From sequence record NC_105825.1: a stretch of 64,000 nt of DNA; one strand, 5' to 3'. Position numbers and translations under genes: made by a program. Position 1 is the stretch's first letter. Every line of letters starts with the position of its first letter. This document shows, piece by piece, positions 1-64,000 of this stretch. The notes beneath the pieces were generated by a model, which saw only the letters and a program-made list of their open reading frames with translations, had not been told where the DNA came from and ran no database searches. This DNA is from Escherichia phage ECOP18.

Positions 1-1905
1 AGTTCCATTAACAATCATGTTTCCGTGGAGAACCATTGCAGGGTTAACCCAACCAGACCCATTCCATTGCCTTGTAAATGCTGATTGTGGAGCATTACTA
101 TTAAATTCGGTTAATACATCATATCTAACAGGAGGACTACCAAAGTTATTCTGGAAGAAGGCGTTAGCTTGTCCATCCTCCCAGCCCCCAAGACCTGGAA
201 TACCTAAGGAGTACATTCCAGGACCACGTTGTCCATCATGTCCTATAGTACCTTCAGTACCGCTCCACTGAACTACATCAGACCAGCTAGTACCTTCAAG
301 AAGTTTGTTAGTAACTGGATCAAGTGTACCCGTAGTCGCATAGATATTTTGTGTCATATCGGTACGATTAGGTGGAGTTTTTGACCAGCCAGGAGGCGGA
401 TAATCTTGTTCTAGTGGTTTAGCAGGTAGAGATGTTGCTAACTTATAAACAAATACTGTTTGCTTACCTTGCATACCAGTACCCAGATCTACATCGCCAT
501 TAGGAGTTCCAATAACTACTCCACTAGAAATACGTAGCACATCGCCATCATAACGAATCCACTGTGTGGCATTACCAATATCTAACTTAGCTTTGGCAGA
601 GGTATTATCCATGCCCATCCAAATACCAGAGTTATTATCCCCCCAAGATTTACCTTGAGTGTAAATTGCTGGATTATCCTTACCAGATAAGTTAGTCATG
701 ATAAAGTTCGCAGCATTAATATCTCTAGTAATTACTTTACCATCAACGTTAACAACACGGTTTATAGGGTCAAAAGAAATAGGTGCTTTTCCTTCTTCAT
801 CTAGCAGACCAATGTTAATAGCACCAGTAGCTGCGTCGATTAAGAATGTCTGTCTCCAGATTTCTCCATCTTTCATGCTGCCCTTAATAAAGGCATAGTT
901 AACATCAATACCCGTCTCATTGACAAAGCTGTTGTCTAGAGGAGTATCTTCATTCAATATAAATGTTACAGGAGCTGATTCTGTTATATCCTGCTTATTT
1001 GGTCCCCAGGCAATTGACGAAACCTTAAAGGTATGTTCAACTTTCCACGGGAATGATATAATTGTTGCAGCCCTGGCAGCACCAACGTTTATCTTTTGAG
1101 CTTTAGCCCAGCCAGTCTTAGCGTATTCTTCAGAGTTTATATAAGTAACCAGAAATTCACGGACATTAGCACCCGCACCACGTTCCCAGTCCCACTCTAT
1201 TCTGACATCATATCGTTCCTTACCATCTGCAATTCGTGCAGCTTTAAAAACAATATCGATAGGTGCGGTAGGAGGAACAAAATTATACGCTACAGTTAAA
1301 ATATTAGGGAATTCATAATACCCAGAAGAATCAACTGTAACACCATCAGGCATAGTTACTTGACCAGATATTCTGATCTTATAATCTCCGATAGGAACTC
1401 CACCAAATTTAATAGTAGGTCCCAGCGCGCCTATATAATATTTAACCCATTCACTATCTTCTGATGCAGTACTTTTTAACTCAATAGTACAGTAGCTTGC
1501 TTCACCAGTTGTTTCTACAACAACTATCGGTGCACCTACCCCAACATCCACAGGTTCTGACTCTGATCTTGCTGCAATAATTGTTGGCTTCTCTTTTGTC
1601 CTAAAGTTAGTCTCATTAGAGAGATTGATACCAATCTTAGCCTCTAGCAGTTCAGAATCAATAATAGAGTCATAGAAAGCCCCCTGAATCTCATAGGAGG
1701 TAGAGGGGGTTAGATTATTAATCATTACGAAGAAAGTATCTATACCAGTGTAGTCACGTCTATCTATACTTTCTCCTATTTTTAACCAAAAAGATCTACC
1801 AATAACATCATAATCAGTATAAATGGAGTGCTGGACATAAGCCAAAGTATATCCAGTCATTATACTATTTAAGACCATTTTGGCTGGTGCATTATTTGAA
1901 ATCAT
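1..1905 (-). CDS. baseplate/tail-tip protein, pb4-like (partial; C-terminus beyond window start)
   Basis: Continuous minus-strand reading frame from ATG at 1903-1905 (overlaps stop of upstream gene) to window edge; lies downstream of pb3-like gene as in T5 order (from memory). Confidence 0.5.
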   Translation of the reverse strand, partial: MISNNAPAKMVLNSIMTGYTLAYVQHSIYTDYDVIGRSFWLKIGESIDRRDYTGIDTFFVMINNLTPSTSYEIQGAFYDSIIDSELLEAKIGINLSNETNFRTKEKPTIIAARSESEPVDVGVGAPIVVVETTGEASYCTIELKSTASEDSEWVKYYIGALGPTIKFGGVPIGDYKIRISGQVTMPDGVTVDSSGYYEFPNILTVAYNFVPPTAPIDIVFKAARIADGKERYDVRIEWDWERGAGANVREFLVTYINSEEYAKTGWAKAQKINVGAARAATIISFPWKVEHTFKVSSIAWGPNKQDITESAPVTFILNEDTPLDNSFVNETGIDVNYAFIKGSMKDGEIWRQTFLIDAATGAINIGLLDEEGKAPISFDPINRVVNVDGKVITRDINAANFIMTNLSGKDNPAIYTQGKSWGDNNSGIWMGMDNTSAKAKLDIGNATQWIRYDGDVLRISSGVVIGTPNGDVDLGTGMQGKQTVFVYKLATSLPAKPLEQDYPPPGWSKTPPNRTDMTQNIYATTGTLDPVTNKLLEGTSWSDVVQWSGTEGTIGHDGQRGPGMYSLGIPGLGGWEDGQANAFFQNNFGSPPVRYDVLTEFNSNAPQSAFTRQWNGSGWVNPAMVLHGNMIVNGT

Positions 1906-4754
1906 TAAATGGATGCCCACTCCACAGACTGTTCTCCATCATCCCCTTCTGCCCTAATACGAAAATACAATTTTCTATTTATACCTAGAGCATCACTGTT
2001 CTGGAGAGCAAAGTCTGCCTTATTATATGTTAATAAATAGTCATAAGTATACTGATTTTCAATACGTACACTTCTTAACATCCTATTTTGCGAATCGTGT
2101 ATTTCAAGGGTATAAAATATACTCTCTATTATATCTTCTTCAGGTATTCTATCCCAGGCTAGTTTCACATCTGGGCCAACAAACTCAGTTACATCCCCAG
2201 AAGCCGTATTAGTTACCCTAAAATTAGATACTATACTTAGGTTTTTAGCAGAGTTAAGTTCTATAGATAAGGTTACTGGAGAACTTCTTCTACCATTTAT
2301 ATCCACAGCCCTTATTTCAAATATCGCTAAGCCTGCAGGCTCTCCAATTATCTCTTGGATCATGCGTTCATTGGGATTTGTTTCTAGTTGCTGCACAATA
2401 TAAGGCTCAGCATGCCCGGAATGCACGATAGAGTAATAAACTACGTTATTAGTTAAGCTTGGAAGCCAAGATAACTCACCATTTTTTCCTATAGAACCAA
2501 CTAAACCACCGGGTGTAGGAGTATATTTAAAATCTCTAGGAGGAAGAACGTTGTTACTAATATCTGGTATATCATTACCACTATTATCTACTTGATCAGA
2601 GTTGATAAATACATCTTCCCCATACTCCTGTAGAGTAACATTTATCTTTCCTTCTCTAGAGTTTTCGACTTCATCTACTAAAAAGTACTTCTTATCCCAT
2701 CCGTAACGGTCGTATGTAAATGCAATAGCATCGTTAGGCTCAATACCAATGAATTGATATGGTAAAGAAAATGAGAGGGTTCTAGAATACCTAGATTTCT
2801 TAAGTTCTCTGTCTGCAAAACTTCTAGCAGTATAGTAGTTAGTTATATTTGCAAAAGATAATTGTAATTTTTTATCTAAATTTTTATCCTGCTCTTTATA
2901 TTTAGAGTTATAAAAGGTAATAGAGTTAGTTTTCCAGCTAAGAGCTGGGTCTACTATGGATGCTTGAACTGAGTTGAATTTATTTCTACCAGTAGTATCT
3001 GATAGCTCTAAATCACCATAAGTATCCAGAAAATTAATCTCTAATGGAGTATTAGAATATTTTTCTACAGTAATCCTATATTGACCAGATAAGTTGTTAA
3101 TAGCCCCACCGTAGGATTCTAGTAAACCTTGCACATTTTTAAATACTGATTCAGATGTATCTAGAATAGTATTCATTTGTACTATTTGTCTATTTTCTGC
3201 TAATGGATCAGTCCACCCAACATATCTCCAGTATGGCTGCCAGGATACTTGGTAAGATTCATCTATAATATCTAAGATAGCAGCTTCTTGTACCAATTGT
3301 TGTAGGGGGAACTGATCAATGGTAATATTAGCGCCATATCTATCAGAGGTTAAGTAATCAAGTGTTTGCCAAATACCATTTAAACTAGTACTATTAGCGG
3401 TTACTCTACCATCAGAATGATAGACTTTTACTTTTTTACCTTGAATTTCAGCACTAACTTCTGGAATCTCAGTTCTGTTTTCATTAATAGTAAAACGCAC
3501 TACGGCATAAGCAGTATCTAGTAGCTTATATCTAGCATCCCAGTACTCAGGCCCATTGCCATTCATATTTTGAAGATAAAACCCGCGGTTTTTAGCTATA
3601 TCTACTAGTACTTCAGAAGCCGTTTGGTCAGGTTTTCCATGATACGTCCAAATTCTTATGTCACCATTACCATCATTATACTTATACTCCTGCCCATGCA
3701 CGGAAGGACTACTAGAAGGTGTTCCTGACGCTATTCTTTGCATGGTGTCTCCTGCTACTTTTTTAACACCGAAACAGGTTCTAGCAGAGCTATCATTAGA
3801 GTCCATACAAATCATAGGGTTATCCCCAAAGGAAAAGTCAAGAAAACCGTCTATCTCTCCTTCAGCAAAAGCATATACTACGTAAACTATATTAGGATTG
3901 TGTAATTCCGTATCCGCAAAAATAGGTATTCCCGGTATTTTCTGTACACCATAAACTACTGGTATATACTTAGCAGCAAGGTTAAAATCTATATCTACTT
4001 CTTTAGTAACAGTCTCATAATACTTTTTAAGACTATAACTTCTAGATAGTCCAAATAGCTTTTTCTTAGACTTTAGCTTGTATCTTTCTTCCTGTACCTG
4101 ATATTTTGCTAGGATAGAGATACTTTTATTAGAGTGGAAGAACCCATAGTCTTCTTGATACTCTGGTCTTTTAGCACCATTAGATGGTACTAACTGTCCA
4201 GCTACAACTTCAAGCCCCCTATGGGAAGCGTCATCAGTATATCTACCATTAACTCTATCAAAGTCATAGAATTGGTTAGAACAATTCCAGGTAATTGTAG
4301 AGGTTCCTACTCCAGAGGTACTAATGTTATCTTTAATACCCCCTCCAGTAATCCTCCCCCTAAAGTATAGTAAAGGACCGTTTGTATCTGGGTCTACTGG
4401 CAGAATAGAACCATCTTCAGTAATAATTGCTTGATGAATTGATACGGTTCTATCTAAGAAGGATACACCATTTTGCACTAGTTTTAACACTTCATCCTGT
4501 GCTGTACCAGTAATAGTAAAAGATAGACTACCAATAGATAAATCTCTATTTTGTTTGTGTGAGCTAATAGACTTAACTTTACCCGCCTGGTATAAGATGC
4601 CATTATATAGTACATTCCTAAAATAATCAGTTAAATAAATAAAAGCAGTACTAGTACCAGTAGAGCCAGGTAACTCTAGAGAAATTAGACTAGCAGTTTT
4701 TATTCTGCTATTATTTTTTAAGTAGTTTCTAGCACTATCTAGTATTTTTTTCAT
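1905..4754 (-). CDS. baseplate hub protein, pb3-like (949 aa)
   Basis: ORF track; size and position between distal tail protein and pb4-like gene match T5 (from memory). Confidence 0.6.
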   Translation of the reverse strand: MKKILDSARNYLKNNSRIKTASLISLELPGSTGTSTAFIYLTDYFRNVLYNGILYQAGKVKSISSHKQNRDLSIGSLSFTITGTAQDEVLKLVQNGVSFLDRTVSIHQAIITEDGSILPVDPDTNGPLLYFRGRITGGGIKDNISTSGVGTSTITWNCSNQFYDFDRVNGRYTDDASHRGLEVVAGQLVPSNGAKRPEYQEDYGFFHSNKSISILAKYQVQEERYKLKSKKKLFGLSRSYSLKKYYETVTKEVDIDFNLAAKYIPVVYGVQKIPGIPIFADTELHNPNIVYVVYAFAEGEIDGFLDFSFGDNPMICMDSNDSSARTCFGVKKVAGDTMQRIASGTPSSSPSVHGQEYKYNDGNGDIRIWTYHGKPDQTASEVLVDIAKNRGFYLQNMNGNGPEYWDARYKLLDTAYAVVRFTINENRTEIPEVSAEIQGKKVKVYHSDGRVTANSTSLNGIWQTLDYLTSDRYGANITIDQFPLQQLVQEAAILDIIDESYQVSWQPYWRYVGWTDPLAENRQIVQMNTILDTSESVFKNVQGLLESYGGAINNLSGQYRITVEKYSNTPLEINFLDTYGDLELSDTTGRNKFNSVQASIVDPALSWKTNSITFYNSKYKEQDKNLDKKLQLSFANITNYYTARSFADRELKKSRYSRTLSFSLPYQFIGIEPNDAIAFTYDRYGWDKKYFLVDEVENSREGKINVTLQEYGEDVFINSDQVDNSGNDIPDISNNVLPPRDFKYTPTPGGLVGSIGKNGELSWLPSLTNNVVYYSIVHSGHAEPYIVQQLETNPNERMIQEIIGEPAGLAIFEIRAVDINGRRSSPVTLSIELNSAKNLSIVSNFRVTNTASGDVTEFVGPDVKLAWDRIPEEDIIESIFYTLEIHDSQNRMLRSVRIENQYTYDYLLTYNKADFALQNSDALGINRKLYFRIRAEGDDGEQSVEWASI

Positions 4755-5365
4755 AAACTTTCCCGTAAATTTAATAAGATGCCGGAATATGTTCCGTTAT
4801 TATTTAATGTAGATCCGAAAGCATCACCATTCATGAGTTTTGTTCTAAATAGTATCCCATTAAATACTGGTTTTTCAGCTCCAGTAGTAGTTACAAATAA
4901 ATCAGGATATAAATTTATAGACCATATATTGCCTGATTTGTTAAATGATGTTATTTTATATACTTTTGGGTGGTTAGACAGCTTAAATAGATCTCCAGGT
5001 TTTGGATTACCAGTTAGGAGCCCTTTTGTATCCATAGTAATATTGGAACCTTTTTGTCCCGCTGGTATATTTACTAAGTTAGTATTACCTCTAACCCTAA
5101 AAGCCTCATACTGAGGTAATATAACATCAATGTAGCCTCCTGTCCTTTTGTACTCTAGAATAAAAGCATCTAGAACACTATATTCATCTGGAAATAATTC
5201 TGGGTAGGAAATATTTATACCCCAGTATTGAGCAGATACCTTAACTTCGTTAACTTTACCATTAGGTAACTCATCACGAATTACTGGGTCATTATCAATC
5301 AGGTTAACACTTTCGAATCCTAATCCTGAAAGTTCTGGATTCGTGTATGGGTCTGGTAATCTCAT
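4751..5365 (-). CDS. distal tail protein, pb9-like (204 aa)
   Basis: ORF immediately downstream of tape measure gene; start overlaps pb3-like gene. Confidence 0.5.
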   Translation of the reverse strand: MRLPDPYTNPELSGLGFESVNLIDNDPVIRDELPNGKVNEVKVSAQYWGINISYPELFPDEYSVLDAFILEYKRTGGYIDVILPQYEAFRVRGNTNLVNIPAGQKGSNITMDTKGLLTGNPKPGDLFKLSNHPKVYKITSFNKSGNIWSINLYPDLFVTTTGAEKPVFNGILFRTKLMNGDAFGSTLNNNGTYSGILLNLRESL

Positions 5366-5474
5366 AGTTAATTTCTCCTCTTTAATAACAATATTATAAT
5401 AGTATTAGAAAATTTTATCAAGAAATTTTTATTTTTCCATAAAGAAAAGGAGGACTCAAAGTCCTCCTCCAGTT

Positions 5475-8400
5475 TTAAGAATTTCCTAATGTTTTCAGAC
5501 TAGCACCGTTCTCATTCAGAGCTAATTCTACTGCGTCTCTTAGAGCACCACTATTACTAGAGGCAAACTCTCTAAAACTTGCAGCATCCATAGCACTAAT
5601 ATTCAGGATGATAGGTCTTCCTGAAGTTGAGTTAGACGAGGTTTTTAGCTCATCATTAGGTGTAGCTTTCATAGGAACCATAGGGGTAACTACTTCTGTA
5701 CCATGCTCACCCATTTGATAGCTAACCCCTGGATACATATTACCACCCTCAGCACGAGGAACGAAAGAGTTGGCACTACCTATACCTTGATCGCCACGAA
5801 TATAAGATAGTTCACCTGCATTAGCAGACATGGACACATCTATATTCTTCTGACGCTCTCCTAAGGTTAAGTAACTAGTTGTATCCGCCCCAGAATCAGC
5901 AATACTTGACATACCAGATGCAGAAGATGCTTGTGCTAACGCCAATGCACCCGCTAAACCTGCCGCAACCATTAAAGGAATAGAGAACGGGTATGGTACA
6001 GCTGTTGCCGCTTGCATTACAGCTACTGCAGTTTGGATGATAATCTGCTTCTTAGCTGCATCTTGTTGAATCTTCAGCTTTTCAGCTTCTAGCTTCTTCA
6101 ATTTAGCTTTAGATGCTTCTGATTTACCATCACGTTTCTGCTCTGCTGCAATAGCCTGATCAATTGCACTAACCTGTTGACTAGTACTATATTGGATCAT
6201 AGAGGCTACGGTCTGCATACCGGAAGCAATCATAGATGTAGTATCTAAAGATCCCTGGGAGAATTGAATCATAGCATTGGTTAGGTTACCCATGCTTTGA
6301 GCTACAGCGGTTGCTTCAGAGTTTAGCTCAGATAGTTTAGAGATTGCCTGATCATAAGAAGCCATTCTATTTTGCATATCAGCAAAATCTTTATCTTCTC
6401 CAGATAATCCAGTTGTAGGGGTATACACAGCACCTACAGAAGACCCTACCTGTTGCTGCATCTGGCTATCTCTCTGTTTTCTAAGCTGTTCTAAGGCTGC
6501 TGAAGTTTTATAAATCTCATTACGATATTTAATTTCTTCTTCAGTATTACCTTTAGACAGCTCCAGCTGCTGCTGCAGAATAGATAACCTTTCAGTGAGA
6601 ATCTGGGACTGACCAGTGACATTTCTCTGCGTTTGGCTAACCTCTAAGGCATCCATAAGGGCGGATACATGAGTAGCAGTAGCTTGTTTCTCTGCTTCCC
6701 ATAACTCTCTACTTATCTGTGCTTGAGCACGTCTAGACTGTTCTGCCTCTTTTTGTTTATCCGCTTGTTTTAAGTACCACTCATATTTTTCTTCCTCTAT
6801 AGTTAGTTCTAGCTTTAACTGTGCTAATCTATACTGAGTGCTAGTCATAGTACGGTCATTCAGAAGAGCTATCTCACGATCTACACCCAGAATTTTATCT
6901 GTGTAATCCTTGACCTTTTTCTGGGCTTCCATACCCTGATTAGTAAGCTTAAGTTTCTCCAGCTGAATTTTTTCAATTTCTTTCTCAACAGCTTTATTTC
7001 CCTGGTTTGTTTGAAGAACACGGCGTAAAGCAGCTTCTTGCTCTTCTAACTGTTGCAACTCTAAACGTCTACCAGCTTCCTGAGCCTTTTCCTTATCCTT
7101 AGTTTGATTATACACATCGGCTATTTTCTGTTGAACTGCTAACTGATTTTTAGTTTCATTACCAGTTAGTTTAACATACTCGGACAAGGCCTGAGAAGCA
7201 GTTTTCATCTCAGATAACGTATTATAGCCTAAATTAAGATTTTTAACATACTCATCTGCACTTTTACCCGTACCTAGAGATAGAGATTCTATATTTTTTA
7301 TAGCATCTGCTAAAGTAGCACTAGTTTTAGCAGCAGTATCTGTATTCTGAGCAACGTTCTGTATATCATTAGCTAAGTCACTAGCAGTTTTCTTAGTCTG
7401 ATTGTACGCTTTCTGCTGCTCGGTTAGTCCTTTTAATACAGTAGAGTTAAAATCGTATACAGCATCAGGATCAGTAGTATCTCTCTGTAGATTAATTTGC
7501 TTCTGAAACTCGGGGTTAGCTTTTGCAGCAGCAGCTCCAGCAGCTTGATACGCTGATTTCCAGGCATTAAGGTTTTCAGTAGAATCCTCTACTTCCTTAC
7601 CAAGTCTAGTTACTTGTAGACCCATAGCTGCAGTTTCTGCTACAAATTGCTTATTGGCCTCCGAAGCACCTGCTGCTGCAAGACCAACAGGAATACCTTC
7701 ACCAACTTGACGTATAGCTAGTTTTGTATAGAAATCTGCTTGTTCCATTCGTTTATCGAACTCAGATTTTAGCTTATTACGCTTATCAAGAGATTCCTTA
7801 TACATATCTAGAGCTTTATTATAGCCTTCTTCAGAAGCAGCTAAACTTAAAGCAACAGCACCAACGTTGGTAGGGTCTATCTGTCTATTAGTTTTTTCTT
7901 GAGCTCTAGCTGCCTCCGCAGATATAGAAGCCTGAGAGGTATAAAATACTGTGTTGATAGCATCAATTACTGGCCCTAAATACTTAGCAGCAGCTTGTTG
8001 TATTTTTCTTAGTGCAGCATCTGCATTAGCAGCAAATTGCTCCCATGGAGTTGCACGTAGTACTTCATCTAGGTAGCCAAACCGCTTAGTAGATTCAGCA
8101 ATTACCGCGTTAGCGTATGCTTGTTGTTTCTGGAAAGTGGTAAGACTATTAACATTATATGTTATACCTGTGTTTGCAGCATTTAACTGTTTAACATAAT
8201 CAGCGTATGCGTCATTAAGACGGATGGTGACACCAAGTTCATCTAGAAGTTCGATTTCTTGTTTAGATACGCCCTTAATTACACGGTTAAGTGCATCAGT
8301 CATATCAACACCAAGAACAGCAGCAGCACGACGAGCTACTAAACCAAATTTATTAAGTTGTTCGGCATCAAATCCATAAGCAGATGCTGAAGATGCCTGT

Positions 8401-9155
8401 CTCATTGCTTCCTCAAAAGAAATAGCATATCCAGCAGCTTCTTGTAGTGATCTAGCAAGGGTCTGAACAGGAGTACCTGTCTGAGTACCTACTATAACAC
8501 CAAATTTTTCTAGACGATTTAGCTGATCACCTAGTTTAAGTTGTTCGAATGCAGATTGCAAAACGAAGATGTTGGAAGCAAGAGCTGCGTACATAATAGG
8601 TAAACTACCACCGATCTTAGCCATTGCCGCAAAATCACGAGTTGCACCGCGTGCGGAACCAGAAGTATTACCAATAGCTCTAGAAGCTCTGCCAGCAGCA
8701 CCAGCAGTATCATTAAAACCTCTAGCTGTGCCACCTAATGCTCTATTAGTATCATATAATCTATCCTGGACTTTTTCTGTTGCAGCTGCAACATCATTAC
8801 CCATTGTTTTAACAGATCTAGAAACTCCATCAAATCCGACTTCTAATTTATCTGCTACTTCAATCATTGTAATAGCGAGATCGTCTAACTTAGCTCCTAT
8901 ATCATTAATAGATTTAGTAACACTAAGCATACCTCTGCTAGCTTGCATTTTAGTAAGACTTTTTGCTGCTCTATCCGCTGCCCTCTCAATGGAGTAAAGG
9001 GTTTTGGGCATTTTACCTAACTGCTCATTTGTCAGTTCGGAAGCAGCAGCAGCGTTTTCCAACGCATCAGATACGTTTTCAATAGACTTTGCAGTACGAG
9101 TTGCCCCCTTCTGTTTAACGTCTATTAGTAATTCTCGTATTAGCTTATCAGTCAT
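5475..9155 (-). CDS. tail tape measure protein, pb2-like (1226 aa)
   Basis: Very long Ala/Gln/Lys-rich coiled-coil ORF with hydrophobic C-proximal segment; located between tail tube and baseplate genes. Confidence 0.8.
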   Translation of the reverse strand: MTDKLIRELLIDVKQKGATRTAKSIENVSDALENAAAASELTNEQLGKMPKTLYSIERAADRAAKSLTKMQASRGMLSVTKSINDIGAKLDDLAITMIEVADKLEVGFDGVSRSVKTMGNDVAAATEKVQDRLYDTNRALGGTARGFNDTAGAAGRASRAIGNTSGSARGATRDFAAMAKIGGSLPIMYAALASNIFVLQSAFEQLKLGDQLNRLEKFGVIVGTQTGTPVQTLARSLQEAAGYAISFEEAMRQASSASAYGFDAEQLNKFGLVARRAAAVLGVDMTDALNRVIKGVSKQEIELLDELGVTIRLNDAYADYVKQLNAANTGITYNVNSLTTFQKQQAYANAVIAESTKRFGYLDEVLRATPWEQFAANADAALRKIQQAAAKYLGPVIDAINTVFYTSQASISAEAARAQEKTNRQIDPTNVGAVALSLAASEEGYNKALDMYKESLDKRNKLKSEFDKRMEQADFYTKLAIRQVGEGIPVGLAAAGASEANKQFVAETAAMGLQVTRLGKEVEDSTENLNAWKSAYQAAGAAAAKANPEFQKQINLQRDTTDPDAVYDFNSTVLKGLTEQQKAYNQTKKTASDLANDIQNVAQNTDTAAKTSATLADAIKNIESLSLGTGKSADEYVKNLNLGYNTLSEMKTASQALSEYVKLTGNETKNQLAVQQKIADVYNQTKDKEKAQEAGRRLELQQLEEQEAALRRVLQTNQGNKAVEKEIEKIQLEKLKLTNQGMEAQKKVKDYTDKILGVDREIALLNDRTMTSTQYRLAQLKLELTIEEEKYEWYLKQADKQKEAEQSRRAQAQISRELWEAEKQATATHVSALMDALEVSQTQRNVTGQSQILTERLSILQQQLELSKGNTEEEIKYRNEIYKTSAALEQLRKQRDSQMQQQVGSSVGAVYTPTTGLSGEDKDFADMQNRMASYDQAISKLSELNSEATAVAQSMGNLTNAMIQFSQGSLDTTSMIASGMQTVASMIQYSTSQQVSAIDQAIAAEQKRDGKSEASKAKLKKLEAEKLKIQQDAAKKQIIIQTAVAVMQAATAVPYPFSIPLMVAAGLAGALALAQASSASGMSSIADSGADTTSYLTLGERQKNIDVSMSANAGELSYIRGDQGIGSANSFVPRAEGGNMYPGVSYQMGEHGTEVVTPMVPMKATPNDELKTSSNSTSGRPIILNISAMDAASFREFASSNSGALRDAVELALNENGASLKTLGNS

Positions 9156-9169
9156 GTTTTATTTTCCCA

Positions 9170-9202
9170 ATAAAAAAGGCTCTGGGCAAATCACCCAGAG
9201 CC
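9170..9202 (-). terminator. rho-independent terminator upstream of tape measure gene
   Basis: ggctctggg...cccagagcc hairpin followed by U-run on minus strand. Confidence 0.5.
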
Positions 9203-9237
9203 AAGCCTCATCGTGGAACGCCCATTGGAGGAAACTT

Positions 9238-9606
9238 TTACCGTGCGCGAGATTTAGCATGTGGCTTAACGTTAGGAATTCTCCCGTTTTGCGGTTTATG
9301 CTTCTCAGCACGTTTACGTGCAGCATCTACAGCTTTAGCATCAAATATATTGATAATGTGTAGAACAAATTCTTTTTCTATAGGATCAGTAATCCCATAA
9401 ATATCAAATAAAACACCTAATGCAGCCTTATCCTTACCTATAAAAATAGGAAAGTCACCTGGTATGAAACAGTCAATTAGACTGTTATAAATATTCATAC
9501 TAATAGCTACAATAGGTGGAAAATCTTCGAGTTCAACTGGCATAGCCTTAGGATCAGGCTCTATACCCATTGACTCGCAAAGTATTAAATATTGTTGTTT
9601 AGTCAT
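9238..9606 (-). CDS. putative tail assembly chaperone (122 aa)
   Basis: Small ORF directly upstream of tape measure gene; classic chaperone position. Confidence 0.35.
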   Translation of the reverse strand: MTKQQYLILCESMGIEPDPKAMPVELEDFPPIVAISMNIYNSLIDCFIPGDFPIFIGKDKAALGVLFDIYGITDPIEKEFVLHIINIFDAKAVDAARKRAEKHKPQNGRIPNVKPHAKSRAR

Positions 9607-9667
9607 TTTAGACGCTGAGCTTTTAATACATTTGTCTGCAAAATCAGCAACAGCATCTAGGAGTTCT

Positions 9668-10072
9668 TTACGCTTTTGGGCTACGAAAAGTGTCTAAGTG
9701 GAACACTGTCTGGTTGATCCAAGAATCAAACGCAGCAGAGTTCTGCATAAGCATTACAGCATTATCGCGACTAAAAGGAACTTCAGTTTCAGGATCAGCA
9801 TCTGTTTCAATCAGCATCAGTTTTTCAACGTCACCTACTGTCAAACCGGTCCAACCTTTAATAGCTGCGTCAACGAAGGCTTCAATGAACTTATCATCAT
9901 CCTGTACCTGAATCAAAGTACCATTAACCCATTCATCGCGTTTAGCAGAAGAAATAACACGTTTAGAGGTAGCACGAGACATATAGTTAAGTTCTAGTTT
10001 AAAGTTCGGCATACCCGGGTAGGAAAGAGTAATAGTACGAGTATCGAGAGTAATATCTTTTAAATTAATCAT
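9668..10072 (-). CDS. putative tail assembly chaperone (134 aa)
   Basis: Small ORF upstream of tape measure gene, start overlaps preceding gene. Confidence 0.35.
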   Translation of the reverse strand: MINLKDITLDTRTITLSYPGMPNFKLELNYMSRATSKRVISSAKRDEWVNGTLIQVQDDDKFIEAFVDAAIKGWTGLTVGDVEKLMLIETDADPETEVPFSRDNAVMLMQNSAAFDSWINQTVFHLDTFRSPKA

Positions 10073-10968
10073 TTTTTAATTTCTCCAAAGAAATCTATTC
10101 TCACTGGGTCTGAAGAAGCAGTAGGTATAATATCCCACTCAACTCTATACACATCTGAGAAATCTAGGCGTTTTGTAATACGTGCTAAAGGAAAATCTAT
10201 AGAAATATTATTATTTCTTATATTTAAAGGTACATCGGTCTCTGGTTCGATATTGTAAACCATATCTCCAGCAAAACGTTTTAAGTAGTATAGAGAAATG
10301 GTTGCCGAAGCATTCATTTCATTTACATAAGCTCTTTTATTATTATAAATTTTATTTATATCAAAAACACTCTTATCTTCTCTCCAAGAGCATTGCTGTT
10401 GAAAAGATAAAGAAGCGGAAATAAGGCCAGGTAAGATGCTACCGTTAGTAGAAACTATTACCGGGCTATAAGACATTGCTTCACCTTGTATAATAGAAGC
10501 TGCTTCTCTATATGTAGATACCTCGGAAAATTTCCCTGATTCAATACCAACATTAAGAATTGGTATATTCTTATCTAAAGAAAAATCTACAGTAGATACA
10601 TAGCAGTTCTCAAAATATACACAGTTATTATCTTTATTTACTATATAGATATTAAACATAATAGGTTCAATGTTGTTACTATATAGTGGTAGTAAGAAAG
10701 TATTACCTTTTCTATCAAAACCTAGCCATTCGAAAAAATTAGCTTCAGTAAGTGTATTACTAAAATTTATTGCTAATGATATAGAAGAAGGAGTTTGAGC
10801 ATTTATAATAGAGTCTGCATAGTTAGTTCTACGATGAACAGTCCTACGAAGAGTCTTGAATTCCTCGTAGGAAGTCTGTATATCATAGTTTGATAGGGCA
10901 TCAAAATGAAATGCCCTACCATCATACTCAACTATAACTTTTGACTCTCGCATTAGAGAGTAGTACAT
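10069..10968 (-). CDS. hypothetical tail protein (299 aa)
   Basis: ORF track; inside structural module. Confidence 0.4.
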   Translation of the reverse strand: MYYSLMRESKVIVEYDGRAFHFDALSNYDIQTSYEEFKTLRRTVHRRTNYADSIINAQTPSSISLAINFSNTLTEANFFEWLGFDRKGNTFLLPLYSNNIEPIMFNIYIVNKDNNCVYFENCYVSTVDFSLDKNIPILNVGIESGKFSEVSTYREAASIIQGEAMSYSPVIVSTNGSILPGLISASLSFQQQCSWREDKSVFDINKIYNNKRAYVNEMNASATISLYYLKRFAGDMVYNIEPETDVPLNIRNNNISIDFPLARITKRLDFSDVYRVEWDIIPTASSDPVRIDFFGEIKK

Positions 10969-10972
10969 TTAT

Positions 10973-12379
10973 TTAACCACCAGCACTAACTGTGATAGTT
11001 TTAGTACCTTCTACACCAGAACCGTCTTTAGCTACAGCCTTCACAGTAACTGCACCCGTTTTAGAAACATCAGCAGTTAATAGTCCAGATTCGGCATCAA
11101 TCGTAGCGGCATCACCACTAGAAATAGACCAAGTCACAGCCTTATTAGTAGCTTCTGGAGGGGTTACCTCAACAGACATCTGTAAAGTATTACTATTTGT
11201 TACAGAAGTAGCATCAGCAGCAGATTTAACTGTGATTGATTCGACTAGTTTTGGTGGAGTTTTGGCACCGTCCCCCGTAGCAATCAGATTAGCCACAGTA
11301 GTTTTTGTATACTTGTTAGAAAATCCAAGATAACCTTCGTCACCAGTATCCAAATCTGTAGGAATAGCCTTAAACTCTACTGAAGTACCAAGTACATCAT
11401 CAGTCTCAATAGTAGGAATGTTAACGTGTGCCTGTTTAGCGACTAACACAGTTGCCGGACGTTCATCATCATATTCACCACCGAGGATAAGTGCAATCTC
11501 AAACCTGTTAACCACCTTAAGAGTTTTGACCAGATCTTTATATAGCTCCATAGATCCTAGAGCTTTATCGTTAAGGTATGCTGTCAGAGAACCCGTTAAC
11601 TCAAACGCACCTGTAAATGAGCCGATTGGAATATTTACACGTGACATAATATTCGGGGTTAGGTACGTGATGTTGTTATTAATGGTAAAAGTACCACCAG
11701 TAATAGGAATATCATATGCCTTATCAGAATCCATATCCTTAATTTTTAGGATAGTTAACTTGTTCTTTATATAAGAACTCTGAATAGTCATATAGGTTTC
11801 ATCATCAATACCTAATGCATCAGGGTCAAATGGTTGGCTATCTAACGGGATGAGCTGATTACCATTACCAGACCAAGTTACACGACCAATATCTTCAATA
11901 TCAACGTTAACTTCTGCCTGGTTGATCTGGCAAGAGTCAATGTAACTCCACGCATTGTCAGTTAGAATGTAAATATGCAGCATGGCCAGTTCGTGATATG
12001 CGTTATCTTTGAAGTTAACCATGAAGTTAGTAGCATTATTATGTGCTCCAGTATCTCCATCAAGGTTAATAGCTTTACCACTAGAAAGTGCATGCCATAA
12101 CATATAGTCAGGAACAATTTGTTTGCTAGTAGTTTTATCCATGTATGGCAGGATATAGGTGGAGAAGCTCCACTCAGCTGCATTCAAGGAATCGTTAAAA
12201 CGTTTAGAACCACGAGTAGGACGCGGACCAGCTTCGTTAACAGTAATATCTGTTGAGTTACTGTCCTGACCCCAAGAAATATCATCCTGAACTAGAATCT
12301 CTTGCGTGTTGGTCTTATCGTGACCAGTCTTAACCGTAGACACGAAGATTCGAGTATTACGTAATAGTTGTAAAGACAT
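10973..12379 (-). CDS. major tail tube protein, pb6-like, C-terminal Ig-like domain (468 aa)
   Basis: C-terminus has bacterial Ig-like repeat character (VTVKAVAKDGSG...TITVSAGG); position upstream of chaperones and tape measure. Confidence 0.7.
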   Translation of the reverse strand: MSLQLLRNTRIFVSTVKTGHDKTNTQEILVQDDISWGQDSNSTDITVNEAGPRPTRGSKRFNDSLNAAEWSFSTYILPYMDKTTSKQIVPDYMLWHALSSGKAINLDGDTGAHNNATNFMVNFKDNAYHELAMLHIYILTDNAWSYIDSCQINQAEVNVDIEDIGRVTWSGNGNQLIPLDSQPFDPDALGIDDETYMTIQSSYIKNKLTILKIKDMDSDKAYDIPITGGTFTINNNITYLTPNIMSRVNIPIGSFTGAFELTGSLTAYLNDKALGSMELYKDLVKTLKVVNRFEIALILGGEYDDERPATVLVAKQAHVNIPTIETDDVLGTSVEFKAIPTDLDTGDEGYLGFSNKYTKTTVANLIATGDGAKTPPKLVESITVKSAADATSVTNSNTLQMSVEVTPPEATNKAVTWSISSGDAATIDAESGLLTADVSKTGAVTVKAVAKDGSGVEGTKTITVSAGG

Positions 12380-12405
12380 TTAATTATTTTCTCCTAATCT
12401 GTAAC

Positions 12406-12891
12406 TTATCTGCGAAGTGACCTACGTGGAGGCTGATACCTCACTGTTACATTTATTTCTGCTAAACCATATGGGGCCAGTAGACCCTCATCTGTACTAA
12501 CTGATGTAATGCTCATATCAGTCGCCTCACATGGGAAGGTCGATCCATTAGGTTTACTAACAGTATATTCTAAATTTCCACCTGTGTCAATAACGGTTTT
12601 TATATCCGCTACGAGTTTTTCAAGTTGCTCTTGAATGTCTGTTTTCTCTTTATCATACACCAGGATAGGAAGTTCTAAAAACATCCACTGTTGACCTGAG
12701 GGAAGATACTGCCCAGTTTCAGTTCCGATATGAACTGCAACATAAGGAAACTCTCGTATCTCCTCAAACTTATAAGTTTGACGTGAGACGTTTCCATACA
12801 AGTTATTAAAATATTCATCTGGTTGAGAGCCATCCATTTGTTTGGCTATTCGATCAACCAGAGCTTGTGCTATACTTGTTCTGTGATCCAT
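12406..12891 (-). CDS. tail completion/neck protein (161 aa)
   Basis: ORF between capsid and tail tube genes. Confidence 0.4.
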   Translation of the reverse strand: MDHRTSIAQALVDRIAKQMDGSQPDEYFNNLYGNVSRQTYKFEEIREFPYVAVHIGTETGQYLPSGQQWMFLELPILVYDKEKTDIQEQLEKLVADIKTVIDTGGNLEYTVSKPNGSTFPCEATDMSITSVSTDEGLLAPYGLAEINVTVRYQPPRRSLRR

Positions 12892-12894
12892 TTA

Positions 12895-13662
12895 TTAGGT
12901 TCCTTGATTAACCTTAATTTTGTATCTGGAGTGAATTAAGTCTCTTGCAGCTTTAGCTATCGCCTCTCCAATTAGTCTTTGAGGGTTTCTAGCACCTGGG
13001 TAGGGTCGTAATGACAATCTTCGATATGTAGATACTGCAGGATTAAATACTGAATATGGACGTACCATATAATTATATGTAACATTTAATTCAGGAGCAC
13101 CTTTGCTAGTTCCAGCATCTCTAAGCATAACATCTTTAACTTTTAGAGAATTTGCAAAACGACCTGTTCTAAATTTAAGTGGAGCCCCTGCTTTTTTCAT
13201 ATCCTTTATTAAGTATTCTTTAGCAACCAACTCCAGAATAACCTTCATATTACTATTTGATACAAAACGACCAGAAGCACCTGTTACTGCACCAGAATAT
13301 CCATCTTCTACGTCTCTAGGATCCCCAAAGTTTACTTGAACTCTACCAGTAGAACGTTTTTTACCCACAGAGGATTTTTTACCAGCAGTTGCCTGTATGA
13401 GGTTTTCCAGAGCACCTAAGTCTCCTGTTAGATCTAAGCTAGAAGATACAGCTTTTAGGATAGAAGCGGTCCTAACATTAAGGAGATCCTGTGATACCGG
13501 TTTTGAGAATTTAAAAGATACTTGAGCAATAGTACCATCTCTAGTGGGATCTTTTAGTCCTGTTTCAACAGAATATACAACAGTATTCTTATTGTTCTCG
13601 GAACGTCCAACATTATCTAGCTGCTCCTTAATAATTTGTGTAGCTAAATCAGAAAGAGACAT
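12895..13662 (-). CDS. head-tail joining protein (255 aa)
   Basis: ORF track; structural module position. Confidence 0.4.
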   Translation of the reverse strand: MSLSDLATQIIKEQLDNVGRSENNKNTVVYSVETGLKDPTRDGTIAQVSFKFSKPVSQDLLNVRTASILKAVSSSLDLTGDLGALENLIQATAGKKSSVGKKRSTGRVQVNFGDPRDVEDGYSGAVTGASGRFVSNSNMKVILELVAKEYLIKDMKKAGAPLKFRTGRFANSLKVKDVMLRDAGTSKGAPELNVTYNYMVRPYSVFNPAVSTYRRLSLRPYPGARNPQRLIGEAIAKAARDLIHSRYKIKVNQGT

Positions 13663-14174
13663 TATACTCTCCTGTAAACTTCAATAATAGTACGAATATG
13701 CTCTGGAATACCAGACTTAGTATTATTAAAAGTAACTGTTTCTCCGCCAATTGTTTTAGCTTGGCGATAATCCTGTTTGTGCCAATGATCTACTAGCATA
13801 CATGCTGCAAGTTTGAGATCCTCAGGTATTGGATTAAATCCACCTTGTGTGTATTCTACATCCATATAACCTTCTGGAGGGTTAAATTTAAGAAGTATAA
13901 CCCCATCAGAATACAACTTATACTGTTCAGGATCTATCTCCTTGTCGTTAATAGTCATTTTGGTTACTGAAGTAGCCGAGGGAGAACTTAAGAAGTATTT
14001 TTTACGAGTAGGTTTTGTATTGATTAACTGGTCTACCGCATCAGCATCATCCATACCTAAAAGGCTAGTAATCAGCGCATTGGCAGCAGTAATCATCATC
14101 TCTACTCCAGATTCTAGTTCAGGTCGTTTTAAACCACCGTATAATCTATAGTCTTCAGCTGTGATTATTTGCAT
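13662..14174 (-). CDS. head completion protein (170 aa)
   Basis: ORF downstream of capsid gene and its terminator. Confidence 0.4.
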   Translation of the reverse strand: MQIITAEDYRLYGGLKRPELESGVEMMITAANALITSLLGMDDADAVDQLINTKPTRKKYFLSSPSATSVTKMTINDKEIDPEQYKLYSDGVILLKFNPPEGYMDVEYTQGGFNPIPEDLKLAACMLVDHWHKQDYRQAKTIGGETVTFNNTKSGIPEHIRTIIEVYRRV

Positions 14175-14186
14175 TTATTTTTCCCA

Positions 14187-14212
14187 ATAAAAAAGGAGAG
14201 CCGAAGCTCTCC
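14187..14212 (-). terminator. rho-independent terminator after major capsid gene
   Basis: ggagagc...gctctcc hairpin followed by U-run on minus strand. Confidence 0.55.
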
Positions 14213-14233
14213 TTATCGGCTGAAAAGCCTGTA

Positions 14234-15610
14234 TTAAACTGCAGCGTAAGCACCAGATACAACGCCATTTGCAAAGTAACGTTGCAGGTTAACGCGCTGA
14301 GTAACGTAATATGCATCACGCTGTTTACCAGCTTGGCGCTCACGTTCAACAGTAACAGCACGCTGACGTGGCATTACGAAGTTATCTTTATAAACGATAA
14401 CTGCGAACTCTTTATCAGCAGCTTTAGCTGGGAAGTACTCAGAAACTACAACCGGCAGACCGTAAATACGACCAACCTGACCCTGTAGTTTAACAGCATC
14501 ATTACCAACCTGGGCAACATCCTGCCATTCTTCATCTTCCAGCAGATCGTAGTAAGCATCCATAGATACGATCAGTACTAGTTTGCTCAATTTCAGACCA
14601 TGACGGCCCAGTTTACGACGCAGTTTAGAGATAGTTTTAGCAGTTACCAGTACGGAACCATCAGCTTTAGCTTCAGTAGTAACTTTAGCACTATCTTCAC
14701 TAGCCAGAGTCAACAGACCTTTCGGCTGACCCGTACCATTACCAGTCATAAACGCTTCTTCGATAGAAACAGCATGTGCTTCGATCAGACGCTTACGCAG
14801 CAGAGGCAGCAGGGAGAAGATTGCATCTTCTTCAGTTTCATCAGTGATGAAGGACTTAGCAGCCAGCTTGTAAGTTTTGAAGCTGATTTCAGTCAGGGCA
14901 CCTTTAACTTCGTCACCAACAGTTTCGTCAGTACCAAATTTGGAAGCATCTACCCAAGTAGCTTTTCCAGCTTCTGGTTCAACGAGCATAGTAAGAATTT
15001 TGCTGGACATTGGCAGTTCATCGAACAGTGCACCAACTACTAATTCTTTCTGCAGATCACGGATAATACGGGTGGAGAAGATAGTTTCGTATGCTTCGCT
15101 AGACATAGAAACGGAAGAAGAACCATTGACAGCCTTAACGTGGGCTTTACCATGTTCAGTTTCGAATACGTCCTTCTCCATCATATAAGACAGAAGAACT
15201 AGTTTTTCAACTTCATCTTCAAAAGCTTCCTGAGTACCGTACAGTGCTTTAGCTACGCTATCACCGACGAAGGAGCGACCTTCACGAGCTGTCAGCAGAG
15301 ATTTAATTTCATCCTGAAGACCAACAATAGTTTCCTGTTGTTTTTCTACAGTTTGTGCAAACAGTTCTGCGCTCTTCTTAGATTTCTCATCCAGAGACTT
15401 AACCAGATCCAGAGCCTCTTCCAGACGCTTACGATCTTCGCCAACTGCTTTAGAAACCAGGTCATTCATACGAGCCAGTTCTTTTTCTTCCTGCTCTTTA
15501 CGCATACGTTCAGCTTCCTGAGCTTTCTGAGCAGCGGTCAGACCTTCCAGAGATTTAGCCAGATCACCCAGACCAAGTTCTTCTTTCAGCTTATTAATAT
15601 CAATAGTCAT
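14234..15610 (-). CDS. major capsid protein, pb8-like (458 aa)
   Basis: Follows prohead protease; N-terminal coiled-coil scaffold-like delta domain then capsid body; terminator immediately downstream. Confidence 0.75.
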   Translation of the reverse strand: MTIDINKLKEELGLGDLAKSLEGLTAAQKAQEAERMRKEQEEKELARMNDLVSKAVGEDRKRLEEALDLVKSLDEKSKKSAELFAQTVEKQQETIVGLQDEIKSLLTAREGRSFVGDSVAKALYGTQEAFEDEVEKLVLLSYMMEKDVFETEHGKAHVKAVNGSSSVSMSSEAYETIFSTRIIRDLQKELVVGALFDELPMSSKILTMLVEPEAGKATWVDASKFGTDETVGDEVKGALTEISFKTYKLAAKSFITDETEEDAIFSLLPLLRKRLIEAHAVSIEEAFMTGNGTGQPKGLLTLASEDSAKVTTEAKADGSVLVTAKTISKLRRKLGRHGLKLSKLVLIVSMDAYYDLLEDEEWQDVAQVGNDAVKLQGQVGRIYGLPVVVSEYFPAKAADKEFAVIVYKDNFVMPRQRAVTVERERQAGKQRDAYYVTQRVNLQRYFANGVVSGAYAAV

Positions 15611-15627
15611 TTTTAAATAATTCTCCG

Positions 15628-16260
15628 TTATTCTTTAACGTAGCCTAAAGCTATCGCAAGTTTTTCTAGTTCAGAAAGATTACGTTCTTGAGCTGGGACA
15701 GCTTTAGAACTTATTGCAGTAAAAGATTTACGCCATTCAGTATAATCATGACCATTCATGCTCTTAGCGAGATTGAACGTTGAGTCCTGATTACAAGGTA
15801 CAGAAACTACCGAAACTTCGTATAGTTCTAAATCTTTAATAATAAATATATCAGTAGCTTCATCCCACTCTGCATCTAGGCAGCGGAATCCGATACTAAA
15901 AGTTTTCAGTACACCGTTTTTAATTAGTGAAAAGATAGCCGGATCGGAACTTTCATAGATCTCACATTCGATTTCGAGACCCATTTCAGTAGGGTTAAGA
16001 TCAATACACTTACCGATTGGACGACGATGATCGTGTCCGAAAAGAATAATCGGGTTTTTCATATAGTTAGTAAGTGCATTAGATGTTTTCCACGCAGAAG
16101 CAGGAATTACATCACCAGCGCGATCTTTACTAATTGTATTAGCGAATCCACGGATTTTTACAACGCCCTCTTTGGATTCGCTATCAATAGATTTAATATA
16201 AGCATCTAAATGAACGGGTGCTGATTTTAACTTGTTATAGTCAATAGCAGCTTGTGTCAT
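15628..16260 (-). CDS. prohead protease, pb11-like (210 aa)
   Basis: Between decoration and capsid genes; size typical of prohead protease. Confidence 0.6.
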   Translation of the reverse strand: MTQAAIDYNKLKSAPVHLDAYIKSIDSESKEGVVKIRGFANTISKDRAGDVIPASAWKTSNALTNYMKNPIILFGHDHRRPIGKCIDLNPTEMGLEIECEIYESSDPAIFSLIKNGVLKTFSIGFRCLDAEWDEATDIFIIKDLELYEVSVVSVPCNQDSTFNLAKSMNGHDYTEWRKSFTAISSKAVPAQERNLSELEKLAIALGYVKE

Positions 16261-16263
16261 TTA

Positions 16264-16758
16264 TTAGCCTCCAGGAACAGTAGGATTAACTGTCACAGCA
16301 CATGCAGTAGAATCCTTACTTACTTGCTTACTATCTGTTACAGTTACTTTATAAGAGCCGGCATCCTCCGTAGCTGCTGCAGGCTTAGTATAGGTAGCTC
16401 CTGAAGCACCAGGAATAGGAGAACCATCTTTAGTCCATGCATAAGTATATGGACCAGTACCACCAGTTGCAGTAACAGAAAGTGTTAATGCTGCTCCCTC
16501 TTCAACTGACATGCTAGCAGTTAAATCTCTAGAAAGAGTTAATGGTGGAGCCGGTGGAGCAGGAGGAACTGCTTTACCATAGGCCTCTACAAATTTCTTC
16601 CATACTTTACGGTTAGTATGCGCAGATGAAAGCCCTAGTTCTCTACGCAGAAAAGCATAGCTAGGAACATATTTATGCGCAGCAACCGTAGCAAAGAAGA
16701 TATGAGATTCTGGCAGTTTTTCACCAAAAATGGTCTTTAGACCATTATAATCAATCAT
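16264..16758 (-). CDS. capsid decoration protein, pb10-like, Ig-like domain (164 aa)
   Basis: C-terminal Ig-like segment (TLSVTATGGTGPYTYAWTKDGSPIPGASGATYTKPAAATEDAGSYKVTVTD). Confidence 0.6.
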   Translation of the reverse strand: MIDYNGLKTIFGEKLPESHIFFATVAAHKYVPSYAFLRRELGLSSAHTNRKVWKKFVEAYGKAVPPAPPAPPLTLSRDLTASMSVEEGAALTLSVTATGGTGPYTYAWTKDGSPIPGASGATYTKPAAATEDAGSYKVTVTDSKQVSKDSTACAVTVNPTVPGG

Positions 16759-17972
16759 TCTTTATCTCCCTCGGTGGAACCTTGAGGTCTACCACCTTCT
16801 TGACCAGATACACCTGTTGCAGAACCAGCAACGTTAGCAGGAATACGAATCCTATCCATCTGCTCATCATCTAAAGGTTCAAGGTTCAGCTCTAAACGAG
16901 CTTCGTTACCAGTCATAATACCATTATTAACCAATGAGGTTAAATGTTTAGCCTCAGCTTCTTTATCTGGTGTTAATGCAGCTACTTCCTTAGTATTAGG
17001 AGTAATCTTATAACCAAAAAAGAAAGTAAGAGAACTAGTCAGTTTGTTCAGCATAGGAATGATAGTCATATAATAGAACAATTCGATGTTTGGTCGAATA
17101 TTCGCATTATTACCACCATCAAGCAGTACTTGCGGAACTCCAAAGGCTAGACAAATAGATTTATTAAATCCTTCGATGTCTTCCTTAAAGTCTAGATCTT
17201 TAAAAGAGGATATTTGGGAGTACGGTTTAGCTTTCATACCACCATCTAGAATCAGGACAGAAGACTGACCCGTACTAGGATTATAATCGAGTTGTAATTC
17301 TTCTTGTTTACGCTCACGCAATTTCTTGTTCAGGATTTCATCCGTTTCAAGAATAAGACCAATCACGGTTCCGTTATCGAGGAATTTCTCTTTAAAGTTA
17401 AGCATTTTAGAACGCTTTTCAAGAGAGTCAATAACAGTAGCAACACGAGATTGTCCAGAAATTTGAGAATTTGTGCCACACACGTAACTGTTATCCTTTA
17501 TAAAGATAATCTCATCTACGCGATAGTTTATCTGATTATTAAATATAAATTTTTTGATAAACTTATTGGCATCTGCCTCGACCTGCATAAGAGCAGCCGG
17601 GACATGGTAAAGCGATGTGCCATCCCAATAGATGTATGCACAACCTTCAAAAAGTAGGTCAGTGACTACAAGTCTACGGAATGTGCTTATATCCATGAAT
17701 GGATTAGGTCGTACATTTAAGAGAGTGTCTAGAGTCTTTGTTTTGACGCCATTAGCGTACGTAACAATATTATATTTATCTCCGACAGTATAAGAACACT
17801 CCGCCGCACTATCTATAACCATATTGGCAGTTCGATTGAGAATCTCAATCTTGCTATAGGCTTGTCCAGTGGTAAAAGGCTTACGGTTAGTGCGATGACT
17901 AACTGGTTCCATGTCTCTTATAATACGTTGACCCGGATTTAGCTTTTCAGTAATCCAGCTTTTAAAACCCAT
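16755..17972 (-). CDS. portal protein (405 aa)
   Basis: Size and position between terminase and protease. Confidence 0.7.
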   Translation of the reverse strand: MGFKSWITEKLNPGQRIIRDMEPVSHRTNRKPFTTGQAYSKIEILNRTANMVIDSAAECSYTVGDKYNIVTYANGVKTKTLDTLLNVRPNPFMDISTFRRLVVTDLLFEGCAYIYWDGTSLYHVPAALMQVEADANKFIKKFIFNNQINYRVDEIIFIKDNSYVCGTNSQISGQSRVATVIDSLEKRSKMLNFKEKFLDNGTVIGLILETDEILNKKLRERKQEELQLDYNPSTGQSSVLILDGGMKAKPYSQISSFKDLDFKEDIEGFNKSICLAFGVPQVLLDGGNNANIRPNIELFYYMTIIPMLNKLTSSLTFFFGYKITPNTKEVAALTPDKEAEAKHLTSLVNNGIMTGNEARLELNLEPLDDEQMDRIRIPANVAGSATGVSGQEGGRPQGSTEGDKE

Positions 17973-18424
17973 TATAAGAACCTTGCGAATCCTGATTTTG
18001 TTTCAGTCTTGACTTGTGTCTTTTCTTGAGGATTCTGTAATTTGTCTTTCTGCTTTTGAACCCATGCTTTCTGTTTATTAGCAGAAAATAATGGAGGTTC
18101 TTTCGTGTAAACCTTATGTAATAGTTGGTGATGGTGCTGGCACAATGTTACCACGTCCCTAACTAACTCATGCTCATATTTCTTGTAGAATGCTTCCCTA
18201 TTTGAAAGGACGATATTCTCATCAGTGAAATCCAGCTGGAGTTCTTTAGCAAATTTTTTTATTAGCTGAGATATAGTATGATAGTGATGAAGTTCTAGGT
18301 CTTCACTACTACCACATATAGCACAGCAACCATCCTTACTATACCTAGATTTTATACCATCTCTCATTATGGAAATGGCATCACGTTTGTACTTAGTATT
18401 AGTGGCCATAATCCTCCAATCCAA
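17972..18424 (-). CDS. HNH homing endonuclease (150 aa)
   Basis: CAICGS...LELHH...LCQHHH motifs. Confidence 0.6.
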   Translation of the reverse strand: MDWRIMATNTKYKRDAISIMRDGIKSRYSKDGCCAICGSSEDLELHHYHTISQLIKKFAKELQLDFTDENIVLSNREAFYKKYEHELVRDVVTLCQHHHQLLHKVYTKEPPLFSANKQKAWVQKQKDKLQNPQEKTQVKTETKSGFARFL

Positions 18425-19073
18425 AGCTACTTAGAAAGATTACTATATCCTCAGGAGCAACATTAAAAAATTCCGTGCTTCCTGTAAAATTAGAAAACCC
18501 ACAGTTTTTATTATAATATTCTCTGTGAACTTCCTTTTCTAAATCTAAAGCAGTCTCTCTATCAGGTAGATGATACATGGTGAACAAGTACAGGTCAGAA
18601 AATCCAGATTCTCTTTTAACTTCATTCAACCGTTTCTCAGGGTATAAGCTTATGCCTACTTTAGTACCGCTAGAGGAGGACATGATATAGAGGAATCCGC
18701 CATTCTCCCACTTAAGAGAACAATAAGGACATCTCTTACCTTGAGTCAATCCATCTAAGGTAATGAAACAGTCATGCCCATTATTGCAGCGTAGATGTAG
18801 TTTTGTTTTAGCATTAGTATAGCTGCTTAACAGAGTATACCCTATATTAGATATTCTGTTACTAACTTCATCTAACGATATTGTATTATTGGAGCAGTGT
18901 GGACAACCTCTCCTCATATGGAGTATAGAATGTGGTGTTGCTTCCCAAACGTGTGCTCTCTGGCATTTAAATACTGTTTTTATACGTTGGTTTACATACT
19001 CACCGACAATTTGGATTCCACGATCAGCTAATCTAATATTTATATCTTTTATTGTTAGCTTTTGTCGACCCAT
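18399..19073 (-). CDS. homing-endonuclease-like protein, Zn-ribbon plus GIY-YIG/T5orf172-type domain (224 aa)
   Basis: CPHC and CPYC motifs followed by GGFLYIM...VGIS...YHL segment. Confidence 0.45.
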   Translation of the reverse strand: MGRQKLTIKDINIRLADRGIQIVGEYVNQRIKTVFKCQRAHVWEATPHSILHMRRGCPHCSNNTISLDEVSNRISNIGYTLLSSYTNAKTKLHLRCNNGHDCFITLDGLTQGKRCPYCSLKWENGGFLYIMSSSSGTKVGISLYPEKRLNEVKRESGFSDLYLFTMYHLPDRETALDLEKEVHREYYNKNCGFSNFTGSTEFFNVAPEDIVIFLSSFGLEDYGH

Positions 19074-19244
19074 AGAATCTCCTACACCTCATGTAGAGCA
19101 TTAATTTTTCTTGTTTACGTTCTATTATGGGAGAAGTTCTCCCGATCAATGAATATAGTATACATAATCGTATCGAATTTGTAAAGGGGATTTTAAAATG
19201 CAGGAATGGGATACCAACTGAGTAGTATCCCATCCTATACTTAT

Positions 19245-20561
19245 TTATTTACCACGGGAAATAGAGTAAATTCCATAGCGCAGCGCATCACAGAGGTGAG
19301 AGTTAGCATCATGACGTGGTTTTTCACGTGATAATTTTTCTTCACCTTCTTGGAAGTCCCATTTATAGTTCTGCAACGCATGGATTAATGAGGAACATGA
19401 AGCATCTACAATAATCTTGCCTTGCTGGAATAGCGCTTGCAAGCATGCTAGACCGTCTAGGACAGATTTTTTAGCTGGAGCCGATGCAATTTCATGTTCA
19501 TAAGCTAAGTCCTGACGGAACTGAGCTGCGGCAGAGTCAACAAAAACACGATCAACTTTATAACGATCTATACAGTGCTGGATATACGCAGCATGTTGCG
19601 CTGTAGTTTTCTCCGCCTGCTGGTACTCTTCTAATACATAGTAAGTATCTGTATCATAGTGGTACTTAATAGTAAGAACTGCTGTAGGATCACGATAACC
19701 AACGTCAATACCAAGCAACGTTTCGAATGCTTCATCATCTTTAAAGAAGTGACGCATACCTTTAAGGTCTTTAACATGATCAATAGCATTAAAGGTATCG
19801 AAGATCTGACCTTCGAATACAGAGAAGTCAGCCTCATATTCCTGACGGAAGTAGTTTTTACTAACGGTACGACGTGCTTCTTCGATATCATTCAGATCAG
19901 CACGTGGGTTATCACGATATGTACCATGAATAGATACCCAGTTAGGCAACGTATCATCAAATCCATAGGCATAAAACTCTTTAAACCAGTTACCACCACG
20001 AGGAGTAGAGATAAATAGAGCCTTAGAGTTTGGTTTATCTAGGGTAGGGCGCAACTGAACTCTAAAGGCATCGCCACCAACATCGGAAATTGCCGCCTCA
20101 TCGAAGATGATAAAGTCATATGAACGTCCAACTGCGGAGTCAGCCTGCGCCGCAGAAGCTAGTTTAAACAGTGAGCCGTTTGCCAGCTCAATTTCTTTAT
20201 CTTTAGCATTCTCACGTTCAGTTTGTAGGCCATACTTCTTAATAAGACCACGAATCTGAGACCATCCGATGTTGGCTAGTGAGTAGTTAGGAGCAACTAC
20301 TAGTACCTTTACATTAGGTTCCAGCAATTTTAGGAACCCAAGTGTATATGCTATAAAGGACTTGCCCACACGACGTGATACACACGCCGTTACAAAACGA
20401 TGTCTAGGGTCTTCTAGAGCATTAATAATTGCTATTTGGGGGCCATTAGGTGTAATACCTTCTTGTGCTAGTATTCCTGAAACGGGTAGACGAAAGAAAC
20501 GTTTATCTATTCCGAAATCAATAACATCTACTGTGTTAACGTAGGGTCTTGATACTTCCAT
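19245..20561 (-). CDS. terminase large subunit (438 aa)
   Basis: Walker A-like VSRRVGKS, ATPase then nuclease-like C-terminus with acidic residues. Confidence 0.85.
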   Translation of the reverse strand: MEVSRPYVNTVDVIDFGIDKRFFRLPVSGILAQEGITPNGPQIAIINALEDPRHRFVTACVSRRVGKSFIAYTLGFLKLLEPNVKVLVVAPNYSLANIGWSQIRGLIKKYGLQTERENAKDKEIELANGSLFKLASAAQADSAVGRSYDFIIFDEAAISDVGGDAFRVQLRPTLDKPNSKALFISTPRGGNWFKEFYAYGFDDTLPNWVSIHGTYRDNPRADLNDIEEARRTVSKNYFRQEYEADFSVFEGQIFDTFNAIDHVKDLKGMRHFFKDDEAFETLLGIDVGYRDPTAVLTIKYHYDTDTYYVLEEYQQAEKTTAQHAAYIQHCIDRYKVDRVFVDSAAAQFRQDLAYEHEIASAPAKKSVLDGLACLQALFQQGKIIVDASCSSLIHALQNYKWDFQEGEEKLSREKPRHDANSHLCDALRYGIYSISRGK

Positions 20562-21043
20562 TACTTCTTACCTCCAGTAGCTAGGGAAGTAATTAAGTCC
20601 ATATAGTTTTGATCCCCAGCTCCAGCAATAATATTATTCTGGATATTGGTCTGATTAGCAGGAGCACGGACGGCAGCTTTAGCTTTTTCTAGCTCCACCA
20701 TCATTTTCATCTCTTCCATTTTCATCTTGTGCGCCTTCCAGAGAATATCCATAATATCCTGGTCAGAACCCATGCCGGTTTCTTCTAGTTCTTCTAGTTT
20801 ACGCTTAATAACTTCATCTAGAACACCAAACAAACGATCTCTGTTACGGAATCCACTTTCCATAAAAATATCGTTTAAGTAGTTCTTAACTTCACTACGA
20901 TTCATAATATCTCGGAAAGCAATTTCTGACATTCCAAGGCTACGTGCGGCAGAAGGCACATCGCTACCGCACTGTAAATAAGCTTCAATTACATCCATCC
21001 CTTCAGGGGACATAAGATCTGGTACTAATACATCATTTGCCAT
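20561..21043 (-). CDS. putative terminase small subunit / DNA-binding protein (160 aa)
   Basis: Helix-turn-helix-like [16 protein letters not shown]; directly upstream of large terminase. Confidence 0.4.
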
Positions 21044-21053
21044 ATTTCCTCCT

Positions 21054-22811
21054 TTAGGTAAGGCGTTGAACTGTTACTCTTAATCTAGGTAGAAAAACTG
21101 CACTACCTAAACTTACGTGCATAACTACCCCTAACTCTACATTTCCGTTCCCCAGATTTTTAGCAGTGTATATAAAACTATTTCTACTTAGGGCATTGTT
21201 AGGTGTGTATCTAAAAGCAGATGTAGTATGAAAAGGTACTAAATACCCTACTGGTAGTGTTAAAATCTGGTGGAATATCGCATCTCCATTACCATAACTA
21301 TATGCTCTTCTTCCTTGCACTTGAAACACGCCGTTATTCCATGTATTAGCAGGAACACCTGCACAGTTAAGATTACCTGATATAACTTCAGTGGTAAGAA
21401 TTACAGTAGCATTGCCACCCGGTATACCTAGCCCAATAGTTGATAAACCAACGTATCTATCTCCAGTTCCTGGGTAGCTGGGAGTAATATCATCCCCCAT
21501 GTAAGAACTACCAACATTTCCGCTAAAAAGTCGTAGTGGAACTGCTGAAGGCCCCCAAACAACCCCGTGTTCATTACCGATAGTATTATCATTAGAGTTT
21601 ACGTACCATTGCTTACCAGCTCCGAATTTGTAAATACTAATTTGAGACTTAACCCCTCCATAGTCCACAGGAGACCATAAACTCCCGTTACTAGAACCTA
21701 CAAGTTCACACCTTGCGGTGGTATCTCCAAAGGCCCCAGTGTACGCTGCATTATTTCCAACATATTCCATATCTGGTCTATAACCTAAGTTACCAAAAGC
21801 GTTCTGGTTAATAAACTTGTATCCAGTATTGGGAAGACTAACCCCTTTAATTATGAAATTAGAAGGAGATATAAGAATATCTGAACCAGTAAAAGGATTA
21901 CCAGAGATACTCATACCACCATTTGAGTATCTTAAATTCAGAACATACCAAATAACTTTAGTAGGGGTTATGTTATACCAATCCTGTAATATTGTAGCGT
22001 TACCAGATTGGTTAGCTAAATTAGTTGTAGACCCCCTACAAACAAATCTGTTACCTCCATCATGATACATAGTATTTACATTACCAGGAAGACCTTGTCT
22101 TACCCCACCATACCCACGTATGTTAGAGTTACAAACATAAAACCAATCGTGCCCTCTGTGTGCTGATCCTAAAGGAGACATCCATCCTGGGTCCCAGTAA
22201 TATTGGTTATTACCATCTATAGGTACTGTACTACTATTAGTAGGGAATCCTAACTGTGCAAAAGCTTCTGCAACAGTAATACCTACTGGAGCTCCTGCAC
22301 CCGGCCTAACTATATCATGATACGTACTATGTAAGGTAGTACCCCCTGTACCATTCCTAGAAATAGATTCTTCATGCCCTATAGATGGATTATAGTTATA
22401 TGTACCAGATGCCAGGCTATTACCAAATGCAAATCCACTAGTCTGGGAAACACTAGCAAAAGATCTAAAAGGATCTGCTTGAGTGGCAACTATAGTTTGA
22501 CCCACCTTACTCTGAGTACCATTAAGAAAAGCTCTGTGAGTACCATTAATCTCAATAGCAGTTAATATAACTCTACCGGGGTCATTGGATTTAATATTTA
22601 TTATGTCAGAGGGCATCTGACATACAAAAAACCCATTACCGGCATCACCTAACCCAGACTCATAAGTACCATCAACTAGGACAAATGGCATATCACTATG
22701 AAAAATACTATTGGTATTTGGACTATAGTGACGATTAATGTCACCACCAGATTCAGTATTTAAAGATAGTACGGTCTTACCATCGCTATATTTTCCAGCG
22801 AAAAAACCCAT
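21054..22811 (-). CDS. receptor-binding tail protein, pb5/Oad-like by position (585 aa)
   Basis: Gly/Asn/Ser-rich beta-type protein, divergently adjacent to lipoprotein gene as for T5 oad-llp. Confidence 0.55.
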
Positions 22812-22896
22812 ATAATCTCCTATTATAAAAATGTATTTGCTTTCATCTCTCTATTTTGCTATAATATATTCATAAATTAGAAATGGAGAGATAAAT

Positions 22897-23163
22897 ATGA
22901 AAAAGTTTGTGATTACACTAGTTGCCGCAGTTATGTTATCTGGTTGTGCACCTGCTCCCAAACCATTTTGTACTGGATTTGTAAAATCTTTTGGTGGTGC
23001 GGGAGAAGAACATTACGGCCTCAAGGTTCAAAAAGTTCGTATTAAGGGAGATCGATTCCCAGTAGTACAGCTCCGTACTAAGTTTGGGTGGTGGGATCTC
23101 AGTCAGTTTGACCTTAAATATGGTGATTGTAAATTTAAACTAGAGCAATCTAACTACCTGTAA
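22897..23163 (+). CDS. llp: lytic-conversion lipoprotein, Llp-like (88 aa)
   Basis: Signal peptide with lipobox LSGC; divergent from receptor-binding gene. Confidence 0.65.
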   Translation: MKKFVITLVAAVMLSGCAPAPKPFCTGFVKSFGGAGEEHYGLKVQKVRIKGDRFPVVQLRTKFGWWDLSQFDLKYGDCKFKLEQSNYL

Positions 23164-23276
23164 TTAGTATAAAGCAAAAAGACATCTAAGTAAACTAAAT
23201 TTTTTATTTTTTGGACGGTATATTGGCAGAAACCACTATGTAAGAAAAGTAGAAGTCCTTCTAGGAAGTCACGAGC

Positions 23277-23468
23277 ATGGTTGGTTATGCACAAATTATA
23301 AAATATTCCAAATACCAGACTCATAGGAGCATAAAAGATATGTCAAATAAAAGAAAGAACAGACGTGGAGAAGTGTACGAAGCGTGGATTAATATTTACG
23401 GATTTGGTTTTGTATTATTCCTAATCTTCGTAGGTTTTTGGTTAGCAGCTATGGCGGGGTGGATTTAA
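23277..23468 (+). CDS. small membrane protein (likely start at internal Met, ~42 aa)
   Basis: C-terminal hydrophobic helix FGFVLFLIFVGFWLAAMAGWI. Confidence 0.35.
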   Translation: MVGYAQIIKYSKYQTHRSIKDMSNKRKNRRGEVYEAWINIYGFGFVLFLIFVGFWLAAMAGWI

Positions 23469-23623
23469 TGGAATGGGTAATTATTGGCATATTCGTCTTA
23501 TTGATACTTCTCTTTGTAGGCTTACGTGTAATAGATACCTCTGTAACCCAAACAGAAATTAGATTAATGCAGTTGAGTAATAGATTATCTAGAATTGAAA
23601 CTTTATTAGAGGAGCGTAAATAA
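23468..23623 (+). CDS. small membrane protein MEWVII family (51 aa)
   Basis: ATG at 23468; single TM helix; ends ...RIETLLEERK. Confidence 0.4.
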   Translation: MEWVIIGIFVLLILLFVGLRVIDTSVTQTEIRLMQLSNRLSRIETLLEERK

Positions 23624-23730
23624 TGGAATGGGTAATTATTGCACTACTGGGGATTGTGATTATTGGGCAATGTATTCTAGATAATCACTTAGCTAGAATT
23701 GAAACCTTACTATCGGAGAAACGTAAATGA
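23624..23730 (+). CDS. small membrane protein MEWVII family paralog (35 aa)
   Basis: Not in ORF track (<60 aa); MEWVIIALLGIVIIGQCILDNHLARIETLLSEKRK, tandem paralog of preceding gene. Confidence 0.4.
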
Positions 23731-23921
23731 TGGAAGTAGTAGCTACACTAATAGTAATACTAGTCTGGGCAGTTTTCATTATTTCTTACACCGTGTACGT
23801 TCGCCTAAAAACTCTAGAAGCTCAAGTAAAACAACAACAATTTGCGCTAGAAAAATTAGTAGAACTGCAACGTTGTGATAGTACCCGTATTCTGCAAATT
23901 GAGAGGGAATTAGATGTTTAG
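23727..23921 (+). CDS. small membrane protein (64 aa)
   Basis: N-terminal TM helix then charged helix. Confidence 0.4.
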   Translation: MMEVVATLIVILVWAVFIISYTVYVRLKTLEAQVKQQQFALEKLVELQRCDSTRILQIERELDV

Positions 23922-24138
23922 TATTATAGTTGCTTTTATTATCGGGGTAATCGCGGGAGTTTTCGGGACGACTGCGGCTATTAACAAGCATCGTAAATAT
24001 ATTGCGGAAGTATCGCGGGAGATTGCGGAAAGAGAGCGGAAGTTTGACGAGAAACGTGCGGAGTTTGAGCGAGAATGGTCGGATGGATCTCGGGCGTCGC
24101 GGAAGAGATTTCGGGCTAAGGTGAGTGATGAAGAATAA
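23914..24138 (+). CDS. small membrane protein (74 aa)
   Basis: N-terminal TM helix then highly charged tail. Confidence 0.4.
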   Translation: MFSIIVAFIIGVIAGVFGTTAAINKHRKYIAEVSREIAERERKFDEKRAEFEREWSDGSRASRKRFRAKVSDEE

Positions 24139-24664
24139 CTTAAGTATACAGGGCATACAAGAAGCATTTGCTTATGATCCCGAAACCGGAGTTATTACCT
24201 GGAAAAGTGGTAGTCGTAAAGGAAAAGAAGCTGGCACTTTAAATAGAGGATATAGACAGCTTAAGTACAAAGGGTTTAGAGCTTATGCACATCAAATAGC
24301 TTTTGTTATTATGGAGAATAGATGGCCCGAGGAATGCGTTGACCATATTGACAGGAATAAACTAAATAATAGATGGTCAAATCTGCGAGAAGCTACAATT
24401 ACGGAAAATAATCATAATGGTAGAACTTCAAAAACATCCTCGGGCTATCTAAATGTTACGTGGCATAAGGGACTCCATAAATGGATGGTAAGATTACACG
24501 ACAAACATGGACTTATAAAGGGTACTACTGAGTATTTTTCCTACGATAGATTGGAAGATGCAGTAAATTATGCGAATTTACTAAGAAAGAAATTTCATGG
24601 CAGCTTTGCAGTACAAGAGGCATTCAAAGGGAACATACCAGATGTTGTTCAGTTAAACAGTTAA
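24125..24664 (+). CDS. HNH homing endonuclease (179 aa)
   Basis: HQIAF...CVDHIDRNKLNNRWSNLREAT...ENN motif block. Confidence 0.65.
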   Translation: MMKNNLSIQGIQEAFAYDPETGVITWKSGSRKGKEAGTLNRGYRQLKYKGFRAYAHQIAFVIMENRWPEECVDHIDRNKLNNRWSNLREATITENNHNGRTSKTSSGYLNVTWHKGLHKWMVRLHDKHGLIKGTTEYFSYDRLEDAVNYANLLRKKFHGSFAVQEAFKGNIPDVVQLNS

Positions 24665-24785
24665 TTAGCACTAAAATGACTTTTGCCAAATTCTTTGGAT
24701 TACGTACGCGTGGGTGGGTCCACTGCCTCCGGCGAAAATACTTAGTCTGCTAACCGCCACCCCCGTTACTATTACCATGCTAACT

Positions 24786-24822
24786 GTTTCACCCTGCAAC
24801 CATTTTAATTGCAGGGTGAAAC
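24786..24822. terminator. bidirectional hairpin between convergent genes
   Basis: Perfect inverted repeat gtttcaccctgcaa...ttgcagggtgaaac. Confidence 0.5.
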
Positions 24823-24839
24823 AATTTCAACTTTAATTA

Positions 24840-25574
24840 TTACGCAACTTTTAATTTCTCCATGTATTGTTGCGGGCTGCAACTATATTCTGCGCGTTCT
24901 TCCTCGGTCATACCTTCCCAACATAATTTCAAACGATCAGCTAGGAATTGATAATCATTATCATCGTCGAGGGATTCATCAATAAAGGTTTCACCTATCA
25001 ATGTAACCCCAATCGATAGAATATCGTTAACGGCTTGTGCGTCCAGCGTTTTAAATCCATATGACGCTGCCGCTGATAGCACGCCTTTATGATCATCAAT
25101 CATTGTAAAATCAGCGTTCGGATATAACTGTTTAAATAACTCAAAATAATAAGATTTATACACGGCGTCCTTGCTGTGGTATATTTCGCTAACCTTATCA
25201 GCTTTAAAATATTTATGCAGTGTGTCGCGGGAAAACACGCGGATATTGCTTTTATCACGACCACGCAAGCCTTGTTTGCGCAGGAAGTAATAATCTGATT
25301 TGCTCATTAGTCGAGCGGTGCAAATAATGTTTAAAGTATTTGCGTCATTCATGCACTGGCGCATGTATTCAACTAATGGTAATAATGTATCTTGCATTAT
25401 TAAATGATGTTTGCAGGCTTCATTTTTATACTTATTTAAATCTAAATTGCCCTCACTATCAAAGCAAGGCGCTACACGGTGGAAAGAATTAACAATAGTG
25501 CCGTCTAAATCCCAAATCATGACGCGGGAAATATGCGGGAAGCTGCGGGAAATATTCATAATAGCTTTATTCAT
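24840..25574 (-). CDS. dmp: 5'-deoxyribonucleotidase Dmp-like, HAD hydrolase (244 aa)
   Basis: HAD motif I (IWDLDGTI); size matches T5 Dmp (from memory). Confidence 0.65.
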   Translation of the reverse strand: MNKAIMNISRSFPHISRVMIWDLDGTIVNSFHRVAPCFDSEGNLDLNKYKNEACKHHLIMQDTLLPLVEYMRQCMNDANTLNIICTARLMSKSDYYFLRKQGLRGRDKSNIRVFSRDTLHKYFKADKVSEIYHSKDAVYKSYYFELFKQLYPNADFTMIDDHKGVLSAAASYGFKTLDAQAVNDILSIGVTLIGETFIDESLDDDNDYQFLADRLKLCWEGMTEEERAEYSCSPQQYMEKLKVA

Positions 25575-25661
25575 TTTGTTACGTTCTCCATTTAAGGGAT
25601 TAGATTAATTCAATCTTGCCAGCTAATTATATTAGATTAGCTGGCAATGTTCAATTAACTA

Positions 25662-26054
25662 TTAATTAGTGAGGCCATACGCTAGCGCGTCACCAATAAA
25701 GCTAAGATCTTCACCATGTACGCTAGAACGAATCCCCGCGCAAGTATAAACCATTGCGCTAGCTTCTGGATTGCAGACCGGACACGGCTTAACAACTGCA
25801 AACGCTAAACCGGATTTAAGCGCATCAATAATAATTGTTTGCACTGTCAAAGTATCAGCGTAAACGCCTTTTGCTTTTGTATGGCTTGCCACTTTGCCGG
25901 TATCATAAGCAAAGGTAGTAACCTGCAAAGCGTCGTTATAATTCAGCAAATCAAAATTAACTTGCCCCGCCTCGACGTGGTAACGTTCGCCGTTAGAATA
26001 AACCAGAACAATGGAAGACTGAGCGCGGTCAAATGGAATATTTTGCTTTTTCAT
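25662..26054 (-). CDS. hypothetical pre-early protein (130 aa)
   Basis: ORF track. Confidence 0.4.
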   Translation of the reverse strand: MKKQNIPFDRAQSSIVLVYSNGERYHVEAGQVNFDLLNYNDALQVTTFAYDTGKVASHTKAKGVYADTLTVQTIIIDALKSGLAFAVVKPCPVCNPEASAMVYTCAGIRSSVHGEDLSFIGDALAYGLTN

Positions 26055-26093
26055 ATTTATAAAACTCCGGTTAGTTTAATATAGGGATTTAAT

Positions 26094-26384
26094 TTATTGT
26101 ACTGTAATACTAGGAGAATGATTAGTTAATTCTAGTGGCACTTTAAACGTTTCTTGTGATAGCGTACAGGCATCTATAACAATAGCCCCCGCTTTACCTA
26201 CTACTAGCACACCATTATAAACAGGGATAATAAAATCACCTTTATGAATTGGATAATCGGGATATTCTAGGAGGTCAGAACATGCGCGATATACTTCCCC
26301 GTTTATATAAGCATCTTGATAAGAAATATCATCCAGTAAAGAGGATTTAGGGGAAAATTCATTGCTAGGTAAATTAATTTTCAT
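26094..26384 (-). CDS. hypothetical pre-early protein (96 aa)
   Basis: ORF track. Confidence 0.4.
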   Translation of the reverse strand: MKINLPSNEFSPKSSLLDDISYQDAYINGEVYRACSDLLEYPDYPIHKGDFIIPVYNGVLVVGKAGAIVIDACTLSQETFKVPLELTNHSPSITVQ

Positions 26385-26394
26385 ATTGCGTCAC

Positions 26395-26652
26395 CTATTT
26401 AATAATAATCTGCATCTGGTACGGCGTTAATTCACCGTTTACGGGTAAATTATTATCACTTAGCCACTCATAAAAAGCGCTATCGTCATCAAAAGGAACA
26501 ACATCATTATCACGGGAATCGACGGAAATAATGCCATCAGTATTAGTTTTGGCGGCTAGGATAGGCCCGAAGCTGTAAACTTTATCGGATTCCATTTCAT
26601 CGGGTGAAATGAATACTTTTTCGTCCAGTGTTTTGGGTAATGTAACTTTCAT
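26395..26652 (-). CDS. hypothetical pre-early protein (85 aa)
   Basis: ORF track. Confidence 0.4.
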   Translation of the reverse strand: MKVTLPKTLDEKVFISPDEMESDKVYSFGPILAAKTNTDGIISVDSRDNDVVPFDDDSAFYEWLSDNNLPVNGELTPYQMQIIIK

Positions 26653-26704
26653 TTTTGTGACTACTGAAATAGCGGCTATATTTCAAGCCGCCGCCCTGAT
26701 TTAA

Positions 26705-28369
26705 TTACGCAAAAAATTTGCCGTTTTTAAAGTCGATCAAAGTACGCTGGCCGTTCGCATAGGTAATAACATGCGTTTGCGTCCAGCTTGACGCGCCAAC
26801 GTTGTAACCCATGTCCAGACTACCAGCTACGCCAGCGGTATATACCCCGCCGTAAATGCTTGCCGTATGAGTATGCCCCGTGTTTAATTTGCCCAATTTC
26901 TTAAACTGTTTAGGATTGCCACGGCTGCCGTTAATGCCGTTGTGACCGTGTACGCCGCATTCAATGCCTGCAATTTTAAATGATTGGTCAGTTGTTAGGA
27001 AAATGGCGTTAAACTCGCAACCTGCAACCTTACGCAGCGCATAATCTAGCACGTTGAAAGTATCGTCTTTTTCTGCAATAGCTCCGTAAATCGCGGCATT
27101 TAGGCGGTGATACAGTTCCGCGTTGGCTGGATCGTCCTTAATGTTAGCATTACGATCATCTAACCAACGGGATAGCGCCAGATCGTGGTTTGATTCTACA
27201 ATGATCGTTTGAGAAAAATCGCGCTCCATTGATTCCAGTACGCGCCCCGTATCGATGAGATCATCCAGCACTTTATCACGTCCGGCGGCGTATTGTTTTG
27301 CTAGGAATACACCGGATGCACGGTTATGATGGTTGCGAGATGTAAAATCATGCACGTCATGGATAAACTGATATTTTGGTTTAAGAATATCAAGCAAGCT
27401 ATTTTCGCCAGCCCATGACGCAGCGGCGCAATCGTCATCTAATTTTTCGGCGTGAATATCGCCATACTGCAAGCCTAAAACATGCCCCGATGTTTCATAA
27501 CATCCGGCGGGAGTAGCGCAAACATTCAGATCATAAAATACCCCGCTTTCATCCATCGTTTCAAGCTGGCGAACAAAAAATTCCCCGTCCTCGTCGAACT
27601 CGACAACAAGCGCACCGAAATTATGAAGTGCTTCCGCTTTTTGTCCTGCTTTCTGCTGGATGTAATTTTTTAGCGTTGCCGTGCCAGTTGAATACATACG
27701 GCGCACTACTTCACCTTTTAAAGCTGGCACGCTTTCAGCGGTGATTTTAGCGTGACCAATTGCCAGCCCCTCAATATTGAGCGCCGTTGCAGTTTCTGCA
27801 AATCCTGAAAGCGGGTAATCTGCGGTTGGCAAAACATTAATTTCAGCCATGAAAGCAAAACGGCGGTTATTTAAAAACACGTTTTTGCTGCAAATATATT
27901 TATCAAATGCGGGATCGTATTTGATACCGTCTGCACCTTCTCCATTCTGGAAGCCGTTTTTATTATAAATATACTTAGAAACAAGCAAATCAGCACCGAT
28001 ATATTCAGCGAATTTTTCCAGACTTGCTAAAAAGTTTTTATGCGGGAAAGTATTATTTTGAATCGACGTAATAATAAAGCGTTTACCCTGTTTTACTTCC
28101 CATTGCTCAACCGTACTAGAAACAATTCCCGCCGCTTCTGGGCGCTCATCGTTTTTAATGGCTTTTGTTACTTTTGCCGCTTTCGGTTTAGCTGGTTTAT
28201 TTGCTTCCAGCCAGTCGCAGATAGCGGTTGAATGCTTCGTTGTATCGTAGACCGCTTTTGATATATCGTCGCAGACTTCCAGTTTAGTAGCGCGCAGACG
28301 TTTACCATAGAAATTAAAGTCAGCGGCCATTTTCAGGATAACGGTTTGTTTTTCTGCGGAAATAATCAT
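26705..28369 (-). CDS. A1: A1-like pre-early protein, metallophosphoesterase fold (554 aa)
   Basis: Calcineurin-like motifs (GDIH, SNHD, GHTH); size and position match T5 A1 (from memory). Confidence 0.65.
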   Translation of the reverse strand: MIISAEKQTVILKMAADFNFYGKRLRATKLEVCDDISKAVYDTTKHSTAICDWLEANKPAKPKAAKVTKAIKNDERPEAAGIVSSTVEQWEVKQGKRFIITSIQNNTFPHKNFLASLEKFAEYIGADLLVSKYIYNKNGFQNGEGADGIKYDPAFDKYICSKNVFLNNRRFAFMAEINVLPTADYPLSGFAETATALNIEGLAIGHAKITAESVPALKGEVVRRMYSTGTATLKNYIQQKAGQKAEALHNFGALVVEFDEDGEFFVRQLETMDESGVFYDLNVCATPAGCYETSGHVLGLQYGDIHAEKLDDDCAAASWAGENSLLDILKPKYQFIHDVHDFTSRNHHNRASGVFLAKQYAAGRDKVLDDLIDTGRVLESMERDFSQTIIVESNHDLALSRWLDDRNANIKDDPANAELYHRLNAAIYGAIAEKDDTFNVLDYALRKVAGCEFNAIFLTTDQSFKIAGIECGVHGHNGINGSRGNPKQFKKLGKLNTGHTHTASIYGGVYTAGVAGSLDMGYNVGASSWTQTHVITYANGQRTLIDFKNGKFFA

Positions 28370-28459
28370 AGTAATAAAACTCCATTAAAGGGATTAGATT
28401 AATAACGGCAATATTGCCAAATATAACGCCTCAAATAATAGGCGTTATAATTTGCAACA

Positions 28460-28657
28460 TTAATTTAAAGGCACTAGGCTAGAACTAACACCACAAGCAA
28501 CGGCAGCGATAAAACAAAGCAAGCCCAAACGTTTTGCTAATTTAGATTTACGTTTAAAATAATATGAATCTAAATCATTTTGAAAATAAGCGAACAATAA
28601 CGAGGCCGCCATAATAAACAAGCCTAGAATTAATGATTCAGTAGGATAAAAGATCAT
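28460..28657 (-). CDS. small membrane protein (65 aa)
   Basis: Two hydrophobic helices. Confidence 0.35.
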   Translation of the reverse strand: MIFYPTESLILGLFIMAASLLFAYFQNDLDSYYFKRKSKLAKRLGLLCFIAAVACGVSSSLVPLN

Positions 28658-28749
28658 TTTAAAAACTCCTGATTTAAGGGAAGAAAATAACTATCGCTAA
28701 ACAGTTATATTATTGCCCCCTCACTAAAAAAGGGGGCAAGGTATAACTA

Positions 28750-29157
28750 TTATTCGCCTGCGGCTTGTTTTACTTCCTCGGCAACGCCTAACAATTGCGC
28801 TACTGCGTCCAGCGTTTCAAGTTTTGCACTTTCAAGGCTTGCCAGATCATCGGCATCTTTGATAATGCCGGAATCGATAGCGTGTTTTGCAATAACGCGT
28901 ACATAATGAGCTTTGCGGATTGAACTACCGCCGCCAACTTTGCGAGGCTTATCGCTTTTTTGATATGCTTTTGCGCTGGTCAATTTTGACCGAACGGATA
29001 CGGGAGAAGCCGCGCCTACTGCTTTTGCAATCTCTTTCAGGCCGTCGCTATTTGCGAAATCTAAACCGTTTTCATTAATTAACTGTTGATACATGGAAAC
29101 AGCTTTCTGAGTGTTTTCTTCATTCCATGCGAATTTTGCGGTTTTAGCGTTAGTCAT
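28750..29157 (-). CDS. A2: A2-like pre-early DNA-binding protein (135 aa)
   Basis: Position upstream of A1-like gene; basic central segment. Confidence 0.45.
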   Translation of the reverse strand: MTNAKTAKFAWNEENTQKAVSMYQQLINENGLDFANSDGLKEIAKAVGAASPVSVRSKLTSAKAYQKSDKPRKVGGGSSIRKAHYVRVIAKHAIDSGIIKDADDLASLESAKLETLDAVAQLLGVAEEVKQAAGE

Positions 29158-29253
29158 GATGTAACTCCTATTAGTTTAATTTAAGGGATTAGATTAACTT
29201 AATGTTAATCGTTATATCCCCCTGAAATAAGGGGATATAAAGTTAACACTAAT

Positions 29254-29505
29254 TTACAATACAGCTTCCCATTTTTCGTTGCGTTGAACAACCTTTACAA
29301 CATCGCCGGATTTAACGCGAACGCTAAAAACGGGCTTGCCGTTGTTACTACGTTCATTTTCAGCGTATACCGCGTCGATTGTATCGAACGGCATAAGCGC
29401 CGCACCTTTAATACGTTCGGCCTTTCCGGTTAATTCATCCGTTTTAGTAACGAAAGGAATGAAGACGGATTGACCAACTTTCGGCGCGGTAATAACGTTT
29501 TGCAT
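29254..29505 (-). CDS. hypothetical protein (83 aa)
   Basis: ORF track. Confidence 0.4.
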   Translation of the reverse strand: MQNVITAPKVGQSVFIPFVTKTDELTGKAERIKGAALMPFDTIDAVYAENERSNNGKPVFSVRVKSGDVVKVVQRNEKWEAVL

Positions 29506-29735
29506 AATATAAACTCCTAGTTATTTGGGGATTGTTCCGCATTACCTGCTAGAAAGTAACAGCAGGTAATAAGTAACAATCCGCTCGCCAATATAATCAA
29601 TTTTAAAGAACTCCACGTAGGCCGCTATATCCCGTTAGGGGGCGGGATGCATTATGGTAAGCACCGACCGTCAAATTTTATCAAGTTATCGCTCTTATCG
29701 AACTGGGTACATCTTAAAACCTATCGGCTAGGTTG

Positions 29736-29939
29736 TCAAACAATTTTTTGCAATTTTTTATGATTTTCTTTTAGGTCAATCATAATATTTCGCCAGATCA
29801 TTTCCAGACCTTGCTGGCGACCTTTCTTGTACTGCGTGAATCTATATCTTACTGATCTTTGAGCTACTGTCAACAAATTTTTTGTTTTGCTATCTAGTGC
29901 CTTAATAGGCTTGCCAGTGATCAAAAGCGTTTGTTTCAT
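29736..29939 (-). CDS. hypothetical protein (67 aa)
   Basis: ORF track. Confidence 0.35.
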   Translation of the reverse strand: MKQTLLITGKPIKALDSKTKNLLTVAQRSVRYRFTQYKKGRQQGLEMIWRNIMIDLKENHKKLQKIV

Positions 29940-30386
29940 ATCGTCGATTCCTTATAATGAATAAGTTTACCGCCGATAGGCTTTAAGATGTACCCAATTT
30001 TTAAAGAGCGTGGCGGTAAACTTCCCGCCGTGTAGTTCGTCATTGCCGCCCTACGAGATAAATAATAGGGGATTCCCGAAAATGGCGCAACCTTATTTTT
30101 GTAAAGAAATGTAAAGGTAAAACTCACCGGACACCGTGCGGCGACGGCCTAAAATTAAAAGAAACGGGCGCGCGAATACCACAAAATAAAGCAAATAGGC
30201 AAGTAATTTTTTCATTTATATTTGCTTTGCCCTACTTGACAAAATCTAAAAAGCTCGTGGTAACGATAAACGGCTTATCCCCTTATGATGGGATGGCTAA
30301 AAACTTTATTGCGTTCTGGAGCGTTTTAGGCGCATTCTAGCCTTGTTGATAACTTATCCCCAAAAGCAAAAATGAAATTTTCCTAG

Positions 30387-30395
30387 TTATCCACT
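30387..30395 (+). promoter_or_regulatory. DnaA box-like (ttatccact)
   Basis: 8/9 match to TTATCCACA; inverted partner agtggataa at 30411-30419. Confidence 0.45.
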
Positions 30396-30497
30396 TGACT
30401 TTTATTTTCCAGTGGATAACTACTTATTTTATGAAATAAATTAATTGACTTTTATTTGTTAGTATGCATCGGAAAGATAGCAGACTAATAATTGCTA

Positions 30498-30512
30498 GAA
30501 TGATAATCATGC
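30498..30512. promoter_or_regulatory. Fur-box-like site (gaatgataatcatgc)
   Basis: Contains AATGATAATCAT, the core of the Fur consensus GATAATGATAATCATTATC. Confidence 0.35.
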
Positions 30513-30518
30513 TGGTGG
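30511..30518 (+). other. Chi octamer GCTGGTGG
   Basis: Exact match; second copy at 33872-33879, same strand. Confidence 0.4.
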
Positions 30519-30683
30519 ATTGTAACGACCTGAATTATTAGCAGACTATTAATCACGGAAAAATCTCATTAGCCAACTAACTATTTCATGATATATAATA
30601 TACATATAAATTAATGAGAAATAATAACTATAAGAAATCATCTAGCTAAGTGAGAACCACTATCATTTAAGTTATACACAAAG

Positions 30684-30692
30684 TTATCCACA
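30684..30692 (+). promoter_or_regulatory. DnaA box (ttatccaca)
   Basis: Perfect consensus 9-mer. Confidence 0.55.
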
Positions 30693-30763
30693 GCACTTTT
30701 TGACTTGACACGATAGGCGGCGATATAAGGACTTTTACACAGACTTATCTACAGGTTATTCCA

Positions 30764-30779
30764 CTGTATAAATATACAG
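30764..30779. promoter_or_regulatory. LexA (SOS) box-like palindrome ctgtataaatatacag
   Basis: CTGT-N8-ACAG with AT-rich spacer. Confidence 0.45.
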
Positions 30780-31046
30780 GGTAAAAAGGTAGTGTTAACA
30801 ACTGCAATCAATTTTAAGCGGCTTAAATCGCATTCTAACGAGCTAAACGCTGCGGGGTAATATTAAAGTAAAGCCTTAATGCGTCGCCCTGGTGGCTTCG
30901 CCGTGGTTTGCTCTTTATTGCACCGCTGCGCGGTTAGCATAAAAATAGGCGCTAGGCAAGGAAAATAAAAAGGTAAAATAATATTTGCCTATGCTAGAAA
31001 TTTACCTTTATCATTCACTCACCGATTAACGAGGGAGGCCGAACAA

Positions 31047-32057
31047 ATGAGGCTTTATAAACCTGATAATGCCACCGTTTTAAAAGGTGCATTGCGCAAC
31101 CTGCTGGATGGTAGCAAGTCAACCAGCATTAAACATTTTATTAACAAGATTGAAACTATTCATCAAAACTTTTTTGATGATTATGACGCTTATGATATGG
31201 ATAGTTTTCTACCCTTATATAGACAAGGGGCAACGCTAGTTTTATATAATCGGGATTGCCATATCTTTACAGGCAGGGGAGCGGGGCCGGATACCGATTT
31301 TATTGTTGCGCAGGGTAATAATATTGTTGCGTATCATAGCAATTCAGGCCGTCAATCATTTAATATAAATAGTTTTGAGCTTATTGGACTTGATCTGATA
31401 AATGGACTTTCTAGCATTGAGGGATTTTTAGATGTTATCTGGAAGTATTTACCCGCTGGATGGCATAAGCCGGATAACGACGGATCTCAATATACCGGTA
31501 TAATGGCTTTTGATGGCGACGGTAATTTTTTGTTACCACGGGAGCTATACCCATATATTTATGATGGGGATATAGAAAGCGCTGGTTTTTCTTTCTGGAA
31601 AGATGAAGATCAGATTATTGACAGCGTAGAAAACCATGCTGTAAATTCTAACACTCAAAGCGTTAACACTCAAACTACTGAAAACAAAGGAAAAAACACT
31701 AGGACCAAGATTGCTAACATCGTTGCCGCTAATAAATCCGCCGTTGTAAATGCTGCAAAACTGGAAGCGGGTAAAATTGCACTGACTCAAATCACGAAAG
31801 TAGCGGCTAAAAAAGCACCGTTCATGATTAAAGGCTATATTGATACGCCGATTGGTCGAGTAGTGATTGCTAACCTGCTAAGTGTAGCGGTTGACCAGTA
31901 CGCACCGACTAACCAGAAAGCGAAAGCGGTAGCAGGGGCGGCTATGGAAGCGGCAATGGTGGAAATGGTGCAAAGTTTTAACATCGCTGAAATGATTGAT
32001 GAAATGGTGAAAGGTATTGATATTTCTACTTTTACCACTAGCACCGAAATCGAGTAA
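31047..32057 (+). CDS. hypothetical protein (336 aa)
   Basis: RBS gagggagg upstream; N-terminal globular part, NT-rich linker, amphipathic Ala/Val/Lys-rich C-terminus. Confidence 0.6.
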   Translation: MRLYKPDNATVLKGALRNLLDGSKSTSIKHFINKIETIHQNFFDDYDAYDMDSFLPLYRQGATLVLYNRDCHIFTGRGAGPDTDFIVAQGNNIVAYHSNSGRQSFNINSFELIGLDLINGLSSIEGFLDVIWKYLPAGWHKPDNDGSQYTGIMAFDGDGNFLLPRELYPYIYDGDIESAGFSFWKDEDQIIDSVENHAVNSNTQSVNTQTTENKGKNTRTKIANIVAANKSAVVNAAKLEAGKIALTQITKVAAKKAPFMIKGYIDTPIGRVVIANLLSVAVDQYAPTNQKAKAVAGAAMEAAMVEMVQSFNIAEMIDEMVKGIDISTFTTSTEIE

Positions 32058-32066
32058 TAATATTTA

Positions 32067-32096
32067 GTGGGGATTATTTCCCCACTTTACTATTCC
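32067..32096 (+). terminator. hairpin plus T-rich tail
   Basis: agtggggattatttccccact followed by ttactatt. Confidence 0.45.
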
Positions 32097-32122
32097 CTTG
32101 TTAATTAATAGGAGGCTAACTA

Positions 32123-32617
32123 ATGGCTGAGGAAAAATACGGCTTCTCGCTAGGAGAAGTGAGCACGGCTAAACATGATATGATCATTTTAGTCGATTGT
32201 CATACTGGCTATTGCGGAGAAGGGAACACCGAAGAATACTTTGTTCCTGCTGGTACGGATCTGGACGCTTTCGCTCATGAAATGGCTATTGATAATGCTT
32301 CTCGTTTTGGTAGCGATGGCTATGAAGACGAAGAAACTGGCGAATGGTATGAAAATGAAAACGTATATGCAAGCCTTTATCATTATCAGCTAAGTAAATC
32401 CGGCACATATGTAAACGGCGGCGATCCTATTAATTCCGTCATGAAATTAATTATTAAATATGGTGGCGTCGAGATAATTGATAACAAAGCGGTAATATAC
32501 GCAAACCGATTAAAACAGCTTGTTTATATTCCTGATAGTACCCGATGGGATGAATACGCTGTTTTGCATGACGAATTGAAACGATGTTTCAATATTGAAT
32601 CCCTGCAAGTAGTCTAA
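32123..32617 (+). CDS. hypothetical acidic protein (164 aa)
   Basis: RBS aggaggc; Asp/Glu/Tyr-rich, no motif. Confidence 0.6.
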   Translation: MAEEKYGFSLGEVSTAKHDMIILVDCHTGYCGEGNTEEYFVPAGTDLDAFAHEMAIDNASRFGSDGYEDEETGEWYENENVYASLYHYQLSKSGTYVNGGDPINSVMKLIIKYGGVEIIDNKAVIYANRLKQLVYIPDSTRWDEYAVLHDELKRCFNIESLQVV

Positions 32618-32722
32618 TGTAAAGTTTTGTAAAGGTCGCCTTTTATGGTGGCCTTTTTTGTTATAATGCTTTTACACCAAAACGGTGGATTGAAAATTTT
32701 CCCAAAAATTTGGAGGCTTAAA

Positions 32723-32953
32723 ATGGTTGCTTATTCTTCTGCTAGTCATCTGTTTACCGCGCAAGGCTGGGTATCTAATCGTGCTGTCATCTATGAAATG
32801 GTGCAGGAGTTCGGCATTGCTAAAACTTATAATACCATTCAGGAACTATATAACGCCGATAAAATCGATCAGCAAACGGCTGGCTTTTTACTGGATACCC
32901 TGAAAGCTGAACATTGCACTAAAAAACAAGCCGCTAAAATTGTTTTAATGTAA
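32723..32953 (+). CDS. hypothetical protein (~76 aa; start moved to ATG with RBS)
   Basis: ggaggcttaaaATG at 32723; ORF track start 32645 lacks RBS. Confidence 0.45.
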   Translation: MVAYSSASHLFTAQGWVSNRAVIYEMVQEFGIAKTYNTIQELYNADKIDQQTAGFLLDTLKAEHCTKKQAAKIVLM

Positions 32954-33002
32954 TTAATAACGGGGCGTTACTTTCGCCCCGATAACTAGGAGGCTATCAC
33001 AA

Positions 33003-33150
33003 ATGGTTATTTTTCGATCTATTTTAGCGGGTATCTTGGGCGCTATTTTATCGTTATTTGCGATAGCTTTCGGCGTTCACGCTGTTATTATTGGCGCTGG
33101 CATTGCTGCGTTTTCTTATCTGCTGGGCTGCATGACTAGTAAAGGAGAAT
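33003..33150 (+). CDS. small membrane peptide (49 aa)
   Basis: Not in ORF track; strong RBS taggaggct; two hydrophobic helices. Confidence 0.45.
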
Positions 33151-33154
33151 AAAA

Positions 33155-33367
33155 ATGATCCGCAACGTTTCCCTTGCACGTTCGAAAGGCTTTAAGCTGG
33201 TGGATGTTAACACGTTCGAGCGGGAAGATTGTAAAATCGAATATGTAGCACGTAACAAAAATGCCTTTCGTGTTACCGAGAAAAAATTTGATAAGCGCGG
33301 CAACGTGATAGCTGAAACAGTTAAACATTTTGCCACCTTTTACGCTGCTTTTCGTGGGGTATTATGA
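33155..33367 (+). CDS. hypothetical protein (70 aa)
   Basis: RBS aaggaga; basic. Confidence 0.45.
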   Translation: MIRNVSLARSKGFKLVDVNTFEREDCKIEYVARNKNAFRVTEKKFDKRGNVIAETVKHFATFYAAFRGVL

Positions 33368-33486
33368 TTCAGCAAATTAAAACGGCTTTTCGTTTTTGGG
33401 GCGTCCTGCCTTCAATTGGTTTTATTCTGATAATTATTAGTCAGCTAATGATCATCGGCGGAACTATTTGGGAGCTATGCAAATGA
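33364..33486 (+). CDS. small membrane peptide (40 aa)
   Basis: Not in ORF track; start overlaps previous stop; single TM helix. Confidence 0.35.
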   Translation: MIQQIKTAFRFWGVLPSIGFILIIISQLMIIGGTIWELCK

Positions 33487-33827
33487 TAATTTATGAAGGC
33501 AATCGCTTTGTTGCTAATTACCGTCCGGCATTATTAGCAAACTATTTAAACCAGCTTTCCCCAGCTTATAAGGGCGTTATTAATATTTATGAGGGAAAGG
33601 CGCATTATAAAATTAATGCGGTCGTTGCCCGTGAACTAGCATTTCAATTTTTGACCTTTGCATCTTGTGACGTTCAGGTTATGGGTGAGGCATTAATCGC
33701 GGAAAATGAAGAGGATTTTATTAATATTTTCCGTAAGGTATGCACTGAGCGCTTGATAATGAAAGGCGCGTATATTCAATCAACTGCGGAAAGTATTGAA
33801 ACAGCATTTCGAAAGGTGGCGCAATGA
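33483..33827 (+). CDS. hypothetical protein (~114 aa)
   Basis: ATGA overlap with previous gene; ORF track frame 33468-33827. Confidence 0.45.
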   Translation: MIIYEGNRFVANYRPALLANYLNQLSPAYKGVINIYEGKAHYKINAVVARELAFQFLTFASCDVQVMGEALIAENEEDFINIFRKVCTERLIMKGAYIQSTAESIETAFRKVAQ

Positions 33828-33927
33828 GATTATATATTTTCGTTGGTAATGTTAAGGCAGCTAATGATTCCGCTGGTGGCGACAACGTTCGCCACCATTG
33901 GCAAAAATATATTTACTAGGAGTTATT

Positions 33928-34035
33928 ATGTCTGGTTTAATGTTTACCTTATTAGTAGTTTATAGCATAATTACGGCAGGAATAGTAACTTATGTTACTA
34001 GTAAAATTTGGCCGGGAATATATGGTAATTTTTAA
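33928..34035 (+). CDS. small membrane peptide (35 aa)
   Basis: Not in ORF track; RBS taggag; single TM helix. Confidence 0.35.
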   Translation: MSGLMFTLLVVYSIITAGIVTYVTSKIWPGIYGNF

Positions 34036-34050
34036 TAACGGAGCGTTATT

Positions 34051-34254
34051 ATGAGCAATAAAATTATTGTAACCAAAATCAGTACAATGGTTGATGTTTT
34101 TTACGTGCCAGATACGCCGGAGAATCGGCAAGCGGTCGAGCGGGGCGAATATGATAAAGTGATTTATGATCACGATGGTTATTATCAGTATTTGGTGGAT
34201 TCCTACGGGGAGGAGGAGAAGATCACGCATCGACTACCGGAGGAGGGTTTATGA
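34051..34254 (+). CDS. hypothetical acidic protein (67 aa)
   Basis: ORF track; RBS acggag. Confidence 0.45.
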   Translation: MSNKIIVTKISTMVDVFYVPDTPENRQAVERGEYDKVIYDHDGYYQYLVDSYGEEEKITHRLPEEGL

Positions 34255-34406
34255 AACGATGGTTTAATCACTGGTACAAGCGGTTTTTAGTACGCCGTCG
34301 CAAGTCTAGGCATCAAGATGAGTGGCGGGAGTGGGCAAAGCGTAACGGTTGCCCGCTACTATAATAATCACGGGGCGCAACTATCGGGAAGTGCCCCCAA
34401 TTCTCA

Positions 34407-34427
34407 AATGAGAATGATTCTCATTTG
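34407..34427. repeat. Fur-box-like palindrome, copy 1
   Basis: aaatgagaatgattctcattt. Confidence 0.5.
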
Positions 34428-34620
34428 ACCGCGCCCGCGATGGTTAGCCTGCTAATGATTAGGGTGTTACGTGTCGCCTTGTGTGATCGTTAGCGAGCTA
34501 ACTAATTTTCAAGCCTCCTCCAATTTTGCCCTTGTTTTAGTATCTCCACCAAAATTAAACGCGTTAGAATGCGATCTAGGACGTTTTAACGCTATATTAG
34601 AATTATTCACTGCGTAGGAA

Positions 34621-34640
34621 TACTGTATATTTATACAGTA
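34621..34640. promoter_or_regulatory. LexA (SOS) box-like palindrome tactgtatatttatacagta
   Basis: CTGT-N8-ACAG, close to consensus TACTGTATATATATACAGTA. Confidence 0.5.
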
Positions 34641-34648
34641 GGATAAGC

Positions 34649-34657
34649 TGTGGATAA
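34649..34657 (-). promoter_or_regulatory. DnaA box (tgtggataa)
   Basis: Perfect reverse complement of TTATCCACA. Confidence 0.55.
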
Positions 34658-34721
34658 GTCTGTTAATAACACCCCAAAATGGCTAGGATTCTGTCAAGTC
34701 AAATCGTGCTGTTAATAAGTC

Positions 34722-34730
34722 TGTGGATAA
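34722..34730 (-). promoter_or_regulatory. DnaA box (tgtggataa)
   Basis: Perfect reverse complement of TTATCCACA. Confidence 0.55.
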
Positions 34731-34796
34731 CTTAAATAATAGTGTTTCTCACTTCCGTTCTTAAATACGAATCACTATCATTTGCGTTCCACTTTC

Positions 34797-34815
34797 TAAA
34801 TGAGAATCATTCTGC
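34797..34815. repeat. Fur-box-like palindrome, copy 2
   Basis: taaatgagaatcattctgc. Confidence 0.45.
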
Positions 34816-34901
34816 TTTTTAAAGGAGAATCGTTTCACTTCCTGAATAATTCTCACTTCCATTCTTAAATGCGAATTATTATCATTCTCATTCCGCTTTT
34901 T

Positions 34902-34930
34902 AAATGAGAATCATTCTCATTATCATTCGC
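34902..34930. repeat. Fur-box-like palindrome, copy 3 (perfect 19-bp palindrome AATGAGAATCATTCTCATT)
   Basis: aaatgagaatcattctcattatcattcgc. Confidence 0.5.
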
Positions 34931-34964
34931 ATTCAGGCGAGCAGGGCAATTGCCCTGCGCTTTT

Positions 34965-35632
34965 GTGCAAATCCGACATTGCTCCACGGGTGTTACGTGC
35001 GGGCGTGTATGTGCGAATCCGACAATTTTTGGTAGTGTGCAAATCCGACCCGAAAAATTTTTATAGTGTGCAAATCCGACAATGAATTTTCCTAAAAACT
35101 CCAGCAATCACGAACTGCGTTCGAATCCTGTGGGGTATGTGCAAATCCGACACGGTTTTTCTAGGATTAAGATGTGCGAATCCGACAAGATTTTTGTGAC
35201 TTCGATTGGAGGGTGTGTGATTGTGTGAGTTTGGGGAGAAGTTGAGAGAGCGAGAAAAATTTGAGGGAACTGCGGGAGGGGCGCATGTTTGGTGCGGAGC
35301 ACCTGATTTGCGGGGATTTTGGGGAAGAGTTGAGAAGATTTGGGTTAATTTGAGATTAGTGCAGAAAAAGTAAAATTTTATTAGCTAAATGGAGCAAAAT
35401 AGCTTGACAAGTGAAAATTCTTGTGGCTCTAAAAACTCAGGCAATCATGGGCCTTCGGCCCGAAATAATGCTGCCATTTTCAGGAGATTATGTGTCCATG
35501 AAAACTCAGGCAATCATGGGCCTTCGGCCCGAAATAATGCTGCCATTTTCAGGAGATTATGTGTCCATGAAAACTTAGGCAATTGTGCAAATCCGACCAG
35601 TTTTTAAACTTATGTCAGTGTGCAAATCCGAC
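34965..35632 (+). repeat. dispersed direct-repeat family GTGC(A/G)AATCCGAC(A/C), eight copies
   Basis: Copies at 34965, 35011, 35037, 35068, 35139, 35174, 35585, 35619; each followed by a T/A-rich tract; spacing irregular. Confidence 0.7.
35432..35569 (+). repeat. perfect tandem duplication, 2 x 69 bp, each unit with GGGCC-TTCG-GCCC hairpin
   Basis: Unit aaaactcaggcaatcatgggccttcggcccgaaataatgctgccattttcaggagattatgtgtccatg repeated head to tail. Confidence 0.8.
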
Positions 35633-35677
35633 AGTAATTTCTGGAAATGTGTTTTGGAAAAATGCCCTCTAGAAATA

Positions 35678-35749
35678 ACCGCCCTCCCAATAACCGCCCT
35701 GTATTAAACCGCCTAGTATATGTTCCTAGAAACTTAGGAGAACCGCCCT
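35678..35749 (+). repeat. short direct repeats aaccgccct (3-4 copies)
   Basis: Copies at 35678, 35692 and 35741, plus a degenerate copy at 35707. Confidence 0.5.
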
Positions 35750-36077
35750 AGAAAGAGGGAGTATTTCGTGAGAACTCTGGAGTTTCTAGGAAAGTGTTGT
35801 GCCATCCTAGCAGAAGAGCGGCAACCGGTGTATCATCTTGAACACAAATATTGCCTTTAAATATTTTTAGTTATTTAAAAGTAAATATACCCCCATTTCA
35901 TGTGAGATTCCTCGTGGGGCGCGTGAGTATTACGGAAGAACTCTAATATTGGCCCGCGCTAAGACTAGCCGCTATAGCACAGACGCAAATAGAGTTGTAA
36001 TAATCATCGCCCCTAGAGTTCACAATAAGAGTTATTGTTAATCTATGAGATTATTATAACATACATTTTTAATAACG

Positions 36078-36833
36078 TCAAGAAGATTTTACTAATGTTT
36101 TTGGATTCTTCTTGGCTTTGAGATATATCCCTTTAGATGCTAGATAGATATATGTTGCTAGAAATGAAGATTCTGATCCCGATTCCTCATAGGTTAACGT
36201 ACCTCTAGGGTATTTATTTGTTTTAGGAGCATAGTTAAGCACAGCCGCAGTTAATGACCCTAATCCTAGAACATCTGCAAGACGTCTAAAGGTATTCTCT
36301 TCATCATGGATAGCATAAAGAATGTTATCTTCAATATCCGTTAATGGAATTTTACGGGTATGAGATACTGCAATCCGTGCTATCATAGCTCCAATTGTTT
36401 TATTAATATCCTCGAAAGAAACACTCTCCATATATTTTAGAGGGGGAAGATGGTCATATTTACATTTCTTAGGTGGAATAAGAAGTTGTTCAGGATAAGC
36501 CTCTAGTGCCTGACGAACGTTTGCTTCTGGATATGTTGGTAAAGGTTCATCTATAATAACATGTAAGAAATTAGCTCTGTGCCCCTTAGCAGTTGGATCT
36601 AAAGACTTCAATATTTTGTTCATATCCACGTATGAATACGCTAGATCTGCTTGAGGAGCATTAATATCAAACTTAATCTTCTTACCTTCCCATTTAGCAG
36701 GGAACATCTCACAAACAAACATTACTGCATGTTTAACATCTGGCTCTAGCTCTGATAGACATTTGTGATCTGCTGTTACTGCTAAAGCGAGTATATTCTT
36801 AAATTTATTAGCTTCTTCAATCATATATCCCAT
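36078..36833 (-). CDS. hypothetical early protein (251 aa)
   Basis: ORF track; no motif recognised. Confidence 0.45.
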   Translation of the reverse strand: MGYMIEEANKFKNILALAVTADHKCLSELEPDVKHAVMFVCEMFPAKWEGKKIKFDINAPQADLAYSYVDMNKILKSLDPTAKGHRANFLHVIIDEPLPTYPEANVRQALEAYPEQLLIPPKKCKYDHLPPLKYMESVSFEDINKTIGAMIARIAVSHTRKIPLTDIEDNILYAIHDEENTFRRLADVLGLGSLTAAVLNYAPKTNKYPRGTLTYEESGSESSFLATYIYLASKGIYLKAKKNPKTLVKSS

Positions 36834-37162
36834 GCCTGCTGACTATTATCACTAACTTGTGTCTTTTTCTTTCTTTGTGGTTTAAAAGCTCCTTTAGTAT
36901 TGCTTCTATTAGGCTCTAATTTATACCACAGCATTCCTAGCTGGTTAACCATATGAGCAACATTTCTAGGAGTCAATGGTGGTAGAAATTCGCAGTTTGA
37001 TATTTCCACTAATATATTAAGTAACTCTGTCTCTTTAGCTTTACTGTTTACTACCACCACGTATTCTAATGTTTCTACCTCGGAATCCTCGTCTTTATAG
37101 TAGAGGCTAAGAGTAATTAAATTGTCACCAGCAGGAGTTATTTTTGTTTTACCAAATATCAT
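36821..37162 (-). CDS. hypothetical early protein (113 aa)
   Basis: ORF track. Confidence 0.4.
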   Translation of the reverse strand: MIFGKTKITPAGDNLITLSLYYKDEDSEVETLEYVVVVNSKAKETELLNILVEISNCEFLPPLTPRNVAHMVNQLGMLWYKLEPNRSNTKGAFKPQRKKKTQVSDNSQQAWDI

Positions 37163-37755
37163 TAATTACCTCTCTTATCTTCATTAATAGCAGCTCCCAA
37201 CGCCTCCATAATAGCATCCTCTAAACTTCCATGTTTACCAGGATTATTAAAATGAATAGTACAAACAGAACTCCTAGAAACTCCAGCATCCACAGGTGCT
37301 ACGCTTCGCATATCAGATTCAAAAGCTTCTTGAGTATGTTTCAACTGCACAGAAGGGCCGTAATCTTCACCAACTCGATAAGATTGATTAGACGACAGCG
37401 TACCACCGCATGGAACATTGTGTAAATCCGATGATTTATTTAACAGTGCAATACCGCCTTTTGACCACGGGTCACTAACAGTGGTACTGGGACGATTTAC
37501 CTCAGTCTTCACGAGTTTATAACCAGCGTCTATTAGTGCATTAATCAGGTTATCAGCTGGGATGCGAGCCGTGCCAAAAATCTTACGAGCATCTTCAAGC
37601 TTACCTTCAAAATCTTTACACGCTCTAAGGTCGGTGTGTGCAAATGTTAGCTTCATAGATTTGAATTGTACAGTAGCAGTTAAATCTTTAAAGCTATAAT
37701 CCCATGTGTTCAGTTCATGGTCTAGTACTAATTGAATAGGTTGTTGTGTAAACAT
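37162..37755 (-). CDS. hypothetical early protein (197 aa)
   Basis: ORF track. Confidence 0.45.
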   Translation of the reverse strand: MFTQQPIQLVLDHELNTWDYSFKDLTATVQFKSMKLTFAHTDLRACKDFEGKLEDARKIFGTARIPADNLINALIDAGYKLVKTEVNRPSTTVSDPWSKGGIALLNKSSDLHNVPCGGTLSSNQSYRVGEDYGPSVQLKHTQEAFESDMRSVAPVDAGVSRSSVCTIHFNNPGKHGSLEDAIMEALGAAINEDKRGN

Positions 37756-37940
37756 TATTTATTCTCCAGTTTGTCTAACAGTTTATGGGCTGCTAGATTA
37801 TATTGTTTGAGTTCACGATTAAGGATTTGGTTCTCACACTTTAGCTCTAGATTCTTGTTGTTAAGAATGTTGCAGATTAGTAGAAGTGCTAGTATTAGTA
37901 ACAGAGAACCTACGAGCATTAAAAGAAAAAGAGTTTCCAT
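37755..37940 (-). CDS. small membrane protein (61 aa)
   Basis: TM helix then coiled segment. Confidence 0.35.
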   Translation of the reverse strand: METLFLLMLVGSLLLILALLLICNILNNKNLELKCENQILNRELKQYNLAAHKLLDKLENK

Positions 37941-38173
37941 TATTTAATTCCCATGTAACGTTTGAGATATATGATGAAGTCTTCTGCTGTATGCTCTACG
38001 CTACCTTGAGCTACGAATAGCTTGAGAGCTTCACGTTGTAACTTAAGAGCAGCCAACTCACCCCGTAATTTTACCAGATCTTCTGCTAGTTCTCTAGCTC
38101 TACGCATAATAGCAAAAGATACAAGTACTACGATGAATAACATAACTACTAAAATAATTGCTATGATTTCCAT
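37940..38173 (-). CDS. small membrane protein (77 aa)
   Basis: TM helix then coiled segment. Confidence 0.35.
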   Translation of the reverse strand: MEIIAIILVVMLFIVVLVSFAIMRRARELAEDLVKLRGELAALKLQREALKLFVAQGSVEHTAEDFIIYLKRYMGIK

Positions 38174-38451
38174 ATTAACATCCAGCTTTTATCACACATT
38201 TGGGCATGATCTATCAGTTCATTCATTGATGTGTTGTTATCATAAATGCACTCTAGTATATACTTTCTGTCAAATTCGTCAACCAAATATTCTACATTAT
38301 TTATTACTACTTTATACAGATCTGGGACTAGAGAGCATGTATTTGGTACGGGGCGACTGCTTAAGTCTATTTCATTATAGCCCCATGTTGTTTTAAATAG
38401 TTTGTTACTAAGTGCTGCTAATGGATTTGACCATATAATATAGCTACTCAC
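38161..38451 (-). CDS. hypothetical protein (96 aa)
   Basis: ORF track. Confidence 0.4.
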   Translation of the reverse strand: MSSYIIWSNPLAALSNKLFKTTWGYNEIDLSSRPVPNTCSLVPDLYKVVINNVEYLVDEFDRKYILECIYDNNTSMNELIDHAQMCDKSWMLIWKS

Positions 38452-38992
38452 TATTTATCTCCATTCTTAACTTTGAAAACTTATTATACCAAACTATATG
38501 ATTATCGTCAATTACAAATTTATGATAACATGCTGGTACGGTATAAGTTCCATAATCCGTGACACGCTGCACAACCTTGTGTGCACACAGTCGACAACCG
38601 TGCCCTTCTAAATGAGATCTAGCCGTTTGCCAGTAATAACCATCATGATCCGGACAATAGATCTCGACTTGCTGTTGCATTGTTTTATAATTTACACGCT
38701 CATACCCAAAGAAAGCTCCATGAGCTGCAACAGCTTTCTTGATAAATATAAGGTTTAGTGCTTCTTGCTGAAAGTCGGGATGTAGCTGCTTAATCTTATT
38801 TCTATTAATAGATCCATCAGATTTGATAAACCTATTTATTGGGAAGTTGTTAGCTTCCTCGATTAATAATTCATTTACTTTTTCTCTCATATTAGATATT
38901 CTCACAGCTAAGGTAGAAGCATTCGTAAGCATCACCAGTAAACTCTTTATCTTGTAGTATACACTTAGCCTGGTCTTGTGGTACTCCGGCAT
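38444..38992 (-). CDS. hypothetical protein with C-terminal Cys/His cluster (182 aa; true start may be internal)
   Basis: ORF track; overlaps next ORF by 100 nt. Confidence 0.4.
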   Translation of the reverse strand: MPEYHKTRLSVYYKIKSLLVMLTNASTLAVRISNMREKVNELLIEEANNFPINRFIKSDGSINRNKIKQLHPDFQQEALNLIFIKKAVAAHGAFFGYERVNYKTMQQQVEIYCPDHDGYYWQTARSHLEGHGCRLCAHKVVQRVTDYGTYTVPACYHKFVIDDNHIVWYNKFSKLRMEINSE

Positions 38993-39116
38993 CTAATAAT
39001 TGTTGTTTACTTGGCTTTTCAGCGAATACTTTTACAAAATATTCGCCATCCTGATTATACTCATTTATATCTCTAGTAAGGACATATACTTGCATTTGAA
39101 GTTCCTTGAAACACAA
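38892..39116 (-). CDS. hypothetical protein (74 aa)
   Basis: ORF track. Confidence 0.3.
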   Translation of the reverse strand: MCFKELQMQVYVLTRDINEYNQDGEYFVKVFAEKPSKQQLLDAGVPQDQAKCILQDKEFTGDAYECFYLSCENI

Positions 39117-39143
39117 AAGGCCAGAACAATTAAGTCCTGGCCT
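39109..39143 (-). terminator. rho-independent terminator
   Basis: aggccag...ctggcct hairpin followed by U-run on minus strand. Confidence 0.5.
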
Positions 39144-39149
39144 CTAGAA

Positions 39150-39587
39150 TTAATGAAGTTGTTTACCACTTCTTAAAATAGTGGCCGTTTCCATAAGATT
39201 TAACGTTGTATCACGCTTTTTGATTTGTTTGTCCAGTTCATCGGTACGTTTGCCAATGTAAGCGTTAATAGCCATATTCATAGCTGAGGCAAGATCTTCT
39301 TTGGTTATCTCTTCATTATCTAAAGCTAATTTAGCTAAAGAATCGAAAGTACTAGAAAGGCCTATAAGATCTGAGGTTTCACTGGCCAAAATAGGGTTAA
39401 TATTATCTATTGTTACTTCTAACATAGAGTTAACAATATCTTCTCCGTCTACTAGACCAGATTCAATATTACTCTCCCATTCCTTCATCTGCTCCAGCAA
39501 GGGATTTTTCTTTTCTGTCATGGTAGAGATTTCCTGTGTCAGTTGGTAAGAAGGATGATTGCGTTTTAGGTGGATGTTGTTTAGCAA
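39150..39587 (-). CDS. hypothetical protein (145 aa)
   Basis: ORF track. Confidence 0.4.
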   Translation of the reverse strand: MLNNIHLKRNHPSYQLTQEISTMTEKKNPLLEQMKEWESNIESGLVDGEDIVNSMLEVTIDNINPILASETSDLIGLSSTFDSLAKLALDNEEITKEDLASAMNMAINAYIGKRTDELDKQIKKRDTTLNLMETATILRSGKQLH

Positions 39588-39930
39588 TCCAGTTAAGAAT
39601 CAGCACACGACTAGGAACAATATCAGTGTTGTACCAGAAATCGTGAACCCATTGACGAGCATCCTCAAACTTACCAAATTTATACGCTTTCTTAAACAAT
39701 TCAAACCCAAAACAATCTGGTGTAAAGTCTACTTCACGATACTGAATTACTTTAGAACCAGTTAGGTCTTGGATCGCTGCATTAATTTCTGTATGCGAGA
39801 ATTTTGTTTCGTGAAACTTGTTAAAGAATCGGTAGTTGAAGCGTCCGTTCGTTTCGACAAACAACTGGATGAAGAGATCGTTAAATTGGTTATCAAACCA
39901 GTAATTCTGTAGTTGTTGTAGTGCTGTCAT
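39469..39930 (-). CDS. hypothetical protein (153 aa)
   Basis: ORF track. Confidence 0.4.
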   Translation of the reverse strand: MTALQQLQNYWFDNQFNDLFIQLFVETNGRFNYRFFNKFHETKFSHTEINAAIQDLTGSKVIQYREVDFTPDCFGFELFKKAYKFGKFEDARQWVHDFWYNTDIVPSRVLILNWIAKQHPPKTQSSFLPTDTGNLYHDRKEKSLAGADEGMGE

Positions 39931-40127
39931 TTACGAACTCCGTTAATCGCCATAATGATGCCTTCGTACATAAAAGGAAGTAACCCAGAAGTATAGAATA
40001 TATTTTCCGTTATTCCTAAATGTCTAAAAAGTATATTAAATAATGCTGTTAGAAACACAACCTGAGGCAGTAGTACAAAATACTCAGTTACGATCTTTGG
40101 TGCCTGATAAACAAGACGTTTTATCAT
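39927..40127 (-). CDS. small membrane protein (66 aa)
   Basis: Hydrophobic. Confidence 0.35.
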   Translation of the reverse strand: MIKRLVYQAPKIVTEYFVLLPQVVFLTALFNILFRHLGITENIFYTSGLLPFMYEGIIMAINGVRK

Positions 40128-40226
40128 TGTTTTTAAGTCTCCTTATTACTTTGGCCTGCTCCACAATAATGAAAACTGCGAGCACTAATAGTGCTATTAG
40201 CCCCGCAGTAACTGGTACTAAATCAA

Positions 40227-40553
40227 TCATGGGAGACGCCATACGTAATTAGCTGTCTGTAGGATCTTAGGTGTGTCATTATGATACATTACTACAGACT
40301 TTGGTGAGTAGCTATCAGCTAGTTCTTTACGAATCATTTCACACTCTTCACCAGTATCAATATTTTTAACTATCACTTTCATATTAAGTGGTGTTAATAC
40401 AGAAAGTGGTTTCCAAGAGTCCTCAATTTCAATTCCTACCTTTTTCTCAATTATCCTGATAACTTCTAATGTATCATCCGGAATACTTATATTATTATTC
40501 ACAAACTGTAATATCTCATGTAAGGTATTTAATTCATTAAAATTAAGCTTCAT
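40227..40553 (-). CDS. hypothetical protein (108 aa)
   Basis: ORF track. Confidence 0.4.
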   Translation of the reverse strand: MKLNFNELNTLHEILQFVNNNISIPDDTLEVIRIIEKKVGIEIEDSWKPLSVLTPLNMKVIVKNIDTGEECEMIRKELADSYSPKSVVMYHNDTPKILQTANYVWRLP

Positions 40554-40788
40554 CTTTAAGAATGTCCTCTACCATATCACAAGACTGTTGCAATTCATCA
40601 GCAATACGTTTAATATCGGTTTTTGTTACTTTACCAACTAACATCACCAGTAGCATAGAAAAGATAATAAGTGGAACTGGAATAACAAATAAAGCTACCT
40701 TAACAACATTCTTTGGTGCCCATGTGTGGTACTTGGTAACCAGTACACCAACCACAATCAAATAAAACGCTAGAATAAACATTATCAT
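40543..40788 (-). CDS. membrane protein (81 aa)
   Basis: Two TM helices. Confidence 0.35.
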   Translation of the reverse strand: MIMFILAFYLIVVGVLVTKYHTWAPKNVVKVALFVIPVPLIIFSMLLVMLVGKVTKTDIKRIADELQQSCDMVEDILKDEA

Positions 40789-41066
40789 TTTTTAATCTCC
40801 GTAATTATCTGAGCACGCATCACTTTATTAGGTAATTTTGTATTCCCAGCTATTGCTTCAATATTGTTTAGTTTTTCTTTTAGAATATCTGAGCGTCTCT
40901 GTGCTAGTTCAATATCTTGTTCTTGCTCTAGCAAACGGTGGTGTAGTCCATCATTAGTAATAAGCATACTTTCCATGTTTTTTCGTGCGTTTACAACGCC
41001 AATAATTCCACCAATCGCTACTAGCGTAGTAAGAACCAGTAACCCAATAAGAATTTCTGTAATCAT
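40785..41066 (-). CDS. membrane protein (93 aa)
   Basis: TM helix then coiled coil. Confidence 0.35.
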   Translation of the reverse strand: MITEILIGLLVLTTLVAIGGIIGVVNARKNMESMLITNDGLHHRLLEQEQDIELAQRRSDILKEKLNNIEAIAGNTKLPNKVMRAQIITEIKK

Positions 41067-41184
41067 TTATTTAATTCCTCTAAAGTAGGTAAGGGTTTTG
41101 TATGATCAAAAGTTTCTATAACAGCGTTAGACCCATGTAGTTCTAAACGTAGTTCATTAGCTCTTTGAACTGCCAACTCTAAAT

Positions 41185-41598
41185 CTAAATACCTAAAGTA
41201 GCCTCCGTGTATTGTAATACTTTCGGCGCTTCTGACCTGGACTCTCCATTGTTGTCGATCTTTTTCCAGGTAACTCCTAAGTACCCCGAATTAGATTGAG
41301 CGATTTTGCTGCGATTATTTTCTTGGGACGTACAATCTTTTAAATTACACCATCTATTATCGTTTCTTATATTATTTAAGTGGTGTACTAGATTTGGAAT
41401 ATATCCCTCCATGTACAAAAAGGCTAATCTATGGGCTGCATATCTTTTTCTACTTATCCCAATAAATATATAGCCATCCTTATCAGGACTACCGGCAATA
41501 CTACCTGCTTTACCCCGCCCTCTACTGACTTTCCTTATAAACACGCCCGTTTCCGGGTGGTATTCAAATAGCTCTTTTAATTTTTCTTGTGTTAGCAT
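41185..41598 (-). CDS. HNH homing endonuclease (137 aa)
   Basis: HRLAF...VHHLNNIRNDNRWCNL...ENN motif block. Confidence 0.6.
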   Translation of the reverse strand: MLTQEKLKELFEYHPETGVFIRKVSRGRGKAGSIAGSPDKDGYIFIGISRKRYAAHRLAFLYMEGYIPNLVHHLNNIRNDNRWCNLKDCTSQENNRSKIAQSNSGYLGVTWKKIDNNGESRSEAPKVLQYTEATLGI

Positions 41599-41888
41599 TT
41601 TTTCTTTAATTGCTTGACTTCACGCTCAAAGCTAGCTGCTCGGCGTTCTGCCACTGCTTGATGCTCCTTAGCAAAGCGTGCCTCTTGTTTTGCTAAGTTA
41701 AAGGCCATAGCGTTCTTGTTAAGAGAATCGTACATCTTCTTCATCGCCGGAATAGACATTTTCATCAGTTGCCCCTCAAATCCTTGCATGTCGAGAAGAA
41801 TTGCTAATACATTGGCCATTTCAGTCTTGGTAAGGTTAGAGGCGTCGAAGTCTTTAGTCATGTTTTCCATTAGAATTTCCTCTCTCAT
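41592..41888 (-). CDS. hypothetical protein (98 aa)
   Basis: ORF track. Confidence 0.4.
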   Translation of the reverse strand: MREEILMENMTKDFDASNLTKTEMANVLAILLDMQGFEGQLMKMSIPAMKKMYDSLNKNAMAFNLAKQEARFAKEHQAVAERRAASFEREVKQLKKKC

Positions 41889-41902
41889 TAATTTATGAAC
41901 TT

Positions 41903-41931
41903 ATTATACAGAATTTTAAGGCTTAAAGCAA
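41903..41931 (-). promoter_or_regulatory. early sigma70-type promoter (-35 TTGCTT, 17-bp spacer, -10 TATAAT)
   Basis: Read on minus strand; A/T-rich upstream tract; conserved downstream box. Confidence 0.6.
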
Positions 41932-41948
41932 CTGAATTTTTTAATTAC

Positions 41949-42380
41949 TTACCAATCGTTAACAACGCCGGAGAACTCAGAAGCAAAAACTTTTTCAAAT
42001 TTCTCTGCAATTTCAGGATGATCTTTGCAGATCAGCTCAATACAGGCTTCTGGAGTCATTCCTTCATCTTCAGGATCACCGTAATACTTGTCCCAAAGAT
42101 CATCAGGGATGATGTGCTCTGCCAAATCTTGGAAAGAGATTAGCTGATAACGTTCTGCTTCCTCAGGGAGGAGGATTTCACAAAGATCTTTATCTATGTC
42201 ACTACGGTAATCAGCAATTAGCAGGGCATTGCAAGCATGACACTCCCAAACCATCAAGCGCTCAGAAATAGGATTAGACTTATCCTGAACGTAGGACTGA
42301 AACAGGGTTCGGAAAGTAGCTTTAACTTGTTCAAACTTATCTGCTGCTGCAAAAACTAGAGCTTTATCAACTTTGTTCAT
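41949..42380 (-). CDS. hypothetical acidic protein (143 aa)
   Basis: ORF track. Confidence 0.4.
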   Translation of the reverse strand: MNKVDKALVFAAADKFEQVKATFRTLFQSYVQDKSNPISERLMVWECHACNALLIADYRSDIDKDLCEILLPEEAERYQLISFQDLAEHIIPDDLWDKYYGDPEDEGMTPEACIELICKDHPEIAEKFEKVFASEFSGVVNDW

Positions 42381-42539
42381 TTTTATTCCTTCTCATCAAT
42401 TTATAAAGTAATTATACAGAAACTTAGGCATTTTAGCAAATAAAACTTTTAATTAAAATGCCTAGTCCTGTGCCAATAGCAATACAAATGATTATAAGTA
42501 TTGCTACTGTTTGTATTACTCGTTTAATAATACCCATGA

Positions 42540-43061
42540 TTAGACATTTAACATCCAACTAGTTTTATCATGAGAAGTATATGTACCACTCATTATGTCT
42601 TCCAGCCGTACTGGTGATTTTGCATACTCAACGCAAACGTTAATATAACGAGGGTCTCCCATTAACTCAAAGTGAGTATGCCCGTGTAAGTTCTTCTTGC
42701 CCCTTAACTCTTCTGGATGTACTGGAGCATGGGAAAGCCAAAAGTTTTTATACTTAACTAGGGATTGTACATTATCTACTACTCCTACTAAGTCTTTGAA
42801 AGATAATCCTTCTCGCTCTAAGTCGTGGTTCCCCAAAACTAATGTAGTTCTAACATTGCTAAAGAGTTTTTCGAACTTCTCCAAACCATTTCTAGATACA
42901 AATGCATCTCCTAAAATATAAAATACTGTACGCTTATCTTTCATGGATGTAATAGTATCCATAATAAATTCATCATGCTCTTCCATAGTAGAGAAGATTG
43001 GTCTGAATTTAGTAATATTTGCATGTCCTAAGTGGAGATCACTCCAAAAGCAAACTTTCAT
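42540..43061 (-). CDS. calcineurin-like metallophosphoesterase (173 aa)
   Basis: DLHLGH and GNHD motifs. Confidence 0.5.
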   Translation of the reverse strand: MKVCFWSDLHLGHANITKFRPIFSTMEEHDEFIMDTITSMKDKRTVFYILGDAFVSRNGLEKFEKLFSNVRTTLVLGNHDLEREGLSFKDLVGVVDNVQSLVKYKNFWLSHAPVHPEELRGKKNLHGHTHFELMGDPRYINVCVEYAKSPVRLEDIMSGTYTSHDKTSWMLNV

Positions 43062-43936
43062 TAAAGAATCCTCTGTATGCCACAGCTATCTTCTCGAAGC
43101 GTGGTAAATGTTGTGATTTTCCCCGTTTCATCATTAACTTGCGCAACTGTCAACTGCCCGTTGAAAACACCGCCAGTATCAAGATAAACACGATTCTGGT
43201 ATAAAATAGGGTAAGGTACTCCAGTATGCCCGTGAAACACAAAGTCTACCCCACTAACTGGAGGTACTTCTATCCTGTATTTTTCTTTAAATCCTGCATA
43301 ACGCTGGAAATACGAGTGTTCCTCACCCTTTTTGGACAAATGGAAGCCTATTTCTTGGATTACATCTCGATCCCATAAGTATGGTTCAACATGGTATCCA
43401 GGATGGTCGTGTGGGTCTTCCTTAGCTGCTTCTACTTGTGCAATAAGATTATCCCATACTGGGGTTTCTACTTCATTACCACATTCTTTGTACGTAAAAG
43501 GTACACCACCATGAACAACACCAAACTTCTTACCACGATGTCTAACAGTTAGGAATACTGGCATTTTTTCAGCCATATCTTCGGCAATATTTTTAATGGT
43601 ATCCTCGTCTAGCTCATTCATAGCCCACATACCGCCATTATACATCCAGTTAGCCCAATCTCCTACAATCATAAATTGGTCATGATTACCACGAACGCTA
43701 CAGAAACGTGGATTATATAGGAATTTGGCTAGAACTTGTAGGTTCTGCGTGCCCCGATCAATTAAATCCCCCACGCATACAACGCAATCTTTCTTGCCGT
43801 TATAGCCAGCTAACTGTAGTGCATCTTCTAGTAAATCGTTGCATCCATGAATATCACCAACAAAGAATAAGTTAACATCATCAGGTACTACTAGTGTTTT
43901 ATGCACATTAAATTCTTTTTTCATAATTATTCCCAA
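43061..43936 (-). CDS. Ser/Thr protein phosphatase-like, PPP family (291 aa)
   Basis: GDIHG, GDLIDRG and GNHD motifs. Confidence 0.6.
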   Translation of the reverse strand: MGIIMKKEFNVHKTLVVPDDVNLFFVGDIHGCNDLLEDALQLAGYNGKKDCVVCVGDLIDRGTQNLQVLAKFLYNPRFCSVRGNHDQFMIVGDWANWMYNGGMWAMNELDEDTIKNIAEDMAEKMPVFLTVRHRGKKFGVVHGGVPFTYKECGNEVETPVWDNLIAQVEAAKEDPHDHPGYHVEPYLWDRDVIQEIGFHLSKKGEEHSYFQRYAGFKEKYRIEVPPVSGVDFVFHGHTGVPYPILYQNRVYLDTGGVFNGQLTVAQVNDETGKITTFTTLREDSCGIQRIL

Positions 43937-44172
43937 ATAACATTTAAAATAGTTGTACCATAATTATTTGATAGTTTTAGAGTATAACCATCTTTATAGA
44001 GGGCTTTTATAGCTTCATAACTAATTTCATCACGATTAAATTGTATAAAAGAACCCCCAGCCTCTACAGAAGCTAGAATCCGTCTTTTAACGTATCTATA
44101 CGGCTTCTTTCTGCTCTTGAGAAGAGCAGCTCTATTAACTCTAGCTAAACGTTTTGCTTGCTCTGCTAACAT
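43927..44172 (-). CDS. hypothetical protein (81 aa)
   Basis: ORF track. Confidence 0.4.
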   Translation of the reverse strand: MLAEQAKRLARVNRAALLKSRKKPYRYVKRRILASVEAGGSFIQFNRDEISYEAIKALYKDGYTLKLSNNYGTTILNVIWE

Positions 44173-44269
44173 TTAATCCTCCTATCAATCTATATAAATA
44201 TTATACCAAAATTTTTAGCAAAAAGCAAGTAAAATAAAAGCCTGATCAGCTAAGATCATGCTTTGTTTA

Positions 44270-44560
44270 TTAGTCCTCTGGATTATCATCCAGGAAATTT
44301 TTAATAGCTTCGTGCATAGTTTCTTTACGAAGCTGACGTCCAATCAGAATATGATTAGCTTCTACTCGACCATTAGGTAAGCGATCCGCCAGAACTACTA
44401 CAGGAACTTGGCGTACTCCAAATTTCTGCATTAATTCTGTATTATCAGTCTCTTTATGGACTTCCAAATTATATTCATTGACTACTTTATCAAATACTGG
44501 CTCAAACATTTTGCAAGGATTGCAAGTAGAACCTTTCAATAGATATACTAATTTACTCAT
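44270..44560 (-). CDS. glutaredoxin/thioredoxin-like protein (96 aa)
   Basis: CNPC active-site-like motif near N-terminus. Confidence 0.4.
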   Translation of the reverse strand: MSKLVYLLKGSTCNPCKMFEPVFDKVVNEYNLEVHKETDNTELMQKFGVRQVPVVVLADRLPNGRVEANHILIGRQLRKETMHEAIKNFLDDNPED

Positions 44561-44984
44561 AGTTATTAATGGCCTCTAAGAAGTTTTTCATAGTTTTTAC
44601 GGTTGCGGTGCTCAGATCAAGACTTACACCCAAACACTCGGTTAGTGCTTCCTGATAAGGAGCCTTTAATCTGCCTTCTGGGACTTCTACCTTCTTATAT
44701 TCTTTATTTTTGACCTTTTTAATCATAGTCTCTAGTACAAGAAGCGGTAATTTAGCACCTTCAATATCAGTACCCAAAAGTTCAGTTAAAATTTTATTAA
44801 GATCAAGACGAGTTAACTTTTTGCCCTTAGACATAGATGCACCTACCTTTGTATCAATAGATTTTTCCGCTTTCTTTTCGAGCTTTTTGTACTCAGGAGA
44901 GTCATGATTACGGAGTGCAATGTTTAGCTCGTAATGTGGTATACGAAAATGTTCCGCCATTTGAGTATAGAAACGATCAGACAT
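44553..44984 (-). CDS. hypothetical protein (143 aa)
   Basis: ORF track. Confidence 0.4.
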   Translation of the reverse strand: MSDRFYTQMAEHFRIPHYELNIALRNHDSPEYKKLEKKAEKSIDTKVGASMSKGKKLTRLDLNKILTELLGTDIEGAKLPLLVLETMIKKVKNKEYKKVEVPEGRLKAPYQEALTECLGVSLDLSTATVKTMKNFLEAINNYE

Positions 44985-45059
44985 AATATATACCTCTCTT
45001 AACTAATTTATGTATATATTATATAATAACTAGGGCTAAAAGTCAACTACTTTTTTATC

Positions 45060-45476
45060 TTAATTTACTGCATGTATAAATCTTTTCCTAACTAGATACA
45101 TAGTTATTGGGTAAATTGAGTACATAAGTATCGGGGAGAAAAGGGTGAAATACGCTGTAACTCCCCCAGCTAACATCAAAGGTATTAATGCTAGAGTAAG
45201 GGCCATAAGAATCATACCGAATGAAACAGCCAAAGCTATGGATATAGGATTCTCTAGTTCCATCCATAACCAACAATATTTCGTATCTCTATGGCAATTG
45301 CATTTACAAACGCCGAATGAACCCATAATTATATACTCTAGTCCGTGAATAACCTTTATTAATAAGCTATTTCGGGTAGTTAATGCAATGATAGTAAAGA
45401 CTATCATTAAAACGAATACTACTAGACTTATTTTCCAGATACCTAGCAGCATCATAGTGAATAGTTCTGCAAACAT
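45060..45476 (-). CDS. membrane protein (138 aa)
   Basis: Multiple hydrophobic helices. Confidence 0.4.
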   Translation of the reverse strand: MFAELFTMMLLGIWKISLVVFVLMIVFTIIALTTRNSLLIKVIHGLEYIIMGSFGVCKCNCHRDTKYCWLWMELENPISIALAVSFGMILMALTLALIPLMLAGGVTAYFTLFSPILMYSIYPITMYLVRKRFIHAVN

Positions 45477-45553
45477 GGCTTTCTCCTATCTTCAAAAATT
45501 ATTAAAGCCCCCTTTGCCTAAAAAGGCGGGAATATTCCCGCCTCAGTTATTAA

Positions 45554-45967
45554 TTAAACTAGTTCGACATGACCGCCATCATAGGTACCACGTTTTATTT
45601 CATCGTGATAATCTCCTGAAGCATTCCAATCGGCACCAAAACGAAGTTTAATGCCTAGTTCTTTACCAGCTTGTTCAAAAGCCTTTTTAACTGCCCAAAA
45701 TGCTTCTAGGTCATTCCAATCAATCTTGCCATTAATGTATGGAGCAAAATCAAGAGCATCTCCAGTAATATGCTTGCTTTTACTAGGATCTTTTAAAAAT
45801 GAAGTACCATTAGCAATATTCTGGGCACTTTGTGCTACTGTACGAATACCCTGTACGATCGTGAAATCATATGGAGATAATTCTAAAGCTCTACGAGCTA
45901 CTTTTTGTAGCTCTGGCTTAACGGTAGCTAATTGTTTTTCGCTATTTTTACCAAATTTAAAACTCAT
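45554..45967 (-). CDS. endolysin, M15-type L-alanyl-D-glutamate peptidase-like (137 aa)
   Basis: His/Asp metal-ligand pattern (H...D...H) and size as T5 endolysin (from memory). Confidence 0.55.
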   Translation of the reverse strand: MSFKFGKNSEKQLATVKPELQKVARRALELSPYDFTIVQGIRTVAQSAQNIANGTSFLKDPSKSKHITGDALDFAPYINGKIDWNDLEAFWAVKKAFEQAGKELGIKLRFGADWNASGDYHDEIKRGTYDGGHVELV

Positions 45968-46620
45968 ATTGATCTACCTAAAGATCTCTGTTGTGGGGAA
46001 CAGAGCTTTGTTAAATACTCGTTAAATTTCTCAGAATCGGCTGCATCTACAGGATTATCTTTCCAAGCAATACCAATATATCCAGCATAGATATTGTTTA
46101 GATTGAAATACGGACAAGTGTATATGTAATTAAAAGTAACGTTCTTAAACGCAGGTATATTTAACCCCATGTATTTATTTACTTTTACACTTAAATCCGA
46201 CGCGTAGTTAAAGCCGTCTAAGTGACGTCTATATAGCTCAGACGTCTTATTTACCGCTTTATCGGCCAAGTCAGCCCTATCTAATTGCGCATTGCTTTCC
46301 CATGCAATAATGTTAGAATAATCATTAATGGCATCGGGTTTATACTTGACTACAAAAACAGCATCCGCACCCGTTTGGGAAAAAAGCACCATGCTCTTTT
46401 CTCTAGCTACGTTAGGAAAATTACTTATCCTTTGAGTTTGAACATCCTGTAGAACCGCAGACGTGGAGAAAGTCTTTAAGAATGACATCACCTCACTAGT
46501 ATTACTAACAAATAAGAAAATAATGACAGCAACTAAGATAGTTAGCAGACGTTTAAGAAGCGATGCTGGATCTTTCGCTTCTTGGAGCAGTACCGTTAAT
46601 AATTGTAAGAACTTTTCCAA
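45964..46620 (-). CDS. holin-like membrane protein (218 aa)
   Basis: Directly upstream of endolysin; N-terminal TM helix. Confidence 0.45.
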   Translation of the reverse strand: MEKFLQLLTVLLQEAKDPASLLKRLLTILVAVIIFLFVSNTSEVMSFLKTFSTSAVLQDVQTQRISNFPNVAREKSMVLFSQTGADAVFVVKYKPDAINDYSNIIAWESNAQLDRADLADKAVNKTSELYRRHLDGFNYASDLSVKVNKYMGLNIPAFKNVTFNYIYTCPYFNLNNIYAGYIGIAWKDNPVDAADSEKFNEYLTKLCSPQQRSLGRSI

Positions 46621-46732
46621 TTGTAACCTCCTCTAACCAGTACCATTATACTAATTTTGGAGGAAAATTACAATGTGTTTTTAAAGATTTTCTTTGGAGC
46701 ACAAAATTTTGTCGTTGTCAAGAAGAATTTTA

Positions 46733-46766
46733 GATAAAAGAAAAGCCAGGGTCGTTAAACCCTGGC
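46733..46766 (-). terminator. rho-independent terminator
   Basis: agccaggg...ccctggct hairpin followed by U-run on minus strand. Confidence 0.5.
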
Positions 46767-46776
46767 TTAAAACTAC

Positions 46777-47376
46777 TTACTCTTCTTTATGCTCCTCTGA
46801 TTGAGGTAACTGGGCTTTATTATACTGCTCAGATCGATATTTTGCCAAGATTTCAATACGCTTATGGATTTCTTTGCTATCTAGATAGATATTTTTGTTG
46901 TATTTTACCATCTCGTCGATTTCGTCTATTGAGAAGAACGGATAGTAGACATCTAGCATCATATCTTCTACTAACTTGTTGTAAGATTCATAGGCTTTCT
47001 TGATTTCTTGACCCTTCTCACAGAATCCGCCAGAGAACGTGTGTCCCATTAGCGTAGCATGTGGATGTACTACCCATCCATGACAGGATAGGAAAATTGT
47101 ACAGTAAGCAGAAGCACTAGGACCAACCAGATGCCCTATAACTGTTCCACGGCAATTAGCAATTAAGTTAGATAACTGTGCAGCAGTATCAACATAACCA
47201 CCTGGGCCATTAATCATCAGATTAATTTCGTCGTCCTCATTTGCCTGCATAAGTACCATTGATAAATCACGGTATTCATCCGGCGGGCCTAATTCTTCAT
47301 CAAAGAAAAAGGTATACTCATTAGATTGGCGAATGGAGTGAAACAGGTTAGTCTTTTCTTCTTTTTTATTAGTCAT
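46777..47376 (-). CDS. ClpP-like serine protease (199 aa)
   Basis: Weak resemblance to Clp protease fold (GPGG, Ser/His context). Confidence 0.35.
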   Translation of the reverse strand: MTNKKEEKTNLFHSIRQSNEYTFFFDEELGPPDEYRDLSMVLMQANEDDEINLMINGPGGYVDTAAQLSNLIANCRGTVIGHLVGPSASAYCTIFLSCHGWVVHPHATLMGHTFSGGFCEKGQEIKKAYESYNKLVEDMMLDVYYPFFSIDEIDEMVKYNKNIYLDSKEIHKRIEILAKYRSEQYNKAQLPQSEEHKEE

Positions 47377-47388
47377 AGCGATCCTTGA

Positions 47389-48141
47389 TTATCCAACTAG
47401 TGGTTCTAGCTCTAAGTCACAGAAGTTATAAACTTCTAGTTTAAGGTTATTGATACCATCGAATTTATTAACTAATTCGTGAGTAATATATTTTGCAGGA
47501 ATACCACTTTCAGATGGATGATCTGATTTAATAGTGAACTTCTGCTCAGCGGGTACTACATTTACTATCAAAGAATCCATATCTAAATGGTTTGTTTCTC
47601 TGAGTAACTCTCCTTCATTGGGGAATCTAACATCTGTTATTACGGCGACATCTGGGTCGTCTTTAAAGATGGATTGCTCCAGAATTATGAGCCAAATGCG
47701 TTCATGCACCAGCTGCCTTCCTAGCTCTGTCCCTACGAGCTGTAACATTTTTCTCGGAGAAATAAATAAACTATAAAGTCCGTCTTCTTTATTCTCTGAG
47801 ATAAGTTGTTGAGGATTAAGATATTTTTCCTCAAAAATAGGCCAAACGTACGAGAAGTCTTCAAACTTATCGATACCGTACTTAAACCACACATCTCTGG
47901 CTCGCTCCAATTGAGATTGTGTGACCGTAAACCATTGGTCAATCTCTTTTCCTCTGCGCTCTCCTAGAAACTCTGGAGTTACACCGAGGATTACGGATGC
48001 AAGTTCATAAACAGGCTTAGCAAAACTATAACGACGGGATAAACACGTTGGATACGTGTCATTACACCAATCGATAATTAATTTTGCAACGGTATCTTTT
48101 CCCGAACCAGCTTCACCATGTAAACCAACTAATACTGACAT
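47389..48141 (-). CDS. deoxynucleoside monophosphate kinase-like P-loop protein (250 aa)
   Basis: Walker A GEAGSGKDT. Confidence 0.5.
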   Translation of the reverse strand: MSVLVGLHGEAGSGKDTVAKLIIDWCNDTYPTCLSRRYSFAKPVYELASVILGVTPEFLGERRGKEIDQWFTVTQSQLERARDVWFKYGIDKFEDFSYVWPIFEEKYLNPQQLISENKEDGLYSLFISPRKMLQLVGTELGRQLVHERIWLIILEQSIFKDDPDVAVITDVRFPNEGELLRETNHLDMDSLIVNVVPAEQKFTIKSDHPSESGIPAKYITHELVNKFDGINNLKLEVYNFCDLELEPLVG

Positions 48142-48494
48142 TAATCTTTCCTATTGTTAATTGGTGGATAGTAAACTAAGCAACGTTTTTCTTGTAAATC
48201 TTGGCGATAGAAGCAAACCATACCAGTCAGTCGTGAGATATATGAATATTCTGCCTCGCGGCATTTTGCCAACATATTCCAATCTTTATATGGTACAACA
48301 ACTACTACGCCATCTTCGCCATTTGTAGCTAATTTCTTTTCGAATTTGAAATCAAAGCTACAAGGCTGAAGTCCTTTAGGCCAGTCTACATGAGCTTGCT
48401 TTAACTCATGAGATGACTCTGGTTTTATTTCTTCTGCACAGCCTGTGATTGTGATTGCGGCTGCGAGCAGTATTCCAAGTTTCCAGTTAAACAC
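48141..48494 (-). CDS. outer-membrane lipoprotein, o-spanin candidate (117 aa)
   Basis: Signal peptide with lipobox ITGC; overlaps i-spanin candidate. Confidence 0.4.
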   Translation of the reverse strand: MFNWKLGILLAAAITITGCAEEIKPESSHELKQAHVDWPKGLQPCSFDFKFEKKLATNGEDGVVVVVPYKDWNMLAKCREAEYSYISRLTGMVCFYRQDLQEKRCLVYYPPINNRKD

Positions 48495-48874
48495 GCTAAT
48501 CTTTCCTCGAACTCTTTACTCTGCTTTTTAGCAATTAATGTTACCAATCCAGGCTTTGCAGCTATAATATCTTGGCGACTAAGAGCTTTATCTAACTGCT
48601 TAATCTTTTTGTCTAGATCTGCTTGCGAAATATTATTCATTGTGAAATACTGATTCATTCTAGTCTCACGAAGTTCACTTTCAGCTTTCACCTTATTAAG
48701 GGAAGCCTCTAGAGAAGAAATCTTTTTAGTAGCTACCGCAAGATCTCCCGCTAAAGTCTCCACTTTATCTACTAAGTGATAAGCACCGAATCCGATGCCT
48801 ATCGCTAGACCTGCTCCCAGGATATACCACTTACCGTGCCATATTCCTGAAAGAAGTTTTTGTATCAAATCCAT
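48425..48874 (-). CDS. i-spanin candidate (149 aa)
   Basis: N-terminal TM helix followed by coiled coil. Confidence 0.4.
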   Translation of the reverse strand: MDLIQKLLSGIWHGKWYILGAGLAIGIGFGAYHLVDKVETLAGDLAVATKKISSLEASLNKVKAESELRETRMNQYFTMNNISQADLDKKIKQLDKALSRQDIIAAKPGLVTLIAKKQSKEFEERLACLTGNLEYCSQPQSQSQAVQKK

Positions 48875-49529
48875 GCGCTGCTAACCTGTCTTTATCTGAT
48901 ACTTTAATCATATCAGGCTCACCAGTTCCTAGTACACCGAAGATATACTGTTCGAGAACTTGGTGTAAACGGTATAAGTTACTTTCAATTTCCTGCCACG
49001 GAATACCGGACTGATGGAAACGAATGTTAGTCTGAATTACGAAGTTACGAACATCATCGTTATCGTTCTTCTTAATACCTTTCACATATGCAATTGGTAC
49101 ACGCAGTTCGGATAAGATGCGTTCTGCTTTAGGTTTTGCTTCAGCGAGCAAATCACGCATTGTTTCACGAACATCTCCGAGACTCTTATCCATTAAGTAA
49201 GAGCGAGCATGTAATCCCATCTCTTCCATTTTATCGAACATAGAGTCGAGGTTGAACGTTTTGAAGCTAAATGCTGGATGCCAGCAGTATAGCTCGTGTA
49301 ACCAGTAAACTTCACCTGCAACAAATAGTGGGTTTACAAAATATTCGAAATCACCACGGAAAGATAGCGAACCATCACGAAATACCTGGCGACTATGCAC
49401 GATGTTCTTTTCTGCATCATCAGTTACTTTAACCAGTAACTCTTCAGTTTTACGCTCCCAAACACGATCTGGGTCGAACAAACTGTTCTGCAAATCATAC
49501 ACATCGGCGAACTTAGAAATAATCCTCAT
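48831..49529 (-). CDS. hypothetical protein (232 aa)
   Basis: ORF track. Confidence 0.45.
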   Translation of the reverse strand: MRIISKFADVYDLQNSLFDPDRVWERKTEELLVKVTDDAEKNIVHSRQVFRDGSLSFRGDFEYFVNPLFVAGEVYWLHELYCWHPAFSFKTFNLDSMFDKMEEMGLHARSYLMDKSLGDVRETMRDLLAEAKPKAERILSELRVPIAYVKGIKKNDNDDVRNFVIQTNIRFHQSGIPWQEIESNLYRLHQVLEQYIFGVLGTGEPDMIKVSDKDRLAAHGFDTKTSFRNMAR

Positions 49530-49560
49530 ATTTAATCCTCTTGCCTCAATCTATAAACAT

Positions 49561-49589
49561 ATTATACAAAAGTTTGGGCATCTAAGCAA
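49561..49589 (-). promoter_or_regulatory. early sigma70-type promoter (-35 TTGCTT, 17 bp, -10 TATAAT)
   Basis: Read on minus strand. Confidence 0.6.
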
Positions 49590-49683
49590 CTAAAATTTTA
49601 TTATAAAAATAGCCCAGTCGCAAAAGTGCAGGCTGGGCTTTGTCATTATTTGCTTTTGCTAGTAAGCTGACTTAGTGTCAATC

Positions 49684-50064
49684 TTATGTAATATTAGTTT
49701 TTCTAGCTTTGTGCAGTACCCCTGCATTTCTCCATAACTTAATATCATCTACTGTTTCTTTATAAGGAGCTATGGTAAAACCTAGTGGGCCAGCACTAAA
49801 TAATCCTAAGAATCCTATTGCACGCATATAGAATAAGCATTCTTCGCCTGTCATTCCTTCAACTGCTTTTCTTTGTTTTTCGTTTTCAAACTCGTGCTCC
49901 TTGTTGTCTATACGAAGGTGTTTAATGAACCATTCAGCAGAATATTCATCTAAGTGTCTAAGTATAGCTACTGCATACCCAGCGCCGATTAAAAACCAAG
50001 TGGTAACAAGAATTAGTACTATAGTCATATAATCTCCAGTTAAGGTCAGCGACCAACTCACCAC
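49684..50064 (-). CDS. membrane protein (126 aa)
   Basis: Hydrophobic helices. Confidence 0.4.
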   Translation of the reverse strand: MVSWSLTLTGDYMTIVLILVTTWFLIGAGYAVAILRHLDEYSAEWFIKHLRIDNKEHEFENEKQRKAVEGMTGEECLFYMRAIGFLGLFSAGPLGFTIAPYKETVDDIKLWRNAGVLHKARKTNIT

Positions 50065-50138
50065 TTACCGCACTAAGGGGCACGACTCCCTTATCCGTAA
50101 CAGTTGCAGGTGACGCAACTCGGTCCTACGCGAGTTCT

Positions 50139-50423
50139 TTAGGTATTCTGCATTTCAGCTTTAAATTTTTTCATATTACGAGTCTTTCTATAAAAGAAAA
50201 ACACATATGTTGGGCCTAGAAGAATATCCACAATAAATATCATAGATCTAGCACATCTGAGTAATGTTTTATCATCAAGAGGAGGCAGATCTAACGGTCG
50301 AGTTTTATGTATAACGTATAATATTACATCTTTATTCTTAGAAATATACAGATCATCAACCAAGCTGTAAATAGCTACTATAGACCCAATGACGAACCAA
50401 AGAGCAAATGGAGAAATAATCAT
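50139..50423 (-). CDS. membrane protein (94 aa)
   Basis: Hydrophobic helices. Confidence 0.4.
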   Translation of the reverse strand: MIISPFALWFVIGSIVAIYSLVDDLYISKNKDVILYVIHKTRPLDLPPLDDKTLLRCARSMIFIVDILLGPTYVFFFYRKTRNMKKFKAEMQNT

Positions 50424-50716
50424 TTCAGATCCTTTTCATTAATTAGAATATTAGTAAACAGTGGAGTAACCCCTAGACTCATAGTAGGTCCAAACGTATT
50501 CATGGCTACCCACAATTGCATAGTGATCATCCCATCTTTAATCTCCGGATCTTTATATTCTTCGATACGTTTTTTGGCAAAGGCAACTACATCTGGAATA
50601 CTACCGTTCTTTACAACATGATCATGCCAAAACTGAGCGTTTTCACTTCGTAGGAATGTTAAAACATCCTTAGTTGCTGGAATCTGCACTGTGCTATTGA
50701 TGTTTAGTCTTTTCAC
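50420..50716 (-). CDS. hypothetical protein (98 aa)
   Basis: ORF track. Confidence 0.4.
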   Translation of the reverse strand: MKRLNINSTVQIPATKDVLTFLRSENAQFWHDHVVKNGSIPDVVAFAKKRIEEYKDPEIKDGMITMQLWVAMNTFGPTMSLGVTPLFTNILINEKDLK

Positions 50717-51113
50717 GTTCTTCTCTCCGACGTTTAGATTCTTTCATCATATGAGCTGCTACAACTTCGTGGTAGTAGTCATTAATGTTATCTTCTGGCA
50801 AGAAATGCTTAATAGTCTCTAGCTGACAAATAACTCGATGAAGATGGCTATTTGGTAGACATAATTTCATCCCCGCAACAAATCCAGAGAAGCCTGGAAC
50901 ACTGAACATAGGTTGGGCTTCTACTCTACCTTCAGAGTTGATATTAAGCTCAATTGAGATACCCATTTTCATGCTGTAAAGCTGGCAGTACTCCCCATTA
51001 CCAGACCTTGACCAAATAGTGAAGTCCTCATCAATTTGATCTTGGATTTCTGTAATTGCAAATTTAATTCTAGGGTCTAAATTATTCATCTTCACCTTCA
51101 AAGTCGCAATCAT
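50694..51113 (-). CDS. hypothetical protein (139 aa)
   Basis: ORF track. Confidence 0.4.
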   Translation of the reverse strand: MIATLKVKMNNLDPRIKFAITEIQDQIDEDFTIWSRSGNGEYCQLYSMKMGISIELNINSEGRVEAQPMFSVPGFSGFVAGMKLCLPNSHLHRVICQLETIKHFLPEDNINDYYHEVVAAHMMKESKRRREEREKTKHQ

Positions 51114-51447
51114 AACGACAAGTAAAAGAATCAGAACTATTAGTACGTTGAGTGGTTATTTCACCGCGTTTGCTAATAGTAACGGCTGGAGTAGAGAAGT
51201 TTTTATTAGTATATATTTCTACTTTACCATTACGTTCCTTAACATCACGAACTTTACCATACTCGGTAATAATGCCGTTCTGTTGGACTTTAACATTACC
51301 ATTTTTCATAGAAACTTTGGTAGATGCCAGAGAACCGAAACTAACTGCGGAGATCATCAGTGCAATAATAAACTTATTCATCTTCATCCTCCCCACTACA
51401 ATCACGACATACATCATAATCGTTGAAAGAACGTTCGTGAGCTTCAC
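51082..51447 (-). CDS. secreted protein (121 aa)
   Basis: N-terminal signal-like hydrophobic segment. Confidence 0.4.
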   Translation of the reverse strand: MKLTNVLSTIMMYVVIVVGRMKMNKFIIALMISAVSFGSLASTKVSMKNGNVKVQQNGIITEYGKVRDVKERNGKVEIYTNKNFSTPAVTISKRGEITTQRTNSSDSFTCRYDCDFEGEDE

Positions 51448-51655
51448 ACCACCAAGAACAAGAATCGCAGAGAAACATTTCGGTTTTCTCCAGTGCTTGA
51501 CCTAAAAGATCATCAGCTTCCTCAGCAGTAATCTTCAATCCGCACACATCTGCCACACGTTCTTTAATTAAACGACCTGCTTCATGGTAGGACATACAGG
51601 TTCCCGCAACATCATGTTCAAGAACATGAATGGCACAGTCTAGGCGATTTTTCAT
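51374..51655 (-). CDS. Cys-rich acidic protein (93 aa)
   Basis: CDSCSWWC and CRDC motifs. Confidence 0.4.
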   Translation of the reverse strand: MKNRLDCAIHVLEHDVAGTCMSYHEAGRLIKERVADVCGLKITAEEADDLLGQALEKTEMFLCDSCSWWCEAHERSFNDYDVCRDCSGEDEDE

Positions 51656-51683
51656 TTCAAACCTCTCTCATCAATTTATAAAC

Positions 51684-51712
51684 ATATTATAGCAAGAAAA
51701 GAGAGGTTTAGC
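51684..51712 (-). promoter_or_regulatory. early sigma70-type promoter (-35 TTGCTA, 17 bp, -10 TATAAT)
   Basis: Read on minus strand. Confidence 0.6.
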
Positions 51713-51731
51713 AAATGAATTATTTCAGAAT

Positions 51732-52079
51732 TTAGTCATAGCACCACCATAACCCACGCTTACGCATGTCATGATCGCGATTATAATCATAATTTTCTGG
51801 ATCTTTCATCACGCGGTGGAGTTCTTGACGATTCCCTTGACGAACCATTTTATTAGAATGCCACTTAACATTCTTACTAATAGAATTCCAGTTATAACCA
51901 TCCTTTTTCTCATTACGAATGGTTGCTTCCTTCATTTCTTTCTTGATGTCGTCCCAGGATTTGGCATAAATAACACGAATCCAGTAGCCATTTTCTTTGA
52001 AGAAAGAATATTCTTGAGAAAAGTGTTCTTTAGACTTCCACCACTGATCACCAGATTGTTTACGATAAGTACGGCTCAT
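51732..52079 (-). CDS. hypothetical basic protein (115 aa)
   Basis: ORF track. Confidence 0.4.
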   Translation of the reverse strand: MSRTYRKQSGDQWWKSKEHFSQEYSFFKENGYWIRVIYAKSWDDIKKEMKEATIRNEKKDGYNWNSISKNVKWHSNKMVRQGNRQELHRVMKDPENYDYNRDHDMRKRGLWWCYD

Positions 52080-52154
52080 ATTACCTCCATTAAGTCTTTT
52101 AAATTAACCTAATGTGGATGAATTTTATTATACATAGATTATTTACCTATATAC

Positions 52155-52190
52155 AGAAAAACCCCAGACTACTTATTCAATAGCTGGGGT
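52155..52190 (-). terminator. rho-independent terminator
   Basis: accccag...ctggggt hairpin followed by U-run on minus strand. Confidence 0.5.
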
Positions 52191-52200
52191 TTGTTATTAA

Positions 52201-52515
52201 TTACAGATCGGGGCGTTCATCTTCGAAACAGCCTGAGCTGATTCCTTCTCCGAATCCTACAAAGCCATCAAATTCATCATTTGAGATGCCCATAATCATC
52301 GCTTCCATTTTCCTGATCTCCGAGGTTTTCATGCCTGCTTTACTATTCTTATAGTACTTGCGAGGGTTCCCGCACATCCAACAAGAACAGATGCAAGGAG
52401 TAGTAGTGATAATACCTAACCGCTTAGGGCTTTCTTCATGTGGAAAGACTGTCCAGTACTTCTTGCGGTTGTTCTTCACACGTTGCCGGTGATGGCGTCT
52501 TAATGCTCGATCCAC
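52201..52515 (-). CDS. hypothetical Cys-containing protein (104 aa)
   Basis: ORF track. Confidence 0.4.
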   Translation of the reverse strand: MDRALRRHHRQRVKNNRKKYWTVFPHEESPKRLGIITTTPCICSCWMCGNPRKYYKNSKAGMKTSEIRKMEAMIMGISNDEFDGFVGFGEGISSGCFEDERPDL

Positions 52516-52596
52516 ACATTTCTCCTAAAACTTGGGAGATAAACGGAGTTTGCTCGACTACCTTACGTAGTTCGTAGAAACCGTACCCAAACCCCA

Positions 52597-52965
52597 TTAC
52601 ATCGCCTGAGTAAATGTACGACTAATAACATCGTTCTGCTGTTCACGCGTCAGTGCGTTAAAACGTACAGCATAGCCAGAGACACGGATGGTCAACTGAG
52701 GATATTTTTCAGGATGTTTCTGCGCATCCAAAAGCTGATCACAGCTTAACACATTGACATTTAGGTGCTGACCACCTTCGATTTGAGGGGCGACTTCCAC
52801 TTTGACTTCACGGAAGGCTTCGGGATCGAATTGTGGTGTGATACCTTCTAGATCTTCAACTAGAACTTTCTGTTTAAGTTCACCGTTGTCGGAGTATAGC
52901 TGAATAATCTGATTTTCATGAACAAGGTTAATTACGCCAGATTTAAGATTTTGATATGCTTTCAT
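52597..52965 (-). CDS. autonomous glycyl-radical cofactor, GrcA/YfiD-like (122 aa)
   Basis: C-terminal glycyl-radical fingerprint [19 protein letters not shown]. Confidence 0.6.
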
Positions 52966-53007
52966 TAGATCTCCCCGATGTTAGAATTTGGCTCAGCTAT
53001 TTATTCT

Positions 53008-53202
53008 TTATACTTTTCCATAGTATACGGAAACTGTCTTACCAGTTTGGTTCATGACATATGCTACTTCATCTTCTTTTAAAAAGATGGCTTGGTCTAC
53101 TCCAACTATAGCCAATCTTTTATTTCTAGGATTAAAGCTTACACTTTTGCCTGTATGAATCTGTTCCCCATTCTTGGCTGACATTATTTTAATTGTTAAC
53201 AT
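53008..53202 (-). CDS. hypothetical protein (64 aa)
   Basis: ORF track. Confidence 0.35.
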   Translation of the reverse strand: MLTIKIMSAKNGEQIHTGKSVSFNPRNKRLAIVGVDQAIFLKEDEVAYVMNQTGKTVSVYYGKV

Positions 53203-53239
53203 AGCTGCTCCTAAAGTTAGCTATCTCTAGCTCTTTTAA

Positions 53240-53315
53240 TGGTAGTTAGTAGTGGATTTGAACCACTGTAGTCGCTCCGTATGAAGGAGGTGCATAACCA
53301 CTCTGCCAACTAACT
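53240..53315 (-). tRNA. tRNA, anticodon CAT (Met, fMet or Ile2)
   Basis: Manual fold: 7-bp acceptor AGTTAGT/ACTAACT, T-arm AGTGG-TTCAAAT-CCACT, loop TTCATAC, CCA encoded. Confidence 0.55.
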
Positions 53316-53482
53316 AGTTAATTCTTTATAGGTTAGATCTAGAAGATCTTTCTTACTGATAAGTCCTTCTCTATATTGGTCAATAAACATATCTATTCTA
53401 GAGTTCTCTGAGACTTCTATATCAGAAAGTTCAGCAAATATTTTTGCAAGTTTATCAATATCTTCCATACATAACCTTAATT

Positions 53483-53559
53483 TGGTACTCCGGGAGGGAT
53501 TTAAACCCCCGATCTCTCGGTTATCAGCCGAGTGCTTTAGATCGCTAAGCTACCGAAGC
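53483..53559 (-). tRNA. tRNA-Ile (anticodon GAT)
   Basis: Manual fold: acceptor GCTTCGG/CCGGAGT, anticodon stem CTCGG/CCGAG, loop CTGATAA. Confidence 0.65.
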
Positions 53560-53560
53560 A

Positions 53561-53788
53561 TTAACATTTTACAGCAGAACGTTTGCCATTTCTAGGTGCA
53601 CCTGGAAGTCGTGCACGTTCTGCCATTCTTCTCTTAATCTTTGAGATATTTTCTAGTGTTTGTTCCTCCGGCTTAATACCTGAAACACTACACCACTGAT
53701 TACCATCCCATGCGGTAATGATCATAACACCATTACTCATGATCTTTTCTGTAAAAGTAATCCTCATTATAGCAACTCGTCTAAGCAA
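53561..53788 (-). CDS. hypothetical protein (75 aa)
   Basis: ORF track. Confidence 0.35.
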   Translation of the reverse strand: MLRRVAIMRITFTEKIMSNGVMIITAWDGNQWCSVSGIKPEEQTLENISKIKRRMAERARLPGAPRNGKRSAVKC

Positions 53789-54060
53789 GAGGTATATTTA
53801 AGTTTACCATCTTTATCTACTTTGATTTCGACTTCCGCTCGTGGTACTTGATGAACTACACCATGAATCATCTTATAGCGAATGCCTTTAGCTGGTTCAT
53901 GCTCTTTTGGAAATACTTGCTTAACCGTTACTACCTTAAAACCCTCACGCGGTGTTAACACTACTACTTGATCACCTTCTTTGATCTTCCAAGAGCCAGG
54001 AAATTCATAGGTATAGCGTTGACCACCAGTTTGGAACACAACAGAAAGATAACGTTTCAT
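53767..54060 (-). CDS. hypothetical protein (97 aa)
   Basis: ORF track. Confidence 0.4.
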   Translation of the reverse strand: MKRYLSVVFQTGGQRYTYEFPGSWKIKEGDQVVVLTPREGFKVVTVKQVFPKEHEPAKGIRYKMIHGVVHQVPRAEVEIKVDKDGKLKYTSCLDELL

Positions 54061-54090
54061 TTGGCTTCCCTCTCATTAATTTATATAAAT

Positions 54091-54119
54091 ATTATAACAA
54101 TAAATAAGAGAGAAAGCAA
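54091..54119 (-). promoter_or_regulatory. early sigma70-type promoter (-35 TTGCTT, 17 bp, -10 TATAAT)
   Basis: Read on minus strand. Confidence 0.6.
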
Positions 54120-54127
54120 ATGAATTT

Positions 54128-54322
54128 TTAATAAAGTTTAGTCACTTCATAAACTATACTACGAGATTCTTTATTACGTTCTATTAAATTAGAATATGCT
54201 TTTTCAGCTTCATTTTTAGTATTAAAGTCTATAACGTGGGAGGTATTCGCTCTATTTGATTGACTATACCAGATAACTACTAATAATTTAAACATAATAG
54301 TCCTTAAGTTGGTGCTGGGCAC
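54128..54322 (-). CDS. hypothetical protein (64 aa)
   Basis: ORF track; 3' end abuts tRNA. Confidence 0.3.
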   Translation of the reverse strand: MPSTNLRTIMFKLLVVIWYSQSNRANTSHVIDFNTKNEAEKAYSNLIERNKESRSIVYEVTKLY

Positions 54323-54396
54323 AGGATTCGAACCTGTAACGGGATTACTCCTCCTGATTACAAATCAGGTGCATTCAACCATTCTGCCGACCCAGC
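54310..54396 (-). tRNA. tRNA with long variable region; anticodon loop reads TGT (identity uncertain)
   Basis: Manual fold: acceptor GCTGGGT/GCCCAGC, T-arm ACAGG-TTCGAAT-CCTGT, anticodon stem CCTGA/TCAGG, 15-nt variable region. Confidence 0.45.
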
Positions 54397-54561
54397 AGAA
54401 CCCGTTATTTCAACGGGATTTCTTTTTCAATAATAGGAGACTTATCAGTCATAACCGCCATTGCCATTTGTTGTAGAAATTCAAAGGTGAAGGCTACACG
54501 TTCTTCACCAATCTCTACTTCTACACGTTTCTTTTGTTTATCGATCTTGACTTTTAGGTTA

Positions 54562-54813
54562 TCAGCCATTAGAGAGTACAGTACTGGTAGTTGGCAATAC
54601 TACAGATGAAGCAACAGTGTTTAAATGCTTTCTCCAGTCTAGGTTAAATTGTTTTCGAAACTCTTCATAAGGTTCTTCTGGATAAAAGCTAAAACCTCCT
54701 TTCTCATCATTCAGGATAACAGAGCCGTCAGTTTGTTCGTATGCTCGGTATGTTTCTCCAATAACAATAACTCGTTTTTCGGTACTTTTATTACGAAACT
54801 CAAAAACGTGCAT
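54562..54813 (-). CDS. hypothetical protein (83 aa)
   Basis: ORF track. Confidence 0.35.
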   Translation of the reverse strand: MHVFEFRNKSTEKRVIVIGETYRAYEQTDGSVILNDEKGGFSFYPEEPYEEFRKQFNLDWRKHLNTVASSVVLPTTSTVLSNG

Positions 54814-54829
54814 AATGTTTCCTTAAAGT

Positions 54830-54905
54830 TGGAGCGGCTAGAGGGAATCGAACCCTACTCAGCGAGGCTTGGAAGGCCTGCGGCACAACCCGTGTGCTTA
54901 ACCGC
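54830..54905 (-). tRNA. tRNA-Gly (anticodon TCC)
   Basis: Manual fold: acceptor GCGGTTA/TAGCCGC, loop CTTCCAA. Confidence 0.55.
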
Positions 54906-54913
54906 TTATTGTT

Positions 54914-54989
54914 TGGCTGGAGAAGGAGGAATCGAACCTACCATTAACGGAGTCAAAGGCCGTTGTGCTAACCGTTACACTACTCTCCA
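54914..54989 (-). tRNA. tRNA-Gln (anticodon TTG)
   Basis: Manual fold: acceptor TGGAGAG/TTCTCCA, discriminator G, loop CTTTGAC. Confidence 0.6.
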
Positions 54990-54995
54990 ATTATT

Positions 54996-55071
54996 TGGCT
55001 GGGATGCCACGGATCGAACGTGGAACCTTCGGAGTCAGAGGCCGACGATCTGCCAATTGATCTACATCCCA
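54996..55071 (-). tRNA. tRNA-Gln (anticodon CTG)
   Basis: Manual fold: acceptor TGGGATG/CATCCCA, D-stem GATC/GATC, loop CTCTGAC. Confidence 0.6.
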
Positions 55072-55083
55072 ATAATTTTTATT

Positions 55084-55278
55084 CTACGGAAAAATTGTTG
55101 TTGGCTCAGATTCTTCCAAACGTTTGCCTTCATGATCAACACGAATAACGCCGCATCCTTCGCAAATCACAACTGCACCATAACCTTCTTTGACCTCAGC
55201 TTCTGTAATCAAACCAGAAAGATCACCAGTATCTTTACCCCACATATCAATGGAGCATTGTTTGCAGAAATCAGCCAT
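55084..55278 (-). CDS. zinc-ribbon protein (64 aa)
   Basis: CKQC...CEGC motifs. Confidence 0.4.
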   Translation of the reverse strand: MADFCKQCSIDMWGKDTGDLSGLITEAEVKEGYGAVVICEGCGVIRVDHEGKRLEESEPTTIFP

Positions 55279-55303
55279 ATTTTATTTCCTATTTAAGTTA
55301 ATT

Positions 55304-55380
55304 TGGGGTGGCTAGTGAAATTCGAATCCACATAGGCCTGATTCACAATCAGGATCATTAACCAATTATGATATAGCCAC
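55304..55380 (-). tRNA. tRNA-His (anticodon GTG)
   Basis: Manual fold: acceptor GTGGCTA/TAGCCAC, anticodon stem CCTGA/TCAGG, loop TTGTGAA. Confidence 0.65.
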
Positions 55381-55603
55381 AATTGAAAACTCGCAGGGTT
55401 AGCGAAACCTTCCTCAATTAGCATGTTCTAGAATACTAATCAAGTTATCTCCTATTGCACGCAGCTCAAGACGAGTACGAATTTTCAATTGTGGCGGCTC
55501 TCAGAAACTCTTCTACTCTAGTCTTAGCAGCTTACTCCCGAACGCATGTCGGGGAAGTCTTACTAAGCGCATCAAATAGCACCGTTACACTTTGAGCCAT
55601 TGG

Positions 55604-55700
55604 TGTATTAAGAAGCAGAAGGACTTGAACCTTCACGAGATAGACCATTTATCTCAGCCGCTTTATGAGGTATGTTGCAGGGAGTGGATGTTCCCTATAA
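55604..55700 (-). ncRNA. tRNA-like element with canonical T-arm but no matching acceptor stem
   Basis: T-arm GAAGG-TTCAAGT-CCTTC and hairpin GAGATA-AATGGTC-TATCTC; no 5' acceptor partner found. Confidence 0.25.
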
Positions 55701-55746
55701 ACCTTTTAGGCAGCCCCGTCTACCGATTCCGGCATACTTCAGGATT

Positions 55747-55841
55747 TGGAGGTAGGTAAGGGGATCGAACCCTTACACCGTATCACTACGATCAACCGAT
55801 TTCAAGTCGGAGTCCAGCGCCAGCCATTGGATTGACCTACC
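55747..55841 (-). tRNA. tRNA-Ser (anticodon TGA), long variable arm
   Basis: Manual fold: acceptor GGTAGGT/ACCTACC, T-arm AAGGG-TTCGATC-CCCTT, loop CTTGAAA. Confidence 0.6.
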
Positions 55842-55853
55842 ATATAAATTGTT

Positions 55854-55944
55854 TGGCGGAAGAGGAGAGATTTGAACTCTCAAGCCGTTTTACCAGTCAG
55901 CCACTTTCCAAGCGGTTTTCGTCACCAATTCGATTTGCTCTTCC
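55854..55944 (-). tRNA. tRNA-Ser (anticodon GGA), long variable arm
   Basis: Manual fold: acceptor GGAAGAG/CTCTTCC, T-arm GAGAG-TTCAAAT-CTCTC, loop TTGGAAA. Confidence 0.5.
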
Positions 55945-55980
55945 AATAACAAGATGATGCCTCTATCACACCAGGCAGTT

Positions 55981-56053
55981 ACGCCTCGCTGGGATTCGAA
56001 CCCATTAAAACAGCTCAACCGAGATAGTAGGTTTAATTTACTCTGACCATCAA
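55981..56053 (-). ncRNA. tRNA-like element (GGGTTCGAATCCC T-arm) without recognisable acceptor stem
   Basis: T-arm at 55989-56005; no complementary 5' strand within tRNA distance. Confidence 0.25.
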
Positions 56054-56056
56054 ATT

Positions 56057-56133
56057 TGGTGCGTGACAAGGGATTCGAACCCTCAAAACCCGACTTCTAA
56101 GGACGGTATGTATGCCAATTCCATCAATCACGC
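56057..56133 (-). tRNA. tRNA, anticodon loop reads TAG (Leu-type anticodon on short-variable-arm scaffold)
   Basis: Manual fold: acceptor GCGTGAT/GTCACGC, T-arm GAGGG-TTCGAAT-CCCTT, loop CTTAGAA, 5-nt variable loop. Confidence 0.5.
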
Positions 56134-56138
56134 GTATT

Positions 56139-56217
56139 TGGTGGAGAATAACGGAATCGAACCGTTCTGATGTCCTCGGTGCAAGCGAGGTGTCCACTCC
56201 ATGCAGACCCATTCCCC
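56139..56217 (-). tRNA. tRNA-Ala (anticodon TGC)
   Basis: Manual fold: anticodon stem CCTCG/CGAGG, loop CTTGCAC, acceptor with G3-U70 pair. Confidence 0.6.
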
Positions 56218-56455
56218 AAATTATTTAGTTTACTAAGGCTATTAGCTCGGCGTAACTACAGCACCTTCGCTTCGAGCGGAAGGAACCGCGTCATCTCGCA
56301 AACCCGATACACTATTCAGTTGCCACTGAATCTAGTGGACTAATCTAGAACTTCTCCCGAATCGTAGGGATCGTGCTTTTTGGCAGCCAGTCCTAGGTCG
56401 AACTAATACCTTAGTGAACTATGATGAGGATTTCTCCTCATCAATTTATATAAAT

Positions 56456-56484
56456 ATTATAACAAGAAATTAAGCATTAAGCAA
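56456..56484 (-). promoter_or_regulatory. early sigma70-type promoter feeding leftward tRNA cluster
   Basis: -35 TTGCTT, 17-bp spacer, -10 TATAAT read on minus strand. Confidence 0.6.
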
Positions 56485-56502
56485 CTGCGTTTTTCTTGAA
56501 AT

Positions 56503-56581
56503 TGGTAGATCGCCTGGGACTCGAACCCAGAACCTTCCGATTAAAAGTCGGATGCTACTAAACCTATTGAGCTAGCGATCT
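56503..56581 (-). tRNA. tRNA-Lys (anticodon TTT)
   Basis: Manual fold: acceptor AGATCGC/GCGATCT, anticodon stem TCCGA/TCGGA, loop CTTTTAA. Confidence 0.65.
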
Positions 56582-56769
56582 ATTAGTAACCATTATACAC
56601 TTCTTTAATAGAGTGGACTTTTAAGTAAGGGTGATTAGTACTAAACTCTACCATTACTTCATCCCAATTTTTACCATAATGAGCGAGTAAGGATTTTGAT
56701 GTATTCTTACCTAACCGTTTGTCACTTACTACTAATCGAAATACTTTCATTTCGAAATCCTCTATTAAA

Positions 56770-56847
56770 ATGGAAGCGGGTGCAGGAATCGAACCTACCT
56801 CTTTCTAGCTTATGAGACTAGCGATCTCTACCAGAGATCTAACCCGC
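56770..56847 (-). tRNA. tRNA-Met-like (anticodon CAT), unpaired position 1-72
   Basis: Manual fold: loop CTCATAA, T-arm GTAGG-TTCGATT-CCTGC. Confidence 0.5.
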
Positions 56848-56853
56848 AATTGT

Positions 56854-56930
56854 TTGGTCAGTGCGGCAGGACTCGAACCTGCGACCCGAAGCATCCAAGG
56901 CTCCCACGCTACCAACTGCGCTACGCACTG
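56854..56930 (-). tRNA. tRNA-Pro (anticodon TGG)
   Basis: Manual fold: perfect acceptor CAGTGCG/CGCACTG, loop CTTGGAT. Confidence 0.65.
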
Positions 56931-56939
56931 TTAATTCTT

Positions 56940-57137
56940 TTATTGTGGAGGAATATTAATAATTCGTCCGTCTACACAATAAACGGTACTAGGAATTGTA
57001 CTATATATGTAGAAATTCTTTATATTACTCTCTCCGCCACAGAAATTTTTAGCAAATTCATACTCTTTATTAATGGTTGAGTCAAGTTTAAAACAACCAG
57101 TAAGTAGGAATACAGACAGCAGTAAAACTTTTTTCAT
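56940..57137 (-). CDS. small lipoprotein (65 aa)
   Basis: Signal peptide with lipobox LTGC; embedded in tRNA array. Confidence 0.5.
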   Translation of the reverse strand: MKKVLLLSVFLLTGCFKLDSTINKEYEFAKNFCGGESNIKNFYIYSTIPSTVYCVDGRIINIPPQ

Positions 57138-57169
57138 TTTGCTTTCCTTCTCAACACTTTATAAGGTAT

Positions 57170-57198
57170 ATTATACAGAGAATTAAGCATAATAGCAA
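57170..57198 (-). promoter_or_regulatory. early sigma70-type promoter (-35 TTGCTA, 17 bp, -10 TATAAT)
   Basis: Read on minus strand. Confidence 0.6.
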
Positions 57199-57347
57199 AT
57201 GAATTTTTAATAAATTTACTTATTGTGTAGGCCACCTGGAGGCTACCAACCCCACGGCTGACAAAGAAGTTTGCGAGACCTCTCTTAAGTGCCAGAATAG
57301 ACCCGCCGATCTATCGGAACCTACATAATAAGTAAACTTTATAGTGT

Positions 57348-57468
57348 CATTCTAGACAGGACTCGAACCTGTTATCACTTGTGCGGACTTACGAGAACCA
57401 TTCTTTCACTCGAATCGAACGAGCTTCTGCCCTCGCCAAGCTGGTTTCCCCATCAACCACGCTAGAAT
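57348..57468 (-). ncRNA. structured tRNA-like region (two T-arm-like hairpins inside a 7-bp inverted repeat)
   Basis: attctag...ctagaat terminal pairing, internal ACAGG-ACTCGAA-CCTGT and ACTCG-AATCGAA-CGAG hairpins. Confidence 0.25.
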
Positions 57469-57632
57469 GTTTGATTGTTTTCAGTGCAAGAGTCCGAGTC
57501 TTGGACACGACCGCTTCGCAAGTACATAGGCAGCTTATCATGAGTCAGCACTTCCGAATTGCTAGCTCCGTGTTCTGCACTGAAATTTTATTAGTTTAAC
57601 CGTAAAGTATTATCTACTTCACCATTAATTGT

Positions 57633-57938
57633 TCAGCATTCTTCTGGGATTGCTGGTGTAGCCTTATATTCCCACCATTCAGAACCGTCGTATTCACCAC
57701 GTTCTAACCAAGTTCCATCAGTAAACCACACGTTACCATAAAGCAATTGCCCACCGAAACCAGAATCATATTTAAAGTCTAGATTATTTAGAAAATCTTC
57801 AATATCTTTTTCTGTATAACCTACGGGTAACACCCAAACTTCTTTGTCCCCATAATAACCGAATTCTATCTTAATACACTTAACTTCAGAATTAATATTC
57901 TTTAAGGCAAGTAACAATTCTTCTTTAGCATTAATCAT
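57633..57938 (-). CDS. hypothetical protein (101 aa)
   Basis: ORF track. Confidence 0.4.
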   Translation of the reverse strand: MINAKEELLLALKNINSEVKCIKIEFGYYGDKEVWVLPVGYTEKDIEDFLNNLDFKYDSGFGGQLLYGNVWFTDGTWLERGEYDGSEWWEYKATPAIPEEC

Positions 57939-57964
57939 AGCATATTTCTCGTACTAGTTTAATT

Positions 57965-58041
57965 TGGCGCGACCGATGGGATTTGAACCCACATTCTCTC
58001 CCGTGACAGGGGAGTACCATTACCAAGCCAGCCCCGGTCGC
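57965..58041 (-). tRNA. tRNA-Asp (anticodon GTC)
   Basis: Manual fold: acceptor GCGACCG/CGGTCGC, anticodon stem CTCCC/GGGAG, loop CTGTCAC. Confidence 0.7.
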
Positions 58042-58050
58042 ATAATTCAT

Positions 58051-58236
58051 TTACTCAGCTTTGAGTTTTTCAATAGCTGCATTAAGTTCTTTAAGAAACT
58101 TTTTTCGTACATTAAGACGGTTGAGACTTACTAGTATATCATGTTTAAGTTCTTCGATGTATTTCTTCTCAACTTCAATATTGTTGATAGTGCTATCACG
58201 ATGAACTTCTAGCTGTGCAATTACATTCTTGGACAT
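58051..58236 (-). CDS. hypothetical coiled-coil protein (61 aa)
   Basis: ORF track. Confidence 0.35.
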   Translation of the reverse strand: MSKNVIAQLEVHRDSTINNIEVEKKYIEELKHDILVSLNRLNVRKKFLKELNAAIEKLKAE

Positions 58237-58337
58237 GCTTGTTTCCTCAGTTATTAATGAAAATGGTATCTGTGACTGAATTCGATGTCAGCAATGATAG
58301 CTGGTTGGCTACCGGTTTACTTAACTCTACACAGAAT

Positions 58338-58421
58338 TTGGCGGGCCGTGTAGGATTCGAACCTACGTTGTCTTTCGACATGGATTAACAGTCCACCGCC
58401 AAACCGCTTGGCTAACGACCC
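58338..58421 (-). tRNA. tRNA with extended variable hairpin; anticodon loop reads GTT (Asn-type)
   Basis: Manual fold: acceptor GGGTCGT/ACGGCCC, T-arm GTAGG-TTCGAAT-CCTAC, loop CTGTTAA, variable hairpin GTC-GAAA-GAC. Confidence 0.45.
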
Positions 58422-58572
58422 TAAATTTATATTGCTGACTAGGATTTTCACCTAGACGGAGTTAGCACCGTAGCGTGTAGCGGCATACCTCTCCAAACCG
58501 TGCCTCATCTTTCAATTACGGAGACAGTGTTCCTACGCGTGCCTGAATTGATTTAACAACTCTTTCAGCAAA

Positions 58573-58649
58573 TTGGACGACCGCATGAGATTTGAACTCA
58601 CATAAAAAGGATTTGCAATCCTTCGCCTAAGCCATTCAGCCAACGGTCG
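58573..58649 (-). tRNA. tRNA-Cys (anticodon GCA)
   Basis: Manual fold: acceptor CGACCGT/GCGGTCG, loop TTGCAAA. Confidence 0.6.
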
Positions 58650-58718
58650 ATTTATCTTGTTCTGTCATGTTGCTTCTCCAGTTCAATTTATGTAATTATT
58701 ATACAGAACTTTTGGAAA

Positions 58719-59006
58719 CTAAGCAACTACATTTTTTAAAAATTTGATGCCTTTCTTTTTCTTCTTATATTTCCACGTTAAGGGATTCTGTCGATTATGA
58801 ACGCTTGAGATCTTTGTCTCGTCAAAGTTCTTCAATATCATGTAATCACAGGATAATTGTTCTAATGGAATGTGATCACCGTCAAAAGCGTATACATAAG
58901 GCTGTTGACTAGCACGATAATGATAGACTTTGTTAATTCTACGTTTCAGCAACTTATCCGCGCAGTAAATAAAGAAGTTTTCAGGATGCATCAGCAGCTC
59001 CCTCAA
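58719..59006 (-). CDS. hypothetical protein (95 aa)
   Basis: ORF track. Confidence 0.4.
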   Translation of the reverse strand: MRELLMHPENFFIYCADKLLKRRINKVYHYRASQQPYVYAFDGDHIPLEQLSCDYMILKNFDETKISSVHNRQNPLTWKYKKKKKGIKFLKNVVA

Positions 59007-59089
59007 TTTGGTGCACCCTGTTCGTATCGAACGAACCTCTCAAGCTCTTCAGGCAAGCGCTAATCCATCTCAGCTAAAGGTGCAAATTT

Positions 59090-59166
59090 TGGCAAACCTA
59101 CTAGGACTTGAACCTAGACCGTACGGTTTTGGAGACCGACATGCTGTCCAGTAACACTCTAGGAAT
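59090..59166 (-). tRNA. tRNA-Trp-like (anticodon CCA), imperfect acceptor stem
   Basis: Manual fold: T-arm CTAGG-TTCAAGT-CCTAG, loop CTCCAAA; two acceptor mismatches. Confidence 0.4.
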
Positions 59167-59173
59167 GCAGGAT

Positions 59174-59250
59174 TGGCGTCCTGTGCGGGGATCGAACCCA
59201 CAAATCCTACCTTGAAAGGGTAGTGACTTTACCAGTTTGTCTAACAGGAC
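59174..59250 (-). tRNA. tRNA-Glu (anticodon TTC)
   Basis: Manual fold: acceptor GTCCTGT/ACAGGAC, anticodon stem CTACC/GGTAG, loop CTTTCAA. Confidence 0.7.
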
Positions 59251-59257
59251 TTAAATT

Positions 59258-59348
59258 TGGTGTTGGATGATGGAGTCGAACCACCCGAGACCCTTCCGAG
59301 TCGGCAGATTTACAGTCTGCTTCGCTACCTCTACGATACTAATCCAAC
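59258..59348 (-). tRNA. tRNA-Tyr (anticodon GTA), long variable arm
   Basis: Manual fold: acceptor GTTGGAT/ATCCAAC, anticodon stem GCAGA/TCTGC, loop CTGTAAA. Confidence 0.7.
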
Positions 59349-59476
59349 ATATTTAAAAGTATTCAAATACTAGTTTAAACACTTTTAGATATGTTTCCAA
59401 ATTAGATAACTATTATATCAAGTTTTATGGCACTGAGCAAGTCAAATTTTAAAGAACTTGCTCAGTGCTGTATTAG

Positions 59477-59752
59477 TTAGTCGAACTTAGGAGCGACAGT
59501 TAAGGAGAATGGAAGTTCGAAAACTTCTTCGCCCTCATCACTAACAGTAATTACACGACCTTTAAGTTCAGACATTGAAATATCAATATCAGCTTTTGCA
59601 TCTGGAGCCATGCCAGCTTCAATACATTTAGCTTTAACTTCCGGCAGAAGTTCTACATCGTAGAAATAAAGCCATTCAATCTCACCTTCCCAGCCTTCCC
59701 AGGATTTACAGATTGCACTTTCAATACCAGTTGCTATAACACGATTTTGCAT
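59477..59752 (-). CDS. hypothetical acidic protein (91 aa)
   Basis: ORF track. Confidence 0.4.
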   Translation of the reverse strand: MQNRVIATGIESAICKSWEGWEGEIEWLYFYDVELLPEVKAKCIEAGMAPDAKADIDISMSELKGRVITVSDEGEEVFELPFSLTVAPKFD

Positions 59753-59781
59753 TCGTTAACTCCTTCATCAATTTATATAAC

Positions 59782-59810
59782 TATTATACCAGAAATTTAA
59801 AGCAAAAGGC
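59782..59810 (-). promoter_or_regulatory. early sigma70-type promoter (-35 TTGCCT, 17 bp, -10 TATAAT)
   Basis: Read on minus strand. Confidence 0.55.
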
Positions 59811-59842
59811 AAGTACATTTTTAAAAATTCTGTTTGGAGGAG

Positions 59843-60049
59843 CTAAACTCCAGATTCTTCAGCTAAGTCTAGGCTAATAAGAGATATAGCCATAATTGCT
59901 GCTCCGTGTTCTCTTTCTCCTGTCTCTTTAGCTAGGGTTATAATATCAAGAAATTGCTTATGAAAGTCTGCAACCTCTTGAGTCATACCTGCCTCAGCAA
60001 TCATGCCTTTAAGCATGAAACGTTGTGCGGTAATTTCGGGATTAGCCAT
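59843..60049 (-). CDS. hypothetical protein (68 aa)
   Basis: ORF track. Confidence 0.4.
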   Translation of the reverse strand: MANPEITAQRFMLKGMIAEAGMTQEVADFHKQFLDIITLAKETGEREHGAAIMAISLISLDLAEESGV

Positions 60050-60224
60050 GTTGTTTCTCCAGTTTCATGTTTAATAGTCTACAAATAAAATCAATGTCTT
60101 CATCTGTGCCTAGATCTCTATCTTCAAGAGTTGCCTTGAAGTTTTTCGTCAATTCCATGAGGATAACTTCTATAGAACGACGTGTTGGCGGAGGTGGATG
60201 TCTATACATCTTATTTCCTTAAGT

Positions 60225-60301
60225 TGGTAGGGGTGGTGGGATTCGAACCCACAAAACCTGAATTTTAAGTCCAGTACCTATGCCAATTCGATTACACCCC
60301 C
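60225..60301 (-). tRNA. tRNA, anticodon loop reads TAA (Leu-type anticodon on short-variable-arm scaffold)
   Basis: Manual fold: acceptor GGGGGTG/CACCCCT, T-arm GTGGG-TTCGAAT-CCCAC, loop CTTAAAA. Confidence 0.5.
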
Positions 60302-60402
60302 ATGTAATCAGTTTATTAGTTGATACATATTATAGCCTAGTGAAAATCCTACTACTAGTCCCACAAACCAACCAATATAATAATCTTTTAGTTTCACAGG
60401 TA

Positions 60403-60588
60403 TTATCCTCGTTCAATATCTAGGGAAACACCGCAGTTAGGATTAATACCTGTACCGTTGCAATTTGAACAAATCCAGATATTGCAAAAAGTATCTCCTG
60501 CTTCTGCATCAGAACTTTCACCAATTCCCCTACACTCAGGGCAGGCACATTCTTCTAGCTCTTGCTTGAGTTCTTGAAACTTGGACAT
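60403..60588 (-). CDS. zinc-ribbon protein (61 aa)
   Basis: CxxC...CxxC pairs. Confidence 0.4.
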   Translation of the reverse strand: MSKFQELKQELEECACPECRGIGESSDAEAGDTFCNIWICSNCNGTGINPNCGVSLDIERG

Positions 60589-60597
60589 ATAGTCTCC

Positions 60598-60790
60598 TTA
60601 GTCAATTACTTTTGAGGCTTCAAGGGAGTCGATATAGTATACGTTTTCTACCATAATCATATAATCTGCCACTTTATCCATAGCTTGGGCCTCAGAGGTA
60701 GCTCTGGCTAACCTATATCCTTTTTTATATTCATCCGGGTATTCTCTATCTTGAATAAATACAACATAAACTATGTATAATTCCACTTGT
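60598..60790 (-). CDS. hypothetical protein (~63 aa, GTG start)
   Basis: RBS aggggа-like AGGGGA 6 nt upstream of GTG at 60788-60790; ORF-track N-terminal extension overlaps two tRNAs and is rejected. Confidence 0.3.
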
Positions 60791-60816
60791 AATCCCCTAA
60801 TTAAGTTGGTGGCTCC

Positions 60817-60894
60817 CCGAGGATTCGAACCTACGTACCTTCCGGTTATGAGCCGGGTGCTCATACCATATGAGCTTGAGAACCAGAATTTGGC
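60817..60894 (-). tRNA. tRNA, anticodon CAT (Met, fMet or Ile2), extended D hairpin
   Basis: Manual fold: acceptor GGTTCTC/GGGAGCC with two G-U pairs, loop CTCATAA. Confidence 0.45.
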
Positions 60895-60900
60895 GGAAGA

Positions 60901-60989
60901 AGTGGGAATCGAACCCACAAGGCTATATTTCAAACCGACAGATTAGCAATCTGCTGCAATACCGTTATGCTATTCTTCCGAATTTATAA
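60901..60989 (-). tRNA. tRNA-Ser (anticodon GCT), long variable arm
   Basis: Manual fold: acceptor GGAAGAA/TTCTTCC, T-arm GTGGG-TTCGATT-CCCAC, loop TTGCTAA. Confidence 0.6.
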
Positions 60990-61000
60990 GATATATTATA

Positions 61001-61570
61001 TTAGAAATTTAGCTTCATAGCAAGAAAATTTTTCAAGTTTTCGGTAGACATCTCATCCACATCTACGGGAGAAACAAAGCCGTTTAATTTTCTAGCAAAT
61101 TTTTCACCCGCAGGATCGTTGTCTCCGACAGCTACCAATTTAAAAGGTAATAATTTCAGTTGCTTTAATAACGCTTTTCCTGGAGAAGAACCTAACATTG
61201 CCAGGGCTGGATAACCAGCGTTATGTAGCGCAACTGCCTTAAATACAGATTCAGCGATCAATACTACTTTTTCATCTCCATTGAGAGTTTCTAGTCCCCA
61301 TACACACTGGGTAGTAGAATAAGTAAAATATTTAGCTTCAAAGGGACACTTACTATGACCTTTTGGAGCAGAAGGATTATACGTCTGATAGCCTCGCAAC
61401 ATCCCGGAGAAGTCATACAACGGGACTGTTAGCCATCCTTCCGGACTTAACCAGCAATGATATTTATCTGTATCAAATCCTCTGGATAAGAGGTGCTGTG
61501 TTAGCTCATCAACATTCATATTTGGTTCCTCTCTCAAATTTATAGATATATTATACAGAGAATTTAGCAT
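61001..61570 (-). CDS. small Toprim-domain protein (189 aa)
   Basis: Toprim-like acidic motif LVAVGDNDPAGEKFARKL preceded by a Glu-containing strand (VLIAESVFKA); N-terminal Cys/His pairs. Confidence 0.45.
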   Translation of the reverse strand: MLNSLYNISINLREEPNMNVDELTQHLLSRGFDTDKYHCWLSPEGWLTVPLYDFSGMLRGYQTYNPSAPKGHSKCPFEAKYFTYSTTQCVWGLETLNGDEKVVLIAESVFKAVALHNAGYPALAMLGSSPGKALLKQLKLLPFKLVAVGDNDPAGEKFARKLNGFVSPVDVDEMSTENLKNFLAMKLNF

Positions 61571-61578
61571 TCAAGCAA
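61550..61578 (-). promoter_or_regulatory. early sigma70-type promoter (-35 TTGCTT, 17 bp, -10 TATAAT)
   Basis: Read on minus strand. Confidence 0.6.
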
Positions 61579-61694
61579 TCAAATTTTTTAACTTTTTAGA
61601 GGAAAATCATAGGGCACTTAAGGGTAGCAGATAAGTGGGGAGGACCAAAATTTGTGACCCCACTAAAAATCCGGGGGCAATTTTTAAAGACCCC

Positions 61695-61723
61695 TTGACA
61701 TTTTCGCTGGGGTAGTGTAAAGT
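61695..61723 (+). promoter_or_regulatory. sigma70-type promoter (-35 TTGACA, 17 bp, -10 TAAAGT)
   Basis: Upstream of plus-strand island; RBS aggaggtg follows. Confidence 0.5.
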
Positions 61724-61785
61724 ATATGTTATGGATGAGTGATCAAAGAGACACACATTTTCTATATACTAGGAGGTGTCAAAAT

Positions 61786-62775
61786 ATGACAGAAGAAGTA
61801 GCTAAGAGTCCTGAGACCGTCGCTAGCGTTGCAGCAGAACTGCACCGTCACGAGGAATCAGATAAGAAAAAGTGGGAGAAGGTCAGAGTCTACGAAGAAA
61901 AACATCGTGAACACGATGATGAAGAAGAAGATGACGATGATGAACATTGTCATAAATATGGAAAACATAAAATGCAAGAACCAGTAAACGTATTCACTAG
62001 TGGCTTCCCTGGCCTACTGGGTGGTTACCCAGCAAACGCAGGTGCTTTCGGTGGTGAAGGTATGGGACTATTCGGAGCTATCCTAATCGGTGCTCTATTA
62101 ACCGGCGGATTCGGTGGTTTCGGTGGATTCGGTGGACGTGGTGTAGTTGGTGAAGGTACCGCAGTTGATGCAGTACTTCAGAACCAAGATACCGCTAGTA
62201 TTCTAGCAGCTATCAACACTACTCGTACAGAGGCTAACCAGGGTACTGGAGCTGTTTTAAGCGCAGTTAACAATGGTTTTAGCCAGACAACCCAAAACCA
62301 GAGCCGTGATACTCAGTCTGTACTAACTACGATCTACGGTACAGGTGCTAATCTGTCTAATCAGATCTGCCAGGAAACTCGCAACGTTATTCAGGGTCAG
62401 TTCGATCTTTCTCGCCAGATTGATCAATCTTTCGCAGCTAACCAGATAGCTCGTGCACAAGATAAGTTTGATTCTGCACAGATCGCTTTCCAGCAGACTT
62501 TACAAACTAATAACCAGTTTGCCGCTGTTCAGGCTCAGATGTGTGCTAACCAGAACTCTCTGGAACGTCAGATCGCTGAATGTTGCTGTGAACTTCAGAC
62601 TGCGATCGCTGGTGTAACTACTGCGCGTATCCAGGATGAGTTAGACGCATGTCGCCTACGTGAAGCAATCGCTGCGGGTAGCGGTGCTAACGGTCAGGTA
62701 ATTAATCAAATCGCTTTAAGTCTTGGTGCTATCACTCAGACTCTGGCTGGTCTGCAGGCTAAACTGCCGGCTTAA
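61786..62775 (+). CDS. hypothetical protein with acidic N-terminus, glycine-zipper hydrophobic segment and Gln/Asn/Thr-rich C-terminus (329 aa)
   Basis: Start moved to ATG at 61786 with RBS aggaggtg; segment GLFGAILIGALLTGGFGGFGGFGG. Confidence 0.55.
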   Translation: MTEEVAKSPETVASVAAELHRHEESDKKKWEKVRVYEEKHREHDDEEEDDDDEHCHKYGKHKMQEPVNVFTSGFPGLLGGYPANAGAFGGEGMGLFGAILIGALLTGGFGGFGGFGGRGVVGEGTAVDAVLQNQDTASILAAINTTRTEANQGTGAVLSAVNNGFSQTTQNQSRDTQSVLTTIYGTGANLSNQICQETRNVIQGQFDLSRQIDQSFAANQIARAQDKFDSAQIAFQQTLQTNNQFAAVQAQMCANQNSLERQIAECCCELQTAIAGVTTARIQDELDACRLREAIAAGSGANGQVINQIALSLGAITQTLAGLQAKLPA

Positions 62776-62796
62776 TATTAAGGGGAGGAGCCCCTT

Positions 62797-63213
62797 ATGA
62801 GTAAATATGGTTTTGTAAATAACGGACTTAATCAAAGTATGGGCTCCCAGCAGCCCATTCCGGGTCTGGATAACCCCTACTTACAACAGTTGCAACAGCG
62901 TTTAGCAGAAGCGCAACAGATGCAGCAACAACTCCAGCAAAACCCTGGAAGTGTGAGTCCTATGCAAATGATGCAGCAAATGAGCGGGCAGTCGCAAATG
63001 CCTCAACAAATGCAGCAACAGGTGCCTCAGCAGCAAGTTCAGCAACAAACCCAACAACCGCAGGTTTCTGCGGAAGGACAGGCAGTACTAGCCCTTTTCG
63101 AAGACTTCGCAAAGACAGAGGATGGGAAACAGCTTGTATCACTTATGGGTAAGTTTAATAGCTTCTGCCAAAGCCAAGTTGCAAAAGCTCAAAATGGGGG
63201 TAGTAACTCCTAA
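62797..63213 (+). CDS. hypothetical Gln-rich low-complexity protein (138 aa)
   Basis: RBS ggggagg; long QQ-rich tract. Confidence 0.5.
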   Translation: MSKYGFVNNGLNQSMGSQQPIPGLDNPYLQQLQQRLAEAQQMQQQLQQNPGSVSPMQMMQQMSGQSQMPQQMQQQVPQQQVQQQTQQPQVSAEGQAVLALFEDFAKTEDGKQLVSLMGKFNSFCQSQVAKAQNGGSNS

Positions 63214-63222
63214 GGAGGAAAT

Positions 63223-63417
63223 ATGTGTTGCAGAAAATCTGTTTCGTGCTGCCCAGTGCCTGTAGCACGTTGTTGCTCTCCAGCAATGTTTACGCAAATA
63301 CCGGCGTTCAATCCCTTTGCCTTTAAACCTACTCTTATCCTGCCCCCTAGAGTAGATTTTCAGTCAAGATTGGCCTCCCGTATGGGTGGTTGCTGTACAC
63401 CGAGAGTATGGTTCTAA
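63223..63417 (+). CDS. small Cys-rich protein (64 aa)
   Basis: RBS aaggagg; CC and CxxC pairs. Confidence 0.4.
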   Translation: MCCRKSVSCCPVPVARCCSPAMFTQIPAFNPFAFKPTLILPPRVDFQSRLASRMGGCCTPRVWF

Positions 63418-63430
63418 ACCAAAAACAAAA

Positions 63431-63464
63431 GCCCCTGCCGAAAGGTAAGGGGCTTTTTCTTTTG
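63431..63464 (+). terminator. rho-independent terminator
   Basis: gcccct...aggggc hairpin followed by ttttt. Confidence 0.6.
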
Positions 63465-63472
63465 CCTTAAAT

Positions 63473-63507
63473 ACAGAAAAGCCCGCGCTCTCGTAGGAAA
63501 CGCGGGC
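63473..63507 (-). terminator. rho-independent terminator for convergent minus-strand gene
   Basis: gcccgcg...cgcgggc hairpin with U-run on minus strand. Confidence 0.5.
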
Positions 63508-63532
63508 TTGGTTCGAAGATTACGTGTAACTA

Positions 63533-64000
63533 TTACTTGTTACGCATATCCATGATCATTTGACCATCGTAGCCAGTACCTACCACAGTCTGAGGTACAC
63601 CACCTTGATACTTCTGAGCACGGATCATTTCAACTTCCAGTTGTTTCCAACGAATCATTTCAGGAGTAATGGTACGTTGCAATGCGGCGTTAGCTTCAGC
63701 TTCTTTCTTAGCTGCGTACAGTTTAGCATCTGCGTCACGTTCATTAGCAATAGCTTGGTTGTTACGAGCTTCACGATCTGCTTCTGCTTGTTTAACTTTT
63801 TGCTGTGCTTCCTGTTCAACGCGAGCAAGTTCAGCTTTCGCAGCATTAACTTGCTCTTCACGAACTTTGGTATTCTGTACCTGTTCCATGATTACTGGCG
63901 GCAAGGTAATATCCTGAAGGAATACCTGCTTAACTGTGTAACCATATGGGCGCGCATACTCTTCAACTTCCTGTTGAATTGCAGTTTGCAATTGAGCCTG
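63533..64000 (-). CDS. SPFH/band-7-like protein (partial; N-terminus beyond window end)
   Basis: C-terminal coiled-coil tail rich in Glu/Ala/Lys after a QDITLPP-type segment; resemblance is weak. Confidence 0.35.
   Translation of the reverse strand, partial: QAQLQTAIQQEVEEYARPYGYTVKQVFLQDITLPPVIMEQVQNTKVREEQVNAAKAELARVEQEAQQKVKQAEADREARNNQAIANERDADAKLYAAKKEAEANAALQRTITPEMIRWKQLEVEMIRAQKYQGGVPQTVVGTGYDGQMIMDMRNK

Follow-up and report, generated by a model that had tools for sequence, protein, structure and literature searches.

In the genome of Escherichia phage ECOP18 (NC_105825.1), we analyzed a stretch of 64,000 nucleotides (the window). Positions 61695-63464 of the window contain a sigma-70 promoter, three plus-strand genes that encode proteins of 329, 138, and 64 amino acids, and a strong terminator, surrounded by minus-strand early genes and tRNA genes. 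(Features are on the plus strand unless stated otherwise.) These are the three ORFs that an earlier note, made from the DNA letters alone, had reported. They are T5.077-T5.079 of the T5-like phages. The operon is not a new find: it has been in the annotation since 2004, and in both T5 (NC_005859) and Salmonella phage 5 (AJ604531), it is annotated with the promoter P12 and the terminator ter1, with all three products listed as "hypothetical." The annotation tables of NC_005859, AJ604531, and BB1 agree on the layout, which is P12, three plus-strand ORFs, and the terminator, between T5.076-like and T5.080-like genes. The counterparts in Salmonella phage 5 are ORFs 327aa, 138aa, and 64aa. A full-text literature search for the locus tags T5.077, T5.078, and T5.079 found no paper.

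The locus in ECOP18 matches the T5.077-T5.079 locus of Tequintavirus and Epseptimavirus over its full length (89-99.8% identity by megablast). The order, strand, promoter, and terminator are the same as in T5, as are the flanking primase-like and SPFH genes. By tblastn, genes 1, 2, and 3 are 80%, 96%, and 92% identical to their counterparts in T5. The differences are allelic only: a patch of gene 1 around residues 118-183, and the C-terminal allele of gene 3 (CCTPRVWF in ECOP18 and CCNKSIWF in T5).

The promoter (61695-61723), which corresponds to P12, comprises TTGACA (starting at 61695), a 17-nt spacer, and TAAAGT (ending at 61723). It matches the consensus at 10 of 12 positions, with a perfect -35 hexamer, and it is the sole promoter-like match within 61400-63700. 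The 100-nt promoter stretch is the best-conserved block of the region, with 96-99% identity among diverged T5-like phages. Gene 1 is preceded by a Shine-Dalgarno sequence (AGGAGG, 61771-61776), and a ribosome binding site is annotated at the equivalent place in AJ604531. At the other end, the rho-independent terminator (63420-63464) is a GC-rich hairpin followed by a T-run (-22.8 kcal/mol; z = -4.6; none of 200 shuffled sequences was as stable). It is annotated as an "efficient bidirectional terminator" or as ter1 in T5 and phage 5. The promoter and the terminator had both been proposed in the earlier note, and both are where it placed them.

The note also described the operon as convergent with an SPFH-like gene, and indeed T5.080, an SPFH/Band-7 lipoprotein gene, is encoded on the minus strand from 63533 (phrog_200, E = 1e-37; the hit to Band_7 in Pfam is sub-threshold, E = 0.008). 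Its terminator hairpin (63479-63509, minus strand) contains the AGCGC nick-site consensus; a nick is annotated in NC_005859. This hairpin is retained in the deletions described below, and so we do not count it with the cassette. Phages without the operon still match the window at 63450-63520. We considered a functional link between the operon and the SPFH gene and rejected it, since the SPFH gene persists when the operon is lost and no SPFH gene lies beside the corresponding three genes in Pseudomonas phages KPP23 and RSP. The GC content of the operon is 0.47, compared to 0.39 for the window. This says little for a recent foreign origin, because most of the excess lies in the first two codon positions, in Gly, Ala, and Gln codons.

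Gene 1 (61786-62775, with its ATG at 61786) encodes the homolog of T5.077 (329 amino acids; phrog_8119). The earlier note described an acidic N-terminus, a glycine-zipper hydrophobic segment, and a Gln/Asn/Thr-rich tail, and the composition and hydropathy of the protein bear this out. The first 90 residues include 22 D/E, 12 K/R, and 7 H, and in the last 204 residues, Ala makes up 16%, Gln 15%, Thr 9%, and Asn 8%. A conserved N-terminal helix with an HExxD motif (residues 12-45, VAAELHRHEESDKKKWEK, 61819-61920) is apparent from the alignment and from AlphaFold (pLDDT 88-95 for residues 11-40). It is followed by a variable acidic and His-rich linker. The glycine-zipper segment (residues 92-117, GMGLFGAILIGALLTGGFGGFGGFGG, 62059-62136) contains the best 19-residue hydropathy window of the protein (LFGAILIGALLTGGFGGFG, residues 95-113, Kyte-Doolittle 1.72), and a hydropathy scan of gene 1 found no second hydrophobic segment. 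Within our alignment of T5.077 proteins (A1), G92, G94, G102, G111, and G113 are invariant. The segment is the most constrained part of the gene (omega of 0.03, with 0.06-0.12 in the C-terminal half). Further on, a Cys-Cys-Cys motif (residues 266-268, in IAECCCELQ, 62581-62589) lies in a long helix; it is invariant in A1 and is present in at least 90% of the sequences in alignments A2 (the wider family, see below) and A3.

With 18 sequences as input, the AlphaFold model of T5.077 was poor (pLDDT of 49); with 126 sequences, pLDDT rose to 63, with long helices only. The model is all-helical, with helices at 136-274 and 280-326. We predict that T5.077 is a single-pass membrane protein. A membrane-associated product is plausible for gene 1, but the hydrophobic segment is marginal, with about 11 strongly hydrophobic residues among the glycines and pLDDT below 50. 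The topology is ambiguous. There is a conserved Arg immediately after the segment and there are acidic residues before it, and the positive-inside rule would favor having the C-terminal domain inside. If so, the CCC motif and the cysteines of the partner proteins would share the cytoplasm.

Gene 2 (62797-63213) encodes the homolog of T5.078, a Gln-rich protein of 138 amino acids (phrog_7894). It has an N-terminal helix, a variable Q/P/M-rich linker, and a conserved C-terminal domain (residues 91-130, SAEGQAVLALFEDFAKTEDGKQLVSLMGKFNSFCQSQVAK, 63067-63186). The conserved domain has one invariant Cys, and 20 of its columns are invariant across T5-like phages, the phage loci L004 and L005, and Pseudomonas phage RSP. 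Homologs range from 106 to 144 amino acids by variation in the linker. The earlier note raised condensate formation as a possibility; the Q-rich stretch behaves as a variable-length connection between two conserved ends. A search of the PDB with gene 2 found no relative, and a scan of IMG/VR with the T5.078 profile identified T5-like contigs only.

Gene 3 (63223-63417) encodes the homolog of T5.079, a 64-residue protein that is 12.5% cysteine: it has 8 Cys, arranged as four CC doublets (MCC, SCC, RCC, and GCC). AAGGAGG lies just upstream of its ATG. No signal peptide or lipobox was seen on inspection of genes 2 and 3, and gene 3 has no family or PDB matches. The earlier note called all three proteins low-complexity, which is too strong: low complexity and variable length are confined to two linkers, the acidic/His one in gene 1 and the Q/P/M one in gene 2, and the rest is well conserved and ordered.

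All three ORFs are conserved as coding sequence and appear to be translated. The median dN/dS is 0.15, 0.20, and 0.39 for genes 1, 2, and 3, respectively. The earlier note had allowed that the ORFs might be untranslated. On this view, one or more ORFs, especially the 64-codon gene 3, are not translated, and what we see is the remnant of a decaying block. Gene 3 is left out by most annotators and belongs to no PHROG family; its dN/dS is the weakest of the three, and variable sites favor the third codon position only mildly (8, 9, and 15 at positions 1, 2, and 3). A proposed unusual conservation of the gene 3 DNA was not borne out by the identity profile. But gene 3 is intact, with exactly 64 codons, a conserved ribosome binding site, and all 8 Cys, in 28 of 28 T5-like loci, and tblastn found it at full length in 219 of 220 records. 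Also, ORFs of 60-69 amino acids that begin with MCC are found at the equivalent position in L004, L005, RSP, and KPP23, which are otherwise unalignable lineages. Purifying selection on genes 1 and 2 is strong as well, and we consider a decaying remnant to be extremely unlikely.

The operon is found in about 220 phage records, and this prevalence, combined with purifying selection on the three ORFs, is more than chance. It is not a core feature of T5-like phages: about 150 of 373 T5-like records lack it and keep only the terminator. For instance, Sw2 and rokbiter are 96-99% identical in the flanks (by blastn), and rokbiter is missing 1,765 bp. This clean indel nearly coincides with the island as first delimited, which supports its description as a self-contained unit of opposite polarity. 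From the natural deletions, the cassette extends over approximately 61630-63385 of the window (the equivalent of 899-2663 of the Sw2 locus, L021). The breakpoints differ between lineages, with at least two distinct ones. Phages without the operon retain the 3' end of gene 3 (the last 32 nt in rokbiter and 44 nt in SUT_E1620), so the block is ancestral in the subfamily and has been deleted repeatedly. The earlier note's description of the island as "inserted" probably has the direction wrong.

The operon is dispensable. Whole lineages have deleted it without replacement, and a CRISPRi-ART screen in T5 classified T5.077, T5.078, and T5.079 all as "Not Fit," which means that their knock-down had no fitness cost (PMC11879866, supplementary file 16). 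That screen is insensitive, as several capsid and tail genes were also "Not Fit" or only "Semi-Fit" (PMC11879866). The operon is phage-only: we found no copies in 5,426 E. coli genomes or in 72,556 plasmids.

These features resemble those of phage morons, which also have their own sigma-70 promoter and terminator (seen here both in the sequence and in the annotation), independent polarity, presence or absence in otherwise collinear genomes, a related copy in an unrelated group of phages, and somewhat higher GC content. But in the classical case, a moron is expressed by a prophage to the advantage of the lysogen, whereas the hosts of T5.077-T5.079 are strictly virulent (Demerecviridae and KPP23-like phages). 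Also, the presence/absence polymorphism of T5.077-T5.079 stems from loss of an ancestral block rather than from a fresh insertion, and the GC excess is mostly due to Gly, Ala, and Gln codons.

An often-lost, early-type accessory cassette in a variable slot could be a counter-defense module, whose complex would neutralize a host anti-phage system (such as a membrane-acting abortive-infection effector) and would be needed on some hosts only. Consistent with this, the same slot in Epseptimavirus also houses PnuC/NadR-type NAD-salvage genes, and the lack of a fitness cost was on a laboratory strain. On the other hand, none of the three proteins matches a PADLOC model or any family in the libraries that we searched, and a family that extends from crAss-like phages to T5 would require a very general target. 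An arms race should also leave a signature of diversifying selection, but sliding dN/dS never exceeds 1 (omega is at most 0.85), and it peaks in the low-complexity linker. We consider counter-defense to be unlikely.

The earlier note could not match the island to any known system, and neither could we, using Pfam, PHROGs, NCBIfam, PADLOC, PDB sequences, Foldseek, and the literature. Searches of Pfam, NCBIfam, and PADLOC with the three proteins gave nothing meaningful, just sub-threshold hits to RIFIN and other compositional matches, and in PHROGs, the only hits were to families with no assigned function. Sequence and profile searches of the PDB with T5.077, T5.078, and T5.079 returned nothing. 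The structure prediction and profile searches that the earlier note called for gave helices, no fold match, and no solved relative of T5.077; a Foldseek comparison of the T5.077 model to the PDB returned only vimentin (E > 6).

The three genes travel together, including into unrelated Pseudomonas siphophages. L004 and L005 carry all three (43% identity), as do the Pseudomonas phages RSP and KPP23. In KPP23, the trio heads an operon on the early, DNA-metabolism side of the genome.

Judging from profile comparisons, T5.077 belongs to a large, unnamed, phage-only family that reaches crAss-like phages. The signature of this family is the glycine-zipper hydrophobic segment, followed by a polar (Q/N/T/A) helical region of about 200 residues in which the CCC is invariant. 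Comparing the T5.077 alignment (A1) to the wider family (A2) with hhalign gave a probability of 99.9% (E = 8e-31) across 214 aligned columns. The wider family has 182 cluster representatives at E < 1e-3 by hmmsearch, and it includes PHROGs 8119, 9288, and 16490 (which match each other). Many of the distant matches cover only the ~70-residue region around the CCC. The N-terminal extension of gene 1 is confined to the branch of the family that also carries genes 2 and 3. Members that lack the extension also lack neighbors that resemble genes 2 or 3, and have different partners instead. In most members of the family, the hydrophobic segment is near the N-terminus. We rejected homology between T5.078 and the Q-rich neighbors of wider-family genes (hhalign probability of 0.3%). 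Against PADLOC, the wider-family members had two trivial, coiled-coil-level matches (E = 0.005-0.009).

Gene neighborhoods in the wider family raise the possibility that T5.077 is a virion-associated or assembly protein. The polar helical domain would then be a trimeric fiber or an ejection or channel protein, and the glycine-rich segment would insert into membranes or anchor to the capsid. Wider-family genes are found directly after a crAss-type major capsid gene in 5 loci; in L010 and eiAU, they follow tape-measure and tail genes, and in L012, the capsid and connector genes flank the family gene. The Q/N/S/T/A composition also resembles that of the coiled coils of fibers and fusion proteins, and the weak PDB matches discussed below are to such proteins. 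But both in KPP23 and in the T5-like phages, a sigma-70 promoter precedes the trio, which is in the early region, and the block is deleted without replacement in whole lineages. The protein of KPP23 that is annotated as a "virion protein" is ORF080, whereas ORF074 is merely "hypothetical," and the profile matches no solved virion protein. A virion role seems improbable to us.

The conserved cysteines suggest another alternative, a metal or redox module. T5.079 would act as a thiolate peptide like metallothionein, T5.077 would bind metal through its CCC and its His/Asp/Glu-rich linker, and the complex would sequester or deliver metal at the membrane. This would account for the 8 invariant Cys of T5.079, the CCC of T5.077, and the invariant Cys of T5.078. 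The linkers of some relatives are rich in His (HHYHHHHHEH in EscoHU1; also P0057 and eiAU gp09), and in 9 of the 29 wider-family loci, one of the next two genes downstream encodes a ferritin-like protein (phrog_17879), although its Pfam Ferritin hit is sub-threshold (E = 6e-4; 20.2 bits versus a cutoff of 24.5). Yet L004 and L005 have two CC doublets only, there is no known metal-binding motif or family match, and a periplasmic C-terminal domain would make the CCC more likely to be oxidized than metal-bound. We think that a metal module is quite improbable.

A further alternative comes from the wider-family profile, whose sole matches in the PDB were to influenza HA2 (the fusion peptide and the first heptad region, E = 0.002-0.05) and coronavirus spike (E ~ 0.03). 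T5.077 might be a membrane-fusion or remodeling device, in which a fusion-peptide-like segment precedes a polar coiled coil similar to HR1 and then a short helix at the C-terminus, analogous to class I fusion proteins, SNAREs, or spanins. The order of elements is indeed like that of class I fusion proteins (HA2 and HR1 of coronavirus S2) and the i-spanin Rz: a glycine-rich hydrophobic peptide, a long polar heptad-type helix, and a shorter C-terminal helix. T5.077 of ECOP18 also contains GLFGAI, which is identical to the N-terminus of HA2 (as in the profile alignment), and the N-terminal placement of the segment in most of the family fits. We view these matches as an analogy, not homology: the E-values are marginal and driven by composition, the profile of the T5.077 subfamily matches nothing, and Foldseek gave no usable match. 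There is no C-terminal (second) membrane anchor or lipoprotein partner, and T5-like phages already encode a spanin pair. This device is very unlikely. A broader version is equally a long shot: the family could be an overlooked, widespread class of phage membrane-remodeling proteins that act on bacterial membranes like class I fusion proteins or SNAREs, with a fusion-peptide-like zipper, an HR1-like polar coiled coil locked by the Cys3 cluster, and a short back-packing helix. In the T5/KPP23 branch, a Q-rich tether and a metal-binding peptide with CC doublets would exert control from the cytoplasmic side. If true, crAss-like phages and T5 would share a new phage envelope machinery.

Our tentative proposal is that T5.077-T5.079 is an accessory operon whose products form a membrane coiled-coil oligomer with two cytoplasmic partners and condition the envelope of the infected cell; this is possible, and it may well be wrong. 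The operon would be transcribed early, probably by the host RNA polymerase from its own sigma-70 promoter. T5.077 would insert once into the inner membrane and would self-associate, via the glycine zipper and the long helix, to form a coiled-coil oligomer. Its ~90-residue N-terminal extension would be cytoplasmic and would dock two partners without signal peptides: T5.078, whose two ends are joined by a flexible Q-rich linker, and the CC-doublet peptide T5.079. The conserved cysteines of the three proteins might hold the assembly together, via metal or disulfides. The complex would act outside of replication, the virion, and the canonical lysis cassette, and would most likely block or delay a membrane event, either genome entry by a superinfecting phage or the timed onset of holin-dependent permeabilization.

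The perfect -35 hexamer and the position of the trio at the start of an early operon in KPP23 point to early expression, and the hydropathy of LFGAILIGALLTGGFGGFG (1.72) and the all-helical AlphaFold prediction are consistent with a membrane oligomer. Against our proposal, the hydrophobic core of T5.077 is short, glycine-rich, and modeled as disordered (pLDDT < 50), and may not span the membrane. Also, wider-family members are located among late or structural genes, which is a better fit to a role in the virion or its assembly.

T5.077 resembles a class III holin with its antiholins (T4 gp t, with RI and RIII), but the likeness does not go beyond architecture: a putatively cytoplasmic N-terminal segment is followed by a single hydrophobic segment and a large C-terminal domain that has conserved Cys, and the small partners, which lack signal peptides, could act on the cytoplasmic end. 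Glycine-zipper packing is common in hole-forming transmembrane segments. But there was no match to holin families in Pfam, PHROGs, or NCBIfam, the promoter looks early, and endolysin is not a recurrent neighbor. (Endolysin was nearby in just two wider-family loci, L006 and L014, that we inspected by hand, and it does not recur as a neighbor across the 29 loci.) T5 is not known for lysis inhibition. We rejected a holin or spanin identity because ECOP18 encodes a single-TMD, T-type holin and an L-Ala-D-Glu peptidase (the endolysin) at 45554-46620, about 15 kb from the operon, and T5-like phages have a spanin pair (PMC6658699, PMC4342426). In contrast to two-component spanins (Rz/Rz1), genes 2 and 3 show no lipobox or signal peptide, and there is no outer-membrane lipoprotein partner. 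The antiholin ORF52 of BSPM4 is unrelated to this operon; BSPM4 is a Chi-like phage.

As for exclusion, T5 does invest in superinfection exclusion, through Llp (PMC4342426). Like Imm and Sp of T4 and Llp of T5, T5.077 is putatively an accessory protein that a virulent phage makes early, does not require, and directs to the membrane. However, T5.077 is not homologous to those proteins and is much larger, and it shows no diversifying selection, which is expected of an arms-race exclusion factor. Exclusion factors are also not usually conserved among phages whose entry machines differ, as T5.077 is.

Although T5 has long served as a model phage, this operon has remained "hypothetical" since 2004. 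What was an orphan annotation is now a defined experimental target: three real genes that move as a unit between phage groups, that have been lost repeatedly, and that include a member of a family that reaches crAss-like gut phages. Because natural variants exist (Sw2-like phages with the island and rokbiter-like phages without it), a direct comparison of phenotypes is feasible. The block is missing from about 40% of T5-like phages, which are in wide use against Salmonella and E. coli; if its product controls exclusion or lysis timing, this would be relevant to the design of phage cocktails.

Finally, we flag a mis-annotation that has propagated. T5.078 is labeled "kapc" (cAMP-dependent protein kinase catalytic subunit) in AY587007 and the records derived from it. 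This label is an artefact: the protein has no kinase domain from Pfam, and it is just 138 amino acids long, about half of which is the Q-rich linker.

The window belongs to the genome of a T5-like phage (Demerecviridae, Markadamsvirinae). At positions 61600-63520, its identity is 99.8% to Escherichia phages T5_ev212, SUT_E520, and EC148, and 89% to T5. An earlier note, based on the sequence alone, had described a plus-strand island with its own promoter, three genes, and a terminator, and we found each of these elements where it had placed them. The region has no promoter-like site other than this promoter (TTGACA-17-TAAAGT, 61695-61723, plus strand). It is followed on the same strand by gene 1 (61786-62775, 329 amino acids), gene 2 (62797-63213, 138 amino acids), and gene 3 (63223-63417, 64 amino acids), which are homologs of T5.077, T5.078, and T5.079, respectively. 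A clear Shine-Dalgarno sequence precedes both gene 1 and gene 3 (AAGGAGG in the case of gene 3), and the island ends with a terminator hairpin (63420-63464, plus strand; -22.8 kcal/mol, z = -4.6). The neighboring genes are all on the minus strand: nine tRNA genes and a Toprim-only "primase" (T5.076-like) lie upstream, and the SPFH lipoprotein gene T5.080 lies downstream. The GC content of the island is 0.47, versus 0.39 for the window; the excess is mainly due to codons for Gly, Ala, and Gln, and GC3 is raised only slightly. The divergent "DNA primase" gene (61001-61570, minus strand) is unlikely to encode a complete primase, because the protein has just 189 amino acids and matches only the Toprim part (Toprim_2 in Pfam, E = 2.6e-5; positions 141-337 of 435 in phrog_849).

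The locus itself is already known as an annotated T5 operon. For this block, NC_005859 lists a "promoter P12", the genes T5.077, T5.078, and T5.079, and an "efficient bidirectional terminator", and AJ604531 (Salmonella phage 5) has "ORF 327aa", "ORF 138aa", and "ORF 64aa", with P12, "ter1", and a ribosome binding site before all three. Each of the three T5 products is annotated as "hypothetical", and a full-text search found no papers that mention these locus tags. AY587007 and many derived records (including those of ESCO30/40, HMD-P3/P4, STWB21, JLBYU40, and Sepoy) label homologs of T5.078 as "kapc, cAMP-dependent protein kinase catalytic subunit". Because Pfam found no kinase domain in the 138-amino-acid protein, we reject this annotation and consider it a propagated artifact of the Q-rich linker. 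Lacking a known function is the rule among phage gene families.

One rival explanation is that the ORFs are untranslated. Among nine T5-like alleles, the median dN/dS was 0.15 for gene 1, 0.20 for gene 2, and 0.39 for gene 3, which speaks against it. Also, gene 3, which most annotators left out, is exactly 64 codons long and uninterrupted in 28 of 28 T5-like loci, where it is preceded by AAGGAGG and has all eight cysteines invariant; by tblastn, 219 of 220 records contain the full-length gene. ORFs of 60-69 codons that begin with MCC and have further CC doublets occupy the same position in two diverged T5-size contigs (L004 and L005) and in Pseudomonas phages RSP and KPP23; the peptides from these four lineages are barely alignable to T5's or to each other. 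This comparative evidence supports gene 3, and all three ORFs are real genes. The coding evidence is new, as is the recognition of the CC-doublet peptide (T5.079) as a conserved feature. Within gene 1, constraint is tightest in three parts, with omega at 0.02 in residues 133-162, 0.03 in the glycine zipper, and 0.06-0.12 across the C-terminal half. The acidic/His linker is the only relaxed part (0.85), and omega does not exceed 1 anywhere in the gene, so there is no sign of an arms race.

Two parts of the cassette each have two alleles. Around residues 118-183 of gene 1 (62136-62335), NNGFSQTTQNQSRDTQS alternates with NG----VGAAQAASTQQ and DNA identity falls to 57-77%; at the C-terminus of gene 3 (63394-63417), CCTPRVWF alternates with CCNKSIWF. 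Different phages combine the gene 1 and gene 3 alleles differently, a pattern suggestive of mosaic recombination within the cassette.

To judge presence and absence, we used 373 T5-like records that match the region. The block is variable: about 216-221 records have it, and in about 150 the match is limited to the last ~70 nt of the region (for example, in rokbiter, S116, BD13, falkor, Seafire, and mar003J3). Among the BASEL Markadamsvirinae, Bas26 GreteKellenberger, TrudiGerster, and IrmaTschudi carry it. With this many records lacking the block, and its products hypothetical, these are not conserved core T5 genes of known function. Comparing Sw2 to rokbiter gives a clean gap of 1,765 bp (about 61630-63385 in the window), with flanks that are 96-99% identical on both sides. 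The earlier note's view of a self-contained unit is borne out by this gap, but the idea that it was inserted is not: island-less phages retain the end of gene 3. Because such remnants persist and differ (the last 32 nt in rokbiter and 44 nt in SUT_E1620), the block was probably ancestral and deleted independently, that is, lost rather than gained. This deletion polymorphism and its direction are new. We found no copies of the island in 5,426 complete E. coli genomes or in 72,556 plasmids.

In a genome-wide CRISPRi-ART screen of T5, T5.077, T5.078, and T5.079 were all "Not Fit", with fitness values of -4.83, -4.26, and -3.79 (KS p = 0.95, 0.85, and 0.59; PMC11879866, supplementary file 16). The screen is insensitive, as it did not pick up several structural genes either. 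The island is a dispensable, discrete accessory cassette, and its architecture is like that of a moron. In Epseptimavirus, this variable slot also holds PnuC/NadR-type genes, whether the island is present or absent, and it is an accessory-cargo hot spot. These genes encode a PnuC-like NMN transporter and a NadR-like nicotinamide-nucleotide adenylyltransferase, and lie between the primase-like and SPFH genes (rokbiter locus L016, 2086-3820; positions 1-800 of loci L019-L022, which include Sw2). The NAD-related cargo is possibly for counter-defence, and counter-defence is also a rival explanation for the island.

Close homologs of T5.077 are confined to contigs of ~110 kb. In L004 and L005, the three genes keep their order and polarity even though gene 1 is just 43% identical. 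The trio is also found in Pseudomonas siphophages KPP23 and RSP, which have 63-kb genomes and are unrelated to T5. Their proteins have 320, 143, and 60 amino acids: the C-terminal half of gene 1 is 58-60% identical, gene 2 has the domain EDGKQLV..GKFN.FCQS in common, and gene 3 has the pattern MCC..QCC..RCC..DCC. In KPP23, the trio comes first in an operon divergent to the terminase genes, pointing towards an exonuclease. Scanning IMG/VR with a gene 2 profile found no homologs beyond T5-like contigs. The trio is co-inherited as a unit, and its portability to Pseudomonas phages is new.

Searching 1.8 billion cluster representatives with a profile turned up 182 matches at E < 1e-3. A second search yielded 465 proteins at E < 1e-5; none of these has a name, and many lie on phage-size metagenomic contigs (up to 172 kb). 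Most of these proteins have 240-290 amino acids, with a glycine-rich hydrophobic segment right at the start, and they share the motifs NFTTLSSINGLGRD, ALQQLNSFN, CCCE[IL]K, and DGxATRALIN. Aligning the T5.077 group to this wider family with hhalign (99.9%, E = 8e-31) shows, at the level of sequence profiles, that T5.077 belongs to a large phage family. PHROGs divides it into 8119, 9288, and 16490, each of unknown function.

Across 29 non-redundant loci, the wider-family gene heads a conserved module (L046-L090, L006, L012, L014, L024, and L026). A beta-rich protein of ~95 amino acids (FQNTG...SATNYDF) is present in 23 loci, and in 22 it comes immediately next. After it come a protein of ~60 amino acids or a ferritin-like protein of 175-200 amino acids (phrog_17879; Pfam's Ferritin is sub-threshold), then a ~90-amino-acid protein, and then DUF7841. 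It is also new that T5.077 falls within a large family extending to crAss-like phages, with a conserved gene module of its own. Five loci lie directly 3' of a crAss-type major capsid gene, and others follow tail genes (eiAU gp08 and locus L010) or lie near an endolysin (L006 and L014). These late or structural locations keep alive the alternative that the T5.077 family has a role in the virion or its assembly. The wider family lacks both the N-terminal extension of T5.077 and partners like genes 2 and 3, so extension and partners appear to go together. Some distant matches (such as P0071 and P0111) share only the ~70-residue CCC region (..ECCCE[LV]KEK..) and are otherwise long repetitive helical proteins (426-685 amino acids) without the glycine zipper. 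Since they carry the CCC region alone, it may be an autonomous module.

AlphaFold predicts a confident N-terminal helix in T5.077 (residues 12-45, pLDDT ~90) that contains the conserved motif HExxD. After it come a variable acidic/His linker (HHYHHHHHEH in one allele), MQEPVNVFTNGFPG, and the glycine zipper GMGLFGAILIGALLTGGFGGFGGFGG (Kyte-Doolittle 1.72); beyond the zipper lie a conserved Arg and two long predicted helices (136-274 and 280-326), with CCC at 266-268. T5.078 has a helix (YLQQLQQRLAEAQQMQQQL), a Q/P/M linker of variable length, and a conserved 40-residue domain with one invariant Cys. T5.079 has four CC doublets, a Pro-rich stretch, and an FNPFAF motif; reading it by eye, we saw no hydrophobic leader or lipobox. 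Metal handling by these proteins is another rival explanation. Pfam, NCBIfam, PADLOC, and PDB gave no relatives of the three proteins. Structure prediction yielded the long helices of T5.077, but not a fold relative, as Foldseek against PDB was empty. The protein content matches no known system, as the earlier note had said of a locus that turns out to be annotated yet entirely hypothetical.

The wider-family profile weakly matches influenza HA2 (fusion peptide and first heptad region, E = 0.002-0.05) and coronavirus spike (E about 0.03), and the window's T5.077 protein contains GLFGAI, which is also the N-terminus of HA2. We attribute these weak matches to convergent composition and architecture and not to homology; a fusion-like device is among the rival explanations.

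Because the promoter is of an early type and the island is non-essential and has been lost repeatedly, we tentatively propose that T5.077-T5.079 form a membrane complex that conditions the envelope of the infected cell. T5.077 would be a single-pass inner-membrane protein that oligomerizes via its glycine zipper and helices. Its N-terminal extension would be cytoplasmic and would dock two signal-less partners, T5.078 and T5.079, and the conserved cysteines would stabilize the assembly. The complex might act either by keeping out superinfecting genomes or by adjusting when the membrane is permeabilized. We consider this reading doubtful because the hydrophobic core of T5.077 is short, its topology is ambiguous (the charge distribution would allow the opposite orientation), there is no arms-race signal, and the family is found in late or structural blocks. 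We rejected a lysis cassette because the lysis genes are elsewhere: the window encodes a single-TMD holin (class III / T4-t-like, 218 amino acids; 45964-46620, minus strand) directly upstream of an L-Ala-D-Glu peptidase endolysin (137 amino acids; 45554-45967, minus strand), and T5-like phages have spanins of their own (PMC6658699, PMC4342426).

Downstream of the island, L005 has a convergent gene (6573-7145, minus strand) in place of the SPFH lipoprotein; the 190-amino-acid product has an N-terminal hydrophobic stretch and looks LemA-like by eye. T5's "major DNA single-chain interruption" (the 32.6% nick, NC_005859 39746-39747) is just 3' of the island's terminator and within the terminator hairpin of the SPFH gene (about 63479-63509 in the window, minus strand). 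The nick consensus AGCGC is present on the minus strand at the corresponding position of the window.
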